A stretch of DNA of 64,000 nt from NCBI GenBank assembly GCA_041394785.1, contig JAWKHO010000014.1:20101-84100 (forward strand). The letters are read 5' to 3'. A program made the translations under genes and the position numbers. Below the pieces are notes generated by a model, which saw only the letters and a list, made by a program, of their open reading frames with translations, did no database searches and was not told the origin of the DNA. The stretch is from Pyrinomonadaceae bacterium. GTDB taxonomy: Bacteria > Acidobacteriota > Blastocatellia > Pyrinomonadales > Pyrinomonadaceae. Below are positions 1 to 64,000 of the stretch, one piece after another (within the stretch, counting starts at the first letter, position 1; the number at the start of each line of letters is the position of its first letter).

Positions 1-1636
1 GTATGCACTGATCATTTCCGGGCATTCGATGGGTTTTCAGGATATCGGAATGTTCAAAGACGAATCTTCAAACCACACACTGAGCATGGAAAAAATGAAC
101 TGGCTGCTCGAGCGAATCACAAAGACCGAGGCTGAACTGATCGAAGACTCAAAAGACGAACATCGCCGGGACGATTCGTACGAACGGGCAACGACCGAGA
201 TCCTTGGTCAAAAGCTTGATATTCTGGGTTTTGACAGCTGTGTTATGGGAATGCTCGAGGTCGGTTATCAGTTTAGCAATGTGGCAAAAACGATGGTCGC
301 CTCAGAAGGCAGCGTGCCGAGTGCCGGATGGACATACGCGAAGATCCTCGGCAATCTCGCCTGCCACGCGCGGGGTTTGCATATCAATGAAGTGACGGCA
401 AACTTTGTCAGCGAATTTGTCAGAAGCCAGGATTCGTATACTATCGGCGGCGTCGCGGTTGACATGGCAGCATGGGATCTCAGCGAACTCGAAAGCCTGA
501 ACGAGGAGTTTAAGAATTTGGCGGATAAGCTTCTCGAGTGCTTTGAAAACAAAGGAAGCACATTATACCGCCAGATGGAAAGAGTGCTGCTTCAGGTACA
601 TTGGAAGTGTCAGTCTTATATGCTTGAGCAAAACGTAGATCTTGGTGACTTTTGCAGTCTTTTAAAGGATGAATGCGCTTCACTAATGAAAGAGATCGGA
701 GGAGAATCGACACAGATCCTTGAAGATATCGAACGCCATTGCGAAGGCGTTCTCAGAGAACTAGCTAAGGCCGTGATCCTAAGCGGATTCAGCGGCGGAA
801 AATATCAGTATTCAAACGGAATTTCGATATTTTTTCCATGGTCGTTTGCTGCGTATGATGTTTCGCGCGAAAACTATGAAACTCTCGAGTTTGTCGAAAG
901 AACGGATGCGGGAAAAAGCTGGAACCGCTTCTTAGACAAATATCTCAGTGAAGTTACTTATCGTGAGGCGCTGAAACCGACAGCAACGGGAGACGAACCG
1001 GCTCCGATAATACTCGAAGCCGTTTCTCCGATCGGGCATTCGGAAACAGACAAAAAACTTCGCTATTACTCGTACGAGTATCAGGATAACGTTTACGAAG
1101 ATTCTATGGCATTTTTCGGCGGCGAATCCGCACATGCGGCGAAGATGGGGGGCCGTGAAGGAACCAAAATGGGAGGCCGCGAGGGAACCAAGATGGGCGG
1201 CCGCGAAGGCACCAAAATGGGCGGCCGCGAAGGAACCAAAATGGGCGGTCGTGAAGGTACCAAAATGGGGGGCCGCGAGGGAACTAAGATGGGGGGCCGT
1301 GAAGGAACCAAGATGGGCGGCCGCGAAGGTACCAAAATGGGAGGTCGTGAAGGCACCAAGATGGGTGGCCGCGAAGGCACCAAAATGGGGGGTCGTGAAG
1401 GTACCAAGATGGGCGGCCGCGAAGGAACCAAAATGGGCGGTCGTGAAGGTACCATAATGGGCGGCCGCGAGGGTACAAAATTAGGCGGCGGAGGTGGTTC
1501 AAGCGCCTTTTTTGACAGCTTCGAGCTCTTTAAGAATATCGAGACGCCCTGGAATCTTTCGGGTTTTACAAAAAAACCGAAGCCGACGCATAAGGAGATA
1601 TATGACGATAATTCGTTGGGCAACACCTCGGCATGA
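1..1636 (+). CDS. Clostripain-like (MEROPS C11) cysteine peptidase, 5'-partial (open to the window edge), with a C-terminal 14x MGGREGTK repeat tail
   Basis: The frame is open from nt 2 (YALIISGHSMGFQ...). A His-context motif ISGHS and a Cys-context motif LGFDSCVMG...VASEGSVPSAGWTY resemble the C11 catalytic dyad regions. ORF track 29..1636. Confidence 0.65.
   Translation, partial: YALIISGHSMGFQDIGMFKDESSNHTLSMEKMNWLLERITKTEAELIEDSKDEHRRDDSYERATTEILGQKLDILGFDSCVMGMLEVGYQFSNVAKTMVASEGSVPSAGWTYAKILGNLACHARGLHINEVTANFVSEFVRSQDSYTIGGVAVDMAAWDLSELESLNEEFKNLADKLLECFENKGSTLYRQMERVLLQVHWKCQSYMLEQNVDLGDFCSLLKDECASLMKEIGGESTQILEDIERHCEGVLRELAKAVILSGFSGGKYQYSNGISIFFPWSFAAYDVSRENYETLEFVERTDAGKSWNRFLDKYLSEVTYREALKPTATGDEPAPIILEAVSPIGHSETDKKLRYYSYEYQDNVYEDSMAFFGGESAHAAKMGGREGTKMGGREGTKMGGREGTKMGGREGTKMGGREGTKMGGREGTKMGGREGTKMGGREGTKMGGREGTKMGGREGTKMGGREGTKMGGREGTKMGGREGTIMGGREGTKLGGGGGSSAFFDSFELFKNIETPWNLSGFTKKPKPTHKEIYDDNSLGNTSA
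1145..1480 (+). repeat. Tandem repeat, 14 copies of a 24-bp unit encoding MGGREGTK
   Basis: Copies start every 24 nt from 1145 to 1457. The peptide is identical in 13 of 14 copies (one K to I). The DNA copies differ at third codon positions. Confidence 0.95.
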
Positions 1637-1662
1637 TCGCAAATAATCTGCTCCGCGTTCTG

Positions 1663-1698
1663 ATGAGCGGCGAAGATTATTTCGCCGCTCATTTTTTA
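1663..1698 (+). terminator. Rho-independent terminator after the C11 peptidase gene
   Basis: A perfect 12-bp stem, atgagcggcgaa / ttcgccgctcat, has a 6-nt loop and is followed by ttttt. Confidence 0.75.
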
Positions 1699-1749
1699 AA
1701 ACAGTTGCAAAATGCTTAAAGGCGGGGAAAAAACAGACCGGAGATATAC

Positions 1750-3333
1750 ATGACGGACAACGACTTTATTGACATCGAACGTACTCTTTCAAGCCAGCTT
1801 GCCTCTTACGACTGGTCTTCCGTCGAAAAAACGTGTGCAGTTCTGACCGAAACAATCGACCGTAGTTCGAAGCCGTTTTCGCTGCAGCAATCAAGACGAA
1901 TACTTCACGAACTCCGCAGGAAACTTAGGTTTCAGCAAATGTCGGAGGTAGCCGAAGCGATTTTAAGGTCAGGTCAGGACGATGCCGTTATCATGAGGCA
2001 GTATGCGCAAAGTCTGATCGATCAGGGACTGCTGACGGCGGCGGACCGAATAGTTGCCGATATTTTGGATAACAACAAAACACCCGCACCCGAACGACTC
2101 GAAGCGCTGGGTTTGGCCGGACGCATCTATAAACAACAGTTTGTAAATCTCGCCGGAAGTAGTTTCGAAAAAAAGAAGGTTTTTTTGGAAAAGGCGATCG
2201 ATGGATATCTGTCGGGTTATGCAATTCAAAAAAACAGCTACTGGCATTCGATAAATTCTGTCGCACTGATCATGCGCGCAAAGCGCGACGGGATAGCAGT
2301 TTCCGATGCCGCGGATGCGGATCATCTTGCCGCTGAAACATTCGATTTGCTCGGGACGCTGATCAATGAATCGACCGAGCCGCCAAAACCTTGGGAATTG
2401 GCGACACTGATGGAAACACAGATCGCGCTCGGCAAATTTGACGACGCTTTTCAGTCGGCAGTCGATTATTCATCATCACCCGCCGCAGACGCTTTTGAAT
2501 TAAACGGCACGATCCGCCAGTTGGTCGAGATCTGGCAGTTGAACGATTCCGAGCCGCCCGGAGAAAAGATCCTTCCGGTTCTTCGCGCCGCACTCCTCGG
2601 ACGCGAAGGCGGTTCGCTGCTTCTGACAAAGAACGAAGCCGCTTCGAACAGTCTGAATCTTGAAAGCGCTTTTGGTGATAATGCACCGAAAACCATCAAG
2701 TGGTACAAAGAAGGGCTCGCGCGGACAAACTCGATCGCCCGGATCGAACTCACTGATGGAAAAGGGATCGGCACGGCCGGGCTTTTCAGCGGCAAAGATT
2801 TTTTTCCTGATCTTGACGGTATTCTCGCTGTGACAAATTCGCACGTTGTTAGCCAGGATCCGGCGGATTCGGGTCTTCCGCCAAACAAAGTGCGGGTGAA
2901 TATTCAGGGAATTGCCAAAGTTTTTGAAGTGGAAAAAGTGGTCTGGTCTTCGTCTCAGCGCGAACTCGACGTCAGTTTTCTCTCGCTCAAAGGTGTTCCG
3001 AAATCGCTGCCGCTTCCGGTCTCTTCTGCGCATGCAGAGATGTCGGATCCTGCTCCGCGGGTTTACGTGATGGGTCACCCCAACGGCAGAGATCTTGAGA
3101 TCTCGCTAAATGACAGCCGAATGGTCGGTTCAAACGAAAGATTTGTACATTACAGGACGCCGACCGAACCGGGAAGTTCGGGAAGTCCGGTTTTTGATCA
3201 GCACGGTTGGGAGGTTGTGGCGATCCACCACGGCGGAAGCGACACACTTCCGAGGATCGACGGCCCGGCGGGCACATACCAGGCAAACGAGGGGATCGCT
3301 GTTTCCGCAATAAAAGCCGCGATCGGCCGTTGA
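1750..3333 (+). CDS. Two-domain protease with an N-terminal helical TPR-like (DUF4071/TRAFs-binding-like) domain and a C-terminal trypsin-like serine peptidase
   Basis: The C-terminus carries TEPGSSGSPVF (GxSGxP serine motif) and AVTNSHV (His region). The N-terminus carries LAGRIYKQQF...YWHSINSVALI, which resembles the DUF4071 signature. Confidence 0.7.
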   Translation: MTDNDFIDIERTLSSQLASYDWSSVEKTCAVLTETIDRSSKPFSLQQSRRILHELRRKLRFQQMSEVAEAILRSGQDDAVIMRQYAQSLIDQGLLTAADRIVADILDNNKTPAPERLEALGLAGRIYKQQFVNLAGSSFEKKKVFLEKAIDGYLSGYAIQKNSYWHSINSVALIMRAKRDGIAVSDAADADHLAAETFDLLGTLINESTEPPKPWELATLMETQIALGKFDDAFQSAVDYSSSPAADAFELNGTIRQLVEIWQLNDSEPPGEKILPVLRAALLGREGGSLLLTKNEAASNSLNLESAFGDNAPKTIKWYKEGLARTNSIARIELTDGKGIGTAGLFSGKDFFPDLDGILAVTNSHVVSQDPADSGLPPNKVRVNIQGIAKVFEVEKVVWSSSQRELDVSFLSLKGVPKSLPLPVSSAHAEMSDPAPRVYVMGHPNGRDLEISLNDSRMVGSNERFVHYRTPTEPGSSGSPVFDQHGWEVVAIHHGGSDTLPRIDGPAGTYQANEGIAVSAIKAAIGR

Positions 3334-3370
3334 AATTCAGTACCGCTGCGTTACCGGCGGCGCAAATGGT

Positions 3371-3778
3371 TTATGCAGTTTCTGCTTTTTGATACGCGCG
3401 CTCTACTGCCGCATTATCAAAGAATTCGTGAAACCCGGTGATCCTTCCGTTTTCGATAGTGAAAATATGAACCCAGTCGCTTTCAAAAGTCCTGCCGGTC
3501 TCAATAACTCTTCCGGCCGAAAACCCAAGAACGACAACCTTGTTTCCTTCTGAGATAAATTCTCTCGGCTCAAATGCCGTAAACTCTTCCGAGGAGCTCA
3601 GCTTTCCGAAAAATTCACGCACTTTCGCGCTTCCGTTTATAACCGAGTCCATTTGGGAGCCTTTTACCTCCGGGGTCGTCCAGTTTATATCGTCGGCCAT
3701 CAAACCGATCAGGCCGTCGATATTCCCGCTTCCAAAATGTCCGTAAGCCTGTTTTACGATCTCTGCATTTTCGCTCAT
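3371..3778 (-). CDS. SnoaL-like / NTF2-fold protein
   Basis: MSENAEIVKQAYGHFGSGNIDGLIGLMADDINW is a typical SnoaL-like N-terminus. The ORF track extends to 3832, but the internal ATG at 3778 is preferred. Confidence 0.6.
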   Translation of the reverse strand: MSENAEIVKQAYGHFGSGNIDGLIGLMADDINWTTPEVKGSQMDSVINGSAKVREFFGKLSSSEEFTAFEPREFISEGNKVVVLGFSAGRVIETGRTFESDWVHIFTIENGRITGFHEFFDNAAVERAYQKAETA

Positions 3779-3912
3779 TTTTTCTTTTCTCCTTTGGCGC
3801 AAAAAATTACGCCGATTCTCCGAATTGACCAATACTAAACTTCTTAAGTTCGATGAACACAGTATAGACCTTTTTCAGAAAAACCGGACGTAAATTTTCG
3901 GAAAGAATGCAG

Positions 3913-4530
3913 CTAAAGCTCGGTCGGCTTATCCGAGTGCGGAATAAAACATTCGCGGCAGCGTGCTTCATATTTTCCGGTGGCGCCTACTTCGACGCGT
4001 TCGGCGGATTCAAACGTCCGTTGCGAATAGTTTGCGGTGTTTCCGCATTTTACACAGATCGCATGCGTTTTGGTGATAAACTCGGCGATCGATAAAAGCT
4101 GCGGCATCGGTTCGAATGGCTTTCCCATATAGTCCTGATCAAGACCGGCGATGATCACGCGTTTTCCGCTGTTTGCCAGATCATTAACGGCTTCAACAAC
4201 TTCCATATCAAAAAACTGTCCTTCGTCGATACCGACAACCTCGGTTTCTTCGTGGATCTGAGCAAGCAGTTCTTTTGCCGTCATCACGGGTTTTGAAATA
4301 TGCGTCATTCCGGAATGCGACGCGATCTCTTCTATCGAATAGCGGTCGTCGATCTTCGGCTTAAACACCTGCACCTTCTGCCGCGCGATCTTTGCGCGGT
4401 TCAGACGCCGGATCAATTCTTCACTCTTACCCGAAAACATCGAGCCGACAATTACCTCGATCCAGCCCTTGCTTCCGAGCCTGTTTTTACGGCGCTCCTC
4501 AGTGTTGTCGAACGCGAATTCATCAATCAT
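3913..4530 (-). CDS. tdk: Thymidine kinase
   Basis: P-loop [15 protein letters not shown]-terminal Cys cluster CxxC...CRxC, and about 200 aa. Confidence 0.9.
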
Positions 4531-4682
4531 TTTGGCTTAAAAAAGTCCCTGTTTGTATTTTGAGAACGCTAAGATTATCACAAAAACAAAGGAAGGAAAA
4601 ACAATGTCCTGAAGACGCAGGATCGATACGATCTCTGGCCGCGAAAGCAATTTGGAGAGAGGTTCTGATGCAGATTCAGGCT

Positions 4683-6236
4683 CTAATTTTCGACAAGGAT
4701 CGAAACAGCCCGGTCGATAACTGCGGTGCTGTTTCCCGTGCGCGTGAGATCGTTTCCGATCATCACGAACGCATAGGTTTCACCATTACCGCGCGCGAAA
4801 CCGGCGAGTGAATTTACATAGGTGATCGAACCGGTTTTCGCCAGTATCTTTCCGGAGGTGCTTTTCAGCCGCCCGCGCAGCGTACCGTCGATCCCGGCAA
4901 CCGGCAGCGAGTTTTCAAAAATATCGGCAAATTCACTTCCTGCCGCAAATACGATCGCACGCCCGATCGCCTCCGGGGTCACAAAATCGAGGCGTGATAA
5001 TCCCGAACCGTCGTGTATCGCGATCTGGTCGCTCGCAATATTATGATCTTTGAGCCATTTGGTGATTACATCGGCGCCGGCAAGATCATCGCCGCGGAGT
5101 TTCTGCACCCGCGCATCTGCATCGGGAGCTTCTTCGCCAAACCGTTTTCCGAGTTCACGAAGTATAAGTTCGGCATAAAGATTTACCGAGTCTTTATTCA
5201 TTTTCCTGACGGTTGCAGAAAGCGGTTCGCTTTCGGCCGCAGCTAATTCGACTGAATTCACGGTGTCCGTTTGAATTCGCGACTTCCAGTCACGCGTTTT
5301 CACAGTTCCTGAGATCCGAATGCCGTTCTTCTCGAGCAATTCCCTAAATATCTTTGCGGACAATAGCGCAGGGTCATTTATAGCGATCCGCGCCAGCAGA
5401 TCTTTTCCGTTTCCCCATACATAGACTTTGTTTGTGCCGAGTTCGCGCTTTACACCGATCGCTTCGATATCTTCGATCGGCTTTACCTCGCCGGAAAGTT
5501 CGACATATTTTGCGTCCGACTTTGGCTTGCCGTCTTCTAACGTCACGGTCATCTGGTTGCGGTTGATCGAAAGAGCGGAAGCAGCCGCGCCGTAATACCA
5601 CTGCGTTGAATTCCAGGTCCATCCGTCTCCGAGTTTGTCGCCCTTAAAATAGCTTTCGTCACCGATGACGTCGCCTTTTATTTCTTTCAGACCTTTTTGT
5701 TTTAGTTCTCTTACCAGTTTGAGAAGCGATTGGTCGTTGAAGTCCGGCGCACCGCGTCCGTAAAGGACAATATCGCCGTCGGCGACCCCGTCTTTGAGCG
5801 CTGTTTGCGTATAAACGGAGGTTTTGATCCGTGCTTCTCCGCCGATCTTGTCGAGCGCGACGACGGAGGTCAGAAGTTTTTGAAGCGAAGCGGGGTTAAA
5901 TAGTTTCTGTGTCTCCCTTCCGCAAACAACGCGGCCGTTATTCAAGCCGATAACGATAACGCCCCACCGCGCTTTTGAAAATTCACTTTGCTCCAGATTC
6001 TGATTGATCTCACCGCAGAGCGCGACATCCTCCGGCGCTTTTGAGATCTCGAGCGGTTTTGCGAGATCTATCTTCGGCGCCGGAATCTCGATCGGCGGTT
6101 TTTCGGTTTCCGGATTTTGATTTGAAGAGATATTTTGCGTCGGACACGCGGAAAGAAAAAACATTGCCGGCAGGAGTGCGAAAAACAGTTTTGCGAAATG
6201 TAAACGGCAAATAGTTCTGCGCAATAGATCTGTCAT
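4683..6236 (-). CDS. dacB: D-alanyl-D-alanine carboxypeptidase/endopeptidase (PBP4, peptidase S13), lipoprotein-type signal
   Basis: SxxK (ASLQK), DGSGLSR and KTGS motifs. The N-terminus FFLSAC resembles a lipobox. Confidence 0.85.
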   Translation of the reverse strand: MTDLLRRTICRLHFAKLFFALLPAMFFLSACPTQNISSNQNPETEKPPIEIPAPKIDLAKPLEISKAPEDVALCGEINQNLEQSEFSKARWGVIVIGLNNGRVVCGRETQKLFNPASLQKLLTSVVALDKIGGEARIKTSVYTQTALKDGVADGDIVLYGRGAPDFNDQSLLKLVRELKQKGLKEIKGDVIGDESYFKGDKLGDGWTWNSTQWYYGAAASALSINRNQMTVTLEDGKPKSDAKYVELSGEVKPIEDIEAIGVKRELGTNKVYVWGNGKDLLARIAINDPALLSAKIFRELLEKNGIRISGTVKTRDWKSRIQTDTVNSVELAAAESEPLSATVRKMNKDSVNLYAELILRELGKRFGEEAPDADARVQKLRGDDLAGADVITKWLKDHNIASDQIAIHDGSGLSRLDFVTPEAIGRAIVFAAGSEFADIFENSLPVAGIDGTLRGRLKSTSGKILAKTGSITYVNSLAGFARGNGETYAFVMIGNDLTRTGNSTAVIDRAVSILVEN

Positions 6237-6250
6237 TTTCTTTAGATTAG

Positions 6251-7846
6251 TCAGGCGATGCGAAGGTCGTTTCCGGTCATCTCAAACGGTTTTTCGATCC
6301 CGAGAATTCCGAGGATCGTCGGCGCGACATCTTCGAGCGCACCATCGGCGCGAAGTTTCAGACCGTTAAGATCATTAGCGACAAAATGAAAAGGAACGGG
6401 GTTTGAGGTATCCGAACGGGAATTTCCGTTTGTCATCTCTTCGCAGTTTCCGTGATCGGAAGTGATCAGCGCCACGCCGTCAACTTCATGGATCTTTTGC
6501 ACGATCTCGCCAAGGCATTTATCAACGGATTGAACCGCTTCGATGGTTTTATCAAGATCGCCGGTATGCGCGATCATATCGGCGGCGGCAAGATTGACGA
6601 CAAAAACATCGTCTTCTCCGGCCTCGAGGCTGCTGAGTAGTTTATCTGTTACGGTAAAACAAGCGGGCGGATGATTCTTACCGTTTGAGCCGTTTGCGGA
6701 TGGAACCAAAATACGCTTTTCACCGGGATGTTCAATTTCGCGCCCGCCGTTGAAGAAGTAAGTCACGTGCTGATACTTCTCGGTTTCGGCGAGCCGGCAG
6801 TTTGCCACGCCGTGATGGGCAAAGATCTCAGCCAGCACATTTATCTCGGGTTCAGATTTGAACGCTGCGGGGATTTTGAATTTTTTGTCGTATTCCGTCA
6901 TGCAAACCAGATCGAGATCGGGTTTCTGAGCAGCGCTGCCTTCTTTTTCGAACATCATCGACCGGACGAGCTGTCGCAAACCGTCGCCGCGATGATTGAA
7001 AAAGATCACCGAATCACCGTTTTTTATCGACACCACCGGTACACCCGCTTCTTTCTCTATCACTACCGGCGCGATCGATGCGTCCGAATTTCCGCGCAGA
7101 TATGAACCGCGGATCGCGGCAACCGGATCATACGTGCGTTCGCCTTCCGAATGAACGATCATTGTAAAAGCACGCGCCGTACGGTCCCAGTTTCCGCCGC
7201 TGTCCATCGCGTAATTCCGTCCGCAGAGACTCGCGATCTTGCCGCATCCGATCTCTGCCATTTTTATTTGGAGCGCTTCGATATAGACATCGGCGGTGTG
7301 ATCCAGAACGTCCTGCCCGTCAAGGATCGCGTGGATAAATACGCGGTCTCCGCATCCTTCCCTTTTTGCCATCCGCAAAAGTGCAAAAAGCGAATCAAGC
7401 GAAGAGTGAACATCGCCGTCGGATATCAGACCGACCAGATGCACGGAAGACTTCCTGTTTCTGGTTTTTGTAAAAGTATTCTTTAAGATCGCATTTTCAA
7501 AGAATTTGCCGGAATTGATCGCTTCGAGAATTCTTTTCCGGCCGCATTTAACGGCGCGACCCATTCCCAGATTGAGATATCCGGTCTCGGAATTTCCCGG
7601 CGATTCCGGAAGGAGGCCGACCCGTGAGCCCGAAGCGGCAAGAAGCGTCTTTGGGTAACGTGCGCAAATGTTGTCGTAATTCGGAGTCTTCGCAAGCGCG
7701 ATCGCATTCCCGGTTGTCTTATTTGAATGCCCCCAGCCGTCAAGGATGACCAGCGCAAGCGGTCGCTTCCGCCCGGCGGCGGATCTTGAACCAAACCCAA
7801 AACTCCAGTTTCCAAGTTTTACGGTGACCATGGCAATTGAGATCAA
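6251..7846 (-). CDS. gpmI: 2,3-bisphosphoglycerate-independent phosphoglycerate mutase
   Basis: LVILDGWGHS near the N-terminus, ITSDHGN near the C-terminus, about 520 aa. The true start may be an internal Met (about 7831). Confidence 0.9.
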   Translation of the reverse strand: MISIAMVTVKLGNWSFGFGSRSAAGRKRPLALVILDGWGHSNKTTGNAIALAKTPNYDNICARYPKTLLAASGSRVGLLPESPGNSETGYLNLGMGRAVKCGRKRILEAINSGKFFENAILKNTFTKTRNRKSSVHLVGLISDGDVHSSLDSLFALLRMAKREGCGDRVFIHAILDGQDVLDHTADVYIEALQIKMAEIGCGKIASLCGRNYAMDSGGNWDRTARAFTMIVHSEGERTYDPVAAIRGSYLRGNSDASIAPVVIEKEAGVPVVSIKNGDSVIFFNHRGDGLRQLVRSMMFEKEGSAAQKPDLDLVCMTEYDKKFKIPAAFKSEPEINVLAEIFAHHGVANCRLAETEKYQHVTYFFNGGREIEHPGEKRILVPSANGSNGKNHPPACFTVTDKLLSSLEAGEDDVFVVNLAAADMIAHTGDLDKTIEAVQSVDKCLGEIVQKIHEVDGVALITSDHGNCEEMTNGNSRSDTSNPVPFHFVANDLNGLKLRADGALEDVAPTILGILGIEKPFEMTGNDLRIA

Positions 7847-8031
7847 TTAGGGAGAATAAACCTGACAGCGCGACAAAAAGTGCTTTGATAATAACATTTA
7901 AATTGTGACTATTTTAAACAATTTGGAATTGTAATATGTAGATCGGAATCGCATAAATAACACTGTTAATCTCGGGAGGGCTAAATCAGCAGTTGATTCT
8001 GAGAACGACAATAGAGAGCGGGAACGCAAAC

Positions 8032-9066
8032 CTATCTCCCCGCCTGCGCCTGAACGGCCGTGATCGCTACTGCATTTACAATGTCTTCCGCTTTGCAGCC
8101 GCGCGAGAGGTCGTTGCAGGGTTTATCGAGTCCCTGAAGGATCGGTCCGATGGCGGTTCCTCCGGTGAGCCGTTCGGTGAGTTTGTATGCGATATTTCCT
8201 GCATCAAGATCCGGAAAGATCAGGACATTTGCCTGCCCGGCAACGGGAGAACCTTCGGCTTTTGACCTGGCGACTGCGGGAACGAGAGCCGCGTCAGCCT
8301 GCAGTTCACCGTCGACTTCGAGTTCGGGCATACGCACTTTTATCGTTTTTGTCGCTTCGATCACCTTCTCGGCAAACGGATGTTTCGCACTTCCTTTTGT
8401 CGAAAATGAGAGCATCGCAACTTTTGGCTCGGTGCCGATCAGTGCGCGGCATGAATCAGCCGAGGCGATCGCGATTTCGGCGAGCTGGGTGACATCGGGA
8501 TCGATCACCACACCGCAATCGGCATATATCATTGCTCCCTGATGTCCGAATTTCTTATCGGGAACGACCATCAGAAAAAAAGACGAAACGGTTTTAAAAC
8601 CTTCACGCGGGCCGACGCAGTGGAGCGCAGCGCGGACAACGTTTGCCGTAGAATTGACAGCCCCTGCCACCGAACCATCCGCCTCGCCAAGCCGGACAAG
8701 CAGGTTTCCGTAATAAAGCGGGTCTTTAACCACGCTTTCGGCTTCTTCAAGCGTCACGCCTTTTGCGCGGCGGAGTTCGTGATAAAGCCGCGCCATCTTT
8801 CCAAAATCACGCTCGGCGCGGTGATCGATGATGTTTACTCCGTTAAGATTTGTTCCGGTCTTTTGCGCATTTTCACGGATCACATTATCTCTTCCGAGAA
8901 GCGTAACTTTGGCGATCCTTTCGCGCACACAGATCTCTGCTGCCTGAAGCGTGCGGAGTTCTTCGCCTTCGGGCAAAATTATGTGCCGCTCGTCTGAAGC
9001 GGCTCTTTCTCTGATAGTTTTGAGGATCATATTTTCATTTGCCAATCGGTATTTATCATCTATCAT
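8032..9066 (-). CDS. pta: Phosphate acetyltransferase (PTA_PTB family, short form)
   Basis: [14 protein letters not shown] near the N-terminus, the glycine-rich segment ...[13 protein letters not shown]..., about 340 aa. Confidence 0.8.
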
Positions 9067-9146
9067 AAGACAAACAAACTTAACCTGCTCACATCACAGG
9101 AAAGCTTGATCATCCGCGCGGTTTTATTCGAGATAAAACGTGCTTA

Positions 9147-9719
9147 ATGATAAATGATAACGGCAAAATGCCGAAAAGGAGAAACCGGAAAATGGCTAAG
9201 AAAGCTATTCAAAAACGAAAGAAGACCTTGCCGAAAAAATTCGCGAAAGGAAGAATGAAGAATTTTTTGATGTTTATGCCGAATATGGTCCGGTTGTGCG
9301 GAAACCTTTTGATCGACAACCGTGTGCCGATCGCTGAAAAAGCGCTTTTTGCCGCGGCCGTCGTTTATGCCATTTCTCCGATCGATCTTATTCCGGACGT
9401 TTTTCCATTTATCGGACAGGTTGACGATCTTTATCTGATCGCTCTGACGCTGCTCAGACTTCTTAATTATTCGGACGAAAACGTCGTTCGCCAGCACTGG
9501 AAAGGCGGCGGCGATATAATCGCTCTGACATCCTCGATCGCTAAAATGGCGCCGATGCTTCTGCCTCAGAGAGTTTCGCGGGTGCTTTCATCAAAAGTAA
9601 AACTCAGCTCGGCCGGCGAAATAATGGATGCTGTTAAGAAAAAGGAAAAGATCGTTATCGCATCGCCCGGAAATGAGGAAACTGTAAAGGTGGATTCGAA
9701 GTCTGAAATGAACAATTAG
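9147..9719 (+). CDS. DUF1232 (YkvA-like) membrane protein
   Basis: The motif ISPIDLIPDVFPFIGQVDDL is characteristic of DUF1232. Confidence 0.65.
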   Translation: MINDNGKMPKRRNRKMAKKAIQKRKKTLPKKFAKGRMKNFLMFMPNMVRLCGNLLIDNRVPIAEKALFAAAVVYAISPIDLIPDVFPFIGQVDDLYLIALTLLRLLNYSDENVVRQHWKGGGDIIALTSSIAKMAPMLLPQRVSRVLSSKVKLSSAGEIMDAVKKKEKIVIASPGNEETVKVDSKSEMNN

Positions 9720-9962
9720 ATTTTTCTAAACACAAAACAGTTCGGGTTTGTTTTGTAGATCGATCTCATTTCAATTCACGCCATCCATCGCAGATAAATC
9801 ACTCTTCTTACAACATGCCGCCCGATAAAAAGGACCAGATACAACTTCGGTGTATCTGTTACACTTTTTCACTTTTACACCTTTACACTTTTATACCTTC
9901 GTACCTGCGGCAGCTAAAACTTCCCGAAAAGCATTTCAAATTAACAAAAGCTTAAAGCCCTT

Positions 9963-9990
9963 TTGACAAAATCTTGTGATCAAATATGCT
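9963..9990 (+). promoter_or_regulatory. Candidate sigma70-type promoter for the SulP gene
   Basis: TTGACA, 16 nt, TATGCT, lying about 40 nt upstream of the ATG at 10028. Confidence 0.35.
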
Positions 9991-10027
9991 TGCATTATTG
10001 GAGTTGTAATTCTCTGCCGCTACGAAG

Positions 10028-11737
10028 ATGTCACACAAAAAACCGCTCGGCCTTTACACGTTTTTCCCGTTTCTCTCATGGCTCGAAAACTACAGCCGCA
10101 GCGATCTCCTAAAAGATTTCACCGCCGGGCTGACAGTCTCTATCATTCTTATCCCGCAGGTAATGGCTTATACGATCCTCGCCGGGTTGCCGCCGGTTTA
10201 CGGACTCTACGCCGCTTTCCTCGGAACCGCAGTCGCTGCGCTTTGGGGCAGCAGCAAGCATCTCTCTACGGGTCCCGCGGCGCTTGTTTCGTTTTTGATC
10301 CTGACCGCGCTGCTTCCCCTCGCCAAACCCGGAACATCCGAATTTATCGCGCTGGCGATAATTCTCGCGTTTATGATCGGCGTTATTCAGCTGCTGATGG
10401 GGATCTTCAGGGTCGGATTTGTGATGAATTTTATATCACACAGCGTGATCGCCGGATTTACGACCGCTGCTTCGCTGATCATTGCCATCACGCAGATTCC
10501 GGGTCTATTCGGTTTTAACGTTGAGCAGCATGAGTTTGTATTTCTGAATGTTTATGAAGTGGTCGGTGCACTTCCGCGGACAAACTTTTTAACGCTCGTT
10601 ATCGGAATGATGAGCGTTTTTATAATCATCTTTTCGAAACGTAAGATCTCAAAGGCCTTCCCATCGGCACTGATCGTCATGATCCTCGGGACGCTCGCCT
10701 CGTACTCTTTCGATTTTGAGGGCAGGGGTGTTTCAGTGATCGGGGTTTTGGAAGCAAACTTACGGCTTCCGACTATCCCAAATCTTTCATTTGGAAAACT
10801 TCTCGCGCTTTTGCCGAGCGGACTGATCATAGCCGTCATCGGTTTTGTCGAAGGTTATGCGATATCAAAATCGATCTCGGCAAAATCAAAACAGAAAATT
10901 GACGTTAATCAGGAACTTATCGGACAGGGGCTTGGAAATATTGCGTCGAGCATTTTTAAGGGATATCCGATCGCCGGTTCGTTTTCGCGGACGGCGGTAA
11001 ATTATTCGGCAGGCGCGGTTTCGAGTATTTCGTCGGCTTTCGTATCTTTATTCGTACTGGTCACGATCCTGTTTTTGACGCCTCTCTTCCATTATCTTCC
11101 AAACGCGGTTTTGAGTGCGGTAGTGATCGCTTCGCTTGTCGATCTCATCGAATTCAGTAAGTTTCGCGAAACGTTTAACCTTTCCGGAACCGACGGCATC
11201 GTGATCACCGCTACGTTTATATTTTCCTTTATCCTAAAACCCGATTACGCGATCTTTATCGGCATCGTTATGTCGCTTGTATTATTCTTGCGGAAGACAA
11301 TCGTCGCCGATGTGATCGAACTCGTCTTCGTTATGGAAGAGGAAAGATTTCAGGAGATCACCTTTGGAAACGAGATCCGGCTGTTTCCGAACATCATGAT
11401 CCTCCGCGTGGATATGTCGATATTCTTTGCAAATGCGATCAAGATCGTGGATCAGATCCAGGAACTGATCGAGGAAAAAGGCCCGGAACTCGAACATATC
11501 GTGATAAATTTCTCCGGCGTAAATTATGTTGACGTCAGCGGCTGCGAAACGCTCAATGATTATTTTGAAGAGCTTTGGCAGAAGGATATCAGGATCTATT
11601 CGATGTACCGAAAGAAGCAGGTGAGAGACATCATGAGATTGTCAGGAATGCAGGACAAGCTGATCATGCTCCACGACATCAAGGGATTCAAGAAAGAGTT
11701 TATAATTCAGAAAAATCCGAATTTTGATCCGCACTAA
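10028..11737 (+). CDS. SulP-family anion (sulfate) permease with C-terminal STAS domain
   Basis: The N-terminus LKDFTAGLTVSIILIPQVMAY, many TM segments, and a STAS-like C-terminal 120 aa. Confidence 0.9.
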   Translation: MSHKKPLGLYTFFPFLSWLENYSRSDLLKDFTAGLTVSIILIPQVMAYTILAGLPPVYGLYAAFLGTAVAALWGSSKHLSTGPAALVSFLILTALLPLAKPGTSEFIALAIILAFMIGVIQLLMGIFRVGFVMNFISHSVIAGFTTAASLIIAITQIPGLFGFNVEQHEFVFLNVYEVVGALPRTNFLTLVIGMMSVFIIIFSKRKISKAFPSALIVMILGTLASYSFDFEGRGVSVIGVLEANLRLPTIPNLSFGKLLALLPSGLIIAVIGFVEGYAISKSISAKSKQKIDVNQELIGQGLGNIASSIFKGYPIAGSFSRTAVNYSAGAVSSISSAFVSLFVLVTILFLTPLFHYLPNAVLSAVVIASLVDLIEFSKFRETFNLSGTDGIVITATFIFSFILKPDYAIFIGIVMSLVLFLRKTIVADVIELVFVMEEERFQEITFGNEIRLFPNIMILRVDMSIFFANAIKIVDQIQELIEEKGPELEHIVINFSGVNYVDVSGCETLNDYFEELWQKDIRIYSMYRKKQVRDIMRLSGMQDKLIMLHDIKGFKKEFIIQKNPNFDPH

Positions 11738-12120
11738 TTATCTTCAACAATGAAGACCGCATTATTATTCAGATCGTAGAAACCGAATTCATCGGTCCCC
11801 CAGGGTGTCCCGAGCCGGAGCTTATCTTCACCAACGGTTCCGCGCGTAACAAATTCTTCAAACAGCGATTTAACATCATCCGTAAAGATCCGGATCACGG
11901 ATCCGCCGAGAAGCGGATCATCCTCAGTATCGGCATGCCACTGAAGATGAACGTAAAGCGTGCCGCGTTTTAAGATCGCGTACATATCGTCAAACCAAAC
12001 TGCCGTAAATCCGGTGTGTTTTTCATACCAACGGGCATCGCGCGCAATATCACCGGATGGCAAAACCGGAACGATCTGTTTTAAGTTTTCGGTCATTGAT
12101 TTAATCCTGTTCGAAACCAA
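11734..12120 (-). CDS. Glyoxalase/bleomycin-resistance (VOC) family protein
   Basis: A small protein with the VPVLPSGDIARDARWYEK...LHLQ-type VOC pattern. The start may be the ATG at 12096. Confidence 0.6.
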   Translation of the reverse strand: MVSNRIKSMTENLKQIVPVLPSGDIARDARWYEKHTGFTAVWFDDMYAILKRGTLYVHLQWHADTEDDPLLGGSVIRIFTDDVKSLFEEFVTRGTVGEDKLRLGTPWGTDEFGFYDLNNNAVFIVEDN

Positions 12121-12127
12121 GTAAAGG

Positions 12128-12369
12128 CTGAAATGCCGGCTTTACACGACATTTCAGGTAAAAGAGGCTGGCTTGAAAACTGTCTCAAGTCCGCAAAGCG
12201 GACATAGTCAATAGCGTCGGGAGAATCCCGACGTAGAAAAACAAAAAGACCTCGACGCTGTTAGTGTCGCATCTACGGCGATTTGTTTGTCCCTGTCAGG
12301 GACAGTCTGCTTTGGTTAACGTTACGTCGGGATTCTCCCGACGCTATTAAATTCGTCACTTTCAGCGAC
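12128..12369. repeat. Hairpin-mosaic nested palindromic element (MITE/REP-like), copy A
   Basis: 25-nt inverted arms lie at 12210..12234 and 12324..12348 (aatagcgtcgggagaatcccgacgt). Small hairpins gtccgcaaagcggac, gtccctgtcagggac and gtcactttcagcgac are present. The 27-mer is shared with 40051..40077. Confidence 0.8.
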
Positions 12370-12407
12370 TATTCAAACATCTCACTTTTCTGCACAACCT
12401 GTGTATT

Positions 12408-15400
12408 TCAACTAATGGAACTTTCGACGATGGCGATCTCTTCATCCGTCAGACCGTATAATTGATAAACCATCTGATCGATCTTTCGGTCGGTCTCATC
12501 TATCTCTTTTTTGAGAGCTTGCGCTTCCTTCTTTTTTGTCTCAAAAAGCTCCATCCATTCCATCTCGTCCGATTTTGTTAGTTGTTTGCGGCCGGTTTTC
12601 TTTACCGCTTTGGTCAATTCTTTTATAAACTCTGCAAATTCGAGTTCGTGCCAGTTTTGGAGTTTTTTAGAAAATTCAATTTCCAATGATGTTCGAAGAA
12701 AGTCAGTAAGTGTTCTCCCCAGATTGTTCAACGATACAACCCCCTGACTTTCAGCCTCATACATGGCTTCCAGCTCATCAATTTCGATTCGATCGGGAAT
12801 TACGATTGGCAATTGTGCAACCATTACAGGTTTGACTTGCGCCATAGTTCTGTTTGTTTCAGAAGAGATCAACCGATACGTATAAGTGATAAATTTGGAA
12901 TTTAAAATCGTTGATAAGGCTTTGTTGGTAATCATTTTCGGATTTGCCGAAAAGACATATAGACCATCAGTTGGATAAATTTTTTCGTCGTCAACCGCCG
13001 TAATTATTGTATCGCCCGTAATTACACCTATTATTTTTTCATGCTTTGCAAATATGCTTTCACTCCTAGTCCGATGCAATGAATAAAACGGATGTTTACC
13101 CTGACTCACCTCTTTACACGTTATCCTATTTTTGAAATCAGAAATATATGAAACAATATTTGGTATTATTGTGGCGTTTGTGGTTTTTGAGACGTACAGA
13201 ATACTCTTATCGTTATCAAGAATATTGAATCTCTTGACGTCAACTCCACCCGTAACGGTTCGACGAATGTTTTCTTCTTCAAGTTTTCGATCAATAATGG
13301 TATGAGAATCAACTATAAAAGCTTCTTTGAGATCAGGACTTATTCCCCGTTGAATACCGTCATCATCCAAAACGTCCTGAAGCCGTTTTCCTGAAAGTCG
13401 AGTGAACAAGGAGTAGCCTTCAATTTCTCTTGTCGCAAATATTGTATTAGGCAGGGAGTAAAACAACTCTTGTGGAACTTTCTCAAGATGGATGGAAAAA
13501 AGATCTCTATCGTATCTCGAATCGAAATTACCAACTTTGGTTATCTTATTCCCTTGAATTTTATTTGCAATAATTATCGCGGACGGTCTAGCTACGCTTT
13601 CAAATATTCTGTCTCCAACATTTAGTGCGTGGGTAAGAGTCGTGGTCCTTAAAATTTTTCTGCGTAGTTTTTCATTATCTTTTTGATAGAGAATTACATC
13701 GGGAATTATCAAGCCAAGCGACCCGCTTCCGTTTGTTAAATTAATCGCCTTATTGGTAAAAAACATAAATGAATCAACCATGCGTACAATTATTTCTCTA
13801 TGGTTATGCTTTATATTCCGCATTTCACTTGCATTCATTCTTGCTCCCCATGGTGGATTCCCAATAACCACATCAAAACCGCCGTTTGCAAAAACTTTTG
13901 GGAATTCCTGTTTCCAATCAAACGCCTTTTCTCCGGCCACCTCGGGATCTTCGATGAGAGAATTTCCGCATTTTATATTGTCATTAAGCGAAGTGAGTTT
14001 TCGTCCTTTTTGGGCGGTGCGGAGCCACAGCGAAAGCTTGGCGATCTCTATGCTCTCCTCATTTATATCTACGCCAAAAAGATTATTTTCGAGGATCGAA
14101 TTTTCGATGTCTGTCAGCGGAAGGCTGAAGCCTTCGAGCTTTTGGTAAAGTTCGTCGATATATCGATGCTCGGCGATGAGGAATTCTAGCGCCTGATTAA
14201 GGAATGCGCCGCTTCCGCAGGCCGGATCACAGATCGTCAGTGCAAGAAGCCAACTGCGATAAATATCCAGCTTTTCACGTAGCGAATCGATCGTCTTTTG
14301 GTGTCTGCCTTTTTGCTGTTCGTAATTTTCGTCAAGAATTTCGAGCTCCTGTTTTTTCTCCTCGCAGAGCCTGCCGATCGTATTGTCAACAATGTATTTG
14401 GTGATGTATTTCGGCGTATAGAAAACGCCGTCTTTTTTCCGCTTGGTTTTGCTTTTGTCGATCTCTTCACCGGCTAATTCCGCCTGAATGCTTTCGATCT
14501 CGGTAAGAGAATGCTCAAAGATGTGCCCGAGAATATTTACGCTTACCTCGCTCGCAAAGTCATAATTGCTCAGGGTTTTTATGTGCTTCGATAATAGTTC
14601 GTCATCGATCCTGATATTGTCCAGGATCTCATCGGGCAGGAAAAGCCCCCCATTATATGCGAAGACATCGTGTTTCTTGCCTTTAAAGCCCGTATTGAGA
14701 TAACCGAAATACTTTTTGAAACGATCATAGAGCGGAAAATACTCGTCGTATTTTTCCTGCAGATCTCTCCAATCTTTTAGGATCACGCCGATAGAATTCG
14801 GGGGAAGAAGCTGTTTATCCTCGGCGAAGAGTATAAACAGAAAGCGATCTAGGAGTTTTTGAGTTTTCTTAAAAAGAATGAGTTTGTCGTATTCCGGGTT
14901 GTTTTCGCTGATGTCCGCGTATATGTCGTTTCGAAACGCAGAATAATCTTTGTAAAGTTTTTTTGTAATTATTTCGCCTTCGGTAAGCGATTCATCTTTT
15001 ATTCTTTTCGGCGTGTTGCGAAGCAGATTCTCTGAATGAAGACAAAGCCAAAGCATATCGAATCTTTCGCGAGAAAGATTAAAAAGATCGAATTCTTCAA
15101 ATTCGACGGCATTTTCAATATAAAAGCGCAGCTTTTCAAAATTTGATGTGATCACATAGGTGCATTTCGGATGATTGTTTTTATAACCAAAACCCTGCGC
15201 TTCAACCTTCGCGAGATCGATCGTGTTAGTCCCTTTTAGTTCGATCACGGCGATCGCTTCATCATCTTTGAGTATCGCGCCGTCAGCCGTTTTTGAGCCT
15301 TTTACATTTTTAAGTTCGGATGTGAGATCAAATCCCGGCGCCGGATTTTTTGTATAGCCAAGTACATCTACGAAAAGGTCAGATAAGAAACCGTCCTGAT

Positions 15401-15545
15401 ATTGCACCTCGGTTGCGTTTCGAATGTTTTCCTGAATATCGGGGTCATGAAAATGCGCGGTAAACTTTTCCCACGCGGCATTTATCTGCTTACGATCAAG
15501 TGCAGCAAGATATTTTTTAAGAACGGCGTTTTGAAAGAGGCTCAT
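12408..15545 (-). CDS. Type IIG restriction-modification enzyme (fused PD-(D/E)xK endonuclease, N6-adenine methyltransferase and specificity region, Eco57I/MmeI-like)
   Basis: Motif I DPACGSGAFL, motif IV GNPPWG, and a nuclease-like motif near the N-terminus, DGAIL...VIELKG. 1045 aa. Confidence 0.75.
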   Translation of the reverse strand: MSLFQNAVLKKYLAALDRKQINAAWEKFTAHFHDPDIQENIRNATEVQYQDGFLSDLFVDVLGYTKNPAPGFDLTSELKNVKGSKTADGAILKDDEAIAVIELKGTNTIDLAKVEAQGFGYKNNHPKCTYVITSNFEKLRFYIENAVEFEEFDLFNLSRERFDMLWLCLHSENLLRNTPKRIKDESLTEGEIITKKLYKDYSAFRNDIYADISENNPEYDKLILFKKTQKLLDRFLFILFAEDKQLLPPNSIGVILKDWRDLQEKYDEYFPLYDRFKKYFGYLNTGFKGKKHDVFAYNGGLFLPDEILDNIRIDDELLSKHIKTLSNYDFASEVSVNILGHIFEHSLTEIESIQAELAGEEIDKSKTKRKKDGVFYTPKYITKYIVDNTIGRLCEEKKQELEILDENYEQQKGRHQKTIDSLREKLDIYRSWLLALTICDPACGSGAFLNQALEFLIAEHRYIDELYQKLEGFSLPLTDIENSILENNLFGVDINEESIEIAKLSLWLRTAQKGRKLTSLNDNIKCGNSLIEDPEVAGEKAFDWKQEFPKVFANGGFDVVIGNPPWGARMNASEMRNIKHNHREIIVRMVDSFMFFTNKAINLTNGSGSLGLIIPDVILYQKDNEKLRRKILRTTTLTHALNVGDRIFESVARPSAIIIANKIQGNKITKVGNFDSRYDRDLFSIHLEKVPQELFYSLPNTIFATREIEGYSLFTRLSGKRLQDVLDDDGIQRGISPDLKEAFIVDSHTIIDRKLEEENIRRTVTGGVDVKRFNILDNDKSILYVSKTTNATIIPNIVSYISDFKNRITCKEVSQGKHPFYSLHRTRSESIFAKHEKIIGVITGDTIITAVDDEKIYPTDGLYVFSANPKMITNKALSTILNSKFITYTYRLISSETNRTMAQVKPVMVAQLPIVIPDRIEIDELEAMYEAESQGVVSLNNLGRTLTDFLRTSLEIEFSKKLQNWHELEFAEFIKELTKAVKKTGRKQLTKSDEMEWMELFETKKKEAQALKKEIDETDRKIDQMVYQLYGLTDEEIAIVESSIS

Positions 15546-15551
15546 GTTTTT

Positions 15552-16148
15552 CTAGGTTCGCGCAAATTCGATAAGGGGCTGTATGTTTCCCATATCTGCT
15601 TGTTTAAGAGCGTCAATATATTTCTTTCGCGTTTCATTCGGTTTTATCATATTCGAGTGATTCCATGAAAAAACCTCGCCGCCAAAGACCGATTCAATAA
15701 TTATGTCTGCCATTAGTCGGGAATGACGACCGTTTCCATTAGAAAAACAGTGTATCGACACCAAGCGATGTTTGAACCTGATCGCGATCTCATCGGGCGA
15801 ATAAGTGTCATTTTCGATCCAGTACAGTGTGTCTTCGAGGAGGGTTCTTAGCCCAGTGCTTATAAGCGTCCAATCATCCCCAATGTTTTTACCCGCTGAT
15901 CTAAACTTTCCTGCCCATCGCCATACATCTCCAAACATCTTTTTGTGAACATCTTTTACAAACTTTTCTGTAAAAATCGTTTGAACATTGAATTTTCTCT
16001 TTATTGTCCATTCGACCGCTTTTTCAATGTTCAATTGCTCAAATTCGTCGAGATCACCGTGTGTCGAAATTCCGCTGATTCGCAAACCTTCTTTCTCGTC
16101 AGGATCTATATGAGTTTGACCATCAGTATATTCCAGTTCTAATCCCAT
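15552..16148 (-). CDS. Fic-domain protein (mobile mystery protein B type)
   Basis: Fic motif HCFSNGNGRHSRL, about 200 aa, overlapping the upstream HTH gene by 10 nt. Confidence 0.8.
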   Translation of the reverse strand: MGLELEYTDGQTHIDPDEKEGLRISGISTHGDLDEFEQLNIEKAVEWTIKRKFNVQTIFTEKFVKDVHKKMFGDVWRWAGKFRSAGKNIGDDWTLISTGLRTLLEDTLYWIENDTYSPDEIAIRFKHRLVSIHCFSNGNGRHSRLMADIIIESVFGGEVFSWNHSNMIKPNETRKKYIDALKQADMGNIQPLIEFART

Positions 16149-16600
16149 AAGGTCCTACGCATTTCCGATTTAATTTCGTTTGCCAACTCGTTTATCGCTT
16201 GATTTATTCTTTCCTCGCTATTCCCTTGGTTTTCGAGCCGCATGTTTTGATTCGTTCTTAAAACGATCCTGCGCGCTAATTCTCGTGCCCGAATTTCAAC
16301 CAACTTCTCTACGGAGCCATTTATGGGTACAAATCCATATACAAAACGCATGTCAATTGCCTTGCTTACTTCCTTCAGTGATTTTACAGTGATCGCGCCA
16401 GTGACTTCTCTTTCCTCAATCTGTTTTGCCCCTTGCTCCGTCATGTTTAATCTCTTTCCTAGTTGCTTCAAAGTCATATTTAAGGTACTCCGGATATGAT
16501 TTATCCATCCCTTTTGCGGAACCTGAATCTTATCCGCTGCACTGAACGCTTCCAGCTTTTGATCCAATTGATTTATTAACAGTTTCCTTTGATTGCGCAT
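16139..16600 (-). CDS. XRE-type HTH protein (mobile mystery protein A type)
   Basis: The segment STLNMTLKQLGKRLNMTEQGAKQIE is HTH-like. The gene pairs with the downstream Fic gene, as in the TIGRFAM mobile mystery A/B pair. Confidence 0.65.
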   Translation of the reverse strand: MRNQRKLLINQLDQKLEAFSAADKIQVPQKGWINHIRSTLNMTLKQLGKRLNMTEQGAKQIEEREVTGAITVKSLKEVSKAIDMRFVYGFVPINGSVEKLVEIRARELARRIVLRTNQNMRLENQGNSEERINQAINELANEIKSEMRRTLWD

Positions 16601-16651
16601 ATTTTTTGCGAATCCTTTTTGAAGTAACCATTCGAAATATAAACATATACA

Positions 16652-16670
16652 TTTAGCTTTGCAAGCTAAA
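16652..16670. promoter_or_regulatory. Candidate operator palindrome upstream of the HTH-Fic-RM operon
   Basis: tttagctt-tgc-aagctaaa is a perfect 8-bp inverted repeat about 50-70 nt upstream of the HTH start at 16600. Confidence 0.3.
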
Positions 16671-16748
16671 ACTCAATATATATGTTTAATACTGACATCG
16701 AGCACTAAATGAATCTGTTTAGTATTAAGTCGTTAAAACTTTGCTTGA

Positions 16749-17555
16749 TCAATAATTTGCAGATTTTGCCTTGTTCCAAAGCGTGTCCATCTCAGTCAGA
16801 TCAACATCATCAAATGTTTTTTTGTTAGATTTGAGTTCGTCTTCAATAAACCGGAATCGCTTTCGGAATTTCCGGTTTGTTTTCTTCAAAGCATTTTCCG
16901 GTTCAACTCCCAGTTTTCGGGCGAGATTTACGACAACAAAAAGCAGATCGCCGATCTCTTCCTCTATCTCCGCTTCGTTCTTATTTGTGATCGCCGATCT
17001 CAATTCCGCTGTTTCTTCTTCGAGTTTTTCAAATATCTGATCCGGATTTTCCCAGTCAAAACCGGTTTTTGCCGCCTTTTTTGAGATCTTGTTTCCTTCC
17101 ATCAGAGCCGGAAAAGCGACGGGGACTTCATCGAGGATCGAACGCGAGGCGTCAACCTCTTTGCCTCTTGCTTTCTGTTCCGCTTTTTTCAGATCGTCCC
17201 AGTTGTCTAAAACGTCGTCTGCGGTGCTGAGCTTCTTGTCTTCAAAAACATGGGGATGCCGGAGAATGAGTTTTTGCGTAATGCCTTCGGCAACATCGTC
17301 GATGGTGAAATCACCTTTTTCTTTTGCGATCGTCGAATGAAAAACTACCTGAAGAAGAACATCGCCGAGTTCGTCGCTGAGATTTGCGGTATTTCCCGTT
17401 TCGGCAGCTTCCTGAATTGCGTCAAAAGCCTCGTAAGTTTCTTCGAGAAGATACGGCGCAAGCGATTCATAGGTTTGCTCACGGTCCCACGGACAGCCGC
17501 CGGGCGCACGAAGACGTGCCATAACGTTTACAAGATCGTTAAATTTATCAGACAT
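16749..17555 (-). CDS. mazG: Nucleoside triphosphate pyrophosphohydrolase MazG
   Basis: LRAPGGCPWDREQT and two EExxE/ELGD-type MazG repeats. The start is taken at MSDKF (17555), although the ORF is open to 17609. Confidence 0.85.
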   Translation of the reverse strand: MSDKFNDLVNVMARLRAPGGCPWDREQTYESLAPYLLEETYEAFDAIQEAAETGNTANLSDELGDVLLQVVFHSTIAKEKGDFTIDDVAEGITQKLILRHPHVFEDKKLSTADDVLDNWDDLKKAEQKARGKEVDASRSILDEVPVAFPALMEGNKISKKAAKTGFDWENPDQIFEKLEEETAELRSAITNKNEAEIEEEIGDLLFVVVNLARKLGVEPENALKKTNRKFRKRFRFIEDELKSNKKTFDDVDLTEMDTLWNKAKSANY

Positions 17556-17635
17556 AATTAATTGATTTTGAACTTTCTTTTCCCAAAATGCTACTATCAA
17601 GACACACAATAATAAAGGAATAACCTATACAAATA

Positions 17636-18226
17636 ATGATTGGAAAAGATACACACGAAGGCGAAGAAGAACCGGTCTTAAAGGTAACTGATAAGCGTAA
17701 ATTTAATGTTGACGGCAGTTTACGCGAAGGCGTGACGATCGAGAAAGAAGAGCCTTCGGCTCAAACAACACCGATCCTCGAAGGATCGGCCGGTACGGAA
17801 GACAATGTCAGCGATGCTTCGCCGATCGACCTTTCGGCAGCGCCGTCGATCGAGCAGGGCGACGAAACGGGCGAAACTCTTTCAGAGGAAGAAGAAGCAA
17901 AGCTTTTGGACGACGAGAATCCGGCCAGTTTTATCAATTTTCTTTCAACTCTGGTAACAAACGCCGCAGCATCTCTCGGCGCGATGCCTCATCCGGTAAC
18001 GGGGCAAAAAAGTGTGGATCTCGACACGGGAAAATATTGGATCGATGTCCTCGCAATGCTTCGCGAAAAGACAAGAGGCAATCTGCTTTCTCAGGAGGAG
18101 AGACTTCTCGACAGCATTTTATCCGATCTGCGAATGCAGTATGTCGCTCTTACGCGGGCTGCAGAAGAAAAACTAAAAGCGCAGGCAGCGAAGAACTTCT
18201 CGTCAAAAGATATCCTGGGCGGGTAA
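17636..18226 (+). CDS. DUF1844 domain protein
   Basis: FINFLSTLVTNAAASLG...IDVLAMLREKTRGNL...LSDLRMQYV matches the DUF1844 pattern as I remember it. Confidence 0.6.
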   Translation: MIGKDTHEGEEEPVLKVTDKRKFNVDGSLREGVTIEKEEPSAQTTPILEGSAGTEDNVSDASPIDLSAAPSIEQGDETGETLSEEEEAKLLDDENPASFINFLSTLVTNAAASLGAMPHPVTGQKSVDLDTGKYWIDVLAMLREKTRGNLLSQEERLLDSILSDLRMQYVALTRAAEEKLKAQAAKNFSSKDILGG

Positions 18227-18248
18227 AAAGGCGGGATAAAGTTTGCCG

Positions 18249-18430
18249 AGTTAACTGAAAGTTGCGGAGTTAACAGAGATAACCTGTTTTTAGCAAGATA
18301 ATCGGCTCTTTCGGGCATTTTAACTCTTTCGGTCAGTTGTAAAAAAATCAATCGGATTAACCCGACTGACTCCGCAACTTTCCGTCAACTCCGGCAACTT
18401 TCCGGCAACTCTGCCAACTGTCAGTCAACT
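18249..18430. repeat. Palindromic intergenic element with phased CAACT/AGTTR pentamers
   Basis: CAACT lies at 18375, 18386, 18395, 18406, 18415 and 18426 (spacing 11/9/11/9/11). AGTTA/AGTTG lies at 18249, 18260 and 18268. A 14-bp inverted repeat, gaaagttgcggagt / actccgcaactttc, is present. Confidence 0.8.
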
Positions 18431-18437
18431 TTTCCTT

Positions 18438-19205
18438 ATGAAACTAACCTTTCTCGGCACCGGAACATCGACGGGCGTCCCATCTATCGGATGTGATTGC
18501 GAAACCTGTCTTTCTGAAGATCCGAAGGATAAAAGACTGAGAGTTTCAATTCTGATCGAACATGCCGGAAAGCAGATCCTCGTCGACACTTCAATTGACT
18601 TCCGTCAGCAGGCCTTACGGGCCGGGATAAAAAAGCTGGATGCGGTTTTGATCACGCATTGTCATGTAGATCACGTTTTCGGTTTGGACGACATACGTCC
18701 GCTCAATTTTCGTTACGGAGCGATGGGAGTTTACGCAAACGAGATCGCCTGGAAGGATCTGAAACGCATTTTCAGGTATATTTTCGAGCCGACACATTTT
18801 GGCGGCGGTCTCCCGCAGCTGATCCCGCACACGGTAGTTAATAATTCCCCGTTTTCAATAGGCAATGATCTCGAGATAACTCCGCTTGAAGTCATTCACG
18901 GAAAGCTCCCTGTCATTGCATACCGTTTTAATGATTTTGCGTACGCGACAGATCTGAAGGAGATCCCGCAAACTTCGCTTGACGGTCTCCGCGATCTCGA
19001 TGTTCTTGTTTTGGATTGCGTCCGCTTAAAACCGCATTCAACTCATTTGTGTCTGGACGAAGCACTCGCGTATATCGAGGAAGTTAAGCCAAAACGGGCA
19101 TTCTTAACGCATCTCAATCACGACATTATGTATGAACGGGAAAAACATCTGCTGCCGGATAATGTTAAGTTTGCGTATGACGGTTTGGTTATCAGCGACA
19201 GTTAA
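18438..19205 (+). CDS. MBL-fold metallo-hydrolase (PhnP/GPMBL-like)
   Basis: HCHVDH motif, about 255 aa. Confidence 0.8.
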   Translation: MKLTFLGTGTSTGVPSIGCDCETCLSEDPKDKRLRVSILIEHAGKQILVDTSIDFRQQALRAGIKKLDAVLITHCHVDHVFGLDDIRPLNFRYGAMGVYANEIAWKDLKRIFRYIFEPTHFGGGLPQLIPHTVVNNSPFSIGNDLEITPLEVIHGKLPVIAYRFNDFAYATDLKEIPQTSLDGLRDLDVLVLDCVRLKPHSTHLCLDEALAYIEEVKPKRAFLTHLNHDIMYEREKHLLPDNVKFAYDGLVISDS

Positions 19206-19212
19206 TATTGTA

Positions 19213-19501
19213 AGTCGGTGAAACCGACGAAAGATTGTAGCCCGCGGCGAAAGCCGTGGGTTAGTTGTAAAATTTAATTTCAGCCATTGAAAATGGCGGC
19301 AGGTATCGGCGATTGGAGTGAGATCGCAGTTTTCAATCATTCAAAATCTTCTAGGGATCGATTACAACCATTTCTAAAGAAGCCGGTCATTTATCTGGTT
19401 TTTTGAACGTGACTTTTCAGGTTATCACGACGATTTTCTTTTCTGCCGCCATTTTCAATGGCTCACCGCAATTTGCATGATCGTCCCACGGCTTGCGCCG
19501 T
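19213..19501. repeat. Hairpin-mosaic nested palindromic element interrupted in its right arm by the IS
   Basis: The arms cagccattgaaaatggcggcag (19281..19302) and ctgccgccattttcaatggctc (19443..19464) are near reverse complements (21 of 22). The outer arm gattgtagccc (19233..19243) is completed by gggctacaatc only at 20915..20925. Confidence 0.7.
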
Positions 19502-19590
19502 GATGCAATGAAGTTGATCTCACCACTGACTTTTTGAGCTGCTGATATGATCAACAGTTGAAAAAACAAAGAATCCCGATGAGATCAACT

Positions 19591-20616
19591 ATGAACACAT
19601 TATACATTGGGGTTGATTTTCACCCCTACTCGCAAGTAGTAGCATATATCAGCAAAGATGATGGCGAAATTAAATACCGGTCATTTGACCATTCCGACAA
19701 AAAGTCTCTTCGGAAATTCTACAAAGAGGCAGCTCGTGATTCGATTATCGGAATCGAAGCCACCGGTTCAACACAGTGGTTTGAAAAGATGCTTAACTCG
19801 ATGGGACACACATTGAAAACAGGAAACCCGAGATTGATTCGTCGGATGGCACTCTCTTATCACAAGAGCGACTATCGTGACGCCGAGACTATCCTGGATC
19901 TTCTGGTTAACGGCGTGTTTCCCGAGGTGGAACCGAGATGCGAACAATCGCAGTTGGTTCTATATCTTTTGCGTCAGCGGCAATCGATGGTTCAGCAGCG
20001 GACGGCAAATGCCAATGCTCTTCAGTCTTTTGCCAGAAGAAAGGGTCTCAAGCGTTTTCGTATAAAGCTCAAGAGGGCAAAAGAAATGCTTTTGGAAGCC
20101 TCTGAGAATGAGACTGAGGAATTCATGCTTCGTTCCCGCTTCAAAGTCTACGAACTCTTGTCGGAAGAGATCACTGAGGCAGAAGCGGTGCTTGAAAAGT
20201 ATGCTGCCGATGATGAACGGGTATCGCTTGTCGAAACTCATTCGGGAATCGGTCTTCTGACATCCCTTTGTTTGGTTCATACTCTCGGAGATGTGAGCCG
20301 TTTTGAGCGACCTGCTCAAGTCGCTTCTTTTGTCGGATTTGACCCTATAAATAAGTCATCCGGAGAAAAGAAAAGAATAGGTGAAATAAGTAAAAGGGGT
20401 TCCCGGTTGATGCGTTTTCTGCTTGTCCAGGCTGTACATACGACAAAAGACAAACGCATCCGGGAGTTCTACACAAGAGTTAGCCGCCGACGGGGCATGC
20501 CGATAGCGAAAGTCGCTGCGGCCCGAAAGCTACTGATCAATTGTTACATCATGCTAAGAGATGAAATCGATTATCAGGAATTTTGTCGGCGGGGCGAAGT
20601 TGGTTTGTGCGAGTAG
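19591..20616 (+). CDS. IS110-family DEDD transposase/recombinase
   Basis: The N-terminus MNTLYIGVDFH is the DEDD RuvC-like start. The C-terminus THSGIGLLTSLCLVHTLGDVSRFERPAQVASFVGFDPINKSSGEK is the Transposase_20 signature. The ORF is open from 19558. Confidence 0.9.
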   Translation: MNTLYIGVDFHPYSQVVAYISKDDGEIKYRSFDHSDKKSLRKFYKEAARDSIIGIEATGSTQWFEKMLNSMGHTLKTGNPRLIRRMALSYHKSDYRDAETILDLLVNGVFPEVEPRCEQSQLVLYLLRQRQSMVQQRTANANALQSFARRKGLKRFRIKLKRAKEMLLEASENETEEFMLRSRFKVYELLSEEITEAEAVLEKYAADDERVSLVETHSGIGLLTSLCLVHTLGDVSRFERPAQVASFVGFDPINKSSGEKKRIGEISKRGSRLMRFLLVQAVHTTKDKRIREFYTRVSRRRGMPIAKVAAARKLLINCYIMLRDEIDYQEFCRRGEVGLCE

Positions 20617-20914
20617 CCCAATAAAGGAGCGCGAAGTTTGCGCTTCCTCGTTGCCGTGATGGCACGACCAGCCCTTTCAGACGGGATTCGTCTGAATTGA
20701 ACGAAGCAAGTTTCATGTAGCGGCTGTTTTTATAGCTTGCTCGAATAGATGATTGCAGTCGCCTTAACTGGCGTTACCGCAATTGAAACAAGACATCTAA
20801 CTTAAAAAAGGAGCTTCGGGCATTGTTTGTTTTTTCAAAGAAGTCAGTTAAATTCCAGTGGTGCATCGGCGCCAGCGGAGAGTTGCGCTTGACCTTAAGA
20901 TCAACTTCATAGAT
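20617..20914 (+). ncRNA. Candidate IS-encoded guide RNA (bridge RNA / seekRNA) region
   Basis: A 298-nt non-coding right end contains several hairpins, for example cagacg-ggatt-cgtctg at 20678..20694. It contains gccgtgatg (20653..20661), identical to the left IS-target junction, and atagatg (20745..20751), identical to the right junction. No structure model was run. Confidence 0.35.
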
Positions 20915-21067
20915 GGGCTACAATCTATCGCCATTTTCAATGGCTTGGAACGGATGACTGGTCAATCAATAAGTTTTTAACAAGAGATTGCAAAAGATTT
21001 CCCCATTTATTTTCCATCATCGATCAAGACTTATAGATTTCACAAAAACCGAAAACAATCTCAAGTT

Positions 21068-22174
21068 TTAAGTCTCTAAACACTTCTGATAAATTTCTTC
21101 TGTTCTCCCGATCATTCGATCCAAACTGAATCTCTCTTTTGCGATCCTTTGAGAAATTGCTCCGAATTCTCTTCTTTTTGCTTCGTCGCCCAAAAGCGCA
21201 CAGATATTTTTCGCAAGATCTACCGGATCTTTGACCGCCGTAAGAAAACCGCTTTTATCGTGATCGATCAATTCCTTCGCGCCGCCGGTTTCTGTCGAAA
21301 CGACCGCTGTTCCGGATGCCATCGCTTCGAGTATCGCGAGTCCGAAACTCTCGGAATGCGAAGGCGAAACAAAAACATCAAGTGCTGACAGAAGCGGCGT
21401 AGTGTCTTCAACCCAATCGAGAAATGTAAATTGTTTTTCAAGACCGAACACCTTTACCAGTCTTTTCAGCTTTCTCCGGTAATTCTGATCGATCGAATTA
21501 TCCACGCCGACGATCACAAAATGCGTATCGGGAAATTCTTTTACGATCTCACCGGCTGCGATCACAAGATCTTCCTGACCTTTGAGCGGTTTGAGTTCGC
21601 CGACGGTTCCGACTACCGGAACATCAAACGGAATGTTGCGTTCAAAACGGAATTCCCGGGAAAGTTTTTTGCGATCTTTTTCTTCAAACGATGCAATGTC
21701 GATCCCGTTTGGAACGCAGACCACCTTTTCTTTCGGAAAAGTTTTCAGAAGATTGGCTTCAACCGCTGAGGAAACCGCGATCGCTTTTTCGACATTGCTC
21801 AGAACCAGTTTGTGAAGATTTTTCATCGGAAAGAGTACATGACGCGTAACGATCAGTTTTGAGCGCGGATAAAGTCTTACAGCCATGCTCGCCGGAGGAT
21901 AATCTCTAGCCAGATGGGCATGGACGATATCGATCTTCCGCTTCTTCAGAAACCGTGAAATATTGTGCGCCGAGAGAAGATCGAGTGAATTTCGAAGGGA
22001 TGTGTGCAGGATATGGTCTGCCGGAATAAAATTGAGCTTTTCTTCAAACCCATTGTCCGCACGCATCGCGACAAAAACCTCGTGTCCTTTTGCGCGCAGT
22101 CCGCGGCACAGATCAACAAGATGTTTCTCACCGCCGCCAAAATTTTTTGCCGAAGAAATTTGAAGGATTTTCAT
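21068..22174 (-). CDS. Glycosyltransferase family 4 (GT-B, group 1)
   Basis: The start MKILQISSAKNFGGGEKH and the motif SESFGLAILEAMASGTAVV (EX7E region). Confidence 0.8.
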   Translation of the reverse strand: MKILQISSAKNFGGGEKHLVDLCRGLRAKGHEVFVAMRADNGFEEKLNFIPADHILHTSLRNSLDLLSAHNISRFLKKRKIDIVHAHLARDYPPASMAVRLYPRSKLIVTRHVLFPMKNLHKLVLSNVEKAIAVSSAVEANLLKTFPKEKVVCVPNGIDIASFEEKDRKKLSREFRFERNIPFDVPVVGTVGELKPLKGQEDLVIAAGEIVKEFPDTHFVIVGVDNSIDQNYRRKLKRLVKVFGLEKQFTFLDWVEDTTPLLSALDVFVSPSHSESFGLAILEAMASGTAVVSTETGGAKELIDHDKSGFLTAVKDPVDLAKNICALLGDEAKRREFGAISQRIAKERFSLDRMIGRTEEIYQKCLET

Positions 22175-22240
22175 CTTTGAAGAATTAAACCGCAAAGGAT
22201 ACCAAGGACGCAAAGATGGGTGTGATTTTTAGACAAAAAA

Positions 22241-22470
22241 GAGGCTGTCTGAAAAGTCCAAATTAAGCGGTGAAACCGCAAATAGAAAGTAGCCAGATGT
22301 GAAACATCTGGAATGTGTTGGTTAAAAATCAAGCCCTGAAGGGGCGTAAGAACTGCTTTCTTACGCCCCTTCAGGGCTTATAACCAATCGTCGATCTTTC
22401 CAGATGTTTCACATCTGGCTACTTTCGGTATGCCGCTTCACGGCAAAAAGATGGCTTTTCAGACAGCCTC
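22241..22470. repeat. 230-bp hairpin-mosaic palindromic element, copy C (appears identical to 59916..60145)
   Basis: gaggctgtctgaaaag...cttttcagacagcctc outer stem. Internal paired blocks are gaaagtagccagatgtgaaacatctggaa and aagccctgaaggggcgtaagaa with their complements. A-run on the left and T-run on the right. Confidence 0.9.
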
Positions 22471-22481
22471 ATTTTTTGGAC

Positions 22482-22513
22482 AAAAAAAGCGCGCTTTCCT
22501 GAGAAAGCGCGCT
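22482..22513 (-). terminator. Rho-independent terminator of TonB-dependent receptor 1
   Basis: On the minus strand, agcgcgctttc-tcag-gaaagcgcgct is followed by ttttttt. Confidence 0.75.
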
Positions 22514-22551
22514 GAATCAATCTTCCGGTTGTTGAGCCGGAATTCGCATTC

Positions 22552-25500
22552 TTAGTTAAATGTATAACGCAGACCGATCTGAATGCGGTAAACGTCGCCA
22601 ACACCGGCTGTATCTCTGTACGGTCCTGCGATCAGTTGAGAGCCGAAATTACGCAGACGGTACAGCGCACGACCTTGAGCATCCGCACCGCGTGCGATAA
22701 GCGGCTGCGTTGAATTGAACGCCGTGCCGACACCCCAGTTATGGTTGAGCAGGTTTCCGAAATTAAGGATATCCGCTCTTACCTGGAATGCGTGCTTTGT
22801 GCTTCCCCATTTTACAAAAATGTCCTGAGCTACACTGAAATCGATATTTGTCGTAAACGGAAGGAACGCAGCACCTCTCTGGGCATACTGACCTCTGTTC
22901 TTCGACAGATATGAATCCGCTTCGATAAACGCGTTCCATGCTGCCTGTTGCTGAGCTACCGTAAATGTAGTTCCGCTCGAGGTAAACTGTTCAAAGTTCA
23001 TCTCAGACGCATCTCTCGGAATGTAGATCAGGTCGTTGCTCGTACCGCCGTCGCCGTTAAGATCGCCGCTGAAGGTATAGCTGCCGTTTCCTGCCGTTCT
23101 GGTTTCCCAAAACGCGGCAACGGTTGTTTGACCAAATCCGAAGTATTCCTTGCTGTATGAGAAGGTACCGAAGAAACGGTGTCCTGCAGAAGCAGCACTG
23201 AATCCAACTCCCGGATTGTTCGGATCACCCGAATGCTGATTGTTGTTCCATGAACCGAAAGCGATCGAACCGGGATCTACGGTGTTCTTTGATTCACCGT
23301 ACGCGTATGCACCCTTTGCCCAAAATCCGTTTGAAAACGGCTTTTCGAGTGTGAAAGCAAGATTCCACGTGTTGCCTACATCTTGATTCTTAAGAACAAC
23401 CGCACTTGTGATGTTGCCGTTGATACGGTTGGAAACAGTCCATCGGGGTCTTGTATCCGCACCGTTAAACGCCGTATTCGGAGCCGAAAGATTTGCATTG
23501 ATGTAATAAACACCATTTACGTCTTTTGAGTAAAGGTACTCGGCACCTGCGATCAGGCCAAACGGAATTTTTACGTCAACTGCTACGTTTGAACGCCAGA
23601 TCTGCGGAAACTTAAAGCTCGGTTCCGTCAAAGCTAGTTCGTACGAAGCAGCCGGCGCACCGGTGACAGTCGTCGGTTTGTATCGGTTCGGATCAGGATT
23701 GAACGGTCTGATAAATGTATTGTCGAATTGTTCAAATCCGGTCAAGACACCGTTGTTGCCGATCTGATTCGAGATCCAAACATAAGCGGGTTTACCCGTA
23801 AATACACCGGTTCCGCCGCGGACCTGAACCCTTCCGCCTTCAAACGGCGTCCAGTTAAATCCTACTCTCGGCGACCAAAGCACATTCGCATCGGGCAGTT
23901 TTTCTGTCTGATACTGAACGGTTTGACCGTTTTCATCACGGAAGTTCAATGCATTTGCCTGAGCATTTGTAAATCCTGTTTCGGCAAAGAACGGAATATC
24001 AGCTCTCAGACCGTAGGTAAACGAGAAGTTGTCTCTTACCTTCCAGTTGTCCTGTCCGTAAAAACCGACATAGTCAACTTCAAGCGGCTGAATCGGCTTA
24101 TCGAGACCCGGGATATTTGAATACCGGACCTGGAACCGTCTCAGGCTGACAGGTGAAACGAGTCGGTTCGGGTTTGCGATAAAATCGAGCGCGTCAGTGT
24201 AAAAATCGTTAAGCGAGTTATAGACGTACGCACTTTGCGAACCCGGGAAGAATACGTTTTCAGATTTGTAACGCTCGTAGCTTACACCGGCTGTGATCGT
24301 ATGTGCACCGCGGTAAAAGGTCAGGTTGTCCTGGATCTGGAGCGAATTGTATCGGAGTTCGTTGTTTGGCGTGAACGGCTCAAAACCAAAACTGGTGTAT
24401 GTTGAACCGCCTTCGAGGATGTCGACCAGCGGAAAGAATGTTCCCTTAAAGCCGCGGCTTTCATCCTGTTTTGTATATCCGACGATCAGGTTGTTTGAGA
24501 TCTGACTGCCAATTGTTGTATTCCATTCACCTACGATCGATTTGATATTTTCCAGGATCTGATAATTTGAATTTTCAAAGTTCAGCGAGTTCAGATTTGT
24601 ACGACGGTTACCAAATCCGAGAGACGATGAATTTGATTCAAGTACATCGGTGCTCGAATCGAGCTGGATATAACGAATACTCATTCGGTTTGTCGAATTA
24701 ATATTGTAATCAGAACGGAAAAGATATTTCTCCGCCGGTGTAGCATGTGTATATCCCTGGTATCCGCCCGTATCGTAATTGAAGTTCGTTGCCAGGAAGT
24801 TGCTCAAGCCGTCAAGATCTGAAGCCAGAACACGCGTCGTGTTGCCGCCGATCGCCTGTCCTCCGGTGTTTGCAACAAAGTTTGTCGCCGGACCGGTGGT
24901 GTTTTCGTTCTCATAGCTGAAGAAGAAAAAGAGCTTGTTTTTGCCCGAGATAAACATCGGACCGTTGTTCTCACCAAAGTTAAAGAACGGAAGAGGACCG
25001 CCGATGCGGAAACCCCAGTTCTTAAAATCGAATTCGCCCGGATCGAAAGCGTTGTCGCCTGCTTCCTTACCTACCAGGCTCGGCTTGCGGAACAAATAGT
25101 AAACGGAACCGCTGTAAGTATTCGTACCGCTTTTTGTTACCGTATTAACACCGGCACCTACAAAATTCCCCTGACGAACGTCGTATGGCGAAACATTTAC
25201 CTGGATCGCTTCAACCGCATCGAGCGAGATCGGCGAAACTCCGGTACGGTCACCGGGCTGGCCGGCGAGTCCGAAAGAGTTGTTAAAATATGAACCGTCA
25301 ACGGTGATGTTGTTCAGACGGTTGTCCTGACCGGCAAATGATCCTCCGCCGCCTGCCTGCGGTGTAAGTCTCGTAAAATCATTGAGCCGGCGGTTGATCG
25401 TCGGCAGCGTTTCTACGAGCTGCGTGCTGATCGTTGTTGCAGCACCGGTTCGCGATTCACTAAAGATCTCGTTATCGCTGCCGGTTACTTCAACTACTTC

Positions 25501-25875
25501 GCTGATCGCATTGTTCAGCGTAAAATTAACGGTCGCTGCGGTTCCAAGACTAAGCTGAATATTCTCAACCTTTTGCTCATTAAAACCGGGCTGGATCGTT
25601 TTTACCGTGTAGGGTCCGCCGACACGCATCCCGGGGATCGAAAAACGGCCGGAATCATTTGTCGTCGCCGTATAAACCGTTCCCGAAGGCAAGTGTTCTG
25701 CCTCAACGGTTGCACCGGCTACAGGATTTCCCTGATCATCGACTACGCGTCCGACCATCTCAGATGTTGTAACCTGAGCTGATACGGACAAAGTAAACGC
25801 AAAAATGCCTGCCAAAAGCACGGTCAGTGCCCGGCGCATTAAAGTATTATTAATCATCGTGGTTTTTAACCTCAT
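22552..25875 (-). CDS. TonB-dependent outer-membrane receptor with N-terminal carboxypeptidase-regulatory-like domain
   Basis: Signal peptide, then GRVVDDQGNPVAGATVEA...SGRFSIPGMRVGGPYTV (CarboxypepD_reg). A roughly 1000-aa beta-rich body with an aromatic C-terminus ...LRYTFN. Confidence 0.85.
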   Translation of the reverse strand: MRLKTTMINNTLMRRALTVLLAGIFAFTLSVSAQVTTSEMVGRVVDDQGNPVAGATVEAEHLPSGTVYTATTNDSGRFSIPGMRVGGPYTVKTIQPGFNEQKVENIQLSLGTAATVNFTLNNAISEVVEVTGSDNEIFSESRTGAATTISTQLVETLPTINRRLNDFTRLTPQAGGGGSFAGQDNRLNNITVDGSYFNNSFGLAGQPGDRTGVSPISLDAVEAIQVNVSPYDVRQGNFVGAGVNTVTKSGTNTYSGSVYYLFRKPSLVGKEAGDNAFDPGEFDFKNWGFRIGGPLPFFNFGENNGPMFISGKNKLFFFFSYENENTTGPATNFVANTGGQAIGGNTTRVLASDLDGLSNFLATNFNYDTGGYQGYTHATPAEKYLFRSDYNINSTNRMSIRYIQLDSSTDVLESNSSSLGFGNRRTNLNSLNFENSNYQILENIKSIVGEWNTTIGSQISNNLIVGYTKQDESRGFKGTFFPLVDILEGGSTYTSFGFEPFTPNNELRYNSLQIQDNLTFYRGAHTITAGVSYERYKSENVFFPGSQSAYVYNSLNDFYTDALDFIANPNRLVSPVSLRRFQVRYSNIPGLDKPIQPLEVDYVGFYGQDNWKVRDNFSFTYGLRADIPFFAETGFTNAQANALNFRDENGQTVQYQTEKLPDANVLWSPRVGFNWTPFEGGRVQVRGGTGVFTGKPAYVWISNQIGNNGVLTGFEQFDNTFIRPFNPDPNRYKPTTVTGAPAASYELALTEPSFKFPQIWRSNVAVDVKIPFGLIAGAEYLYSKDVNGVYYINANLSAPNTAFNGADTRPRWTVSNRINGNITSAVVLKNQDVGNTWNLAFTLEKPFSNGFWAKGAYAYGESKNTVDPGSIAFGSWNNNQHSGDPNNPGVGFSAASAGHRFFGTFSYSKEYFGFGQTTVAAFWETRTAGNGSYTFSGDLNGDGGTSNDLIYIPRDASEMNFEQFTSSGTTFTVAQQQAAWNAFIEADSYLSKNRGQYAQRGAAFLPFTTNIDFSVAQDIFVKWGSTKHAFQVRADILNFGNLLNHNWGVGTAFNSTQPLIARGADAQGRALYRLRNFGSQLIAGPYRDTAGVGDVYRIQIGLRYTFN

Positions 25876-26497
25876 TGTTTTATATTTCCTCGTCGAATAA
25901 ATGCGTTCAAATCAAACAAACGGAATGCACCTTTTCGCGGTTTGTATCTACTTAATATTTCTGACAGTTAGTATTGCTCTGAAAACCCTCAGGTTTTCTG
26001 CCTATTCGCCGGCTATCTGTCCGATTCCGGCTGACGATCTATTCCGAGCAGTGTGCAATACAAAAATTTTTGGAAAATTGCTAAATGTAAATTCTGAAGC
26101 AGACTTTACCGGTCGATCTTATTTTGCCTCTTCAATGTTAAATAAATGTGATATTTCCGCACTCTGCTCATTTTTTGTGATCCGCCCGAAATATCCGAAA
26201 ACTTGAAGAATCTTCCGATATTCTGATTATTTATTGCGGATCCCGGCCGGAAAATCAGCGTAAAAACCCTTGTTTTGTTCCCGTCTCCCGTGTCATGTCC
26301 GTAGTTATCCGAAAGCTAAATGTTGGGAATGCACACCTTCAGGTTTTTTCGACCATGCGCATCTGAAATCGCTTATATATTCATTAAAAATTTCTTGATT
26401 ATCGCCGAAAATCTTAGGCAATTTGGGTACCGAAAAATCAGCATTTTTGCGGCGGAATTTATTTGGCCCTGCGGCATGAAATATTCTCAAAACCGCA

Positions 26498-26531
26498 AAG
26501 AAAAAAGACGCGGTCTCAGATCGAGACCGCG
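26498..26531 (-). terminator. Rho-independent terminator of TonB-dependent receptor 2
   Basis: Stem gcggtctc / gagaccgc (26510..26517 and 26523..26530), followed on the minus strand by a T-rich run. Confidence 0.7.
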
Positions 26532-26561
26532 CCGAATAATCTTCCGATGATCAATCACCGG

Positions 26562-29500
26562 TTAGAAATTAAAGCGGGCTGCAAATTGAATTTGCCGTTC
26601 GCGGAAAATCGAGTTTCCGGCTTCGGTCGGTACGCCGAATGTCGACGCATTGTACGTCAGACGGCTGACCCCTGCTGTCGTCGATATCGCATACGCCGTG
26701 GATCCGGCATTGGTTATGTTCTGCCGGTTGAAGATATTAAATCCTTCGGCAAAGATCTCGATGTTAGACGTTTCGGTTAACCGGAACCGGCGCGAAAGTC
26801 TGAGATCCATGTTGAAAATATACGGCAAACGGAACGTATTTGGCGGTAAATTCGGAAGACGGTTTGCACCGCCCGCGCCGAGAATACCGGTACTGATCCC
26901 TGAAGGAGCGTTGCCGGTTACGCCTGCTGAAAACGGCCGGCCCGATTGAATCGTGACGATCGGCGAGAAGGTAAATCCTCCGAGGATCGCTCTTCCCGTT
27001 TTTGAGCCTGAACCTAATCCAAACAGGGTTTTTGGTGCGTAAACCGCGCTGGCCACGAACCGGTGCGGTATATCGAGACTCGATGTTCCGTATTCCAGGT
27101 CCGGATTATTCGGATCAAGCGGAATATTCGGATTTGTGAAAGTTGTCGATGTTTGACCATTGTCTTCGGCATCCGAATACGTATAGCTCGCCTGAAACTG
27201 GAGACCTTCGGTCAAGCGGCGGTTTAACTGAATTACCAGCCCGTAATAGTCCGACCCGATCGTATCTCTGATCTCGGTGATCCGCCCGAAATTTGCGTTC
27301 GGGCGGGATCCCGTGTATCTCGGTGTCGTTATAGTTTGTCCGTCAAACGGTCCGCCGACAAATGTGTAGTTTGTTACAGCTGCCGGAAGCGGAAGATTTG
27401 TGTCAACAAATGTCGGAAGATTTCTGCCGACGCTGATCAATCCCGAAACCGAAACCACCGTATTCTTGGCGATCATCCGCTCAAACACAACATCCATCTG
27501 ATGGATCATTGGATTTTGCATGCCGTCCTTAAAAACAACGATGTCCGGCCGGCTTCCGGCAACATTCGGCGGAGCAGCCAAAATATTCGGATACAGCGGA
27601 GAACCGGCCTGAGACGGTATCAGACTATACTGGATCTGACTCGCCGCAACACCCGTATTGGTGATCGCGTTTGATATCGTCGAATTGATCAGCCTTCCGT
27701 AATAAAGACCGTAGCCGGCGCGAATAGAAGTTTTACCGTCTCCGGTCGCATCTATGGCAAAACCGATACGCGGTCCGAAATTATTCTTGTCACCCGGAAA
27801 ATTTGACGTTCTGCCTTCAAGAGCATTTGGAATTTGCGGCTCAGGCAGACTCTGGAGCTCGTATCTCAAGCCAAAATTCAGTGCCAGAGTAGGCGTCAGA
27901 CGAATGTCATCCTGAATAAAGAAGTTATAGTCATTTGTTGAAAATTCGAAAGCCGTCGGACCAAATCCCTGATTGAAACTCGTGTATCGCTTGAGAGCGG
28001 GATTTGCATAATCCGAAAGAAATTCGACGATGTTCGAATAACTGTAAGCTCCTGCATTTTGGAAAAGATTGTCCAAAACGTCTGAAACGTTGTTGTAGTC
28101 TCCGCCGAATTTCAGAGTGTGTCTGCCTTTGATAAAAGTTGTCGAATTGGCAAACTGCAGCCGCTTCTCATCAGGATATGCAGCACGGTCAAGAAAATTC
28201 GGCTTACCAAATGTAAAGCCTCCGGTTCCTATCGCTACTGAAGGCGAGAAACCGTTCGCCGTCGTCGGTTCACCCGGAGCGGGCGGCTGTCCGAACTGCT
28301 GTTCGAGGTCTCGCGAATACTGAAAGCGCGCTTCGTTCAATACATTGGAACTGAAAGTCGAATTGAGACGCGCATTAAAGGTATCAAGCGTGACCTTGTC
28401 GTCGCCAAAACTGGCGATTCCCCGAGTAACAACCGCTGCCGATTGAACACCTGCCGGCGAATCTGCGCGGAGCCGGTTATAAACGGCAGAAAAAGTGTGT
28501 TTGTCGTTGATCACCCAATCGATCTTGGGCAGCAGCAATAGCTGATCACCGCGTCGTGCAACTTCGCCATTTAAGCTTTGGAGAAATGTAATACCCGCAT
28601 TGATCTGCGCCGTCGTTACACCGCGTCCGGTCAGCGTTGCCGTTTGTGCCGGGGTCAGATTGTAGAATGTCAGCGAACTCGGAGCGGAAACGGCGGGAAA
28701 GCTGCGACGCTGCTGATCGTAACTAAAGAAGAAAAACAGCTTATCCTTTACGATCGGACCCCCGATCGAACCGCCGAACTGGTGTCTGACGTCTTCCGGT
28801 TTTAATCCGACCGTCTGTGTGCCCGTGGGAGTAGTGATCGTCTGAAACGCAAAAGCATTGCGTGCACCGAATTTATTGTCGCGCAAATAATAAAAAGCAG
28901 ACCCGTGAAATTCGTTGGTGCCGCTCTTGGTTACCGTATTTACCACGCCGCCGGCAGCTCTGCCGAACTCCGCCGAATAGTTCGAGGTATTGACCTGAAA
29001 TTCCCGAACGGCATCCTGGCTGATCGATGAACTGATCCGTGTTCTTCCGCGTTCTTCGGAAAAGAAGGCCTGATTATTGTCGCCGCCGTCAACGGTACTG
29101 TTGTTCAGCAGACCGGAAATCCCGCGAAAACTGATCAGACCAAAGCCTCCGTCAGGAGCCACGCCCGGCGTCAGGAGCACAAAGCTAGACGCGCGGCGGC
29201 CGTTTATCGGCAGTTCGCTGATCGACGTTTGATTGATATTGTTTGAGAAATCCTGCTGACTCGTGTTGATCACCGGAGCTTCAGCGGAAACATCGACTAC
29301 CGCATTCGCACCCGCAACACCCAAAACTATCTCGACCGGTGTAGCCGCACCGACCTCGACGATCACATTCTCCTGCCGGAAGTTTTCAAACCCGGCTACT
29401 TCGACCTCGACCGCGTAGTTGCCCGGCTGAAGATTTGTCACGCGGAAACTCCCGTCATCTGTCGCGGTTGAATTGACGGTACGGTTTGTTCCCATATTGG

Positions 29501-29660
29501 TAACTTTTACGGCCGCATTCGGTACTACGGCGCCCTGCGGGTCGGATACTTTTCCGACGATCGCACCTGAAACTGTGGATTGAGCAAATGATTGCCCGAC
29601 TCCGAATAGCAGGCAAAAGATCGGCGTCAAAAGCAGCTTACTGCCAAACTTATTTTTCAT
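26562..29660 (-). CDS. TonB-dependent receptor with CarboxypepD_reg domain (paralog of 30098..33181)
   Basis: Signal peptide ...SFAQS, GKVSDPQGAVVPNAAVKVTN...NLQPGNY, and C-terminus FAARFNF. Long colinear blocks are shared with the next gene. Confidence 0.85.
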   Translation of the reverse strand: MKNKFGSKLLLTPIFCLLFGVGQSFAQSTVSGAIVGKVSDPQGAVVPNAAVKVTNMGTNRTVNSTATDDGSFRVTNLQPGNYAVEVEVAGFENFRQENVIVEVGAATPVEIVLGVAGANAVVDVSAEAPVINTSQQDFSNNINQTSISELPINGRRASSFVLLTPGVAPDGGFGLISFRGISGLLNNSTVDGGDNNQAFFSEERGRTRISSSISQDAVREFQVNTSNYSAEFGRAAGGVVNTVTKSGTNEFHGSAFYYLRDNKFGARNAFAFQTITTPTGTQTVGLKPEDVRHQFGGSIGGPIVKDKLFFFFSYDQQRRSFPAVSAPSSLTFYNLTPAQTATLTGRGVTTAQINAGITFLQSLNGEVARRGDQLLLLPKIDWVINDKHTFSAVYNRLRADSPAGVQSAAVVTRGIASFGDDKVTLDTFNARLNSTFSSNVLNEARFQYSRDLEQQFGQPPAPGEPTTANGFSPSVAIGTGGFTFGKPNFLDRAAYPDEKRLQFANSTTFIKGRHTLKFGGDYNNVSDVLDNLFQNAGAYSYSNIVEFLSDYANPALKRYTSFNQGFGPTAFEFSTNDYNFFIQDDIRLTPTLALNFGLRYELQSLPEPQIPNALEGRTSNFPGDKNNFGPRIGFAIDATGDGKTSIRAGYGLYYGRLINSTISNAITNTGVAASQIQYSLIPSQAGSPLYPNILAAPPNVAGSRPDIVVFKDGMQNPMIHQMDVVFERMIAKNTVVSVSGLISVGRNLPTFVDTNLPLPAAVTNYTFVGGPFDGQTITTPRYTGSRPNANFGRITEIRDTIGSDYYGLVIQLNRRLTEGLQFQASYTYSDAEDNGQTSTTFTNPNIPLDPNNPDLEYGTSSLDIPHRFVASAVYAPKTLFGLGSGSKTGRAILGGFTFSPIVTIQSGRPFSAGVTGNAPSGISTGILGAGGANRLPNLPPNTFRLPYIFNMDLRLSRRFRLTETSNIEIFAEGFNIFNRQNITNAGSTAYAISTTAGVSRLTYNASTFGVPTEAGNSIFRERQIQFAARFNF

Positions 29661-30036
29661 TGATTTCCCTTAAACTCCTTAAAGATTTGATATTAATTTG
29701 ATATAAAATCCATCCGAACAACCGCACCGATACCCGATCAAATCGACTTTCCGTACCAAACAATGAAATAATCTTGCGAATTTCGTAGTGTTTCGGTCCG
29801 GTCTTACGCTGCATCTTGCAGTTGCGATCGGGGCGTTTATCCCTTAAATAGCTGGATCAGTTATCGTTGCTGTTCGCGGGTATATTGAGAGCCTTCTCAC
29901 TTTTTCAAACGGCCATGATGCGTTGTCAGTGCGCCGTTTTTAAGCAAGTTCAATTCCCAAATTTCGTGTAATTCAGGTTAAATATTTGAAGATAAATTGC
30001 GGATAAATTGGAGCGGGCTTTTATTGATATTAATTT

Positions 30037-30070
30037 AAAAAACGGCGCGTTTTCGGATGAAAACGCGCCG
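30037..30070 (-). terminator. Rho-independent terminator of TonB-dependent receptor 3
   Basis: The 12-bp stem cggcgcgttttc / gaaaacgcgccg has a 4-nt loop. The minus strand is followed by tttttt. Confidence 0.8.
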
Positions 30071-30097
30071 CATAAAATTTCCTGTTTAGTTACCCGA

Positions 30098-33000
30098 TCA
30101 GAAGTTGAAACGGGCTGCAAACTGGATCTGACGTTCACGGAAGATATTGTTTCCCGCTGAGGTCGGAGTTCCGAAATCATCATCGAAATTGAGATCCGTG
30201 CTGGCCGTAAACGGACGGTTATATGCACGGTTATCAACCCTTGTTATATTTTGGCGATTGAAGATATTGAACCCTTCGGCAAATACCTCGAGACTCTTTG
30301 TTTCACCGAATTTGAACCGGCGTGAGATCCTCAGATCGACATTTGCGATCGTCGGAGCCTGAAATCCGTTTCGCGGAACACCCGGCAGTATCCTGTTTCC
30401 GCCGGCACCCCACAGATCATCATCGATACCTGCGGAATATGGATTTCCGGATTGGATCGTCACGATCGGCGAAAAAGTCCAGCCGCCGAGGATCGCTTTT
30501 CCGACCCTTGAATCTTTCGCCAATCCGAAGATCGTTTCAGGCGCGTAAACAAGACTGGAAACAAACCGATGCGGTACGTTGAAGTTGGAATTACCTTCTT
30601 CAAGACTCAGATCGTTCGGATCAGACGCAACCTGTGTTCGCGTAAACGTCTGCGAGATCTGTCCGTTGTCCTCAGCATCCGAATAGGTATAGCTTGCCTT
30701 AAACTGAAGTCCGTCTGTCAGCCTGCGGTTAATTTGCAATACCAGCGCAGCATAACGCGAGCTGATCGTACTGCTGATCTCGGTGATGCTTCCAAAGTTT
30801 GGATTCGGACGTGCTCCGAAATATTCGTTTACCGTAACGGTTTGTCCGCCAAACGGACCGCCGTTGATGTTGTATGTACGGGTTCCGGATTGAGGAGGAA
30901 GATTCGTATCGACAAATGTCGGCAGATTTCTACCCCAGCTGAACAATCCCGAGACCGAAACTATAGTGTTTCGCGCGATCGTATGTTCGAACACGATATC
31001 CGACTGATGGATCAGCGGATTCTGCATATCCGGACTAAATACGATGATGTTTCCTCCGCCTGCTCCCGGTGGTGGCGGTGGAAGAGTATTCGGATATATC
31101 GGCGATCCGGCAACAGCACCGCTGCCGAAGAACAGTGAAAACTGTCCTTCGGACGTTCCCGTATTCGTTATCGCATTCGAAATTGTCGAATTGATGATGC
31201 GGCCGTAATAGATGCCGTAACCTCCGCGAATAGATGTTTCGCCTTTTCCTGTCAGGTCATAAGCAAAACCGATCCGCGGTCCGAAGTTGTTAGTATCGCT
31301 CGGAAACTGGTTTGTACGCGGTTCCAAAGCGTTCGGTATTTGCGGCTCAGGAAGATTCTGATACTCATACCGGAGACCCAGGTTCAGCGTTAGCCGCGGC
31401 GAAACGCGGATATCATCCTGAACAAAGAAGTTGAAGTCTGTTGTTGAAAACTTAAATGCACTCGGTCCGAAGGCCTGTGCGAAAAAGTCGTAAGTTTTCT
31501 GAGACGGATCGGCGCGGTCGGTAAGAAAATCTACAAGATTTGTGTACCGGTATTCTCCGCCGCCCTGATAAAGGTTATCGAGTACGTCGCTGACGTAGTT
31601 GATATCACCGCCAAACTTCAGCGTATGATTGCCCTTCAGCATTGTCACCGAATTCGCAAACTGCCAGTTCTTCTCAAGCGGATAAGCCGCTCGCGGAAGG
31701 AAATTCGGACGACCAATGTCAAAACCGCCGCCCGTTATTCCGATATCCGGAACACCGCCGTCAGGTGCGGTAGTCGGCTCACCGGGACCGGGTTCCTGAC
31801 CCGTCTGCTGATTCAATTCGCGTCCGTATTGAAAACGGAATTCGTTCAGAACGGTTGGTGAGATAGTAGAGTTCAAACGGACATTCAATGTATCGATATC
31901 GACAAAGTCGCTGCCGAAGCTGTTTGAACCGCGGAAAATGATCGCCTGCGTCTGAACGCCGCCAGGAGAATCCCAGCGCATTCGGTTATAGACGACCGAA
32001 AGACTGTTGCTGTCATTTATTACCCAGTCGATCTTCGGAAGAAGGAGCAGCTGGTCACCCTTTCGCGGGACGACTCCCGTCAAACCGCGCAAAAATGCCA
32101 ATCCTTCATCGGTTTGCGCCTGCGTGATCCCGCGTCCGGCAAGTATTACGCCCTGCGGGTCAGTAGGATCGGAAACATCGATCGGGTCAAGAAAATCGCC
32201 CTGCGATGTTGTCGCAAGTGCGGGAAAATCGCGTTTCTGCTGATCATAGCTAAAGAAAAAGAACAGCTTGTCTTTGACGATCGGACCGCCAAGCGAACCG
32301 CCGAATTGATGACGCTCGTCTTTTGGCTTAAGACCGATCGTTTGGGTTTGTCCGTTCACAAGGATGTTCTGGAAACTAAACGCGTTTCGCGCTCCCCAGC
32401 GGTTGTCACGGATATAGTAAAAAGCGGAACCATGAAATTCATTTGTTCCGCTTTTGGTTACTGTGTTTATAACGCCGCCGGCGGCACGTCCAAACTCAGA
32501 AGAGTAGTTGGATGTATTAACCTGAAATTCCCTTACGGCATCCTGGCTGATCGAAGAACTGGCCCGCGTCCGTCCGCGTTCTTCGGCAAAAAACGCCTGA
32601 TTGTTGTCACCGCCGTCGACCGTACTGTTATTCAGCAAACCTGAAATTCCGCGGAAGCTGATCAAACCAAAATCACCGTCCGGCGCGACACCCGGCGTCA
32701 GAAGCACAAAGTTTGAAGCACGGCGACCGTTGATCGGGAGTTCGCTGATCGACGTCTGATCGATCGTGTTTGCAAAATCCTGCGTGCTGGTATTGATCAC
32801 CGGAGCTTCAACTGTTACTTCTGCGTCCACGGCCGAAATTCCCATCGTTGCATTTACCGTCGTCAAAGTTCCGACCTCAACGATGATGTTTTCGCGGGTG
32901 AAATTTGCAAAACCCTGCGACGCAACTTCGATCGAATAATTTCCGGGCTGAAGATTCGTAAAACGGAAGGTTCCGTCGCCGGTCGCATTTACATTTTGAG

Positions 33001-33181
33001 TCTTATTAGTGCCGTTGTTAGTTATAGTTACAGTCGCGTTTGGAATTATCGAGCCCTGCTGATCGACAACCTTTCCGCTTATCCCGCCCGTAACGGTCGA
33101 TTGAGCAAAAACTTGTCCAAAGCCCGATAGCAGACAGAAAACTGCCGCGACTATCAGATTATGTGTAATTCTCTTTGTCAT
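30098..33181 (-). CDS. TonB-dependent receptor with CarboxypepD_reg domain (paralog of 26562..29660)
   Basis: Same architecture and the same C-terminus IQFAARFNF. Many identical blocks are shared, for example SISELPINGRRAS and KDKLFFFFSYDQQ. Confidence 0.85.
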   Translation of the reverse strand: MTKRITHNLIVAAVFCLLSGFGQVFAQSTVTGGISGKVVDQQGSIIPNATVTITNNGTNKTQNVNATGDGTFRFTNLQPGNYSIEVASQGFANFTRENIIVEVGTLTTVNATMGISAVDAEVTVEAPVINTSTQDFANTIDQTSISELPINGRRASNFVLLTPGVAPDGDFGLISFRGISGLLNNSTVDGGDNNQAFFAEERGRTRASSSISQDAVREFQVNTSNYSSEFGRAAGGVINTVTKSGTNEFHGSAFYYIRDNRWGARNAFSFQNILVNGQTQTIGLKPKDERHQFGGSLGGPIVKDKLFFFFSYDQQKRDFPALATTSQGDFLDPIDVSDPTDPQGVILAGRGITQAQTDEGLAFLRGLTGVVPRKGDQLLLLPKIDWVINDSNSLSVVYNRMRWDSPGGVQTQAIIFRGSNSFGSDFVDIDTLNVRLNSTISPTVLNEFRFQYGRELNQQTGQEPGPGEPTTAPDGGVPDIGITGGGFDIGRPNFLPRAAYPLEKNWQFANSVTMLKGNHTLKFGGDINYVSDVLDNLYQGGGEYRYTNLVDFLTDRADPSQKTYDFFAQAFGPSAFKFSTTDFNFFVQDDIRVSPRLTLNLGLRYEYQNLPEPQIPNALEPRTNQFPSDTNNFGPRIGFAYDLTGKGETSIRGGYGIYYGRIINSTISNAITNTGTSEGQFSLFFGSGAVAGSPIYPNTLPPPPPGAGGGNIIVFSPDMQNPLIHQSDIVFEHTIARNTIVSVSGLFSWGRNLPTFVDTNLPPQSGTRTYNINGGPFGGQTVTVNEYFGARPNPNFGSITEISSTISSRYAALVLQINRRLTDGLQFKASYTYSDAEDNGQISQTFTRTQVASDPNDLSLEEGNSNFNVPHRFVSSLVYAPETIFGLAKDSRVGKAILGGWTFSPIVTIQSGNPYSAGIDDDLWGAGGNRILPGVPRNGFQAPTIANVDLRISRRFKFGETKSLEVFAEGFNIFNRQNITRVDNRAYNRPFTASTDLNFDDDFGTPTSAGNNIFRERQIQFAARFNF

Positions 33182-33905
33182 TAGTATATTTTGACCTCTC
33201 TGTTAGTTTTGAGTTGTTAACCGGACACTGAAAAGTTAAGTCCGGAAAATTTAAATAAACGCGAAGTTTGTAGTTTTACTCTGAATGATTGAAGGTATCT
33301 TCCGAATTTCGGATATTTTCTCACATCACAAAAACGGTAAATTGAATCAAATCAATCAAATAACGTTCGCGATCAAATTCGTGTTAAGTACTGCCATAAC
33401 ACGGTTTTATACTTACATAAGGAACACTGAACATTTTCAGCGCTTAGAAAAATGCATGTAATGTGTATGATTTCAAAACTCAGGTTAGGCAATTTGGATA
33501 CCGGAAAGGGAACAATTAAAGCGGTCAAAAAGATTTAATAAAAATTTGATAGTGAAGTTCTTATGATCGTTCTTACAATTTATCGATCACGAAGCGATAA
33601 ATTCTCCCGCGCAGTCGTCTGACTTTTCCCGGATCCGAAACCGGATCAGTCACAAAAACAAGCACAAATCTACTGTTGAAAAAACCAAAACCGGTTTTCC
33701 GGCGAAGACGTTATCAGAAGGATTGCGGCAGCTATTCCGCATCTGAATTTTTACAAACCGAATCGGAATAGAACATGGCCTCTTGGGGATTATTTAAATA
33801 GCGGATCGTTCTCGATATTCAAGTCTTTGCAACCGAATCAAAAAAATCGACATCGAACCGCCACACGTTGTGAGAACAAGGAATACAAAAACAGGGAAGG
33901 TGAAT

Positions 33906-34307
33906 ATGGCAAACACAGCATACACAACAGTTTCCAGTGCGTCACAGCTGCCTAAAAGGATCATGGCAAATCTCAAAGCACAGGTGAGCTGGAAGGATTC
34001 AACGAGCGGTGAAACGATCTCGGTCACCGGTACCACAGAGCATGTCGGCGAAACCGGAGCTCTTGTAAATATTGAAGTGCTTCCGCTGGTCGGAAGCAGC
34101 GTGCATCTGAGACTCTTTGACGAAGGTAAAACGATCATCGAAACCGATACGGAAGTTATCAGAATCTTACGAGATCCGGGCAAACCGATGGTTGCACTTT
34201 CTGTTGCAGACAACATCAAACAGTGGCGTGATAAAGCAATGAATGCGGCCCAGGACTGGGTTACCCGAAACTGGCGGCTAAATTACGGTGAAGAATGGGC
34301 AAATTGA
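33906..34307 (+). CDS. Hypothetical small protein, weakly PilZ-like
   Basis: The ATG at 33906 is preceded by gggaaggtga. The beta-rich sequence has a TTEHVGETGALVNI segment vaguely like the PilZ DxSxxG region. No clear RxxxR motif. Confidence 0.3.
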   Translation: MANTAYTTVSSASQLPKRIMANLKAQVSWKDSTSGETISVTGTTEHVGETGALVNIEVLPLVGSSVHLRLFDEGKTIIETDTEVIRILRDPGKPMVALSVADNIKQWRDKAMNAAQDWVTRNWRLNYGEEWAN

Positions 34308-34353
34308 TTTTGAACTAAATTTTCAGACAGACGATCAAAGCGGTCGGAATTCG

Positions 34354-35706
34354 TTATCGAAGCAAAGCCTTCAGACGGGTTTCGACCGTTGTTTTTATTT
34401 CGGAAAGATGCTCCGCGCTGTCCGCCTCAAAACGCAAAACCAATATGGCTTGTGTATTTGAAGGCCTGACAAGCCCCCATCCGTTATCAAATTGGATCCG
34501 CGCACCGTCAATGGTGATCACTTCGTTTGTTTTTGAAAAACCCGCCGCGAGTTCTTCAACAATAACAAACTTCTCGGATTCGCTGCATGGAATCCTGATC
34601 TCAGGCGTCGAATAAGTCTGCGGAATATCCGCAAGGAGTTGGGACAAGGATTTATCGCTGTCAGATAGGATCTGCAGCAGTCTCGCACCGGCATAACAAG
34701 CGTCGTCAAATCCATAATATCGATCGGCAAAGAAAATATGCCCGCTCATTTCGCCGGCAAGAAGCGCTCCGGTTTCTTTCATTTTTGCCTTGACGATCGA
34801 ATGTCCCGCTTTACACATTACCGGAGTGCCGCCGAGTTTCGCGACTTCATCAAAGAGCACCTGAGAGCATTTTACTTCGCCGATCACCGTCGCGCCCGGA
34901 TTTTCGCGCAAGACTTCACGCGCTAAAAGCGTCGTCAGTTCATCGCCCCAAACCGCGCGTCCGGTTTCATCAACAACCGTGATCCGGTCTCCATCGCCGT
35001 CAAAAGCGATTCCGAGATCGGCGTTGTTTGCCGCGACGGTTCGCTTAAGATCAATTAAGTTTTGGGGATCCGCGGGATCAGGAGGATGATTCGGAAACGA
35101 AGGATCAGGTTTTGTGAAAAGCTCAACAACTTCTATTCCCAATTCCCGGTAAACGGGAACCGACGTTACTCCGCCCATTCCGTTTCCGGCGTCGACCACT
35201 ACCTTTAACTGTTTTGGACCAGGGTCAATTTTTGAGACGATATCTTGAACATATCCGTCGAGAACATTGGTTGAGCCGAATATTCCGCAGCCGGAGTTGA
35301 AGTCTTCAGACTCAACGATCGCCTTGATCTCCCGGATCCTTTCTCCAAAAAGCGTCTCCTCTCCAAGACAGATCTTAAAACCATTGTGATCCGGCGGATT
35401 ATGCGAACCGGTGATCATCACGCCGCCGTCTATTTCATTCATTGTGTAGATCGTATGGTAGAGAACAGGAGTTGGGACACGCAAGATCAAAACAACATCA
35501 CATCCGGCTTTGAGTAATTGTTCGACCACTATATGGCTAAACTTTCCGGAAGATTCCCGCGCGTCGAATCCAACTGCAATTCTTTTTGCATTATTGCGGA
35601 CAAAAAACGTGCCGATCGCGCCGGCGATCTTCGCCGTATCTTCTTCGGTGAGCTCATCGCCGACAATTCCGCGGATATCATATTCCCTGAAGATATGTTC
35701 TTTCAT
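34354..35706 (-). CDS. Phosphomannomutase/phosphoglucomutase (alpha-D-phosphohexomutase family)
   Basis: Active-site loop GVMITGSHNPPDHNGFK, metal loop FDGDGDR, and sugar loop GEMSGH. Confidence 0.85.
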   Translation of the reverse strand: MKEHIFREYDIRGIVGDELTEEDTAKIAGAIGTFFVRNNAKRIAVGFDARESSGKFSHIVVEQLLKAGCDVVLILRVPTPVLYHTIYTMNEIDGGVMITGSHNPPDHNGFKICLGEETLFGERIREIKAIVESEDFNSGCGIFGSTNVLDGYVQDIVSKIDPGPKQLKVVVDAGNGMGGVTSVPVYRELGIEVVELFTKPDPSFPNHPPDPADPQNLIDLKRTVAANNADLGIAFDGDGDRITVVDETGRAVWGDELTTLLAREVLRENPGATVIGEVKCSQVLFDEVAKLGGTPVMCKAGHSIVKAKMKETGALLAGEMSGHIFFADRYYGFDDACYAGARLLQILSDSDKSLSQLLADIPQTYSTPEIRIPCSESEKFVIVEELAAGFSKTNEVITIDGARIQFDNGWGLVRPSNTQAILVLRFEADSAEHLSEIKTTVETRLKALLR

Positions 35707-36830
35707 TTGAGGTGTTTTCGCAGAAAGGAAATGATCTTATAGCCGTCGATATAAACCCAGGGCTTTTCGCCAAGCGTGTAATGTCCGCACGGGATAACAA
35801 CCTGATCATGCTCGACGCCGGTTTTTTCGAGTACATACATCATATCCCGCGAGAGTTTTATCGGAAAAGTAAGGTCATAGAGTGTATAGATATATCGCTG
35901 CGGACGCGCGGGAAGCGTTTTGAGTTTGTCCATATACGACATCGGCGAGATCGGCAGCCAGAATTCCCGCAAGTCTTTGAGATCAACATCGTTTTCCAAA
36001 CCTTCTTTTACGTGGTATGTCGAAAGTCCTTCCCAGACGACATCGGCAACGTATCCCGAAACGTGATTAAAAACGCACGCATCGATCGCCAGTTCGTGAA
36101 CAAATGCCAGAAAGCCGACACACGAACCGATGCTTGTGCCGACCAATCCGACCTTTTCATAACCCTGCTGCTTGAGCCAGCGCACCGCCGCTTTTGTATC
36201 CAGAACGGATTGACGAAGCGATTGGAGAGTTTGTCCGACATTCGGCGCGACGAGGTAATCCGCGCGTTCGAGTTCGGGAGGCATCCGCTCTTCATGATAC
36301 GGAAGCGTCAGGCGAAGCGCGGAAACACCGACCTTGTTAAAGAATTTGCAGAGATCAAAATATGTTCCGGCCTTTGCGTTCCAGTGCGGAAGGACGATAA
36401 CCGCAGCTTTTTTATCTTTGTCGTGCGGAAAAAAATTTGCGTAAACGGTATTGTTTTGAGCCGAAGGAGTTTCGACGGCACTGGTCCAGGTGATCTGGTG
36501 ATTCGCAATTCGCAGTTCGCGGTTCGCGTTAAGCGGTTCGCTATTCGCTTCTTCCATATCGCGTATCGCGTATCGCGTATTGCGTTCTTCCGAATTGCGT
36601 ATCGCGTATTGCGTATTGCGAATTACAAAATCCGTCACTTCCGGCAAATGATAAAACTCATCACTATTTGCGATCATCTCTGCCGAATATTTCTTAAAAA
36701 ACTTCGCCGGATCATCGCCGTTGATATCGGCACCGACATATTCCGTTCCCCAGCCAAACGGACGCACCACGCGATTATCATTGAGCATCGCGTAATATCT
36801 TTCTTTTCTGTGCATCCAGCGCTTGAACAT
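35703..36830 (-). CDS. Alpha/beta hydrolase with an internal repeat-encoded insertion
   Basis: Nucleophile elbow GTSIGS and C-terminal PCGHYT. The insertion IRNTQYAIRNSEERNTRYAIRDMEEANSEPLNANRELRIANH is encoded by heptanucleotide repeats. Confidence 0.7.
   Translation of the reverse strand: MFKRWMHRKERYYAMLNDNRVVRPFGWGTEYVGADINGDDPAKFFKKYSAEMIANSDEFYHLPEVTDFVIRNTQYAIRNSEERNTRYAIRDMEEANSEPLNANRELRIANHQITWTSAVETPSAQNNTVYANFFPHDKDKKAAVIVLPHWNAKAGTYFDLCKFFNKVGVSALRLTLPYHEERMPPELERADYLVAPNVGQTLQSLRQSVLDTKAAVRWLKQQGYEKVGLVGTSIGSCVGFLAFVHELAIDACVFNHVSGYVADVVWEGLSTYHVKEGLENDVDLKDLREFWLPISPMSYMDKLKTLPARPQRYIYTLYDLTFPIKLSRDMMYVLEKTGVEHDQVVIPCGHYTLGEKPWVYIDGYKIISFLRKHLK
36501..36621. repeat. Degenerate heptanucleotide repeat array inside the hydrolase CDS
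   Basis: A run of 7 heptamer positions, six of them RTTCGCN-like (36501..36549), then tcttccat, 4x ATYGCGT, tcttccga and 4x ATYGCGN. The last two blocks form a 36-bp (12-codon) higher-order unit. Confidence 0.9.
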
Positions 36831-36912
36831 AAGTTCTCAATGGTAGAGAAAAGAAAGCCCGCCCGCAACTCTTTGGGTGACGGGCAGGCTTCGTAATTTC
36901 GAAAGTTTGCTT

Positions 36913-39864
36913 CTAGTCAATGGAAGGCAGAATATATTTGACGCCGTCGAGAAACTGCGCTTCAAGAATATTCCCTACCGGAATTTTTCCGATTCGAATT
37001 CCGTTCTTTGATGATCTTTCCTCCTCAAAGCCGAGAGATCGAAGCTTTCGCAGCATTTCCTGATCAGCTCCATTTGTCCAAATCGCCACTTTCGCAACGT
37101 CGTCCTCAACATATTGATCTTCGTATCGAAGTGGCTTATCAACACCCTCATCGGTGTGCTTGATCAGACGAAAAACCCAGAAATGGAGTTTGTTTGCCGC
37201 GCTGATCCATTTTCTGTTATTCACATCGAGCGGCAAAACCCTCATTCCGTCAACCGACAGTACTATCGAGTCTTTGTTTACAAAATCAAAAATGATCTCA
37301 CCGCAAAATTTCAAAGGAACTCCAATAAACCTCGAGGGCTCAAATTCCCATTCGCGTGCGGCGTCTTCACTCACATTTAACAATTTCGGGTCGCCTTCGA
37401 TTGCTTTTGCCTCTGAAACCTTACCTTTTTCATCGACAGTGACGCGCACTTTAACGATCCCTTTATTGATCGACCATTTTGCATCCTTCGGATATTCAGG
37501 ACTTTTTACCGTTCGGGTACGGCCCTGCAAGTTTGTGCCATCGAAAGTACTCACCGCAAATCTCCCCGAATTCTCGTATTCAGAAAATTCAGCTCCGTCA
37601 ATGATAAAAACATTAGTAGATCCACGTAATCCCGCAAGACTTTGGCCGGTTTTGTTATCGTAAACACGCGAAGATTGATCTGAAACACCACTATTTATTC
37701 GCGAATTTGCCGGAAGTGATGCGATAGACTTCGGTGTAACAGTTGTCGAGATCTGAGCAGAAGAGGTGTTCACTACCGCTCTACCGGAACCCGAACCGAT
37801 TCCGCTTCCCTTCGCGGTTCCACTGTTTGGCGTTACACTCCGGTTTCGCTTAGTGTCTCCTGTCGTGCGCGAGACTTGGGGCAGCGAAGGTCTTGCCATA
37901 CCGGCACCCTTTTTTGTTACTGTTACACTCGTCACACCTGCAGGCAGATTTGGAATTTCGCCAGGCCCGTCTTCATTATCGTCCTCATCACCGCTAAAAG
38001 TCCCGTTCGCCAGATCAACCGGAACCTCAACTCTTATAGATTTTCCGCCTTCATTCCGAATCAGTTCTTCGACTGCGACAAACGACGTAAACTGCGTCAT
38101 CAAACGGAAATCGAGACCGATCTGCGTAATATTCTTTACAGTTTCAGACTTTGCATTCGCTTCTTCATCTTCAAAATCGTAGTTTTGGCTCATCAGTTCA
38201 TCGATCTTCTGCCGCGCCCAGAGCGTCGCCAAAACATCGTGCTTTTCTTCGCCTTCCGGAAAACTCACCTTGATCTCGCGCTCATAATCCTTGCCTCCTG
38301 CTTTTCCGCGAAGTTTTATCGTGCCTGTTGCTTCCTTTAGATAGCGTCCGTTTATCACTACCGGCTTTGCGTCAAACAGATCGGGGTTTCGCTTCGGATA
38401 AACATCGGTAACGGGTAATCCATTCCAATCAATAGAAATATCGGTCAAAAGCGGATTTCTGATCCGCTCGTAAAAACGTTTTGCCGCAGCTGAACCGTCA
38501 TCTTTCAAAGTTACGTATTCAACCTCGCCGCGACCTTCGTTTGCCATTTTGTCGAGGAGAAATCTGTTTACCGAATCGCCGATCCCGAAAGAGAATACGC
38601 GCGCATTCGGATGTTTTTGAATTTCGGCGATGATCTGAGATTCATTTCCGATAAGTCCATCGGTCATAAAATTCACGATCCGTATGTGCTCGCCGGAATC
38701 GCTTTCCTTAAATGCGGCTTCGATCGCTTTCATCATTTCGGTTCCGCCGTTTCCGTTTCGCGATTCAAGAAATTCTAATGCCCGCTCCATGTTTGCCTGT
38801 GTTGCGATCACAGGTTTTTCAAACAAAACCTCCGTATCCCCGGCAAACGTGATCAGATTAAACGTGTCATTCGGATAGAGACCTTCAAGCGACATTTTCA
38901 TCGCTTCCTTTGCCTTTTCGATCGGAAAACCGTTCATCGAACCCGAAGTATCGAGTACAAAAATTATCTCTTTTGGCAAGACATCCTTAACCTTGAATTC
39001 CGCTGGCGGAGAAAGCATCATCGAAAAAAACCCGCCGCGCCCGTCCTTGTGAGCAAGTATCGCGTCTTCGATCCTTTTTCCGGCGATTTCGTATCTCAAT
39101 ACAAAATCGCGGTTTGGGATCGTATCTTCTTCCTTAAGGGAAATTTTCGCGCTGTTAGCTGTGAGCTTTTCGCTGTTTATTTCGTGAAGTGTCGAAGTGA
39201 TATTTTCTATCGGAACTCCGGCATCGAGATCCACATCAATCGAAATATCATTTCCTACGCGCGTTTTTGAGACCGGAGGAGTAACTTTTGCCGCAGCATC
39301 TTTCCCCATCGCCTTCGGAGAATATCTCGGCGCGACGACCATCGGAAAAACAAATTCATAAGCTCCGTTTTGATATTTCAGAGTTTCGATATAGCTGATC
39401 TCGATAACGATCTTTTCACCCGGAAGAATATTCGCGACAGACTGCGTAAACACGTTCGCGCGCTCCTGATCGAGCAGGCTTGCAGTTTTTCCCTGTGTTT
39501 TTGCATTCTCATAGATCTTTCGAGCTTCTTCGCGCTGCTTGATCTTCCCGAGGATCGTCCGGTTGCCGATCTTCATCGTCATTTTATCGACCGCTGAATT
39601 TTGAGAAAGAGGAAAAATGTAAACCGCTTCGATCGGCTGATCAAAATTGTTCTCAAACTCCTGTTCGACATTTACGCGCGCAAGAAAACCGCTGATCTCG
39701 GTTTTGACTCTTGTGTGCTTGAGCGGTGACTGTCCGAGTGATTTACCTTTTTTTGTATAAACATCAAGCCTTCCCTGCGTTACATCCGGATCTGAACTGC
39801 TTCTGACTGGCGCGGAAAAATATGCGAACAGAAATATCGAGAGCAGTAATGAGAGCTTTCTCAT
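36913..39864 (-). CDS. Secreted VIT plus von Willebrand factor A protein with a TonB_C-like domain and an extra C-terminal domain
   Basis: VIT region: EISGFLARVNVEQEFEN...AVDKMTMKIGNRTILGKI. VWA MIDAS: FVLDTSGSM. TonB_C-like region: EYPKDAKWSINKGIVKVRVTVDEKGKV...AAREWEFEP. The start is taken at MRKLSLLL (signal peptide), although the ORF is open to 39933. Confidence 0.75.
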   Translation of the reverse strand: MRKLSLLLSIFLFAYFSAPVRSSSDPDVTQGRLDVYTKKGKSLGQSPLKHTRVKTEISGFLARVNVEQEFENNFDQPIEAVYIFPLSQNSAVDKMTMKIGNRTILGKIKQREEARKIYENAKTQGKTASLLDQERANVFTQSVANILPGEKIVIEISYIETLKYQNGAYEFVFPMVVAPRYSPKAMGKDAAAKVTPPVSKTRVGNDISIDVDLDAGVPIENITSTLHEINSEKLTANSAKISLKEEDTIPNRDFVLRYEIAGKRIEDAILAHKDGRGGFFSMMLSPPAEFKVKDVLPKEIIFVLDTSGSMNGFPIEKAKEAMKMSLEGLYPNDTFNLITFAGDTEVLFEKPVIATQANMERALEFLESRNGNGGTEMMKAIEAAFKESDSGEHIRIVNFMTDGLIGNESQIIAEIQKHPNARVFSFGIGDSVNRFLLDKMANEGRGEVEYVTLKDDGSAAAKRFYERIRNPLLTDISIDWNGLPVTDVYPKRNPDLFDAKPVVINGRYLKEATGTIKLRGKAGGKDYEREIKVSFPEGEEKHDVLATLWARQKIDELMSQNYDFEDEEANAKSETVKNITQIGLDFRLMTQFTSFVAVEELIRNEGGKSIRVEVPVDLANGTFSGDEDDNEDGPGEIPNLPAGVTSVTVTKKGAGMARPSLPQVSRTTGDTKRNRSVTPNSGTAKGSGIGSGSGRAVVNTSSAQISTTVTPKSIASLPANSRINSGVSDQSSRVYDNKTGQSLAGLRGSTNVFIIDGAEFSEYENSGRFAVSTFDGTNLQGRTRTVKSPEYPKDAKWSINKGIVKVRVTVDEKGKVSEAKAIEGDPKLLNVSEDAAREWEFEPSRFIGVPLKFCGEIIFDFVNKDSIVLSVDGMRVLPLDVNNRKWISAANKLHFWVFRLIKHTDEGVDKPLRYEDQYVEDDVAKVAIWTNGADQEMLRKLRSLGFEEERSSKNGIRIGKIPVGNILEAQFLDGVKYILPSID

Positions 39865-40030
39865 AGGATTCTCCTTTTGATCTGAGTAAATATGCGTTGT
39901 CGGGGAAGACAGGTTATATGCCGACTTTGACACACCAACTCCGCAAAAGGTTCCCTCAGTGGAAATTAAAAATTATGTGAATTTGTTGTGGAAGACACCG
40001 GGAGGTGCATTGTCAAAACTGTTTTCAATA

Positions 40031-40214
40031 TCGCTGAAAGCGACCAATATAATAGCGTCGGGAGAATCCCGACGTAGAATTGACGTGTCCTCTGTCCCTG
40101 AAGGGGACTTACTCTGACCGCCTTTTGTTAGTTAGTCACTTTCAGCGACGAATACTTGCTTCTGAGTTTCGTCGGGATCCTCCCGACGCTATTGAATTTG
40201 TCCGCTTCACGGAC
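40031..40214. repeat. Hairpin-mosaic nested palindromic element, copy B
   Basis: Left arm aatagcgtcgggagaatcccgacgt (40051..40075) and right arm cgtcgggatcctcccgacgctatt (40170..40193). Hairpins tcgctgaaagcga, gtccctgaaggggac, gtcactttcagcgac and gtccgcttcacggac. Confidence 0.8.
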
Positions 40215-40249
40215 TCAATATACTTTTTAAGCGGTAGGTAGTTAAAGAT

Positions 40250-40708
40250 CTAATTCTTCTTAAAACTCGCCGCCATTACATTATCCCGCTTTGGAAAATG
40301 AAAAAGCATGCCGAGAATGCCGACGGCAAACCACACAAAGAAGTATTGATATTCGGCGATAAATGCGAGCATCACTCCGAAAAGGGAAACCGATTCACAA
40401 AGTGCGCAGCCGACGATCAAAGCGGTTTGCACAAAGCTGACATTTTGCTGTTCGATCGCCTGATCGAGGAATTTCTTTTTGAGTGCAAATGAAAGAATTA
40501 GATTGATAATTCCAACGACCGCAAAGATACCGATGATAACTGCGTTTTGATCGATCACCGGTTTTGTAAAGTCAAACTCGAATACACTTGGTTCGGCAAA
40601 AAAGAGCACCACAATAAAGATGAACTGTGATGTGAAAAGTGCGAGCCATATCATCGCCAAATTATTGTAGACCGCTTCCGCCGGGACCTTTTGATTTTGT
40701 TCACTCAT
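40250..40708 (-). CDS. Small integral membrane protein (about 4 TM), function unknown
   Basis: Four hydrophobic segments. It sits 5 nt downstream of the ABC transporter gene on the same strand. Confidence 0.5.
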   Translation of the reverse strand: MSEQNQKVPAEAVYNNLAMIWLALFTSQFIFIVVLFFAEPSVFEFDFTKPVIDQNAVIIGIFAVVGIINLILSFALKKKFLDQAIEQQNVSFVQTALIVGCALCESVSLFGVMLAFIAEYQYFFVWFAVGILGMLFHFPKRDNVMAASFKKN

Positions 40709-40713
40709 AATTT

Positions 40714-42549
40714 TTAATCCGTCGCTTCGATCTCTTCTTCAAGCAGCTGCCGCTGATAGAGATCGGCGTATTCACCGTTTAATGCAAGTAGTTCTTCGTG
40801 TGTTCCGCGTTCGATTATCTCGCCGTTTTGCATTACGCAGATCTGATCGGCATCTTTGATGGTCGAGATCCGGTGCGAAACAATAAGAGTTGTCCGTCCG
40901 CTGCGGACATCGCGAAGACCGTGCAGTATTTTTTCTTCCGTCAGTGTATCAACCGCAGATAGCGAATCATCGAGGATCAGAATTCTCGGATTTCGCATCA
41001 CCGCCCGCGCGATCGCCGTGCGCTGTTTTTGCCCGCCGGAAAGAGTGATCCCGCGCTCGCCTACAAGCTGCTGATAACCGTTTGGAAAACCGCGAATATC
41101 ATCTGTCATGCCGGCAACCGCGGCAGCTTTTTCGACGGACATTTTACCGCTGAATCGCTGAGACGCAGAGATTTTTTCTATACCTGCAAACTCCGATGAA
41201 TTTTCTTTTCCTAACTTTTTCTCCGCGTCTCCGGGCCTCCGCGGTTTAATATCTACCCCAAATTTAATATTTGATTCAAGCGTGTTGCTGAACAAGAACG
41301 TCTCCTGCTGAACAAAACCGATCGAATTTCTCAACTGCTTGAGCGGAAAACGGTTTACCGGAATATCATCTACAAAAACCATTTCACTCTCAGTATCCAT
41401 CAGCCGCGGCACAAGACTGACAAGCGTCGATTTCCCGCTTCCGGTCTTTCCGACAAAGGCGACGGTCGTGCCCGGCGCGATCGTAAGATCGATATTCCTG
41501 AGCGTCGGCGTGCCGTTGTAGGCAAAATTAAGATCGCGGAATTCGATCTTCCCTTTGATCTTCGGCTGCTTCACTACGTCAGGCGCATCTTTTATCGAAG
41601 GCTCGGCTTCGAGGATCGCGTTAAATCGTTTCAGGCTTGCCGTTCCGCGCTGATAGAGATTGACAACATATCCGAGCGCGATCAGATACCAGATCATTCT
41701 CTGGAGATACAGGATAAACGCGGTGAATTCTCCTGCCGTGATCTCACCGCGGACCGCCATCGGTACGCCTACCGCAACGATGATCACAAAACTCAATCCT
41801 ATAAAAAAGAACAGAAGCGGACGCATTGCCGCTGCAAATTTTACAAGCGAAATGTTCTTTCTGGCATATTCGGAATTGAGTTTCTCAAACTGTTCGATCT
41901 CGGCGTCTTCCTGTGCATAAGCACGGATCACGCGTGCGCCGTTCAGATTCTCCTGTGCACGCGCCGTAATTCCGGAGAAGAATTCCTGGATCGCTTCAAA
42001 TCTGATGTAGATCTGCTGACCGAGGTATTTAACGGTAAGCGAAACAAACGGAAGCGGGATCAGCAAAAAGAGTGTCAGCTTAGCAGATATTCCGAACATG
42101 ATCGGGAGTACGACGGCAAGCGCGAAGATCGCCTGAAACGAATAGAGGATCATCGGTCCGACGATCTGCCGGACAGCTCCGAGATCGTTGGTCGCGCGTG
42201 CCATCAGATCGCCGACGCGGTTGTTATGAAAATACTCGAGCGGCTGATCGATCAGTGCGTCATAAAAATCGCGGCGCATATCATATTCGATATCGCGCGA
42301 AGTATTTATCAGAAGTTTCCGCTGCCAGTAGAGAAAAACCGCACCGACAAGACTCACGCCGAGGATCACTAAAGGAAAGTAGATAACCTTGTTCCAGGTT
42401 ACGTCTTTGCTCAGTTCGTCGATCGCCATACCAACGAGATACGGGATCAGCAGATTGAACATCATCCCGAAAAGAATGCAGAGAATGCCGAAAATAACCC
42501 GCCATTTGTAAGGTTTGAAATAACGGCTGAATTTTCTCAGTTCTTCCAT
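40714..42549 (-). CDS. ABC exporter, fused permease and ATPase (MsbA-like half transporter)
   Basis: Six-TM N-terminal half, Walker [10 protein letters not shown], signature LSGGQKQR, and Walker B ILILDDS. Confidence 0.85.
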
Positions 42550-43251
42550 TTATTGCTTTTTTTCCTGTTCAGTTTCCGTTTCGGTTTCCGGCTTGTAACC
42601 GGCCGGAATTTCAAAATATTTTGCGTCGGCCTGGGTTTTTGTGTTTTTCAGCTCGATCGAATAGCTCAGCGTTTCCTTTTCACTGTTTACCGAATAAAAC
42701 TCTTGTTTTACCGGGATCTGCAGTTTCTCGTCAAAAAAAACCAGAATCTCGGATCCCTTTTTGTCTTCGATCGTCACGCGGTATTTCTTCAGACCTTCTT
42801 CTGTTCCGAGATCTTCAAATTTTGCGCCTTTCTTTTCATTGAGCCATTTTGTCGTCAAAAAATGTCTTAGGTCGCCGGAATCGGCAGTGGCGGCGGATTG
42901 CGCCGCGCGGCGGTAAGTTTTGGTGCTCATGTTTAGCAAAAATCTCTCACCGTCCGCTTTTTCGAGGATCGCTGTCTCATTTTTTTCGCCGTGGTCAAAT
43001 GAACGATAAGACGCGCCGTTTCTTACTGCCAGAAAATACTTTTTTTCCGAACCGGCGCCGTCGATAAAAGCCGAAACAAGGATCTCCGTTTCGAAATTAT
43101 CCGGTTCTTTTGTCGAAAACGGCGCGGTTTGCTTCGGCAGATCGATCTCCCCGTCAGACGCATTTTCTTTTTGGAAAAACCTGCACGCGGTGAAAAAAAT
43201 GATCGGCGCGATGAGTGCGATGAGAAGCTTTTTATGATTTGACGTAAGCAT
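42550..43251 (-). CDS. Putative lipoprotein, function unknown
   Basis: The N-terminus LIALIAPIIFFTAC is lipobox-like. Its stop abuts the ABC gene start, which suggests an operon. Confidence 0.5.
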   Translation of the reverse strand: MLTSNHKKLLIALIAPIIFFTACRFFQKENASDGEIDLPKQTAPFSTKEPDNFETEILVSAFIDGAGSEKKYFLAVRNGASYRSFDHGEKNETAILEKADGERFLLNMSTKTYRRAAQSAATADSGDLRHFLTTKWLNEKKGAKFEDLGTEEGLKKYRVTIEDKKGSEILVFFDEKLQIPVKQEFYSVNSEKETLSYSIELKNTKTQADAKYFEIPAGYKPETETETEQEKKQ

Positions 43252-43274
43252 TGGCGAAATGAGATTTTAACACA

Positions 43275-44072
43275 ATGGCGGAAACGCAAAGAAACATCAG
43301 CGCTCAAAATCCGGCGCGCGAATTCGACCTAAAAAAACTGCAGACGGCATACGTTTACGGCGGCCTGTGTCTGCTGCCGTTTGCTCCTTTTCTGTACCTG
43401 CAGGGGCAATATACACGCTGGAAAGTGGGCCGGCTTCCCGATGCCGGGGGCGCGACGACGGGAGAATCCGCATCTTCGGGCGAGAAGATCAGATTCCTTG
43501 CGATCGGCGAATCGACCGTCGCCGGGATCGGCGCCGAAACCCATGCCGAAGCCCTGACCGGACAATTTGCAAAACATCTTTCAAAACATCTCGGAAAAAA
43601 AGTGGAGTGGCACGCGATGGGTCACAGCGGGATAACGATTCGAAGGACTTTAGATGAACTCGTCCCGGATCTGCCGGAAAAGGAATTTGACGCGATCCTC
43701 GTAGCTCTCGGTGGAAACGATGTATTTACGGTAAACAGCCCGGAGAGTTTCCGGCGGGATATGAAAGAGCTTCTCGATATTCTGCGCGAAAAAAATCCCG
43801 GCGCAAAGATCTTTCTGGCAAATGTTCCGATGGTCCGCGATTTTACAGCATTGCCGAATCCGCTTCGCTACATACTTTCACGTCTCGCAAAACTTCATCA
43901 TTTTAACGCGATCGATCTCGCTTCCGGGATGAAGGAAGTTTATTACTATCGCGATGCCGGTAAAGTAAAGGATGATTTTTTCAGCGACGGAATTCATCCC
44001 TCCGCTCACGGCTACGACCTTTGGTCAGAGGCGATGGTTGACTATTTTATAAAGATAGCGGGAAAATTCTAG
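43275..44072 (+). CDS. SGNH/GDSL-family hydrolase
   Basis: Block I FLAIGESTVAGIG, block III LGGNDV, and block V SDGIHPS. Confidence 0.75.
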   Translation: MAETQRNISAQNPAREFDLKKLQTAYVYGGLCLLPFAPFLYLQGQYTRWKVGRLPDAGGATTGESASSGEKIRFLAIGESTVAGIGAETHAEALTGQFAKHLSKHLGKKVEWHAMGHSGITIRRTLDELVPDLPEKEFDAILVALGGNDVFTVNSPESFRRDMKELLDILREKNPGAKIFLANVPMVRDFTALPNPLRYILSRLAKLHHFNAIDLASGMKEVYYYRDAGKVKDDFFSDGIHPSAHGYDLWSEAMVDYFIKIAGKF

Positions 44073-44099
44073 AAAGACGCCGCCTGATAAATCAGCAAA

Positions 44100-45587
44100 A
44101 TGAAAGACAGTGACCTCACAACACTGGAAACCCTTCTCAGCGCCAATATCGAATGGCTGATCACGAATCCTTCAGGCGTGCCCTTCCCGCTCCGGTCCGG
44201 CGAGATCGAGATAGAAAAGGCTTCGGGCAAAGTTCTTTTTAGCTTTCCTGCAAAAAACGGATTTCAAACGTGGAGAATTACGGGGATCGAATTTGACCGC
44301 CCGAAGATCGTGCTCGATCTCTCTCGGAACTTTGGAAACGAAAACCACAGATTCGAACTGATCCCGCGGGCAAGTGCAGAAGAATTTAGCGGAGCGGTCG
44401 AGATTGCGCGTCTCAAAAGAGTAAACAATATCGCCAGGCTTCTTCCCGCGGAATTCCCGGGCGTAAAAGTGATCCGGGCAGAATTGAACCGCGAAAACGG
44501 ACGGTTTGCACAGATCCTGATCGAAAACAATGACCGCACATATTCGACAGTGATCGCCGATGTTTCGGACACGCTCTCTCCCGAAATACTTCTCGCTTCG
44601 GCCATCTTCACAAAGTTACGGTCCGGAAAGAACCGGAAGTATGCCGTTTCAGACGTCAGGATTCTGTGTGAAAAGCGGGTCGCCAACAAGCTCGAAAGGC
44701 TTCATGCTTGTTTGAATGAATCCTGGAAGAGAAATATCCGTCTATATAAATTATCCGAATGCGATTCCGGGTCTGAAATATCTGCGGTCAGCGATCTATC
44801 AATAAGCGATCTCTGGCGATCGAAGCCGAGAAAACTTCATGCGCTCAAGCAGCGTCAGCTTTCAAAAACCGCCGCCGAGATCAAAAAACTTTCCCCCGGG
44901 GAGATCGATCATATTTATTCAAAGAACGGTGAAACGCTCCGCTATCTCGGTTTGCCGTTTCTGCGTTCAAGGAATATTTCAGGGAATGAGAAGATCTGGT
45001 TTGGGGTAGAAAGAGCAAGACAAACGCTTGATGAAGGATCTATCGAAGACCTCTATGACCTTTTCGAGCAGCTGAAAAAATACAGAAAACACGATCCGCC
45101 AAACCCGCAGCATCTTTTTTATCAAATGGCTCCGGAAGCCTGGCTCGAATCGCTTCTCCGGCAGAATATAAAACTGCTCGATGCGAATCTGATCCTCTCG
45201 CCGATCTACAATCAATTCCGCACATCGCAGGATAAGATCGATCTTCTCGCGCTCCGCAAAGACGGCCGTCTCGTGATCATCGAATTAAAAGTTTCCGCCG
45301 ACCGCGAAATGATTTTTCAGGCCGTTGATTATTGGAGAAAGATAGAACTGCAGCGACGAAGCGGAGTTTTCAACAAAGCCGGACTTTTCGGAGAAGCAGT
45401 GATTTCGGACAAACCTGCGATCGTCTACCTCGTCGCGCCGACGCTCGGCTATCATCCTGATTTTGACTTTCTTTCAAAAACGCTTTCGACCGAGATCGAG
45501 ATCTACCGGTTTGATCTCGCGGAAAACTGGCGAAAAGAAATTAAAGTGCTGAGAAGGTCGAGAGTAAATCACTTTGCCCGCGAATAA
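44100..45587 (+). CDS. Hypothetical protein with C-terminal PD-(D/E)xK nuclease-like module
   Basis: IDLLALRKDGRLVIIELKVSADREMIFQAVDYW resembles the D...(D/E)xK core of the restriction-endonuclease fold. I do not recognise the N-terminal 370 aa. Confidence 0.4.
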   Translation: MKDSDLTTLETLLSANIEWLITNPSGVPFPLRSGEIEIEKASGKVLFSFPAKNGFQTWRITGIEFDRPKIVLDLSRNFGNENHRFELIPRASAEEFSGAVEIARLKRVNNIARLLPAEFPGVKVIRAELNRENGRFAQILIENNDRTYSTVIADVSDTLSPEILLASAIFTKLRSGKNRKYAVSDVRILCEKRVANKLERLHACLNESWKRNIRLYKLSECDSGSEISAVSDLSISDLWRSKPRKLHALKQRQLSKTAAEIKKLSPGEIDHIYSKNGETLRYLGLPFLRSRNISGNEKIWFGVERARQTLDEGSIEDLYDLFEQLKKYRKHDPPNPQHLFYQMAPEAWLESLLRQNIKLLDANLILSPIYNQFRTSQDKIDLLALRKDGRLVIIELKVSADREMIFQAVDYWRKIELQRRSGVFNKAGLFGEAVISDKPAIVYLVAPTLGYHPDFDFLSKTLSTEIEIYRFDLAENWRKEIKVLRRSRVNHFARE

Positions 45588-45808
45588 CGCGAATCGGTGC
45601 GAATAAAGAAATATAAATTTTTAAGCGGGATCCGGCATGAAAATAATTAAGAACGTCACGCAAAAAATCTCGGCGTCTCTGCGAGCAATTTTTGTTTCGC
45701 ATTACAAGAGTTTTCCCGCGAAGGCGCAAAGCAATACTTAAAACCGATCTATCGAGATCAACCTTCCTGCGAAAAGCGAACTGCGTACAGCTTGTCACCA
45801 ATTACCTA

Positions 45809-46528
45809 TCACGAATCGAAGTTCACAAACCTGTACCCGACTCCGCGAACGGTTTCAAGGATTTTCGGGTTTGTCGGATCATCTTCAAGATATCTGCGCA
45901 AACGGACGATAAAATTATCGATCGCGCGCGTGTCCGTTTCTTCATGCAAGCCCCAAACCTCTTCCAGAATTTCCTTTCTCGAAACCGCATTTCCGTGATT
46001 TTGTATAAGATGCCGCAACAGCTTTGCTTCCATCAGGGTCAGCTGGATCGTTTCTTCCGCGGTCTTTAATTCGAGATTTGTAAAATCGATCGTTTTATCT
46101 TTTAGGGTGAAAATATCCGAATCGTTCTCCTGTTCGCCCGAAGCGGTATTTTGCGACCATTTCTGACGGCGGAGCAGTCCTTTGAGACGCGCGATAAAAA
46201 TGCTCAGCTCAAACGGTTTCGGCAGATAATCATCCGTTCCCGCTTCAAATCCGAGCAGCACATCTTCGGGCCGGCTACGGGCCGTCAGCATCAGGATCGG
46301 AGTGTAATTTTCTGCGCTTCGCAGTTTCTGTGCGATCTCAAAACCGTTAAACTTCGGGAGCATAACATCCAATACGATCGCGTCAAATTTCGCATTATCG
46401 TCAAACAGAAGATCCAGAGCGGCCTCACCGTCTTCCGCGACATCCACCAAAAAGCCTTCCGCCTCGAGATTGAACCGGATCCCGTCGGCAATATGCGCCT
46501 CATCTTCAACTACCAAGATCTTATTCAT
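45809..46528 (-). CDS. OmpR/PhoB-type response regulator
   Basis: Receiver start KILVVEDE, then DVMLP. Winged-helix C-terminus ...TVRGVGYRF. Confidence 0.85.
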   Translation of the reverse strand: MNKILVVEDEAHIADGIRFNLEAEGFLVDVAEDGEAALDLLFDDNAKFDAIVLDVMLPKFNGFEIAQKLRSAENYTPILMLTARSRPEDVLLGFEAGTDDYLPKPFELSIFIARLKGLLRRQKWSQNTASGEQENDSDIFTLKDKTIDFTNLELKTAEETIQLTLMEAKLLRHLIQNHGNAVSRKEILEEVWGLHEETDTRAIDNFIVRLRRYLEDDPTNPKILETVRGVGYRFVNFDS

Positions 46529-46576
46529 CTGAATCGAGTTTATAGACCGAAATGGCAGAAATAAAGGAAGGTATCA

Positions 46577-49414
46577 TTAATTTTGAGAATTCAGTACGCG
46601 GGTCAGTTCTTCGGACCAATTAACGACGACATTCACCGTTTTCGGAAGTGTTCCGTATTCGTCTCTGACCATCAGGAATTTTTCGCCGTCGGGTGAAATG
46701 TCAAAACTCGTCAGATATTTCCCTTCAAACAACAGTTTCTTATCCGCGCTGTTAAAGACACCCGAACCATCTGTGGTCACGGAGTAAAACTTATTTGCGC
46801 TCCGGTAAAACAGCTCTTTTCCGGCCGGCGACCAAACCGGGAACATCCCGCCGTCGGAAGTTACAGGGACTTTCCTGCGGCCGGCGTCTAAGGAAAGCGC
46901 ATAGATCTGCGGAACGCCCGTATCCATCGAGAAGTACGCCAGCCAGCGTCCGTCAGGTGAAAAACGGGGAGTGTCTTCGCGGAATTTTGTCGCAACAACG
47001 GCTTCTGTCTTTCCGCTTTCAAGAGATCTTGTGACGATGTCAGTATTTCCCTGTGCATCCGCTTTTGTCAGAGAAATGATCTTTTCGGTCGGGTGATGCG
47101 AGTAGGGAATTATTCTGTACTGGTTTTCGGCAAGCTTTTCGGCTTCTCCGGTGCCGTCCGCTCTTTTCCGGTAAACCGCAAACGAATTGTCTTTTTCGGT
47201 GGAATAAATAACTGATTCACCGTCTTCCGACCACATCGGAATTTCGTTTTTTCCGTCATCGGTAATCCGCGTTCCGATCTTTGTTTTCAGATCGTAAACC
47301 CAGATGTCCTCGCCGAATGAGACTGCGACGCGCGTTCCGTCCGGCGAGATCCGCGGAGAACTAAAATCTCCTTTCTTTTCAAACGCCGGAGTTTCGCGTC
47401 CGTTTCGGTCTACCCAGACGAGCTGATTGTTTGTCCGTGAGATCGACGGCAGATATAGAAGCGTTCCGTTTTCCGAAACGTTTACATTTGGAAACATTCC
47501 AAAGAGTCCGGGCTGAACGAGCACCGGTTTGCCGGTCGCGGTAAGAGAATTGAGATCAAAAGGTATCGCCATCAGCTGACTCCCGCGCGCGAACGCGATA
47601 TGTCCCGTATCAACATAATTCGGCGAAACCGCCTGCCCGGCTTCTTCAATATATTTGGAAGAACTATCCGCGATCGTAAACACGCCGATCCTGGTTGTAC
47701 CATTTAGCGCCGCGGTAAATATCAGCGCCTTCCCGCCGGGAAGCAATTTCGGATCGTAGTGTTCCGTTTCGCCCTTTGATTTATCGACTTCGGTGAGAAA
47801 ACGGGGAGTGCCGCCGTCCGCCGAAACAGCAAATATCCCTTTGCCGGTGCTCGAATAGATATTGTTGTCTTCGCCCCAGTATCCGCCGCGAATCCCGGTG
47901 CAGGAATCGCAGATCGTAACCGGATTTCCGCCTTCGAGCGAGACCTTTCTCAGACCCTCGGTCTTTGTCGAAAATGCGATCCACTTGCTGTCAGGCGAAA
48001 AGAATGCGAGATTTCCGCCTTCGGTACCGGCGATCGGTTTTGTTTCAAAACTGCTCAAAGAGCGCACGTAAAATCTCACGCCATCATTGCCGAATTTCGG
48101 AATCACAAGGCTTTTACCGTCCGGAGACAACCGGCTGCTGGTCACATTGAGATTTAGCGAACTGTCAGGCGTAAACTGAAATTTTGTGACCTCGGGCGCT
48201 GCGGCCGAACTACGCGACAGGAAATACCATCCTGAAAGTGCTCCAAGCAAAATTACCGCACCAAGCAGCGAATATAGAACTATCAGCGAAACACCTCTGT
48301 CTCCGCGATAGGAAATATTATCGGGTTTTGATAATGAAGCACCCGAATCAAGCGCGGACCGCGTTTCGCTTAGCATCAGCCTGACCTCTCTCATTGACTG
48401 ATAACGGTAACGCGGATCCTTGCTGAGACATTTCATTATCAAGCGCGAAAGCAAATACGGCGCTTCCGGTTTGAGATCGGAAACAGGTGCCGGCTCCTTC
48501 GTCATAAGCTCGCTGACAACCGATGCATAGCTGTCGCCGTTAAACGGGCGAACTCCCGTCAGTGCCATATACATAACAACGCCAAAACTAAAAATATCGC
48601 TGCGGTGATCTATTTGTTTTCCCTCCGCCTGTTCGGGCGACATATAGGCAGGTGTTCCGAGTATCTGTCCGGTCTTTGTCAGTTCGAGTGTGGAAGCGCT
48701 TCCCTGTGCATTTGACCTTTCCATCCGCGCCAGACCAAAATCCAGAAGTTTCGGAGTTCCGGCAGGCGTGATCATAATATTGTTCGGCTTGATGTCGCGG
48801 TGAACTATTCCCTTCTCGTGTGCGTGCGAAAGCGCATCGGCGATCGCGGTAAACCAATCGAGGAACGTCCGCTGATCAAGTCCGCCGGGGGGAATTAATT
48901 TGCCGAGCGGTTCGCCTTCAACGTATTCCATCGTGATAAAAAACTGATCTTCATCCGTCTGCTCGACCGAATAAACGGTTGCGACATTGGCGTGGTTCAG
49001 ATTTGCTGCGGCTTTTGCTTCGGTAATAAATCTTTTTACAAAGTCGGATTCGGGTGCGTATGAGACTGGGATCGTTTTGATCGCGATCGGACGGTTTAAT
49101 TTTGAATCATTTGCGAGATAGACCTTTCCCATCCCTCCTGAACCGAGCAAGGAAACGATCTCATAATGTCCGATGTTTTCACCCGTCAGAGACCGGTGCA
49201 AATTTCCGTCAAGAAGATCTCCGGCATCTTCGGCTGCATTTCCGCCGATAAACGTTCCGGCTTCATCATTCGCGGCGAGAAGCGTTTCAACCTGGTGGCG
49301 CAGGGATTCATCTTCCGCGCAGGCTTTCTCCAGAAAAGCCTTCTGCTTATCGGGTTCGAGGTCGAGAACCGACTGAAAAACCTCATTGATCTTTTGCCAT
49401 CGTTCGGGGGTCAT
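46577..49414 (-). CDS. Ser/Thr protein kinase with one TM segment and a TolB-like beta-propeller (PD40/WD40-like repeats)
   Basis: GSGGMGKVY, HRDIKPNN and GTPAYMSPE. Later repeats: FSPDSKWIAFS, ISPDGTRVAVS, FSPDGRWLAYFS. Confidence 0.9.
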   Translation of the reverse strand: MTPERWQKINEVFQSVLDLEPDKQKAFLEKACAEDESLRHQVETLLAANDEAGTFIGGNAAEDAGDLLDGNLHRSLTGENIGHYEIVSLLGSGGMGKVYLANDSKLNRPIAIKTIPVSYAPESDFVKRFITEAKAAANLNHANVATVYSVEQTDEDQFFITMEYVEGEPLGKLIPPGGLDQRTFLDWFTAIADALSHAHEKGIVHRDIKPNNIMITPAGTPKLLDFGLARMERSNAQGSASTLELTKTGQILGTPAYMSPEQAEGKQIDHRSDIFSFGVVMYMALTGVRPFNGDSYASVVSELMTKEPAPVSDLKPEAPYLLSRLIMKCLSKDPRYRYQSMREVRLMLSETRSALDSGASLSKPDNISYRGDRGVSLIVLYSLLGAVILLGALSGWYFLSRSSAAAPEVTKFQFTPDSSLNLNVTSSRLSPDGKSLVIPKFGNDGVRFYVRSLSSFETKPIAGTEGGNLAFFSPDSKWIAFSTKTEGLRKVSLEGGNPVTICDSCTGIRGGYWGEDNNIYSSTGKGIFAVSADGGTPRFLTEVDKSKGETEHYDPKLLPGGKALIFTAALNGTTRIGVFTIADSSSKYIEEAGQAVSPNYVDTGHIAFARGSQLMAIPFDLNSLTATGKPVLVQPGLFGMFPNVNVSENGTLLYLPSISRTNNQLVWVDRNGRETPAFEKKGDFSSPRISPDGTRVAVSFGEDIWVYDLKTKIGTRITDDGKNEIPMWSEDGESVIYSTEKDNSFAVYRKRADGTGEAEKLAENQYRIIPYSHHPTEKIISLTKADAQGNTDIVTRSLESGKTEAVVATKFREDTPRFSPDGRWLAYFSMDTGVPQIYALSLDAGRRKVPVTSDGGMFPVWSPAGKELFYRSANKFYSVTTDGSGVFNSADKKLLFEGKYLTSFDISPDGEKFLMVRDEYGTLPKTVNVVVNWSEELTRVLNSQN

Positions 49415-49423
49415 ATCAGCAAA

Positions 49424-49990
49424 TTATCTATTTAGCTCGCGAAAAAGCCATGCTCTGGCTATCTTCCAATCGCGTCTTACCGTTCGTTCGGAAATTTCTA
49501 ACGCCTCAGCGATCTCTTTTTCATTCATTCCGCCAAAATATCTCATTTCAACTATCTGCGACTGGCGTTCGTTCATCCCGGCAAGTTCCTTCAAAGCTTC
49601 ATCCAGTGCGATCAGATCCGTATCTTTTCCGCCGGTGACGGGAAGACCTTCATCAAAAGTAACTTTCGGATCGCCGCCGCCGCGCTTATTCGCATTTTTT
49701 GCACGGGCAAAATCTACAAGAATGCGTCTCATCAGCTGAGCGGAGATGGCAAAAAAATGTGTTCGGTTTTGCCAGTTTACGCGGCTCGAATCTATCAATC
49801 GCAGGTAGGCTTCATTGACGAGCGCCGTCGTTTGCAGTGTGTGATCCGGCTTTTGATTGCGCATATAGTTTCGCGCCAGTTTGCGGAGTTCGTCGTAAAC
49901 GAACGGCATCAACTGATCAAAGGCCCGCTTATCCCCATCACCCCAGGCTACAAGCAGCTGCGTTATTTCTTGTGGCGCGGTCTTGGTCAT
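49424..49990 (-). CDS. ECF sigma factor (TIGR02999 / Sig-70_X6 type)
   Basis: ITQLLVAWGDGDKRAFDQLMPFVYDELRKLA...HTLQTTALVNEAYLRL. The region 4 HTH is EIAEALEISERTVRRDW. The ORF is open to 50008. Confidence 0.85.
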   Translation of the reverse strand: MTKTAPQEITQLLVAWGDGDKRAFDQLMPFVYDELRKLARNYMRNQKPDHTLQTTALVNEAYLRLIDSSRVNWQNRTHFFAISAQLMRRILVDFARAKNANKRGGGDPKVTFDEGLPVTGGKDTDLIALDEALKELAGMNERQSQIVEMRYFGGMNEKEIAEALEISERTVRRDWKIARAWLFRELNR

Positions 49991-50173
49991 AAAAGTTTTC
50001 CGGCGCAAATAACACTTAAAACGGTATGTTTAATTGGCTTCCAAAGTTTAGCATACGTCTGAACCAGCGCTTAAACAAAATTTCCTGCGACTGCTTTGTC
50101 CTGTTTCTCCGCCAAATCCCGTCTTTATGTTTGGAACTCATTAGTTCAAATAAGCATATTTTAAGGAGCAATT

Positions 50174-50644
50174 ATGGCAAAGATAATAAGAATAAACGGA
50201 TGTGATGAGATCAATGTCGACCGTCCGGTCGGGAAGGGCGGCGTGAATCTGAGAGAAGATGTAATGGTTATTCAGGCGATGCTCAAGTACGCGCTTGAAG
50301 GAAGATCCTATTTTCAGGGAGACTTTTTTCCGATGCCGAGCGGCGTGATGGATAAAGATACGCTGACCCTGATCGAGGCTTATCAGACGTTTCTCAGAAG
50401 AGAATGCGGCCGCAAGGTTTCGGTCGACGGCAGGATCGACCCGGCAAAAGGGATCTTCGTCAGCGACAGGCGAACCCTAACGTGGACCATTAGTCAGCTA
50501 AACGCGCATGCGCAGGAGGTACATCTATATTCAAGCAAAGGCGGCGGCCGGAATTATCTCGCCGGGATCAGAAACATGTATCCGCAGGTGGATGCGATCC
50601 TTTCAAAAACCGCGGTCGGTACATTAAGCCTCGCGCTTTCATAG
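50174..50644 (+). CDS. Hypothetical protein
   Basis: The ORF has a plausible RBS (aaggag upstream of the ATG). There is weak resemblance to a peptidoglycan-binding-like helical domain (VMVIQAML...TLTLIEAYQTFL). Confidence 0.4.
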   Translation: MAKIIRINGCDEINVDRPVGKGGVNLREDVMVIQAMLKYALEGRSYFQGDFFPMPSGVMDKDTLTLIEAYQTFLRRECGRKVSVDGRIDPAKGIFVSDRRTLTWTISQLNAHAQEVHLYSSKGGGRNYLAGIRNMYPQVDAILSKTAVGTLSLALS

Positions 50645-50708
50645 CTGATACCCATTCGGAGTTAATCAATCCAAAACCAAAGGCTGCGCATTTCAAAGAT
50701 CTGCGCGG

Positions 50709-50842
50709 CCTTTTCCCTTTTTAACTTTTTCACTTTTTTTCTTTCCCCTTTCCCCTTTCCCCTTTTATCCTTTTCCACTTTTTCACTTTTTAACCTTTTA
50801 ACTTTTTTCCTTTTTTAACTTTTTAACTTTTTTTCTTTCCCC
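50709..50842 (+). other. 134-nt G-free pyrimidine-rich tract
   Basis: There is no G between 50709 and 50842 on the plus strand. The tract is built from ttttaac, cacttttt and tcccctt motifs, and follows the hairpin ggctgcgca...tgcgcggcc. Confidence 0.9.
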
Positions 50843-50932
50843 GTGTCCTGATTTCCCCCGCCTTTCCGTCTTAACAAATAACGGCGAAAAATTATCGCTA
50901 AGCATTAATAAAAATAATCGGAGAAAAATAAA

Positions 50933-51991
50933 ATGAATATCAATGAAGAAAAATTGCACAACTTGTTAGGAAAATTTGTCGGAGACCTCGGCGCTACGAT
51001 GTCTGCCGGAACGATCGTTATCGGAGAAAAACTGGGGCTTTATAAAGCTATGCGCGACGCCGGAAAGGCGGTCACGTCCGCAGAACTCGCCGATCTGACC
51101 GACACAAAAGAACGCTATGTTCGGGAATGGCTCAATTCGCAGGCGGCAAGCGGGTACGTTGAATATGACGCCGAAAGCAGAAGCTATTTTATGACGGATG
51201 AACAGACCTTCGTGATGACCGACGAATCAAGCGCGGCATATCTCCCGGGTGCCTTCATTCTGGCCACGGCGGCACTTCAGGCGACGCCGAAGATAACGGA
51301 AAGATTCAAATCCGGCGAAGGAATGGGCTGGCATGAGCACGATCACGGTCTGTTTTGCGGAACCGAATTATTTTTCCGTCCCGGCTACGGCGCACATTTG
51401 GTAAAAGACTGGATCCCTTCGCTTGAAGGAGTTGAAGAAAAACTCAAAGCAGGCGCGAAGGTTGCCGATATCGGATGCGGACACGGTGCTTCTACTATCC
51501 TGATGGCGCAGGCTTTCCCGAATTCCAGATTCTACGGTTTTGATTATCACGAAGATTCGATCCTCACCGCACGGGCAAAAGCGGAAGTGGCCGGCGTTTC
51601 GGACCGCGTGATTTTCGAGGTGGCGAGTTCTACATCATATCCGGGAAAAGACTTCGATCTTGTTACATCTTTCGACTGTCTGCACGATATGGGTGATCCG
51701 GTCGGTGCATCCGCCTACGTAAAAGCTTCGCTAGCGGAAGACGGAACGTGGCTGATCGTCGAACCGTTCGCAGGCGATACTCCGGAAAGCAATCACAATC
51801 CGGTCGGACGAATCTTCTATTCGGCTTCGACTTTGGTCTGCACGCCCGCTTCGCTCTCCCAGGAAGTCGGCCTCGCACTCGGAGCACAAGCCGGCGAACA
51901 GCGTTTGAGAGAAGTTGTAACCGAAGGTGGTTTCAGCTCGCTCAGAAGAACAACCGAAACGCCATTCAATATAATTTTGGAAGTTAAGTAG
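50933..51991 (+). CDS. Class I SAM-dependent methyltransferase
   Basis: Motif I VADIGCGHGAS, followed by an acidic FDYHE loop. 352 aa. Confidence 0.8.
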   Translation: MNINEEKLHNLLGKFVGDLGATMSAGTIVIGEKLGLYKAMRDAGKAVTSAELADLTDTKERYVREWLNSQAASGYVEYDAESRSYFMTDEQTFVMTDESSAAYLPGAFILATAALQATPKITERFKSGEGMGWHEHDHGLFCGTELFFRPGYGAHLVKDWIPSLEGVEEKLKAGAKVADIGCGHGASTILMAQAFPNSRFYGFDYHEDSILTARAKAEVAGVSDRVIFEVASSTSYPGKDFDLVTSFDCLHDMGDPVGASAYVKASLAEDGTWLIVEPFAGDTPESNHNPVGRIFYSASTLVCTPASLSQEVGLALGAQAGEQRLREVVTEGGFSSLRRTTETPFNIILEVK

Positions 51992-52021
51992 TTTTCGGCA
52001 GGAAGGTAGTTTGGGAAAAAG

Positions 52022-52049
52022 GCAGGCGAGATCGCCTGCTCTTTTTTTT
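52022..52049 (+). terminator. Rho-independent terminator after the methyltransferase gene
   Basis: gcaggcg-agat-cgcctgc followed by tctttttttt. Confidence 0.75.
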
Positions 52050-52243
52050 GGGGTTCGGGAGAACTTAAAAGTCCACTAATATCCACTGTGCACCAAACTT
52101 CTGTTTATCTTCCAAATTCCAAAAAAAGGAAAAATGATAGCATTAGAAGGATTTAATAATTTCAGCCGTTAGTTTATTTGCATGCTCAAAACCAAAGGCG
52201 CTGCACTTTTACAGTCGCCGCAGCCGATCTAATCATTTGTTAA

Positions 52244-53251
52244 ATGGGCCAGATAACATCATTGTTTGTTAGAAAAGTTATCGGCATCGCCGACGACAAG
52301 ATTGACAAGGAGTCATTGCTGCGGCCGATGGGGATCGATCTGAATAGTTCCCCCGATCCCAAACTGATGGTCCCGGCAGCGGATTATTATTCGTTCCTCG
52401 AAAGACTGGCAGCACTTGATAGAGATGCGATAACGATTCCTTTGCGCGCCGGAGCGGCAATGTCATGCGATGATTACGGTGCATTTGGTCTTGCGTTTAA
52501 GTCGGCAACCGATCTTCTCGGATCGTATAAACGGGCCGGACGCTATGCGCGGGCTTTAACGAATGTCACCGGTTATGAGGTCGAGATGACTCCCCGCGGC
52601 GGATTGATGCATCTTCATCGTGCCGGAAAAAGGAATCTTGGTATGCGTCTTTCCAATGAAGCAACTATCGCCAGTATTGCTTCGATCAGTCGCGAAGTCT
52701 GTACAAAAAATTTCAACCCCAAGGCGGTTTACTTCAAACATCCGAAGCCTCAGACAACAGCAAACCACAGGCGTTATTTTGGCTGCCCGGTGTATTTTAA
52801 TTCCAATAAAGATGCCCTGCTCGTCTCGCACGCGATGCTTAGGACACCGAACCGACTGGGCGATAAAAGCATTTCGAGTTTTATAGATAAACATCTTGAA
52901 TCCGAAGTGCGGGAACTTCAGGACAAAGCAGCGTTTGATCAATTGGTTTGCAAACAAATAACCAGATCATTGAGCGAAGGAGTTCCCAATGTTACGGATT
53001 TGGCCCGACACTTCGGGATGAGCAGCCGTTCTTTGCAGCGAAAACTCTCGGATCTCAACCTTACATACCGGATATTAGTAGAAAGATCCCGTCGTCTGCT
53101 TGCCGAAAAGCTTTTGCAGCAAACGGATTATTCACTAGCCGAGGTTGCTTTTATGACCGGCTTCTCCGAGCAAAGTGCTTTTGCCCGCGCTTTTAAGCGC
53201 TGGAAAGGTGAAACACCTCGCTCATACCGCGTTGAATCACTCTCAAGTTAA
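52244..53251 (+). CDS. AraC-family transcriptional regulator
   Basis: C-terminal HTH_18 region: ...LARHFGMSSRSLQRKL...VAFMTGFSEQSAFARAFKRWKGETPRSYR. Confidence 0.85.
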   Translation: MGQITSLFVRKVIGIADDKIDKESLLRPMGIDLNSSPDPKLMVPAADYYSFLERLAALDRDAITIPLRAGAAMSCDDYGAFGLAFKSATDLLGSYKRAGRYARALTNVTGYEVEMTPRGGLMHLHRAGKRNLGMRLSNEATIASIASISREVCTKNFNPKAVYFKHPKPQTTANHRRYFGCPVYFNSNKDALLVSHAMLRTPNRLGDKSISSFIDKHLESEVRELQDKAAFDQLVCKQITRSLSEGVPNVTDLARHFGMSSRSLQRKLSDLNLTYRILVERSRRLLAEKLLQQTDYSLAEVAFMTGFSEQSAFARAFKRWKGETPRSYRVESLSS

Positions 53252-53360
53252 CCTTAGATCCGATTTGGCATATTCGGTCAAAACTTTGGCATTTAGGATC
53301 AAGAAATAGCCGGGTTTTCATTGTTATAGTTTGCTTATTAACAACCAAAAGGAGCAAATT

Positions 53361-54233
53361 ATGAAAAACAAAAATAGCGGGAAAAACGAGAGAACATCAG
53401 AAACAAACGGTCTTATATTCGTGACCGGAGGAACCGGAAAGACAGGCAGCCGAATTGTAAGAGGTCTTAAGGAAAAAGGTGTTCCGGTTAGAATTGGCTC
53501 CCGTTCAGCTTCCCCGTCATTCGATTGGAGAAATGAGTCCGGCTGGGACGACTGTTTCGAGAATGTCGAATCCGCTTATATAAGTTACACCCCCGATCTG
53601 GCAGTTCCGGGAGCAACAGATTCGATTCAAAGTTTTGTCGAAAAGGCTAAACAACACGGAGTCAGGAAACTTGTTTTGTTATCCGGACGGGGTGAAGAAG
53701 AAGCTCAGGCCTGCGAAAAGATCGTTCAGGAAAGCGGTCTCGAATGGACAATTGTCCGGGCGAGCTGGTTTGATCAAAACTTTTCTGAAGGTGCATTTGT
53801 CGAAATGGTTCGGTCAGGTCAGATAACACTTCCCGCAGGAGATGCGATGGAGCCGTTCGTCGATGTGGACGATAATGCGGAAGTTGCTCTGGCAGCATTA
53901 ACCGGGTCAGGTCATTCGGGAGAGGTCTATGAAGTAACCGGTCCAAGGCTGATGAACTTTTCCGATGTTGCCTCAGACCTGTCTAAGGCGACGAACAGAT
54001 CGATCGAATATGTTCAGATCCCGCATGAAGCCTTTGTCGGTCACATCCGGGAAAGCGGTGCACCGAAAGAAGTTGTTTGGATAATGGACTATCTCTTTTC
54101 CACGGTTCTGGACGGTCGTAATTCATTTGTTACCGATGGAGTCCAGCGTGCGTTAGGCCGCGCACCAAAAGACTTTTCGGATTATGCCCGGGAGATCGTA
54201 CAAACCGGTGTTTGGGAAGCGCGGTCGCAGTGA
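53361..54233 (+). CDS. NmrA-like / atypical SDR NAD(P)-binding protein
   Basis: Rossmann motif FVTGGTGKTGSRIV. The ATG at 53361 is preceded by aaggag. Confidence 0.75.
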   Translation: MKNKNSGKNERTSETNGLIFVTGGTGKTGSRIVRGLKEKGVPVRIGSRSASPSFDWRNESGWDDCFENVESAYISYTPDLAVPGATDSIQSFVEKAKQHGVRKLVLLSGRGEEEAQACEKIVQESGLEWTIVRASWFDQNFSEGAFVEMVRSGQITLPAGDAMEPFVDVDDNAEVALAALTGSGHSGEVYEVTGPRLMNFSDVASDLSKATNRSIEYVQIPHEAFVGHIRESGAPKEVVWIMDYLFSTVLDGRNSFVTDGVQRALGRAPKDFSDYAREIVQTGVWEARSQ

Positions 54234-54682
54234 ATACTTTCAGACGAATCGTGCTTATTATTTCCGGCGTCTTGCTGTTAATAGTTGGGATCATGATCCT
54301 CCTGTTTCCACATTCTTTCTATGCTTCAAACGGAGTGATCCTGGGTGAGCAGGCGGGTCTGCTGTCTGAGATACGCGCAACGGGCGGTTTATTTGCAGGC
54401 TGCGGGATCATCTTGATAATTGGCGCGATCCGTCAAAATATAATGCGTTCTGCATTGATCCTTGCTGCACTCATTTTTGGAACATTGGGAGTCGCTCGAT
54501 TATTTAGTTTCTTAATTGACGGTATGCCGGGGTCTTCGATAGCCGCAGCCGCATTCTTAGAGATCATTATCGGAACACTTTGTGCCGTGTTGATACCGGG
54601 CGTCGGGTCGGGGCTTTCAGCGACAGAAACTGCTGCCAAAAAAGGGCAACAGTTACGAAGGAGCAATTATGGAATTGATTGA
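54230..54682 (+). CDS. Small 4-TM membrane protein (DUF4345-like)
   Basis: Hydrophobic segments. A GTG start overlaps the previous stop (GTGA). The family assignment is from memory only. Confidence 0.4.
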   Translation: MNTFRRIVLIISGVLLLIVGIMILLFPHSFYASNGVILGEQAGLLSEIRATGGLFAGCGIILIIGAIRQNIMRSALILAALIFGTLGVARLFSFLIDGMPGSSIAAAAFLEIIIGTLCAVLIPGVGSGLSATETAAKKGQQLRRSNYGID

Positions 54683-55169
54683 TATCTCTTTAATTGTGGC
54701 TACGCTGCTCACTGCGCTGGTAGCTGGTTTTTTGTTTGCTTTTTCAGTAGTCGTAATGCCGGGGATCGCTGCTCTGCGTGATCGGGATTATCTAAAGGCC
54801 TTTAAGGCTATTGACCGGGTTATTCAAAACGGTAATCCGGTCTTTGTTCTCATCTGGATCGGCTCGGCGTTGGCGATGATCGCATCCGCGTCGGTATCAA
54901 TATGGCAGCTCGAAGGTATTGACCGAATTTTGGTGTTCAGCGCTGCGATAATTTACATGCTTGGAGTCCAGCTTACTACTCTTACGATCAACGTTCCTTT
55001 GAACAACCGGCTTCAGGCGGAGGATCTGGAAAATTTACCGGAATCAGATCTTTCGGATCTGCGGAAACGATTTGAGATCCCTTGGGTTCGCTGGAACGGG
55101 ATACGGACAATTTTTGCAGCGGCTGCATCCACGATCTTGATCATCGTCTGTTTGAGAGTAGAAGGATAG
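54669..55169 (+). CDS. DUF1772 (anthrone oxygenase-like) membrane protein
   Basis: LLTALVAGFLFAFSVVVMPGI and 4 TM segments. It overlaps the previous gene by 14 nt. Confidence 0.55.
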   Translation: MELIDISLIVATLLTALVAGFLFAFSVVVMPGIAALRDRDYLKAFKAIDRVIQNGNPVFVLIWIGSALAMIASASVSIWQLEGIDRILVFSAAIIYMLGVQLTTLTINVPLNNRLQAEDLENLPESDLSDLRKRFEIPWVRWNGIRTIFAAAASTILIIVCLRVEG

Positions 55170-55184
55170 CAAAGTATTTTTTCG

Positions 55185-55286
55185 GACGGCGAACTGCGTT
55201 TGAGAGAAGTCTTAACCGAAGGCGGTTTCAGTTCGCTCAGACGGACAAGCGAAACTCCTTTTAACATTATTCTCGAGGCGAAATAA
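55185..55286 (+). pseudogene. Remnant of the last 33 codons of a methyltransferase paralog
   Basis: It translates to DGELRLREVLTEGGFSSLRRTSETPFNIILEAK*, against AGEQRLREVVTEGGFSSLRRTTETPFNIILEVK* at 51890..51991. No upstream coding continuation exists. Confidence 0.8.
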
Positions 55287-55321
55287 ATTGATAGTAGCGC
55301 CACCGTCCCGGTGGCTGTCGG

Positions 55322-55347
55322 GGCGGCATCTTGCCGCCTCTTTTTTT
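55322..55347 (+). terminator. Rho-independent terminator after the methyltransferase remnant
   Basis: ggcggca-tct-tgccgcc followed by tcttttttt. It is preceded by a second hairpin, gccacc-gtccc-ggtggc. Confidence 0.7.
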
Positions 55348-55388
55348 GTTTTTATTTTGGAAGTTCCCGACTGCTTTTCCCGAGCGTT

Positions 55389-55417
55389 TTGTCACAAAGC
55401 GATTCCAATTGTATAGT
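55389..55417 (+). promoter_or_regulatory. Candidate sigma70-type promoter for the PqqD-like/Cys-rich gene
   Basis: TTGTCA, 17 nt, TATAGT, about 50 nt upstream of the ATG at 55467, which has an aaaggag RBS. Confidence 0.45.
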
Positions 55418-55466
55418 GGAGAAGTTCAACCGAAATCAAACCTAAAACGCGAAAGGAGACAGCCTT

Positions 55467-56069
55467 ATGTCAGGTATGCCTATGGTTCGCGATCACGACC
55501 TTGTAGTTCAGGTATCGGGAAACGAACTTCTTATTTACGACCTTCAGAAAAACAAGGCATATTGCCTTAACGAAACATCTGCATTCATCTGGAATCTCTG
55601 TGACGGAACAAATACCGTGGCGGAAATATCGGGCAGGATCAGCAGCCGTTTAAGCGCACAGGTAAGTGAAGATTTTGTTTTGCTTGCGCTGAATCAATTT
55701 GCAGACGACGAACTGCTGCAGAATGATAACATCGCTTTCAGCGTTTCCGCCGGACTTTCGAGAAGAGAGCTGATCAGAAAAGTCGGATTTGCATCGGCCG
55801 TTGCGCTGCCCGTCATATCTTCGATAACAGCACCCAAAGCGGCATCAGCACAATCCGTTGCGCTTCTTGCCAACTGCACTCCGTGTTCGGAACAGAGCCA
55901 ATGCGCATCAGGCGTCTGCGCCTTTAACGTTATTTGCAGCCCGGGTGTTGGAACTGCGCAACCCGGAACTCCTGTTTTCGGTCAGTTTTGCGTTACTGGT
56001 TATCAATGCTGCAGCGGAAGCGCAACTCTAGTGGGATTCGATTCTTGTATTTGTGATCCTGTGACCTAG
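55467..56069 (+). CDS. PqqD-like (RRE-type) domain fused via a Tat-like/TM segment to a 10-Cys C-terminal module
   Basis: aa 8-85: LLIYDLQKNKAYCLNETSAFIWNLCDGTNTVAEI (PqqD-like). aa 98-128: SRRELIRK plus a hydrophobic stretch plus AASA. aa 129-200 contain 10 Cys. Confidence 0.6.
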   Translation: MSGMPMVRDHDLVVQVSGNELLIYDLQKNKAYCLNETSAFIWNLCDGTNTVAEISGRISSRLSAQVSEDFVLLALNQFADDELLQNDNIAFSVSAGLSRRELIRKVGFASAVALPVISSITAPKAASAQSVALLANCTPCSEQSQCASGVCAFNVICSPGVGTAQPGTPVFGQFCVTGYQCCSGSATLVGFDSCICDPVT

Positions 56070-56176
56070 TTGAAGCGTAGTTAATGCGCCTAAAACTACT
56101 TGCGTAGATAAATTAGAAGTTAATCAAACCAAAGCACTGTTTCTCGCAGTTTTGAACCGATACTAGACCAACCTAT

Positions 56177-56395
56177 TTATCGGTTCTGCTCCTTATAAGC
56201 CTGCACAGCTTCCGCCGAACCTGCGTGCATGATCTCCGGTTTGTGATATTTCCAGAAATGTTCGAATTCCTCTTCATTCATTTCGGGTTTTTCACCGCGG
56301 GTTTTTTCCTTCAGATAGTTTTCCGCCCACTCGCGCATTTCCATATTTGTGTTCAACGCCGTTCTTGCACCGTGCATCAAATTGTCTCGTTCCAT
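56177..56395 (-). CDS. Small hypothetical protein (72 aa)
   Basis: The ATG at 56395 is preceded by aaggagcagcaatt. The longer ORF-track version (to 56650) overlaps the M16 gene and is disfavoured. Confidence 0.4.
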   Translation of the reverse strand: MERDNLMHGARTALNTNMEMREWAENYLKEKTRGEKPEMNEEEFEHFWKYHKPEIMHAGSAEAVQAYKEQNR

Positions 56396-56489
56396 AATTG
56401 CTGCTCCTTGTGGTAATTTCTTGATTAAGAACATTTTCGCAAGTTTTGCGTAATAATTGAAATTCAAAATTCTGTGCCGGAGTTTCTTT

Positions 56490-57956
56490 GTGAAAAAATT
56501 TTTTGTATCAGCTTTTCTTTCCGTTCTCTTTTTATCCACCATCATCTCAGCGCAATCGGCGAATGAACTGACGGTTCCGTTTGTAAACAAAACCTTGCAA
56601 AACGGGCTCGAAGTTATCGTTCTGCCGGATTCATCGGTGCCGATCGTCACCGTCGAACTCGCGGTAAGAAATGGATCATTTACCGAGCCGCCTGAATTTA
56701 ACGGCTTATCGCATCTTTACGAACACATGTTCTTTAAGAGCAATCGCGCGGTATTGCTTTACCGCTGCGAGCTCGCTAGAAAATACAACCGCAACGATTA
56801 TTACGTCGGAGCCGGATGCGCTTCGCAGATGGCGTCAAAGGGCCAGATCGGTGATGTAACTTATCTCGATGACGGCGATCAACTGAGTATCAGCAATGCG
56901 ACGACGCGCGAGGAAGTCGTCAATTACTATATGACGACAACGAGCCAGTATCTTCCGGTCGCGCTTCGCTCAATGAACGATTCGATCCGCTATCCGACAT
57001 TTAATTCTCAGGAGCTTCAGGATGAGATCAAAGTTGTGATCGGTGAGGTGGATCGCAACGAGTCAAACCCTTTCTATTATTTAAGCGAAGAATCAAACAG
57101 CAGGCTTTTCTACGAATACCCGACACGAAAAAAACCGCTTGGAACGCGGGAAACGATATCTTCCGCCACGCGCGAAAAGATGCTGCTTATTCAGTCCCGA
57201 TATTATGTGCCGAACAATTCTGCACTGATCGTAACGGGCGACGTCGATCCCGAAGAAGTTTTTTCTTTGGCGGAAAGATTTTTCGGAAGCTGGCAAAAAA
57301 GAGCAGTAGATCCGTTTAAGGAATTTCCACTTGTCGAGCACCCGCCGCTGGCAAAAAGCGAAGCGGAGATCGTTGAACAGCCGGTACAGAATGTTTTGAT
57401 CCAGATCAGCTGGCAGGGACCTTCGATCGGTAAAGACGATGAGGCGACGTATGCGGCAGACGTTTTCTCTTATATTCTGACGCAGCCGAATTCCAAGTTT
57501 CAGAGGGCGATGGTCGATTCCGGACTGACTGCAGCGACCAACATCGGATATTACACGCAGAGAAACGTCGGACCGATCCAGATCCTGCTTGTTACGTCAC
57601 CCGATAAAGCAAAAGCAGCTCTGAAAGCCACTTACGAACAGATCGGACAATTTGATAAACCCGGATATTTTACTGATGAAGAACTGGCCAGCGCAAAAAC
57701 GATCCTCGAATCACGCGACCTTTATGACCGGGAAAAACTCAGCGAATACGCCCACACATTGTCATTTTGGTGGTCTTCAACCGGGATAGATTATTTCCGA
57801 GACTATTACAAAAATCTTCGCGCTGTAACGCGCGATGAGACAAACCGTTACGTCAGAACCTATATTCAGGGAAAACCGCACGTAACGGTCGCGCTTATGT
57901 CGCCGCAGTCAAAAGCAGAAGCAAATTTAACCGAAGCAGATCTAATTGGAAAATAA
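56490..57956 (+). CDS. M16-family zinc peptidase, active subunit (HxxEH), secreted
   Basis: HLYEH zinc motif. The signal peptide KKFFVSAFLSVLFLSTIISAQS follows a GTG start at 56490. The ORF is open from 56457. Confidence 0.8.
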   Translation: MKKFFVSAFLSVLFLSTIISAQSANELTVPFVNKTLQNGLEVIVLPDSSVPIVTVELAVRNGSFTEPPEFNGLSHLYEHMFFKSNRAVLLYRCELARKYNRNDYYVGAGCASQMASKGQIGDVTYLDDGDQLSISNATTREEVVNYYMTTTSQYLPVALRSMNDSIRYPTFNSQELQDEIKVVIGEVDRNESNPFYYLSEESNSRLFYEYPTRKKPLGTRETISSATREKMLLIQSRYYVPNNSALIVTGDVDPEEVFSLAERFFGSWQKRAVDPFKEFPLVEHPPLAKSEAEIVEQPVQNVLIQISWQGPSIGKDDEATYAADVFSYILTQPNSKFQRAMVDSGLTAATNIGYYTQRNVGPIQILLVTSPDKAKAALKATYEQIGQFDKPGYFTDEELASAKTILESRDLYDREKLSEYAHTLSFWWSSTGIDYFRDYYKNLRAVTRDETNRYVRTYIQGKPHVTVALMSPQSKAEANLTEADLIGK

Positions 57957-57960
57957 CCGT

Positions 57961-59322
57961 ATGAACTTTATCAGCAAACCCCTACACAAAACCGGCAGAT
58001 CACTTCTGCTGACATTTCTCTTCCTGGCACTTGCCGCTTCAGCTTTTGCGCAGGCAACGAGAAGCGGGATCGCGGCCCAGGCAAATCTTGTTTCTGAATT
58101 TGATGTGAACGGACTTAAGGTCCTCGTAAAACGCCGCGCCAGTGCACCGACCGTTTCTGCCGGTCTGTTTATCCGCGGCGGAGCAAGAAACATAACTGAA
58201 GCAAACGCCGGGATCGAAAGTTTTATGCTCGATGTCGCCGCCGAAGCAAGCACGAAATATCCGCGCGAAGTTGTGAGACGCGAGCTCGCCGGAACCGGCA
58301 GCAGTATTGCCGCGGGATCGAACAACGATTTCAGCGTTTTTAGTCTTGCTTCAACGCGGCAGAATTTTGACCAAGCGTGGGATATTTTCACAGACCTGAT
58401 CCTGAATCCGACGTTTCAGCCCGAAGATGTCAACCGGATCCGGGACGGTATTGTTACCGGTTTGCGCGAACAGGAATCGGATGCCGACAATTATCTGCAG
58501 ATCCTGCAGGACCGCGTTATCTATGCAAACCATCCATACGCAAACGATGTAAACGGAACGATTGAAACCCTGACCGCACTGACGCCGAAAGACCTGCGTG
58601 ATTACCATAAAAAGGTGCTGGAAACATCACGGCTTCTTCTTGTTGTGGTCGGCGATGTAGATGCCGAGGACCTGAAAAAACGCATTACATCAACACTTGG
58701 AAAACTCCCGCGGGGAAATTATAAGGAAACTCCTTATCCGGCGCTCGATTTTTCAAGATCGACATTGGATATTTCGTCGCGTTCTCTTCCGACGAATTAT
58801 GTTCAGGGCGTCTTTGACGCGCCGTCGCTGAACAATCCGGATTATTCGGCAATGCGTGTAGCAATGACGCTGCTTCAGGGCCGCGTATTTCAGGAAGTCC
58901 GCGTCAAACGTCAGCTTTCTTACGCGCCGAATGCCGAGCTCAATTCACTTTCGTCAAACACCGCAAACATATATGTGACTGCTGTCGATGCAAATCAGGC
59001 CGTTGCGGTGATGCTGGATGAGATCAATGAACTAAAAGTTACTCCGATCACCGAAGATATGATCTCGAGTATTACCGGACATTTTCTGACACTCTATTAT
59101 CTTGATCAGCAGACAAACGGAGCGCAGGCCGGAGAACTCGCAAAATATGAATTGATCGGAGGCGGGTGGAGAAATGCGTTCCGGTTTCTGGACCGCGTGA
59201 GAGAAGTAACGCCCGCTGATGTTCAGAGAGTGGCGGGCAAGTATATGAAAAATATTCGTTTTGTTGTCGTCGGTAATCCGGCTTCGATCGAACGAAGCGT
59301 CTTCCTGCCGCAGGCCGATTAG
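57961..59322 (+). CDS. M16-family peptidase-like subunit lacking HxxEH (non-catalytic partner), secreted
   Basis: M16 fold-like length and layout. The HxxEH position reads SFMLD. Signal peptide ...ALAASAFAQ. The gene is nearly contiguous with the preceding gene. Confidence 0.7.
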   Translation: MNFISKPLHKTGRSLLLTFLFLALAASAFAQATRSGIAAQANLVSEFDVNGLKVLVKRRASAPTVSAGLFIRGGARNITEANAGIESFMLDVAAEASTKYPREVVRRELAGTGSSIAAGSNNDFSVFSLASTRQNFDQAWDIFTDLILNPTFQPEDVNRIRDGIVTGLREQESDADNYLQILQDRVIYANHPYANDVNGTIETLTALTPKDLRDYHKKVLETSRLLLVVVGDVDAEDLKKRITSTLGKLPRGNYKETPYPALDFSRSTLDISSRSLPTNYVQGVFDAPSLNNPDYSAMRVAMTLLQGRVFQEVRVKRQLSYAPNAELNSLSSNTANIYVTAVDANQAVAVMLDEINELKVTPITEDMISSITGHFLTLYYLDQQTNGAQAGELAKYELIGGGWRNAFRFLDRVREVTPADVQRVAGKYMKNIRFVVVGNPASIERSVFLPQAD

Positions 59323-59338
59323 ATCTAACTACTTCCGT

Positions 59339-59704
59339 CTAGATGACAAGCGCAAAAACCGTACCTGACCAGGTTGAAAAATCGTTGATCATTTTGCCGG
59401 AGACGATGCCGACGGCGGTAAGCCCGGTAAAAAAGTGGATCGCCATCAAACCCAGATAAATTCCCAGCGCGAGCGTCAGACCGTATCGCGCAATTTTAAA
59501 ATGTCCCCAGCGCGAGAGAACATAAGCTGCCGCTGCGCCGACAAACACCTTTACAGCAAGAAAAGGAAAATCACCCATATCAAGCAAACTTGCCATTAAA
59601 TGATTACCTTCGGTCGCAAATCCGTTCCTGACCCAGTAAATGGTGAAAACGGCATCCAGAAAATTCAAAAGGAAAAGCAAAAGCGTTTGACGGGTTAGCT
59701 GCAT
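59339..59704 (-). CDS. Small membrane protein (DUF5658-like)
   Basis: LLFLLNFLDAVFTIYWV...EGNHLM pattern, 4 TM segments. The family assignment is from memory. Confidence 0.45.
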   Translation of the reverse strand: MQLTRQTLLLFLLNFLDAVFTIYWVRNGFATEGNHLMASLLDMGDFPFLAVKVFVGAAAAYVLSRWGHFKIARYGLTLALGIYLGLMAIHFFTGLTAVGIVSGKMINDFSTWSGTVFALVI

Positions 59705-59915
59705 TTAAAACAATTATCCTTATGTTAAATTTGTTTAAACTTCACCCCTAAAACAACTTTACCCTCCGTCCTAATAGATAAGACTTCGGGTAAATTGACG
59801 TGAAAATTAAACTTACGATCTGTTCGTTGTTTGTACTATATGTTTAATAACGCCGGGATTCAATTTTTTTTGAAAAAACTTTTTGCTGCAGGTTTTTGCG
59901 GAGCACAAAACAAAA

Positions 59916-60145
59916 GAGGCTGTCTGAAAAGTCCAAATTAAGCGGTGAAACCGCAAATAGAAAGTAGCCAGATGTGAAACATCTGGAATGTGTTGGTTAA
60001 AAATCAAGCCCTGAAGGGGCGTAAGAACTGCTTTCTTACGCCCCTTCAGGGCTTATAACCAATCGTCGATCTTTCCAGATGTTTCACATCTGGCTACTTT
60101 CGGTATGCCGCTTCACGGCAAAAAGATGGCTTTTCAGACAGCCTC
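59916..60145. repeat. 230-bp hairpin-mosaic palindromic element, copy D (appears identical to 22241..22470)
   Basis: A base-by-base read against 22241..22470 found no differences. The orientation is the same. It is flanked by an A-run and a T-run. Confidence 0.9.
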
Positions 60146-60172
60146 TTTTTATTCTCAAAATTAATTAGCTCT

Positions 60173-61036
60173 TTACTTTAGTGCCATTTCGTTTTCTTTT
60201 CCGATCTCTTTTAGCCTCGCTACAACCTTATCGATCAGCCAGTTCGGCGTAGATGCGCCGGCGGTAACACCAACTCTCTTCGCGCCTTCGATATCGGAAA
60301 CATTTATTTCGTTTTCGGTCTGGATCAGAAAACTCTTCTCGCACTGCTCTTTGCAAACAGCGACAAGCTTGCGGCTGTTTGAAGAGTGTTCACCGCCGAT
60401 CACGTAAAAAACATCGACCATTCCGGCAAGTGCGCGCGCGGCATCCTGCCTGTCACGCGTTGCCGAACAGATCGTATTTATGATCTCTACCTCATCATCG
60501 GTCTTTCCTTTAACGGCTTCTGCTGTTTCAAGAAATGTCTGAAGCTTAATGGTCGTTTGCGAAACAACAAGCGGCCTGATCAGTTTCGGCAAGCCTTCAA
60601 CCTCGGATTTGTCCTGGATAACAAAAGTATGTTCCGGTGCATACCCCTTTACCCCGATCATTTCGGGGTGTTCAGGATTGCCGACGACGATCACATGCCG
60701 GTCCTCGTTTGCGGCGCGCGATGCAAGTTTCTGAACCCGCGTGACAAACGGACAGGTAGCATCGACGACCTTTGAAGCCTTTTCTTCGAGTTCCCTTTGA
60801 ACTTCGGGAGTCACGCCATGAGCGCGGATCACCGCTGTCTCACCTTTCTGGATCTGAGAAGGAAGATCGATCGTCGCTACACCCTTACCGTCGAGACGTT
60901 CCATCTCCTGCGCATTGTGGATCAGCGGTCCGAGTGCGCGTACTTTCTCATTTTGCGCCAGCGAATCTTCGACCATATCTACCGCCCGCTCGACGCCAAA
61001 ACAAAATCCGTATTCATTTGCCAGTAAAACTTCCAT
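60173..61036 (-). CDS. ispH: 4-hydroxy-3-methylbut-2-enyl diphosphate reductase
   Basis: The start MEVLLANEYGFCFGVERAV, then ATCPFV and SSNS motifs. 287 aa. Confidence 0.9.
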   Translation of the reverse strand: MEVLLANEYGFCFGVERAVDMVEDSLAQNEKVRALGPLIHNAQEMERLDGKGVATIDLPSQIQKGETAVIRAHGVTPEVQRELEEKASKVVDATCPFVTRVQKLASRAANEDRHVIVVGNPEHPEMIGVKGYAPEHTFVIQDKSEVEGLPKLIRPLVVSQTTIKLQTFLETAEAVKGKTDDEVEIINTICSATRDRQDAARALAGMVDVFYVIGGEHSSNSRKLVAVCKEQCEKSFLIQTENEINVSDIEGAKRVGVTAGASTPNWLIDKVVARLKEIGKENEMALK

Positions 61037-61132
61037 AGATCATTTCCTGCTATTAAGCCTTTATCAAAGTCAATCTTATCAAATGTAAAGTTCGAATGTT
61101 AGTCAGCTGCCGATAAAAGCGCTCGAACGAAT

Positions 61133-62998
61133 CTATCGTATTGGCTCACGAAGTATAATTTCGGTCGCGATTCGCGCACGTTTTGCGGCTTCGGGTTTTG
61201 ATCTTTTCAGATTCGCCACCTGCATCAAAGCCTCTCCTGTCCGCGAAAGCAGCCGCACCAGATCTCCTTCCTCCGCTCCGGTTTTCCTGATAAGTTCCGG
61301 CCACGGCATACCTTCCGCCCACGCTTCGGCGGCAGCAGCAGCGGAGAAGTTTATTTCCTCCGCGGGTTCAACGCCCATGTCCCATTCGATATCAGAAACC
61401 TCAAAAACTATGTCTTCGATCTCCTTCAGCACACCGCCGAGTTTCTCAGACATATAGAGCTTTCCGTAATCGCGTTCCGCATCTGCGGCCAGTGAAGCCA
61501 TCACACCGGCGATCTGCGGCGTTTCGAGTTTTTCAAAAATACCCCGCTTGAGCGCTTCACCGACGTGGACCGGTTTATCAATCCTCAGATCTGCCAGCCA
61601 TTCCCCTTCTTCGGTGATCGCCTGCAAAGCAAAATCGAGATAACCGAAATGATCCAAAACGCGTGCTCGGTTTTCAAAAGGGAGCCAGATCTCATTCCTT
61701 AGATACTCAATATCTCTTTCGATACCGTTTATCGATCCGGCATCCGCGCTGCTTTCCCAAAGAATTTGTTCCGCTTCGTTTCGCTGTTTTTCCTTAAGAT
61801 CAGCCGAGTAGAATTTCTCGAGCAGCGAATCGATCAGCGCGGTCGCTTTTTCATTGTCTTCATTGATCAGCGAAACTTTAGGCTCTTTGAGCACCGGGTT
61901 TTTTCCTTCGTAGATCTCGATAAACGCGTTTTCAATTGACTGTTCATCAATACCGTACTTCTTTTTGTAAACCCGCTTGATCTGCGAAAGCGGAATCGTT
62001 GCGCCTCTCCCGGTATCCCGCATCACCGAAACCTTATCGCCAAAAACATCGAGAACCAGATAAAACTGCCTTCCGCTTTTGCCCTTTGAAACCAGCCGTC
62101 CGCTTTGCACTTTTTCCTTAAGCCATGAATGTCTTATGTCCGCACGCGTTTGCGGGAGACTTTCGCGAAGATGCGCCTGAGCGCTCAGCAGACGTTCAAA
62201 ACCGAAAACATCAACCATCGTGATCCGTCCGCCGGTCTTTTCGGTTCTTTCAGCAATATTCTGCTCGATGATCCGGCGTTCTTTATTAAGACCTGAGATC
62301 CGCCTCGCGGTCGTACGAAAAGCGAAACTCTTTTCGGCAATTGCGCGGATATGCTCAAAGCCGCCAAACGCATCAAGCAAATTTAACAGGCTCGAATATG
62401 TCGCCCGAAATTTGCTCTCAAGCGGATCGGGCGGCGACGTCAGAAGTGTTGCTATTCGCGGCGGATTCTGGAAGTTACTCGGAGCCAGAACTACAAACCC
62501 GACATTATCTTTTCCGCGTCTTCCTGCGCGGCCCGTCATCTGCTGGAGTTCGTTTGCCGAAAGCGAGCGCCAGCCGTCATCTCCGCGTGTGTCCGCGTTT
62601 GAAATGACGACGGTTCGCGCCGGAAAATCAACGCCGGCGGCAACCGTTGAAGTAGCAAACAGCGCATTTACAAGCCCCTTTGACATCATTTTTTCGATCA
62701 GAAATTTCCAGGCCGGAATATGTCCGGCATGATGCGAAGCGACACCGTTTTGGAGAAGGATCTTCCGGTGTTTGTGGTTTTTTATTTCGGGGCTTTCTCT
62801 GACAAACTCGTTGAATATTTCCCAACGCTCTCCCTGTTTATCGATGTCGATCTTCTGAGTTTTATCAAATGCGACTTCCGTCGCCGCTTCATCGCAGCGC
62901 CGGCGTGACGGCACAAAAATTATCGCCGGAAGAAGATCAAAAGCACGCAGGGCGTTGATCAGACGCGGCGGTGGAATTTCGGGCATTCTGAATCTCAC
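61133..62998 (-). pseudogene. Ski2/HelY-like superfamily-2 helicase, C-terminal part only (RecA2 plus C-terminal domains), probably 5'-truncated
   Basis: It starts at the RecA2 entry LLPAIIFVPSRRRCDE and has HHAGHIP, TSTVAAGVDFPARTVV and QMTGRAGRRG (motifs IV-VI). There is no Walker A/DExH region. In-frame stops lie immediately upstream, and a divergent gene starts at 63114. Confidence 0.55.
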
Positions 62999-63113
62999 GT
63001 GACGATTCTAACCGAACGTCTAGAAGGAGCAAGGCCGGATTGCGCATTTCGCTGATAACGTATTTGAAATCCGGTTCTTAGCGCGCCGGCTTTGTTTGCG
63101 GTAAAGTTCTTTT

Positions 63114-63500
63114 ATGAACGATTCACTTTCTAAATGGCATGAATTTGTCAGAACCCAAAACGCCGCAATTTTGTCGGAACTCCTTTCCGAAGACGTCAGA
63201 TTCCATTCACCTTTTGTCTGGAAACCGAAAGAAGGAAGGATGATGACAACCGCAATTCTGACAACGGTTACAACTGTCTTTGAAGAGTTCAAATACATTC
63301 GTGAGATCCTCAACGAGAACCATTGGGCTCTTGAATTTGAAGCGAAGGTCGGAGAGTTTACGGTTCGCGGAGTTGACCTGATCGAGATAGATACTGAAGG
63401 AAGGATAATCGATTTCGAGGTTATGATCCGCCCGGCAAACGGACTTCAGGCGCTCGGTATGGAAATGACAAAAAGGCTCAGCGAAAAAGGATTGATCTAA
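63114..63500 (+). CDS. NTF2-like / SnoaL_2 family protein
   Basis: About 128 aa with the WHEFVRTQNAAILSELLSEDVRFHSPF... pattern typical of SnoaL-like polyketide-cyclase-fold proteins. Confidence 0.55.
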   Translation: MNDSLSKWHEFVRTQNAAILSELLSEDVRFHSPFVWKPKEGRMMTTAILTTVTTVFEEFKYIREILNENHWALEFEAKVGEFTVRGVDLIEIDTEGRIIDFEVMIRPANGLQALGMEMTKRLSEKGLI

Positions 63501-63985
63501 TCAGCCGCCTTTAAATTCGGTCCTTCAAACCGAATCCGGTAAACCACATGTCCGGCGTTTTCAAAATTGAAGGATTCGTAGAAGTTAACTGCGTCTTTGT
63601 TTTTCTCGTTTACCCTTAAAACTAACTCCTGCGCCTTTATATTATTTGCAAGTTTCACGGCTTCATTAATCAGAAGGCCCGCTATGCCCTTTCGCCGCAT
63701 ATCCTGATCGACAAAAAGCTCGGTAATCTCGACGCTTGGGTTTTTGTAACACACGGAATGAAAAATACTTGCGACCGTAAAACCAATGAGCATGCAATTT
63801 GTTTCCGCAACAAAAACCGCGCAGTCAGTCTGCTCTGAAAGCACGTTCTCTATCCGATCGAGATCGGTTTCGACGAGATCATCGCCATTAAAACGCCTGT
63901 TTATCTCAACAAATCCGGAAGCATCTTCCGGTACCGCCCGCCGAATAACGATCCCGCCTTCTGAATGCCTTAGTGAGTCAGGCAC
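63497..63985 (-). CDS. GNAT-family N-acetyltransferase
   Basis: Acetyl-CoA loop MRRKGIAGLLINEA (Q/RxxGxG/A), about 160 aa, with a GTG start. Confidence 0.75.
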   Translation of the reverse strand: MPDSLRHSEGGIVIRRAVPEDASGFVEINRRFNGDDLVETDLDRIENVLSEQTDCAVFVAETNCMLIGFTVASIFHSVCYKNPSVEITELFVDQDMRRKGIAGLLINEAVKLANNIKAQELVLRVNEKNKDAVNFYESFNFENAGHVVYRIRFEGPNLKAAD

Positions 63986-64000
63986 TCAACGCCTCCTTCG

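What the first reader, a model, noticed from the sequence alone, without database searches (positions are those of the whole stretch)
19213..20945. IS1111-type IS110-family element inserted in one arm of a nested palindromic repeat, with a 298-nt 3' non-coding end that may encode a bridge/seek guide RNA
Seen in sequence. The left arm of a palindromic element reads gattgtagccc-gcggcgaaagccgtggg. The matching right arm reads cccacggcttgcgccgt, then about 1.41 kb, then gggctacaatc. The insert therefore spans about 19502..20914, with an uncertainty of a few nt.

The insert encodes a DEDD/Transposase_20 recombinase. It has 13-bp subterminal inverted repeats (19508..19520 and 20898..20910) and GAT at both ends. 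Only about 90 nt are non-coding at the 5' end, against 298 nt at the 3' end.

Established knowledge. IS110-family elements use an IS-encoded bridge RNA (also called seekRNA) with separate target- and donor-binding loops. The IS1111 subgroup carries subterminal inverted repeats and places most of its non-coding sequence downstream of the recombinase. Family members often target REP-like or palindromic sequences.

Inference. The region 20617..20914 is a candidate guide RNA. It contains gccgtgatg (20653..20661), identical to the left flank-IS junction, and atagatg (20745..20751), identical to the right junction. It also contains several local hairpins. An outward-facing TTGACC at 20889..20894 could supply a -35 box to a circle-junction promoter.
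Basis: partly seen in the sequence, partly recalled or inferred. Interest (0 to 1): 0.7.

Follow-up and report, generated by a model that had tools for sequence, protein, structure and literature searches.

The report
RNA-guided insertion sequence in a repeat hairpin
This is an intact jumping gene of the known IS1111/IS110 kind whose own small guide RNA, encoded just after (and partly inside) its transposase gene, directs it into the foot of a repeated two-hairpin element known in Rfam as the orphan 'Acido-Lenti-1 RNA'; it is a clear new example of a known mechanism, not a new mechanism.

Summary
A 1413-bp element (window 19503-20915, flanked by a 2-nt TG core on each side) splits the second of two inverted two-hairpin repeats. 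It has 13-bp subterminal inverted repeats and a 341-aa DEDD/Transposase_20 gene.

- **Guides.** Two short RNA segments covary with each element's own flanks across at least 10 target classes (0 of 20,000 permutations reach the observed match).
- **Closing stem.** One strand of stem P1 lies inside the coding sequence.
- **Other stems.** 94% of stem cells pair, and 19 of 35 pairs show compensatory change.
- **Donor segment and promoter.** The outward TTGACN sits 17-18 nt from a junction-made GATGAT in 40 of 40 relatives.

New points: the target is the Rfam orphan motif Acido-Lenti-1, which looks like a REP-like repeat. This clade also has a covarying pairing between the 5' UTR and the 3' non-coding region, next to a conserved AAGGAG.

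Verdict: a new member of a known kind.

The parts
19213..19260 (-).
   Evidence: cmscan gives 38.5 bits against a gathering score of 37, over the full model (positions 1-46).
19282..19463 (.). Inner inverted repeat (19282-19302 / 19443-19463, 21 nt, 100% complementary). Each arm is itself a GCCATTTTCAATGGC hairpin. Together with the outer copies it forms a mosaic cluster of repeats.
   Evidence: (pairs I2, I4) and direct reading.
19485..19502 (+). Left part of the interrupted second Acido-Lenti-1 copy: 5' strand and loop of hairpin 1, most of its 3' strand (left target), and the left copy of the TG core (19501-02).
   Evidence: (pair I5).
19503..20915 (+). The insertion sequence, 1413 bp counting one TG core copy.
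   Evidence: Ends fixed by the uninterrupted left arm, by an identical copy with another flank (L001) and by conserved ends in about 50 relatives.
19508..19520 (+). Left subterminal inverted repeat ATGAAGTTGATCT. It also pairs with 19580-19590, just before the start codon.
   Evidence: pairs I8, I17.
19558..19577 (+). 5' UTR arm, complementary to 20819-20838.
   Evidence: pair I3; covaries in relatives.
19591..20616 (+). Transposase/recombinase gene, 341 aa. D9, E56, D94, D97 and S256/S257-G258 are invariant among 30 homologues.
20599..20610 (+). 5' strand of stem P1 of the guide RNA, inside the codons for ...EVGLC. It pairs with 20662-20672.
   Evidence: RNAalifold; 100% paired in 40 sequences, 3 pairs with compensatory change.
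20613..20620 (+). T guide GUAGCCCA, complementary to the top strand TG+GGCTAC (core plus right target). It overlaps the stop codon TAG (20614-16).
   Evidence: Covaries with right flanks in relatives.
20625..20648 (+). Hairpin P2 between the two target guides.
   Evidence: A hairpin of at least 6 bp is present in 40 of 40 relatives despite differing sequence and length.
20653..20661 (+). B guide GCCG-UG-AUG. It is identical to the top strand of left target + core + the first 3 nt of the element, and so complementary to the bottom strand.
   Evidence: Covaries with left flanks.
20662..20672 (+). 3' strand of stem P1.
20676..20696 (+). Hairpin P3.
   Evidence: All 6 pairs show compensatory change.
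20702..20755 (+). Candidate donor-binding module. Stems P4 (20702-04 / 20753-55) and P5 (20712-45) surround the invariant AUAGAUGAU (20745-53), which equals right end + core + left end of the circle junction.
   Evidence: The donor segment is invariant, so its role is inferred and not shown by covariation.
20760..20773 (+). Hairpin P6 (CGCC...GGCG); probable 3' limit of the long form of the RNA.
20808..20813 (+). Conserved AAGGAG (AAGGAGG in most relatives) just 5' of the 3' arm.
   Evidence: Nearly invariant in alignment A2; correlates with absence of a 5' Shine-Dalgarno sequence.
20819..20838 (+). 3' arm, complementary to the 5' UTR arm 19558-19577.
20889..20894 (+). Outward TTGACC: the -35 box of a promoter completed by GATGAT once the ends are joined in a circle.
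   Evidence: TTGACN lies 17-18 nt from the junction-made GATGAT in 40 of 40 relatives.
20898..20910 (+). Right subterminal inverted repeat AGATCAACTTCAT.
   Evidence: pair I8.
20916..20946 (+). Right part of the interrupted Acido-Lenti-1 copy: last bases of hairpin 1, the conserved GGCUA linker, and hairpin 2 (GCCATTTTCAATGGC).
   Evidence: (pairs I1, I4); compared with the family seed alignment.

Best explanation
This is an intact, probably active, IS1111-group member of the IS110 family in a Pyrinomonadaceae (Acidobacteriota) genome.

**The RNA.** The DEDD/serine recombinase is guided by an RNA encoded on the same strand at the 3' end of the element.
- It starts inside the last codons of the gene. 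Stem P1 (20599-610 / 20662-672) closes a target-binding loop.
- The 5' side of the loop carries the T guide GUAGCCCA, which pairs with the top strand of core TG + GGCTAC.
- The 3' side, after hairpin P2, carries the B guide GCCG-UG-AUG, which pairs with the bottom strand of GCCG + TG.
- The two guides overlap on the 2-nt TG core where strands are exchanged.
- A second module (P4/P5) displays AUAGAUGAU, identical to the joined right and left ends. It most likely holds the circular donor.

**The cycle.**
- The element excises as a circle.
- Joining the ends creates a promoter (TTGACC, 17 nt, GATGAT) that transcribes the gene and the RNA together.
- The RNA-protein complex then inserts the circle at the 3' foot of hairpin 1 of a repeated two-hairpin element (Acido-Lenti-1), without a target duplication beyond the shared core.

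**Shown versus inferred.**
- Shown here by sequence and comparison: the element ends, the core, the stems, guide-flank covariation, and conservation of the promoter box.
- Inferred from published work on ISEc11, ISPa11 and IS621: transcription, processing, RNA-protein binding, circle formation and the chemistry.
For: **Gene family.**
- Pfam DEDD_Tnp_IS110 plus Transposase_20.
- NCBIfam 'IS110 family RNA-guided transposase', 198 bits.
- Weak sequence matches to the solved IS621 and ISCro4 transposases.

**Ends and core.** About 50 related copies share flank-TG|ATG(C/T)(T/A)ATGAAGTTG ... CTTGAC-N-AACTTCATAGA-TG|flank.

**Mobility.** A 100% identical copy sits next to a different Acido-Lenti-1 copy.

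**Guide covariation, T guide vs target:**
- WIN: GTAGCCCA vs TGGGCTAC.
- L002/L163: GCAGCCCA vs TGGGCTGC.
- L003: TTAGCCA vs TGGCTAA.
- L165: ATTGACCA vs TGGTCAAT.
- L166: ATAGGCA vs TGCCTAT.
- L004 group: GGGGTCAGG vs CCTGACCCC.

**Guide covariation, B guide:** GCCG, TCCG, TTCG, GGCC, GTC, AAGAC, TCAA, CCCC, CCAC and TCACC each match the element's own left flank.

**Statistics and breadth.**
- Cognate score 440 against a shuffled mean of 292 +/- 14 and a maximum of 355; 0 of 20,000 permutations reach it.
- The same P1-T-P2-B-P1 layout, with matching guides, occurs in the 40-48%-identity clade.

**Structure.**
- 94.4% of cells pair, against 33-41% for slid controls.
- 19 of 35 pairs show compensatory change; 0 of 500 shuffles reach the observed values.
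- P2 is present in 40 of 40.
- The fold of this sequence alone reproduces P1, P2, P3, P5 and P6.

**Guide order.** The T guide is 5' of the B guide and the two overlap in the target, as reported for IS1111-type seekRNAs (PMC11187229).

**Junction promoter.** The -35 box is conserved in 40 of 40.
Against: - No transcript, protein-RNA complex or transposition event has been observed for this element; everything is inferred from DNA.
- No Rfam 15 family matched the region, even at E up to 10, and the published IS110/IS1111 covariance models were not available. Membership of a curated RNA family could therefore not be scored.
- The donor segment is invariant, so covariation cannot test it. I found no convincing top-strand donor guide.
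- Some copies have imperfect B guides (L012, L017, L173).
- Related sequences are not independent, so the permutation figures overstate significance somewhat. At least 10 distinct target classes support the signal even so.
Confidence: 0.9

Rival explanations
1. The 3' non-coding region acts only as DNA, for example as transposase-binding sites or end-recognition sequences. On this view the short matches to the flanks are by-products of conserved ends, and no guide RNA is involved.
For: - The donor-like 9-mer and the subterminal repeats are invariant, as expected for protein-binding sites.
- In this one sequence the same-sense match to the bare target is not significant.
Against: - Stems keep pairing through compensatory changes on both sides (19 of 35 pairs). 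Protein-binding DNA does not require this.
- The two guide segments change with the flanks, which lie outside the element, in at least 10 target classes.
Confidence: 0.03
2. The element is real but is a dead relic at this locus. It has no current activity, and the apparent site specificity reflects vertical inheritance of one old insertion.
For: - Only one copy occurs in the 64-kb window.
- Several relatives have frameshifted or truncated genes (L020, L031, L053, L054).
Against: - The ORF is intact, with all catalytic residues.
- A 100% identical copy lies beside a different repeat copy in another dataset, which indicates recent movement.
- The guides match this target perfectly over 8 nt and 6 nt.
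Confidence: 0.05
3. The insertion into the palindrome is driven by DNA structure: a hairpin or cruciform recognised by the protein, as proposed in the past for REP-targeting IS. On this view RNA-DNA base pairing plays no part.
For: Many targets in this clade are hairpin feet. IS110-family elements have long been noted at REP sequences (Tobes and Pareja 2006, cited in PMC11208160).
Against: - Other relatives insert at sequences for which I saw no obvious hairpin, such as ...GCAGGCC TG ACCCC... and ...TTCG TG GCTAAA... (I did not fold the L004-group sites). Their guides match those sequences.
- L002 and L163 use the 5' strand of the hairpin, where the same 9-nt sequence recurs.
- Sequence therefore predicts the site, and position in the hairpin does not.
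Confidence: 0.02

Closest known systems
IS1111-group elements with a seekRNA (ISEc11, ISPa11, ISKpn4, ISPst6; Siddiquee et al. 2024, PMC11187229)
   Same: - Subterminal inverted repeats.
- A 330-350-aa DEDD transposase with the G-L/F-x-P-x-x-x-x-S-G motif.
- The long non-coding region lies downstream of the gene.
- The RNA carries a top-strand match 5' of a bottom-strand match, overlapping in the target.
- A promoter is formed at the circle junction.
- The flank-element junctions also match the guides.
   Different: - Only about 27% protein identity to IS4321 and IS5708.
- The host is an acidobacterium.
- The closing stem and the T guide lie inside or over the end of the coding sequence.
- The target is the Acido-Lenti-1 repeat.
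- The clade has an extra covarying pairing between the 5' UTR and the 3' non-coding region next to a conserved AAGGAG. IS4321 lacks this.
IS621 / IS110-group bridge RNA (Durrant et al. 2024, PMC11208160; Hiraizumi et al. 2024, PMC11208158)
   Same: - Two-module RNA logic.
- Both DNA strands are read around a 2-nt core.
- DEDD plus serine composite active site.
- A REP-like target.
- Weak sequence similarity to the solved IS621 transposase (E 4e-5).
   Different: - Here the RNA is 3' of the gene, not 5'.
- The guide order is reversed.
- The core is TG, not CT.
- The target loop is a multi-branch loop with an inserted hairpin (P2), not a simple internal loop.
- A top-strand donor guide is not evident.
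REP-targeting IS110-family elements (ISPpu9, ISPpu10, ISPa11)
   Same: Insertion at a fixed position in a repeated extragenic palindrome, in one orientation.
   Different: The repeat here is the two-hairpin Acido-Lenti-1 family of Acidobacteria/Lentisphaerae. I found no paper in the searched library that links it to an insertion sequence.
Acido-Lenti-1 RNA motif (Rfam RF01687; Weinberg et al. 2010, PMC2864571)
   Same: The left arm scores above the gathering threshold. The rebuilt right arm has the same 8-bp hairpin, GGCUA linker and second hairpin. One soil clone in the seed alignment is nearly identical to this target.
   Different: Rfam files it as a candidate sRNA gene of unknown function. 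Here it behaves as a multi-copy, inverted or tandem REP-like repeat and as a landing site for a mobile element.

Membership tests
IS110 family (DEDD transposase IS) | Transposase with an N-terminal DEDD (RuvC-like) domain and a C-terminal Transposase_20 domain carrying the conserved Ser-Gly. | tested here: met
   - Pfam PF01548 and PF02371 both score above their cut-offs.
- NCBIfam NF033542 scores 198 bits against a cut-off of 140.
- D9, E56, D94, D97 and S256/S257-G258 are invariant in 30 homologues.
IS110 family (DEDD transposase IS) | Site-specific insertion with no target duplication beyond a short core shared by target and element ends. | tested here: met
   The rebuilt site equals the intact arm. 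Only TG is shared at both junctions.
IS1111 group | Subterminal inverted repeats of 7-17 bp. | tested here: met
   A 13-bp perfect pair, set 5 nt and 3 nt in from the ends. It is 15 bp in L002 and L162-L164.
IS1111 group | The longer non-coding region lies downstream of the transposase gene. | tested here: met
   88 nt upstream against 299 nt downstream.
IS1111 group | Transposase of 330-350 aa with the GL-P----S(t)G motif, related over its full length to IS1111-type transposases. | tested here: met
   - 341 aa, with the motif G-F-D-P-I-N-K-S-S-G.
- Matches of about 27% identity to IS5708 over 82% of the query and to IS4321 over 68%.
- No phylogeny against ISfinder was possible.
seekRNA / bridge RNA of IS1111 type | The RNA carries one segment complementary to the top strand and one to the bottom strand of the target. 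They overlap at the insertion point, with the top-strand match 5' of the bottom-strand match. | tested here: met
   T guide at 20613-20 and B guide at 20653-61, overlapping on TG. Both covary with flanks.
seekRNA / bridge RNA of IS1111 type | Conserved secondary structure supported by covariation. | tested here: met
seekRNA / bridge RNA of IS1111 type | Donor-binding loop with guides for both strands of the joined ends. | tested here: inconclusive
   The invariant AUAGAUGAU equals the junction top strand. No clear top-strand-complementary donor guide was found, and there is no variation to test.
seekRNA / bridge RNA of IS1111 type | Match to the published IS110/IS1111 covariance models or to a curated RNA family. 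| not testable with these tools
   Rfam 15 gave no hit in 20597-20915 at E up to 10. The models of Durrant et al. are not in the library.
seekRNA / bridge RNA of IS1111 type | The RNA is expressed, binds the transposase and is required for movement. | not testable with these tools
   This needs RNA-seq, pull-down and transposition assays.
Acido-Lenti-1 (RF01687), as the target | An 8-bp hairpin with a 4-nt loop, a GGCUA-containing 12-nt linker, and a second 5-bp hairpin. | tested here: met
   - The left arm passes the gathering score.
- The rebuilt right arm fits by direct reading and by folding.
- It could not be scanned with the Rfam model, because only stored sequence can be searched.

The most novel reading that the evidence does not exclude
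In this Blastocatellia clade the transposase gene has lost its own Shine-Dalgarno sequence. Instead, a conserved AAGGAG(G) sits in the 3' non-coding region (20808-13), immediately before a 20-nt arm (20819-38). That arm base-pairs, with covariation, to the 5' UTR (19558-77), which ends 12-18 nt before the AUG.

The most novel reading is a 'split' ribosome-binding site. Translation would require the 3' guide-RNA region to fold back onto the 5' UTR, either within a full-length transcript or across the circle junction. That would couple production of the recombinase to the presence of its guide RNA or to the excised state.

Support:
- Cognate duplexes average -30.1 kcal/mol against -19.7 for non-cognate pairs; 0 of 10,000 permutations reach the observed sum.
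- All of the roughly 40 elements with the 3' AAGGAG lack a 5' SD.
- L019 and L092 keep the arms, have a 5' (A/G)GGAGG and lack the 3' motif.
- The 40-48% clade and IS4321 have a 5' SD and no arms.

Against:
- The through-helix SD-to-AUG distance (12-18 nt) is long.
- The arms persist without the 3' SD in L019 and L092, so they have some other role too.
- No expression data exist.
Probability: 0.2. Interest if true: 0.6.

Novelty: new member of a known kind. Interest (0 to 1): 0.4.

Why it matters
For bridge/seek RNA biology this is a clean natural 'reprogramming series'. Dozens of related elements in uncultured soil Acidobacteria have swapped 6-10-nt guides to follow different targets. That gives ready-made design rules for the less-studied IS1111 architecture: T guide, hairpin, B guide, all closed by a stem that overlaps the coding sequence.

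It also gives an orphan Rfam family a likely identity. Acido-Lenti-1 looks like a REP-like repeat that attracts mobile elements. Weinberg et al. noted it near group II introns, and that proximity could have the same cause. Annotation pipelines should not call it an sRNA gene without caution.

For genome annotation, the guide RNA of such elements can start inside the transposase ORF. Apparent C-terminal extensions of the ORF in relatives are RNA sequence read as protein.

Tried and rejected
1. **Rfam 15 scans.** The locus (E up to 10), the whole window and 20 related loci gave no bridge/seek RNA family. No intact Acido-Lenti-1 copy appeared in the related loci, where the targets are interrupted.

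2. **TGTAGC at about 20707 as the right-target guide.** Rejected. TTTCATGTAGC is nearly constant in relatives whatever their target, and it forms stem P5. The real T guide is at 20613-20.

3. **CCAGCCC (about 20668) as a guide.** Rejected. It is the 3' strand of P1.

4. **A top-strand donor guide.** I looked at ATTGCA/ATGGCA after the donor 9-mer, the 5' side of the P4/P5 loop, and TTTCAT-GT-AGCA with a bulge. None tracks the few left-end variants consistently. The T/G difference after GATGAT is explained by P4 pairing.

5. **A small ORF after AAGGAG.** The reading frame and length are not conserved between relatives (reading).

6. **An internal sigma-70 promoter for the RNA.** None was found above the shuffle expectation.

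7. **The metagenome protein scan.** Close relatives came from exact-protein look-ups instead.

8. **A covariance model.** I did not build one: alignment-based counts were already clear, and custom (rebuilt empty-site) sequences cannot be searched.
Full report
**1. The observation**

- The left arm gattgtagcccgcggcgaaagccgtggg lies at 19233-19260.
- Its inverted partner is split into cccacggcttgcgccgt (19485-19501) and gggctacaatc (20915-20925).
- Rejoined, the partner is the reverse complement of the left arm with 2 mismatches in 28 nt.
- The insert carries a perfect 13-bp inverted repeat at 19508-19520 / 20898-20910 (pair I8).
- It also carries one long ORF, 19591-20616, of 341 aa.
- The ORF matches Pfam DEDD_Tnp_IS110 and Transposase_20, NCBIfam 'IS110 family RNA-guided transposase' at 198 bits against a cut-off of 140, and, weakly, the solved IS621 and ISCro4 transposases.
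- The dinucleotide TG is present at both junctions (19501-02 and 20914-15). This is the only ambiguity in the ends, so the element is 1413 bp counting one TG.

**2. Independent proof of the ends and of mobility**

The exact protein is also encoded on a 1475-bp contig from an unrelated sequencing run (L001). That contig is 100% identical to window 19501-20922 and then diverges. Its right flank, GGGCTACAGATATGTCGTCGGTTTCACCGACT, is another copy of the same two-hairpin repeat. The same element therefore sits at the same position of a different repeat copy.

The protein cluster is labelled as coming from a Pyrinomonadaceae MAG.

**3. What the palindrome is**

The left arm (19213-19260, minus strand) matches Rfam RF01687, Acido-Lenti-1, at 38.5 bits against a gathering score of 37. 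It is the only Rfam hit above threshold in the 64-kb window.

The rebuilt right arm reads CCCACGGC-UUGC-GCCGUGGG-CUACAAUCUAUC-GCCAU-UUUCA-AUGGC. It has the same 8-bp hairpin, GGCUA-containing linker and second hairpin, with compensatory changes in hairpin 2.

The original seed alignment of this motif (Weinberg et al. 2010, supplement) shows:
- 89 copies, many in arrays 70-200 nt apart;
- an almost invariant GGCUA after hairpin 1;
- one soil clone (CCCACGGCUGACGCUGUGGGCUAC...) nearly identical to the present target.

Between the two copies in the window lies a further perfect 21-nt inverted repeat whose arms are hairpins of the hairpin-2 type (pairs I2 and I4). The locus is thus a mosaic cluster of palindromic repeats of the REP/BIME kind. 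The element is inserted at the 3' foot of hairpin 1: GCCG-TG^GGCUAC.

**4. Relatives**

I collected sequences from three sources:
- a protein search;
- one scan each of genome contigs and metagenome contigs;
- exact-protein look-ups.

Together these gave about 170 loci, nearly all from Blastocatellia/Pyrinomonadaceae assemblies. About 50 copies at 57-100% protein identity share the ends flank-TG|ATG(C/T)(T/A)ATGAAGTTG... and ...CTTGAC-N-AACTTCATAGA-TG|flank. Their flanks differ, which is what makes the test of the guide-RNA idea possible.

**5. The guide RNA**

Immediately after the conserved C-terminal codons (…GEVGLC) every element has the same layout.

*First target guide (T).* A short segment is complementary to the top strand of core + right flank:

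| Element | T guide | Own target |
|---|---|---|
| Window copy | GTAGCCCA | TGGGCTAC |
| L002 / L163 | GCAGCCCA | TGGGCTGC |
| L003 | TTAGCCA | TGGCTAA |
| L165 | ATTGACCA | TGGTCAAT |
| L166-168 | ATAGGCA | TGCCTAT |
| L083 | GAATGCA | TGCATTC |
| L004 group | GGGGTCAGG | CCTGACCCC |

*Hairpin P2.* A hairpin of variable sequence and length follows. It is present in 40 of 40 elements.

*Second target guide (B).* A segment identical to left flank + core + ATG comes next. Examples are GCCGTGATG here, TCCGTGA, TTCGTGATG, GGCCTGATG, GTCTGATG, AAGACTGA, TCAATGATG, CCCCTGATG and TCACCTGATG.

*Statistics.* Scored in fixed register, the guides match their own targets far better than other elements' targets. 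The cognate sum is 440, against a permuted mean of 292 +/- 14 and a maximum of 355; 0 of 20,000 permutations reach it. The sequences are related, so the p-value is not exact, but at least 10 distinct target classes contribute.

*Breadth.* The more distant clade (40-48% identity) shows the same layout with its own matching guides. Examples are L025 TTTTGTCTCA vs TGAGACAAA, and L036 TCTTTCCGCA vs TGCGGAAAG.

*Agreement with published work.* The top-strand match lies 5' of the bottom-strand match, and the two overlap at the insertion point. Siddiquee et al. reported exactly this for IS1111-type seekRNAs, and the reverse order for IS110-type ones (PMC11187229).

**6. Structure**

RNAalifold on 40 aligned RNA regions (A2) and explicit pair counting support five helices.

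| Helix | Window coordinates | Note |
|---|---|---|
| P1 | 20599-610 with 20662-672 | 100% paired; 5' strand lies in the coding sequence |
| P3 | 20676-96 | All six pairs compensatory |
| P4 | 20702-04 with 20753-55 | |
| P5 | 20712-45 | |
| P6 | 20760-73 | |

Overall:
- 94.4% of cells pair, against 33-41% when partners are slid by 1-3 columns.
- 19 of 35 pairs show changes on both sides.
- No shuffle out of 500 reaches the observed values.
- The single-sequence fold of 20596-20775 reproduces P1, P2, P3, P5 and P6 (-61.4 kcal/mol, z = -2.1).

P1 closes a multi-branch loop. Its 5' side is the T guide (20613-20, overlapping the TAG stop at 20614-16) and its 3' side is the B guide (20653-61).

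In many relatives the ORF runs on through this region. However, the P2 segment varies by lengths that are not multiples of three (31-38, 41, 52-53 and 74-76 nt). The conservation is therefore at the RNA level and not the protein level.

From P1 to P3 is about 100 nt, and from P1 to P6 about 175 nt. These sizes are close to the published short (70-100 nt) and long (145-170 nt) seekRNA forms.

**7. Donor side and promoter**

This 9-mer is essentially invariant (38 of 40, with two single-base variants) and is identical to right end + TG + left end of the circle junction (…CATAGA-TG-ATG…). It sits on the 3' side of the loop closed by P4, in the same relative place as the B guide in the first module.

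Because the ends hardly vary, its role cannot be tested by covariation. I also found no convincing top-strand donor guide. Durrant et al. likewise note that donor-binding nucleotides of IS1111 RNAs sit in multi-loops and are less clear.

The outward TTGACC (20889-94) is conserved as TTGACN, 17-18 nt upstream of a GATGAT hexamer that exists only when the ends are joined. This holds in all 40 relatives examined. A junction promoter of this kind is documented for ISEc11 and ISEc21.

**8. Targets across the clade**

For the window-like sub-clade (65-100% identity) the rebuilt empty sites are all two-hairpin elements: hairpin 1, a CTA/CCTA linker, then hairpin 2. The element sits at the foot of hairpin 1 (WIN, L162, L166-168, L172-174, L088). 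In L002 and L163 it sits at the same 9-nt sequence where this recurs on the 5' strand.

The T guides all read the conserved GGCUA core of the motif. Other sub-clades have moved to other conserved sequences, such as ...AATCGCAGGCC-TG-ACCCC... in many MAGs. Sequence complementarity therefore predicts the site, and hairpin geometry does not.

**9. Comparison with what is known**

This is the IS1111-type seekRNA/bridge-RNA system described in 2024 (PMC11187229, PMC11208160, PMC11208158). All family-defining features I could test are met; see the membership table.

It is a distant member, with about 27% protein identity to IS4321 and IS5708. It comes from a phylum where, as far as the searched literature shows, no such element has been characterised.

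Differences of detail:
- the core is TG;
- the target loop carries an inserted hairpin;
- the RNA overlaps the coding sequence;
- the target is the Acido-Lenti-1 repeat.

None of these changes the mechanism, so I rate it a new member of a known kind.

**10. An unexplained extra**

A 20-nt stretch of the 5' UTR (19558-77) is complementary to 20819-38 in the 3' non-coding region (pair I3).
- The pairing is kept, with different sequences, in the relatives.
- Cognate duplexes average -30.1 kcal/mol against -19.7 for mismatched partners; 0 of 10,000 permutations reach the observed sum.
- Directly 5' of the 3' arm lies a nearly invariant AAGGAG(G).
- These elements have no Shine-Dalgarno sequence before the AUG.
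- Two relatives (L019, L092) keep the arms, carry (A/G)GGAGG before the AUG and lack the 3' motif.
- The 40-48% clade and IS4321 have an ordinary 5' SD and no arms.

One reading is that the ribosome-binding site is supplied by the 3' region through the pairing, tying translation to the guide-RNA region or to the circle. The spacing (12-18 nt) is poor for this and there are no expression data, so I give it about 0.2.

In addition, the left subterminal repeat pairs with the 11 nt just before the AUG (pair I17). By eye this pairing is compensated in relatives. It is the classic arrangement for blocking translation of read-through transcripts.

**11. Verdict**

- Novelty is modest. Interest is 0.4, mainly for three reasons: the clean natural series of reprogrammed guides, the reinterpretation of Acido-Lenti-1, and the 5'-3' pairing lead.

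Noticed in passing
window 19558-19577 and 20819-20838: A 20-nt complementarity between the 5' UTR and the 3' non-coding region. It is conserved through compensatory change in about 33 relatives (cognate -30.1 vs non-cognate -19.7 kcal/mol; 0 of 10,000 permutations). It is absent from IS4321 and from the 40-48% clade.
   Followed up: yes
window 20808-20813 (AAGGAG), and 19578-19590: A Shine-Dalgarno-like AAGGAG(G) is nearly invariant in the 3' non-coding region just before the 3' arm, while the transposase AUG has no SD. L019 and L092 show the reverse: a 5' SD present and the 3' motif absent. This may be a split ribosome-binding site.
   Followed up: partly
window 19512-19522 and 19580-19590: The left subterminal repeat is perfectly complementary to the 11 nt just before the start codon. 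Relatives keep the pairing with changed sequence (GATCTCGCGGG/CCCACGAGATC; GATCCCGACGG/CCGACGGGATC). It probably sequesters the start region in read-through transcripts.
   Followed up: partly
window 19213-19501 plus 20916-20946: The intergenic region is a mosaic. Two Acido-Lenti-1 copies lie in inverted orientation, with an inner perfect 21-nt inverted repeat whose arms are hairpin-2-type hairpins. There are three copies of GCCATTTTCAATGGC in all. It resembles the REP/BIME clusters of enterobacteria.
   Followed up: partly
L004-L017, L084-L091 (3' end of the transposase ORF): In many relatives the ORF continues 10-25 codons through the T guide, P2 and the B guide (…CEGSGEV…). The segment length varies out of frame, so these 'C-terminal extensions' are guide-RNA sequence read as protein.
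   Followed up: yes
L004:2484-2531 and L084:1393-1440: The last 24 nt of the right end (ACTATCGAGTGAACTTCATAGATG in L004) are duplicated in tandem. L004 also carries a second, diverged copy of the element about 400 nt downstream.
   Followed up: no
L004-L017, L020, L038, L055, L085-L091 (flanks): The largest sub-clade inserts at a different conserved sequence, (G/A)AAT(C/T)GCA(G/A)G(C/A/T)C-TG-ACCCC, found in many different MAGs. I did not identify what this sequence is.
   Followed up: no
L003:1277-1310, L013 and L050 (loop of P5), L019 near the right end: A module of about 30 nt, CTTGAAGG(A/T)AACTTCG-N-(G)TGTGGGCAT, appears at different positions in different elements, as if it were a small insertion or a portable hairpin.
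   Followed up: no
window 20775-20800: A conserved single-stranded stretch YTGAAA-N(5-9)-CTAAC lies between P6 and AAGGAG in nearly all relatives. Its role is unknown.
   Followed up: no
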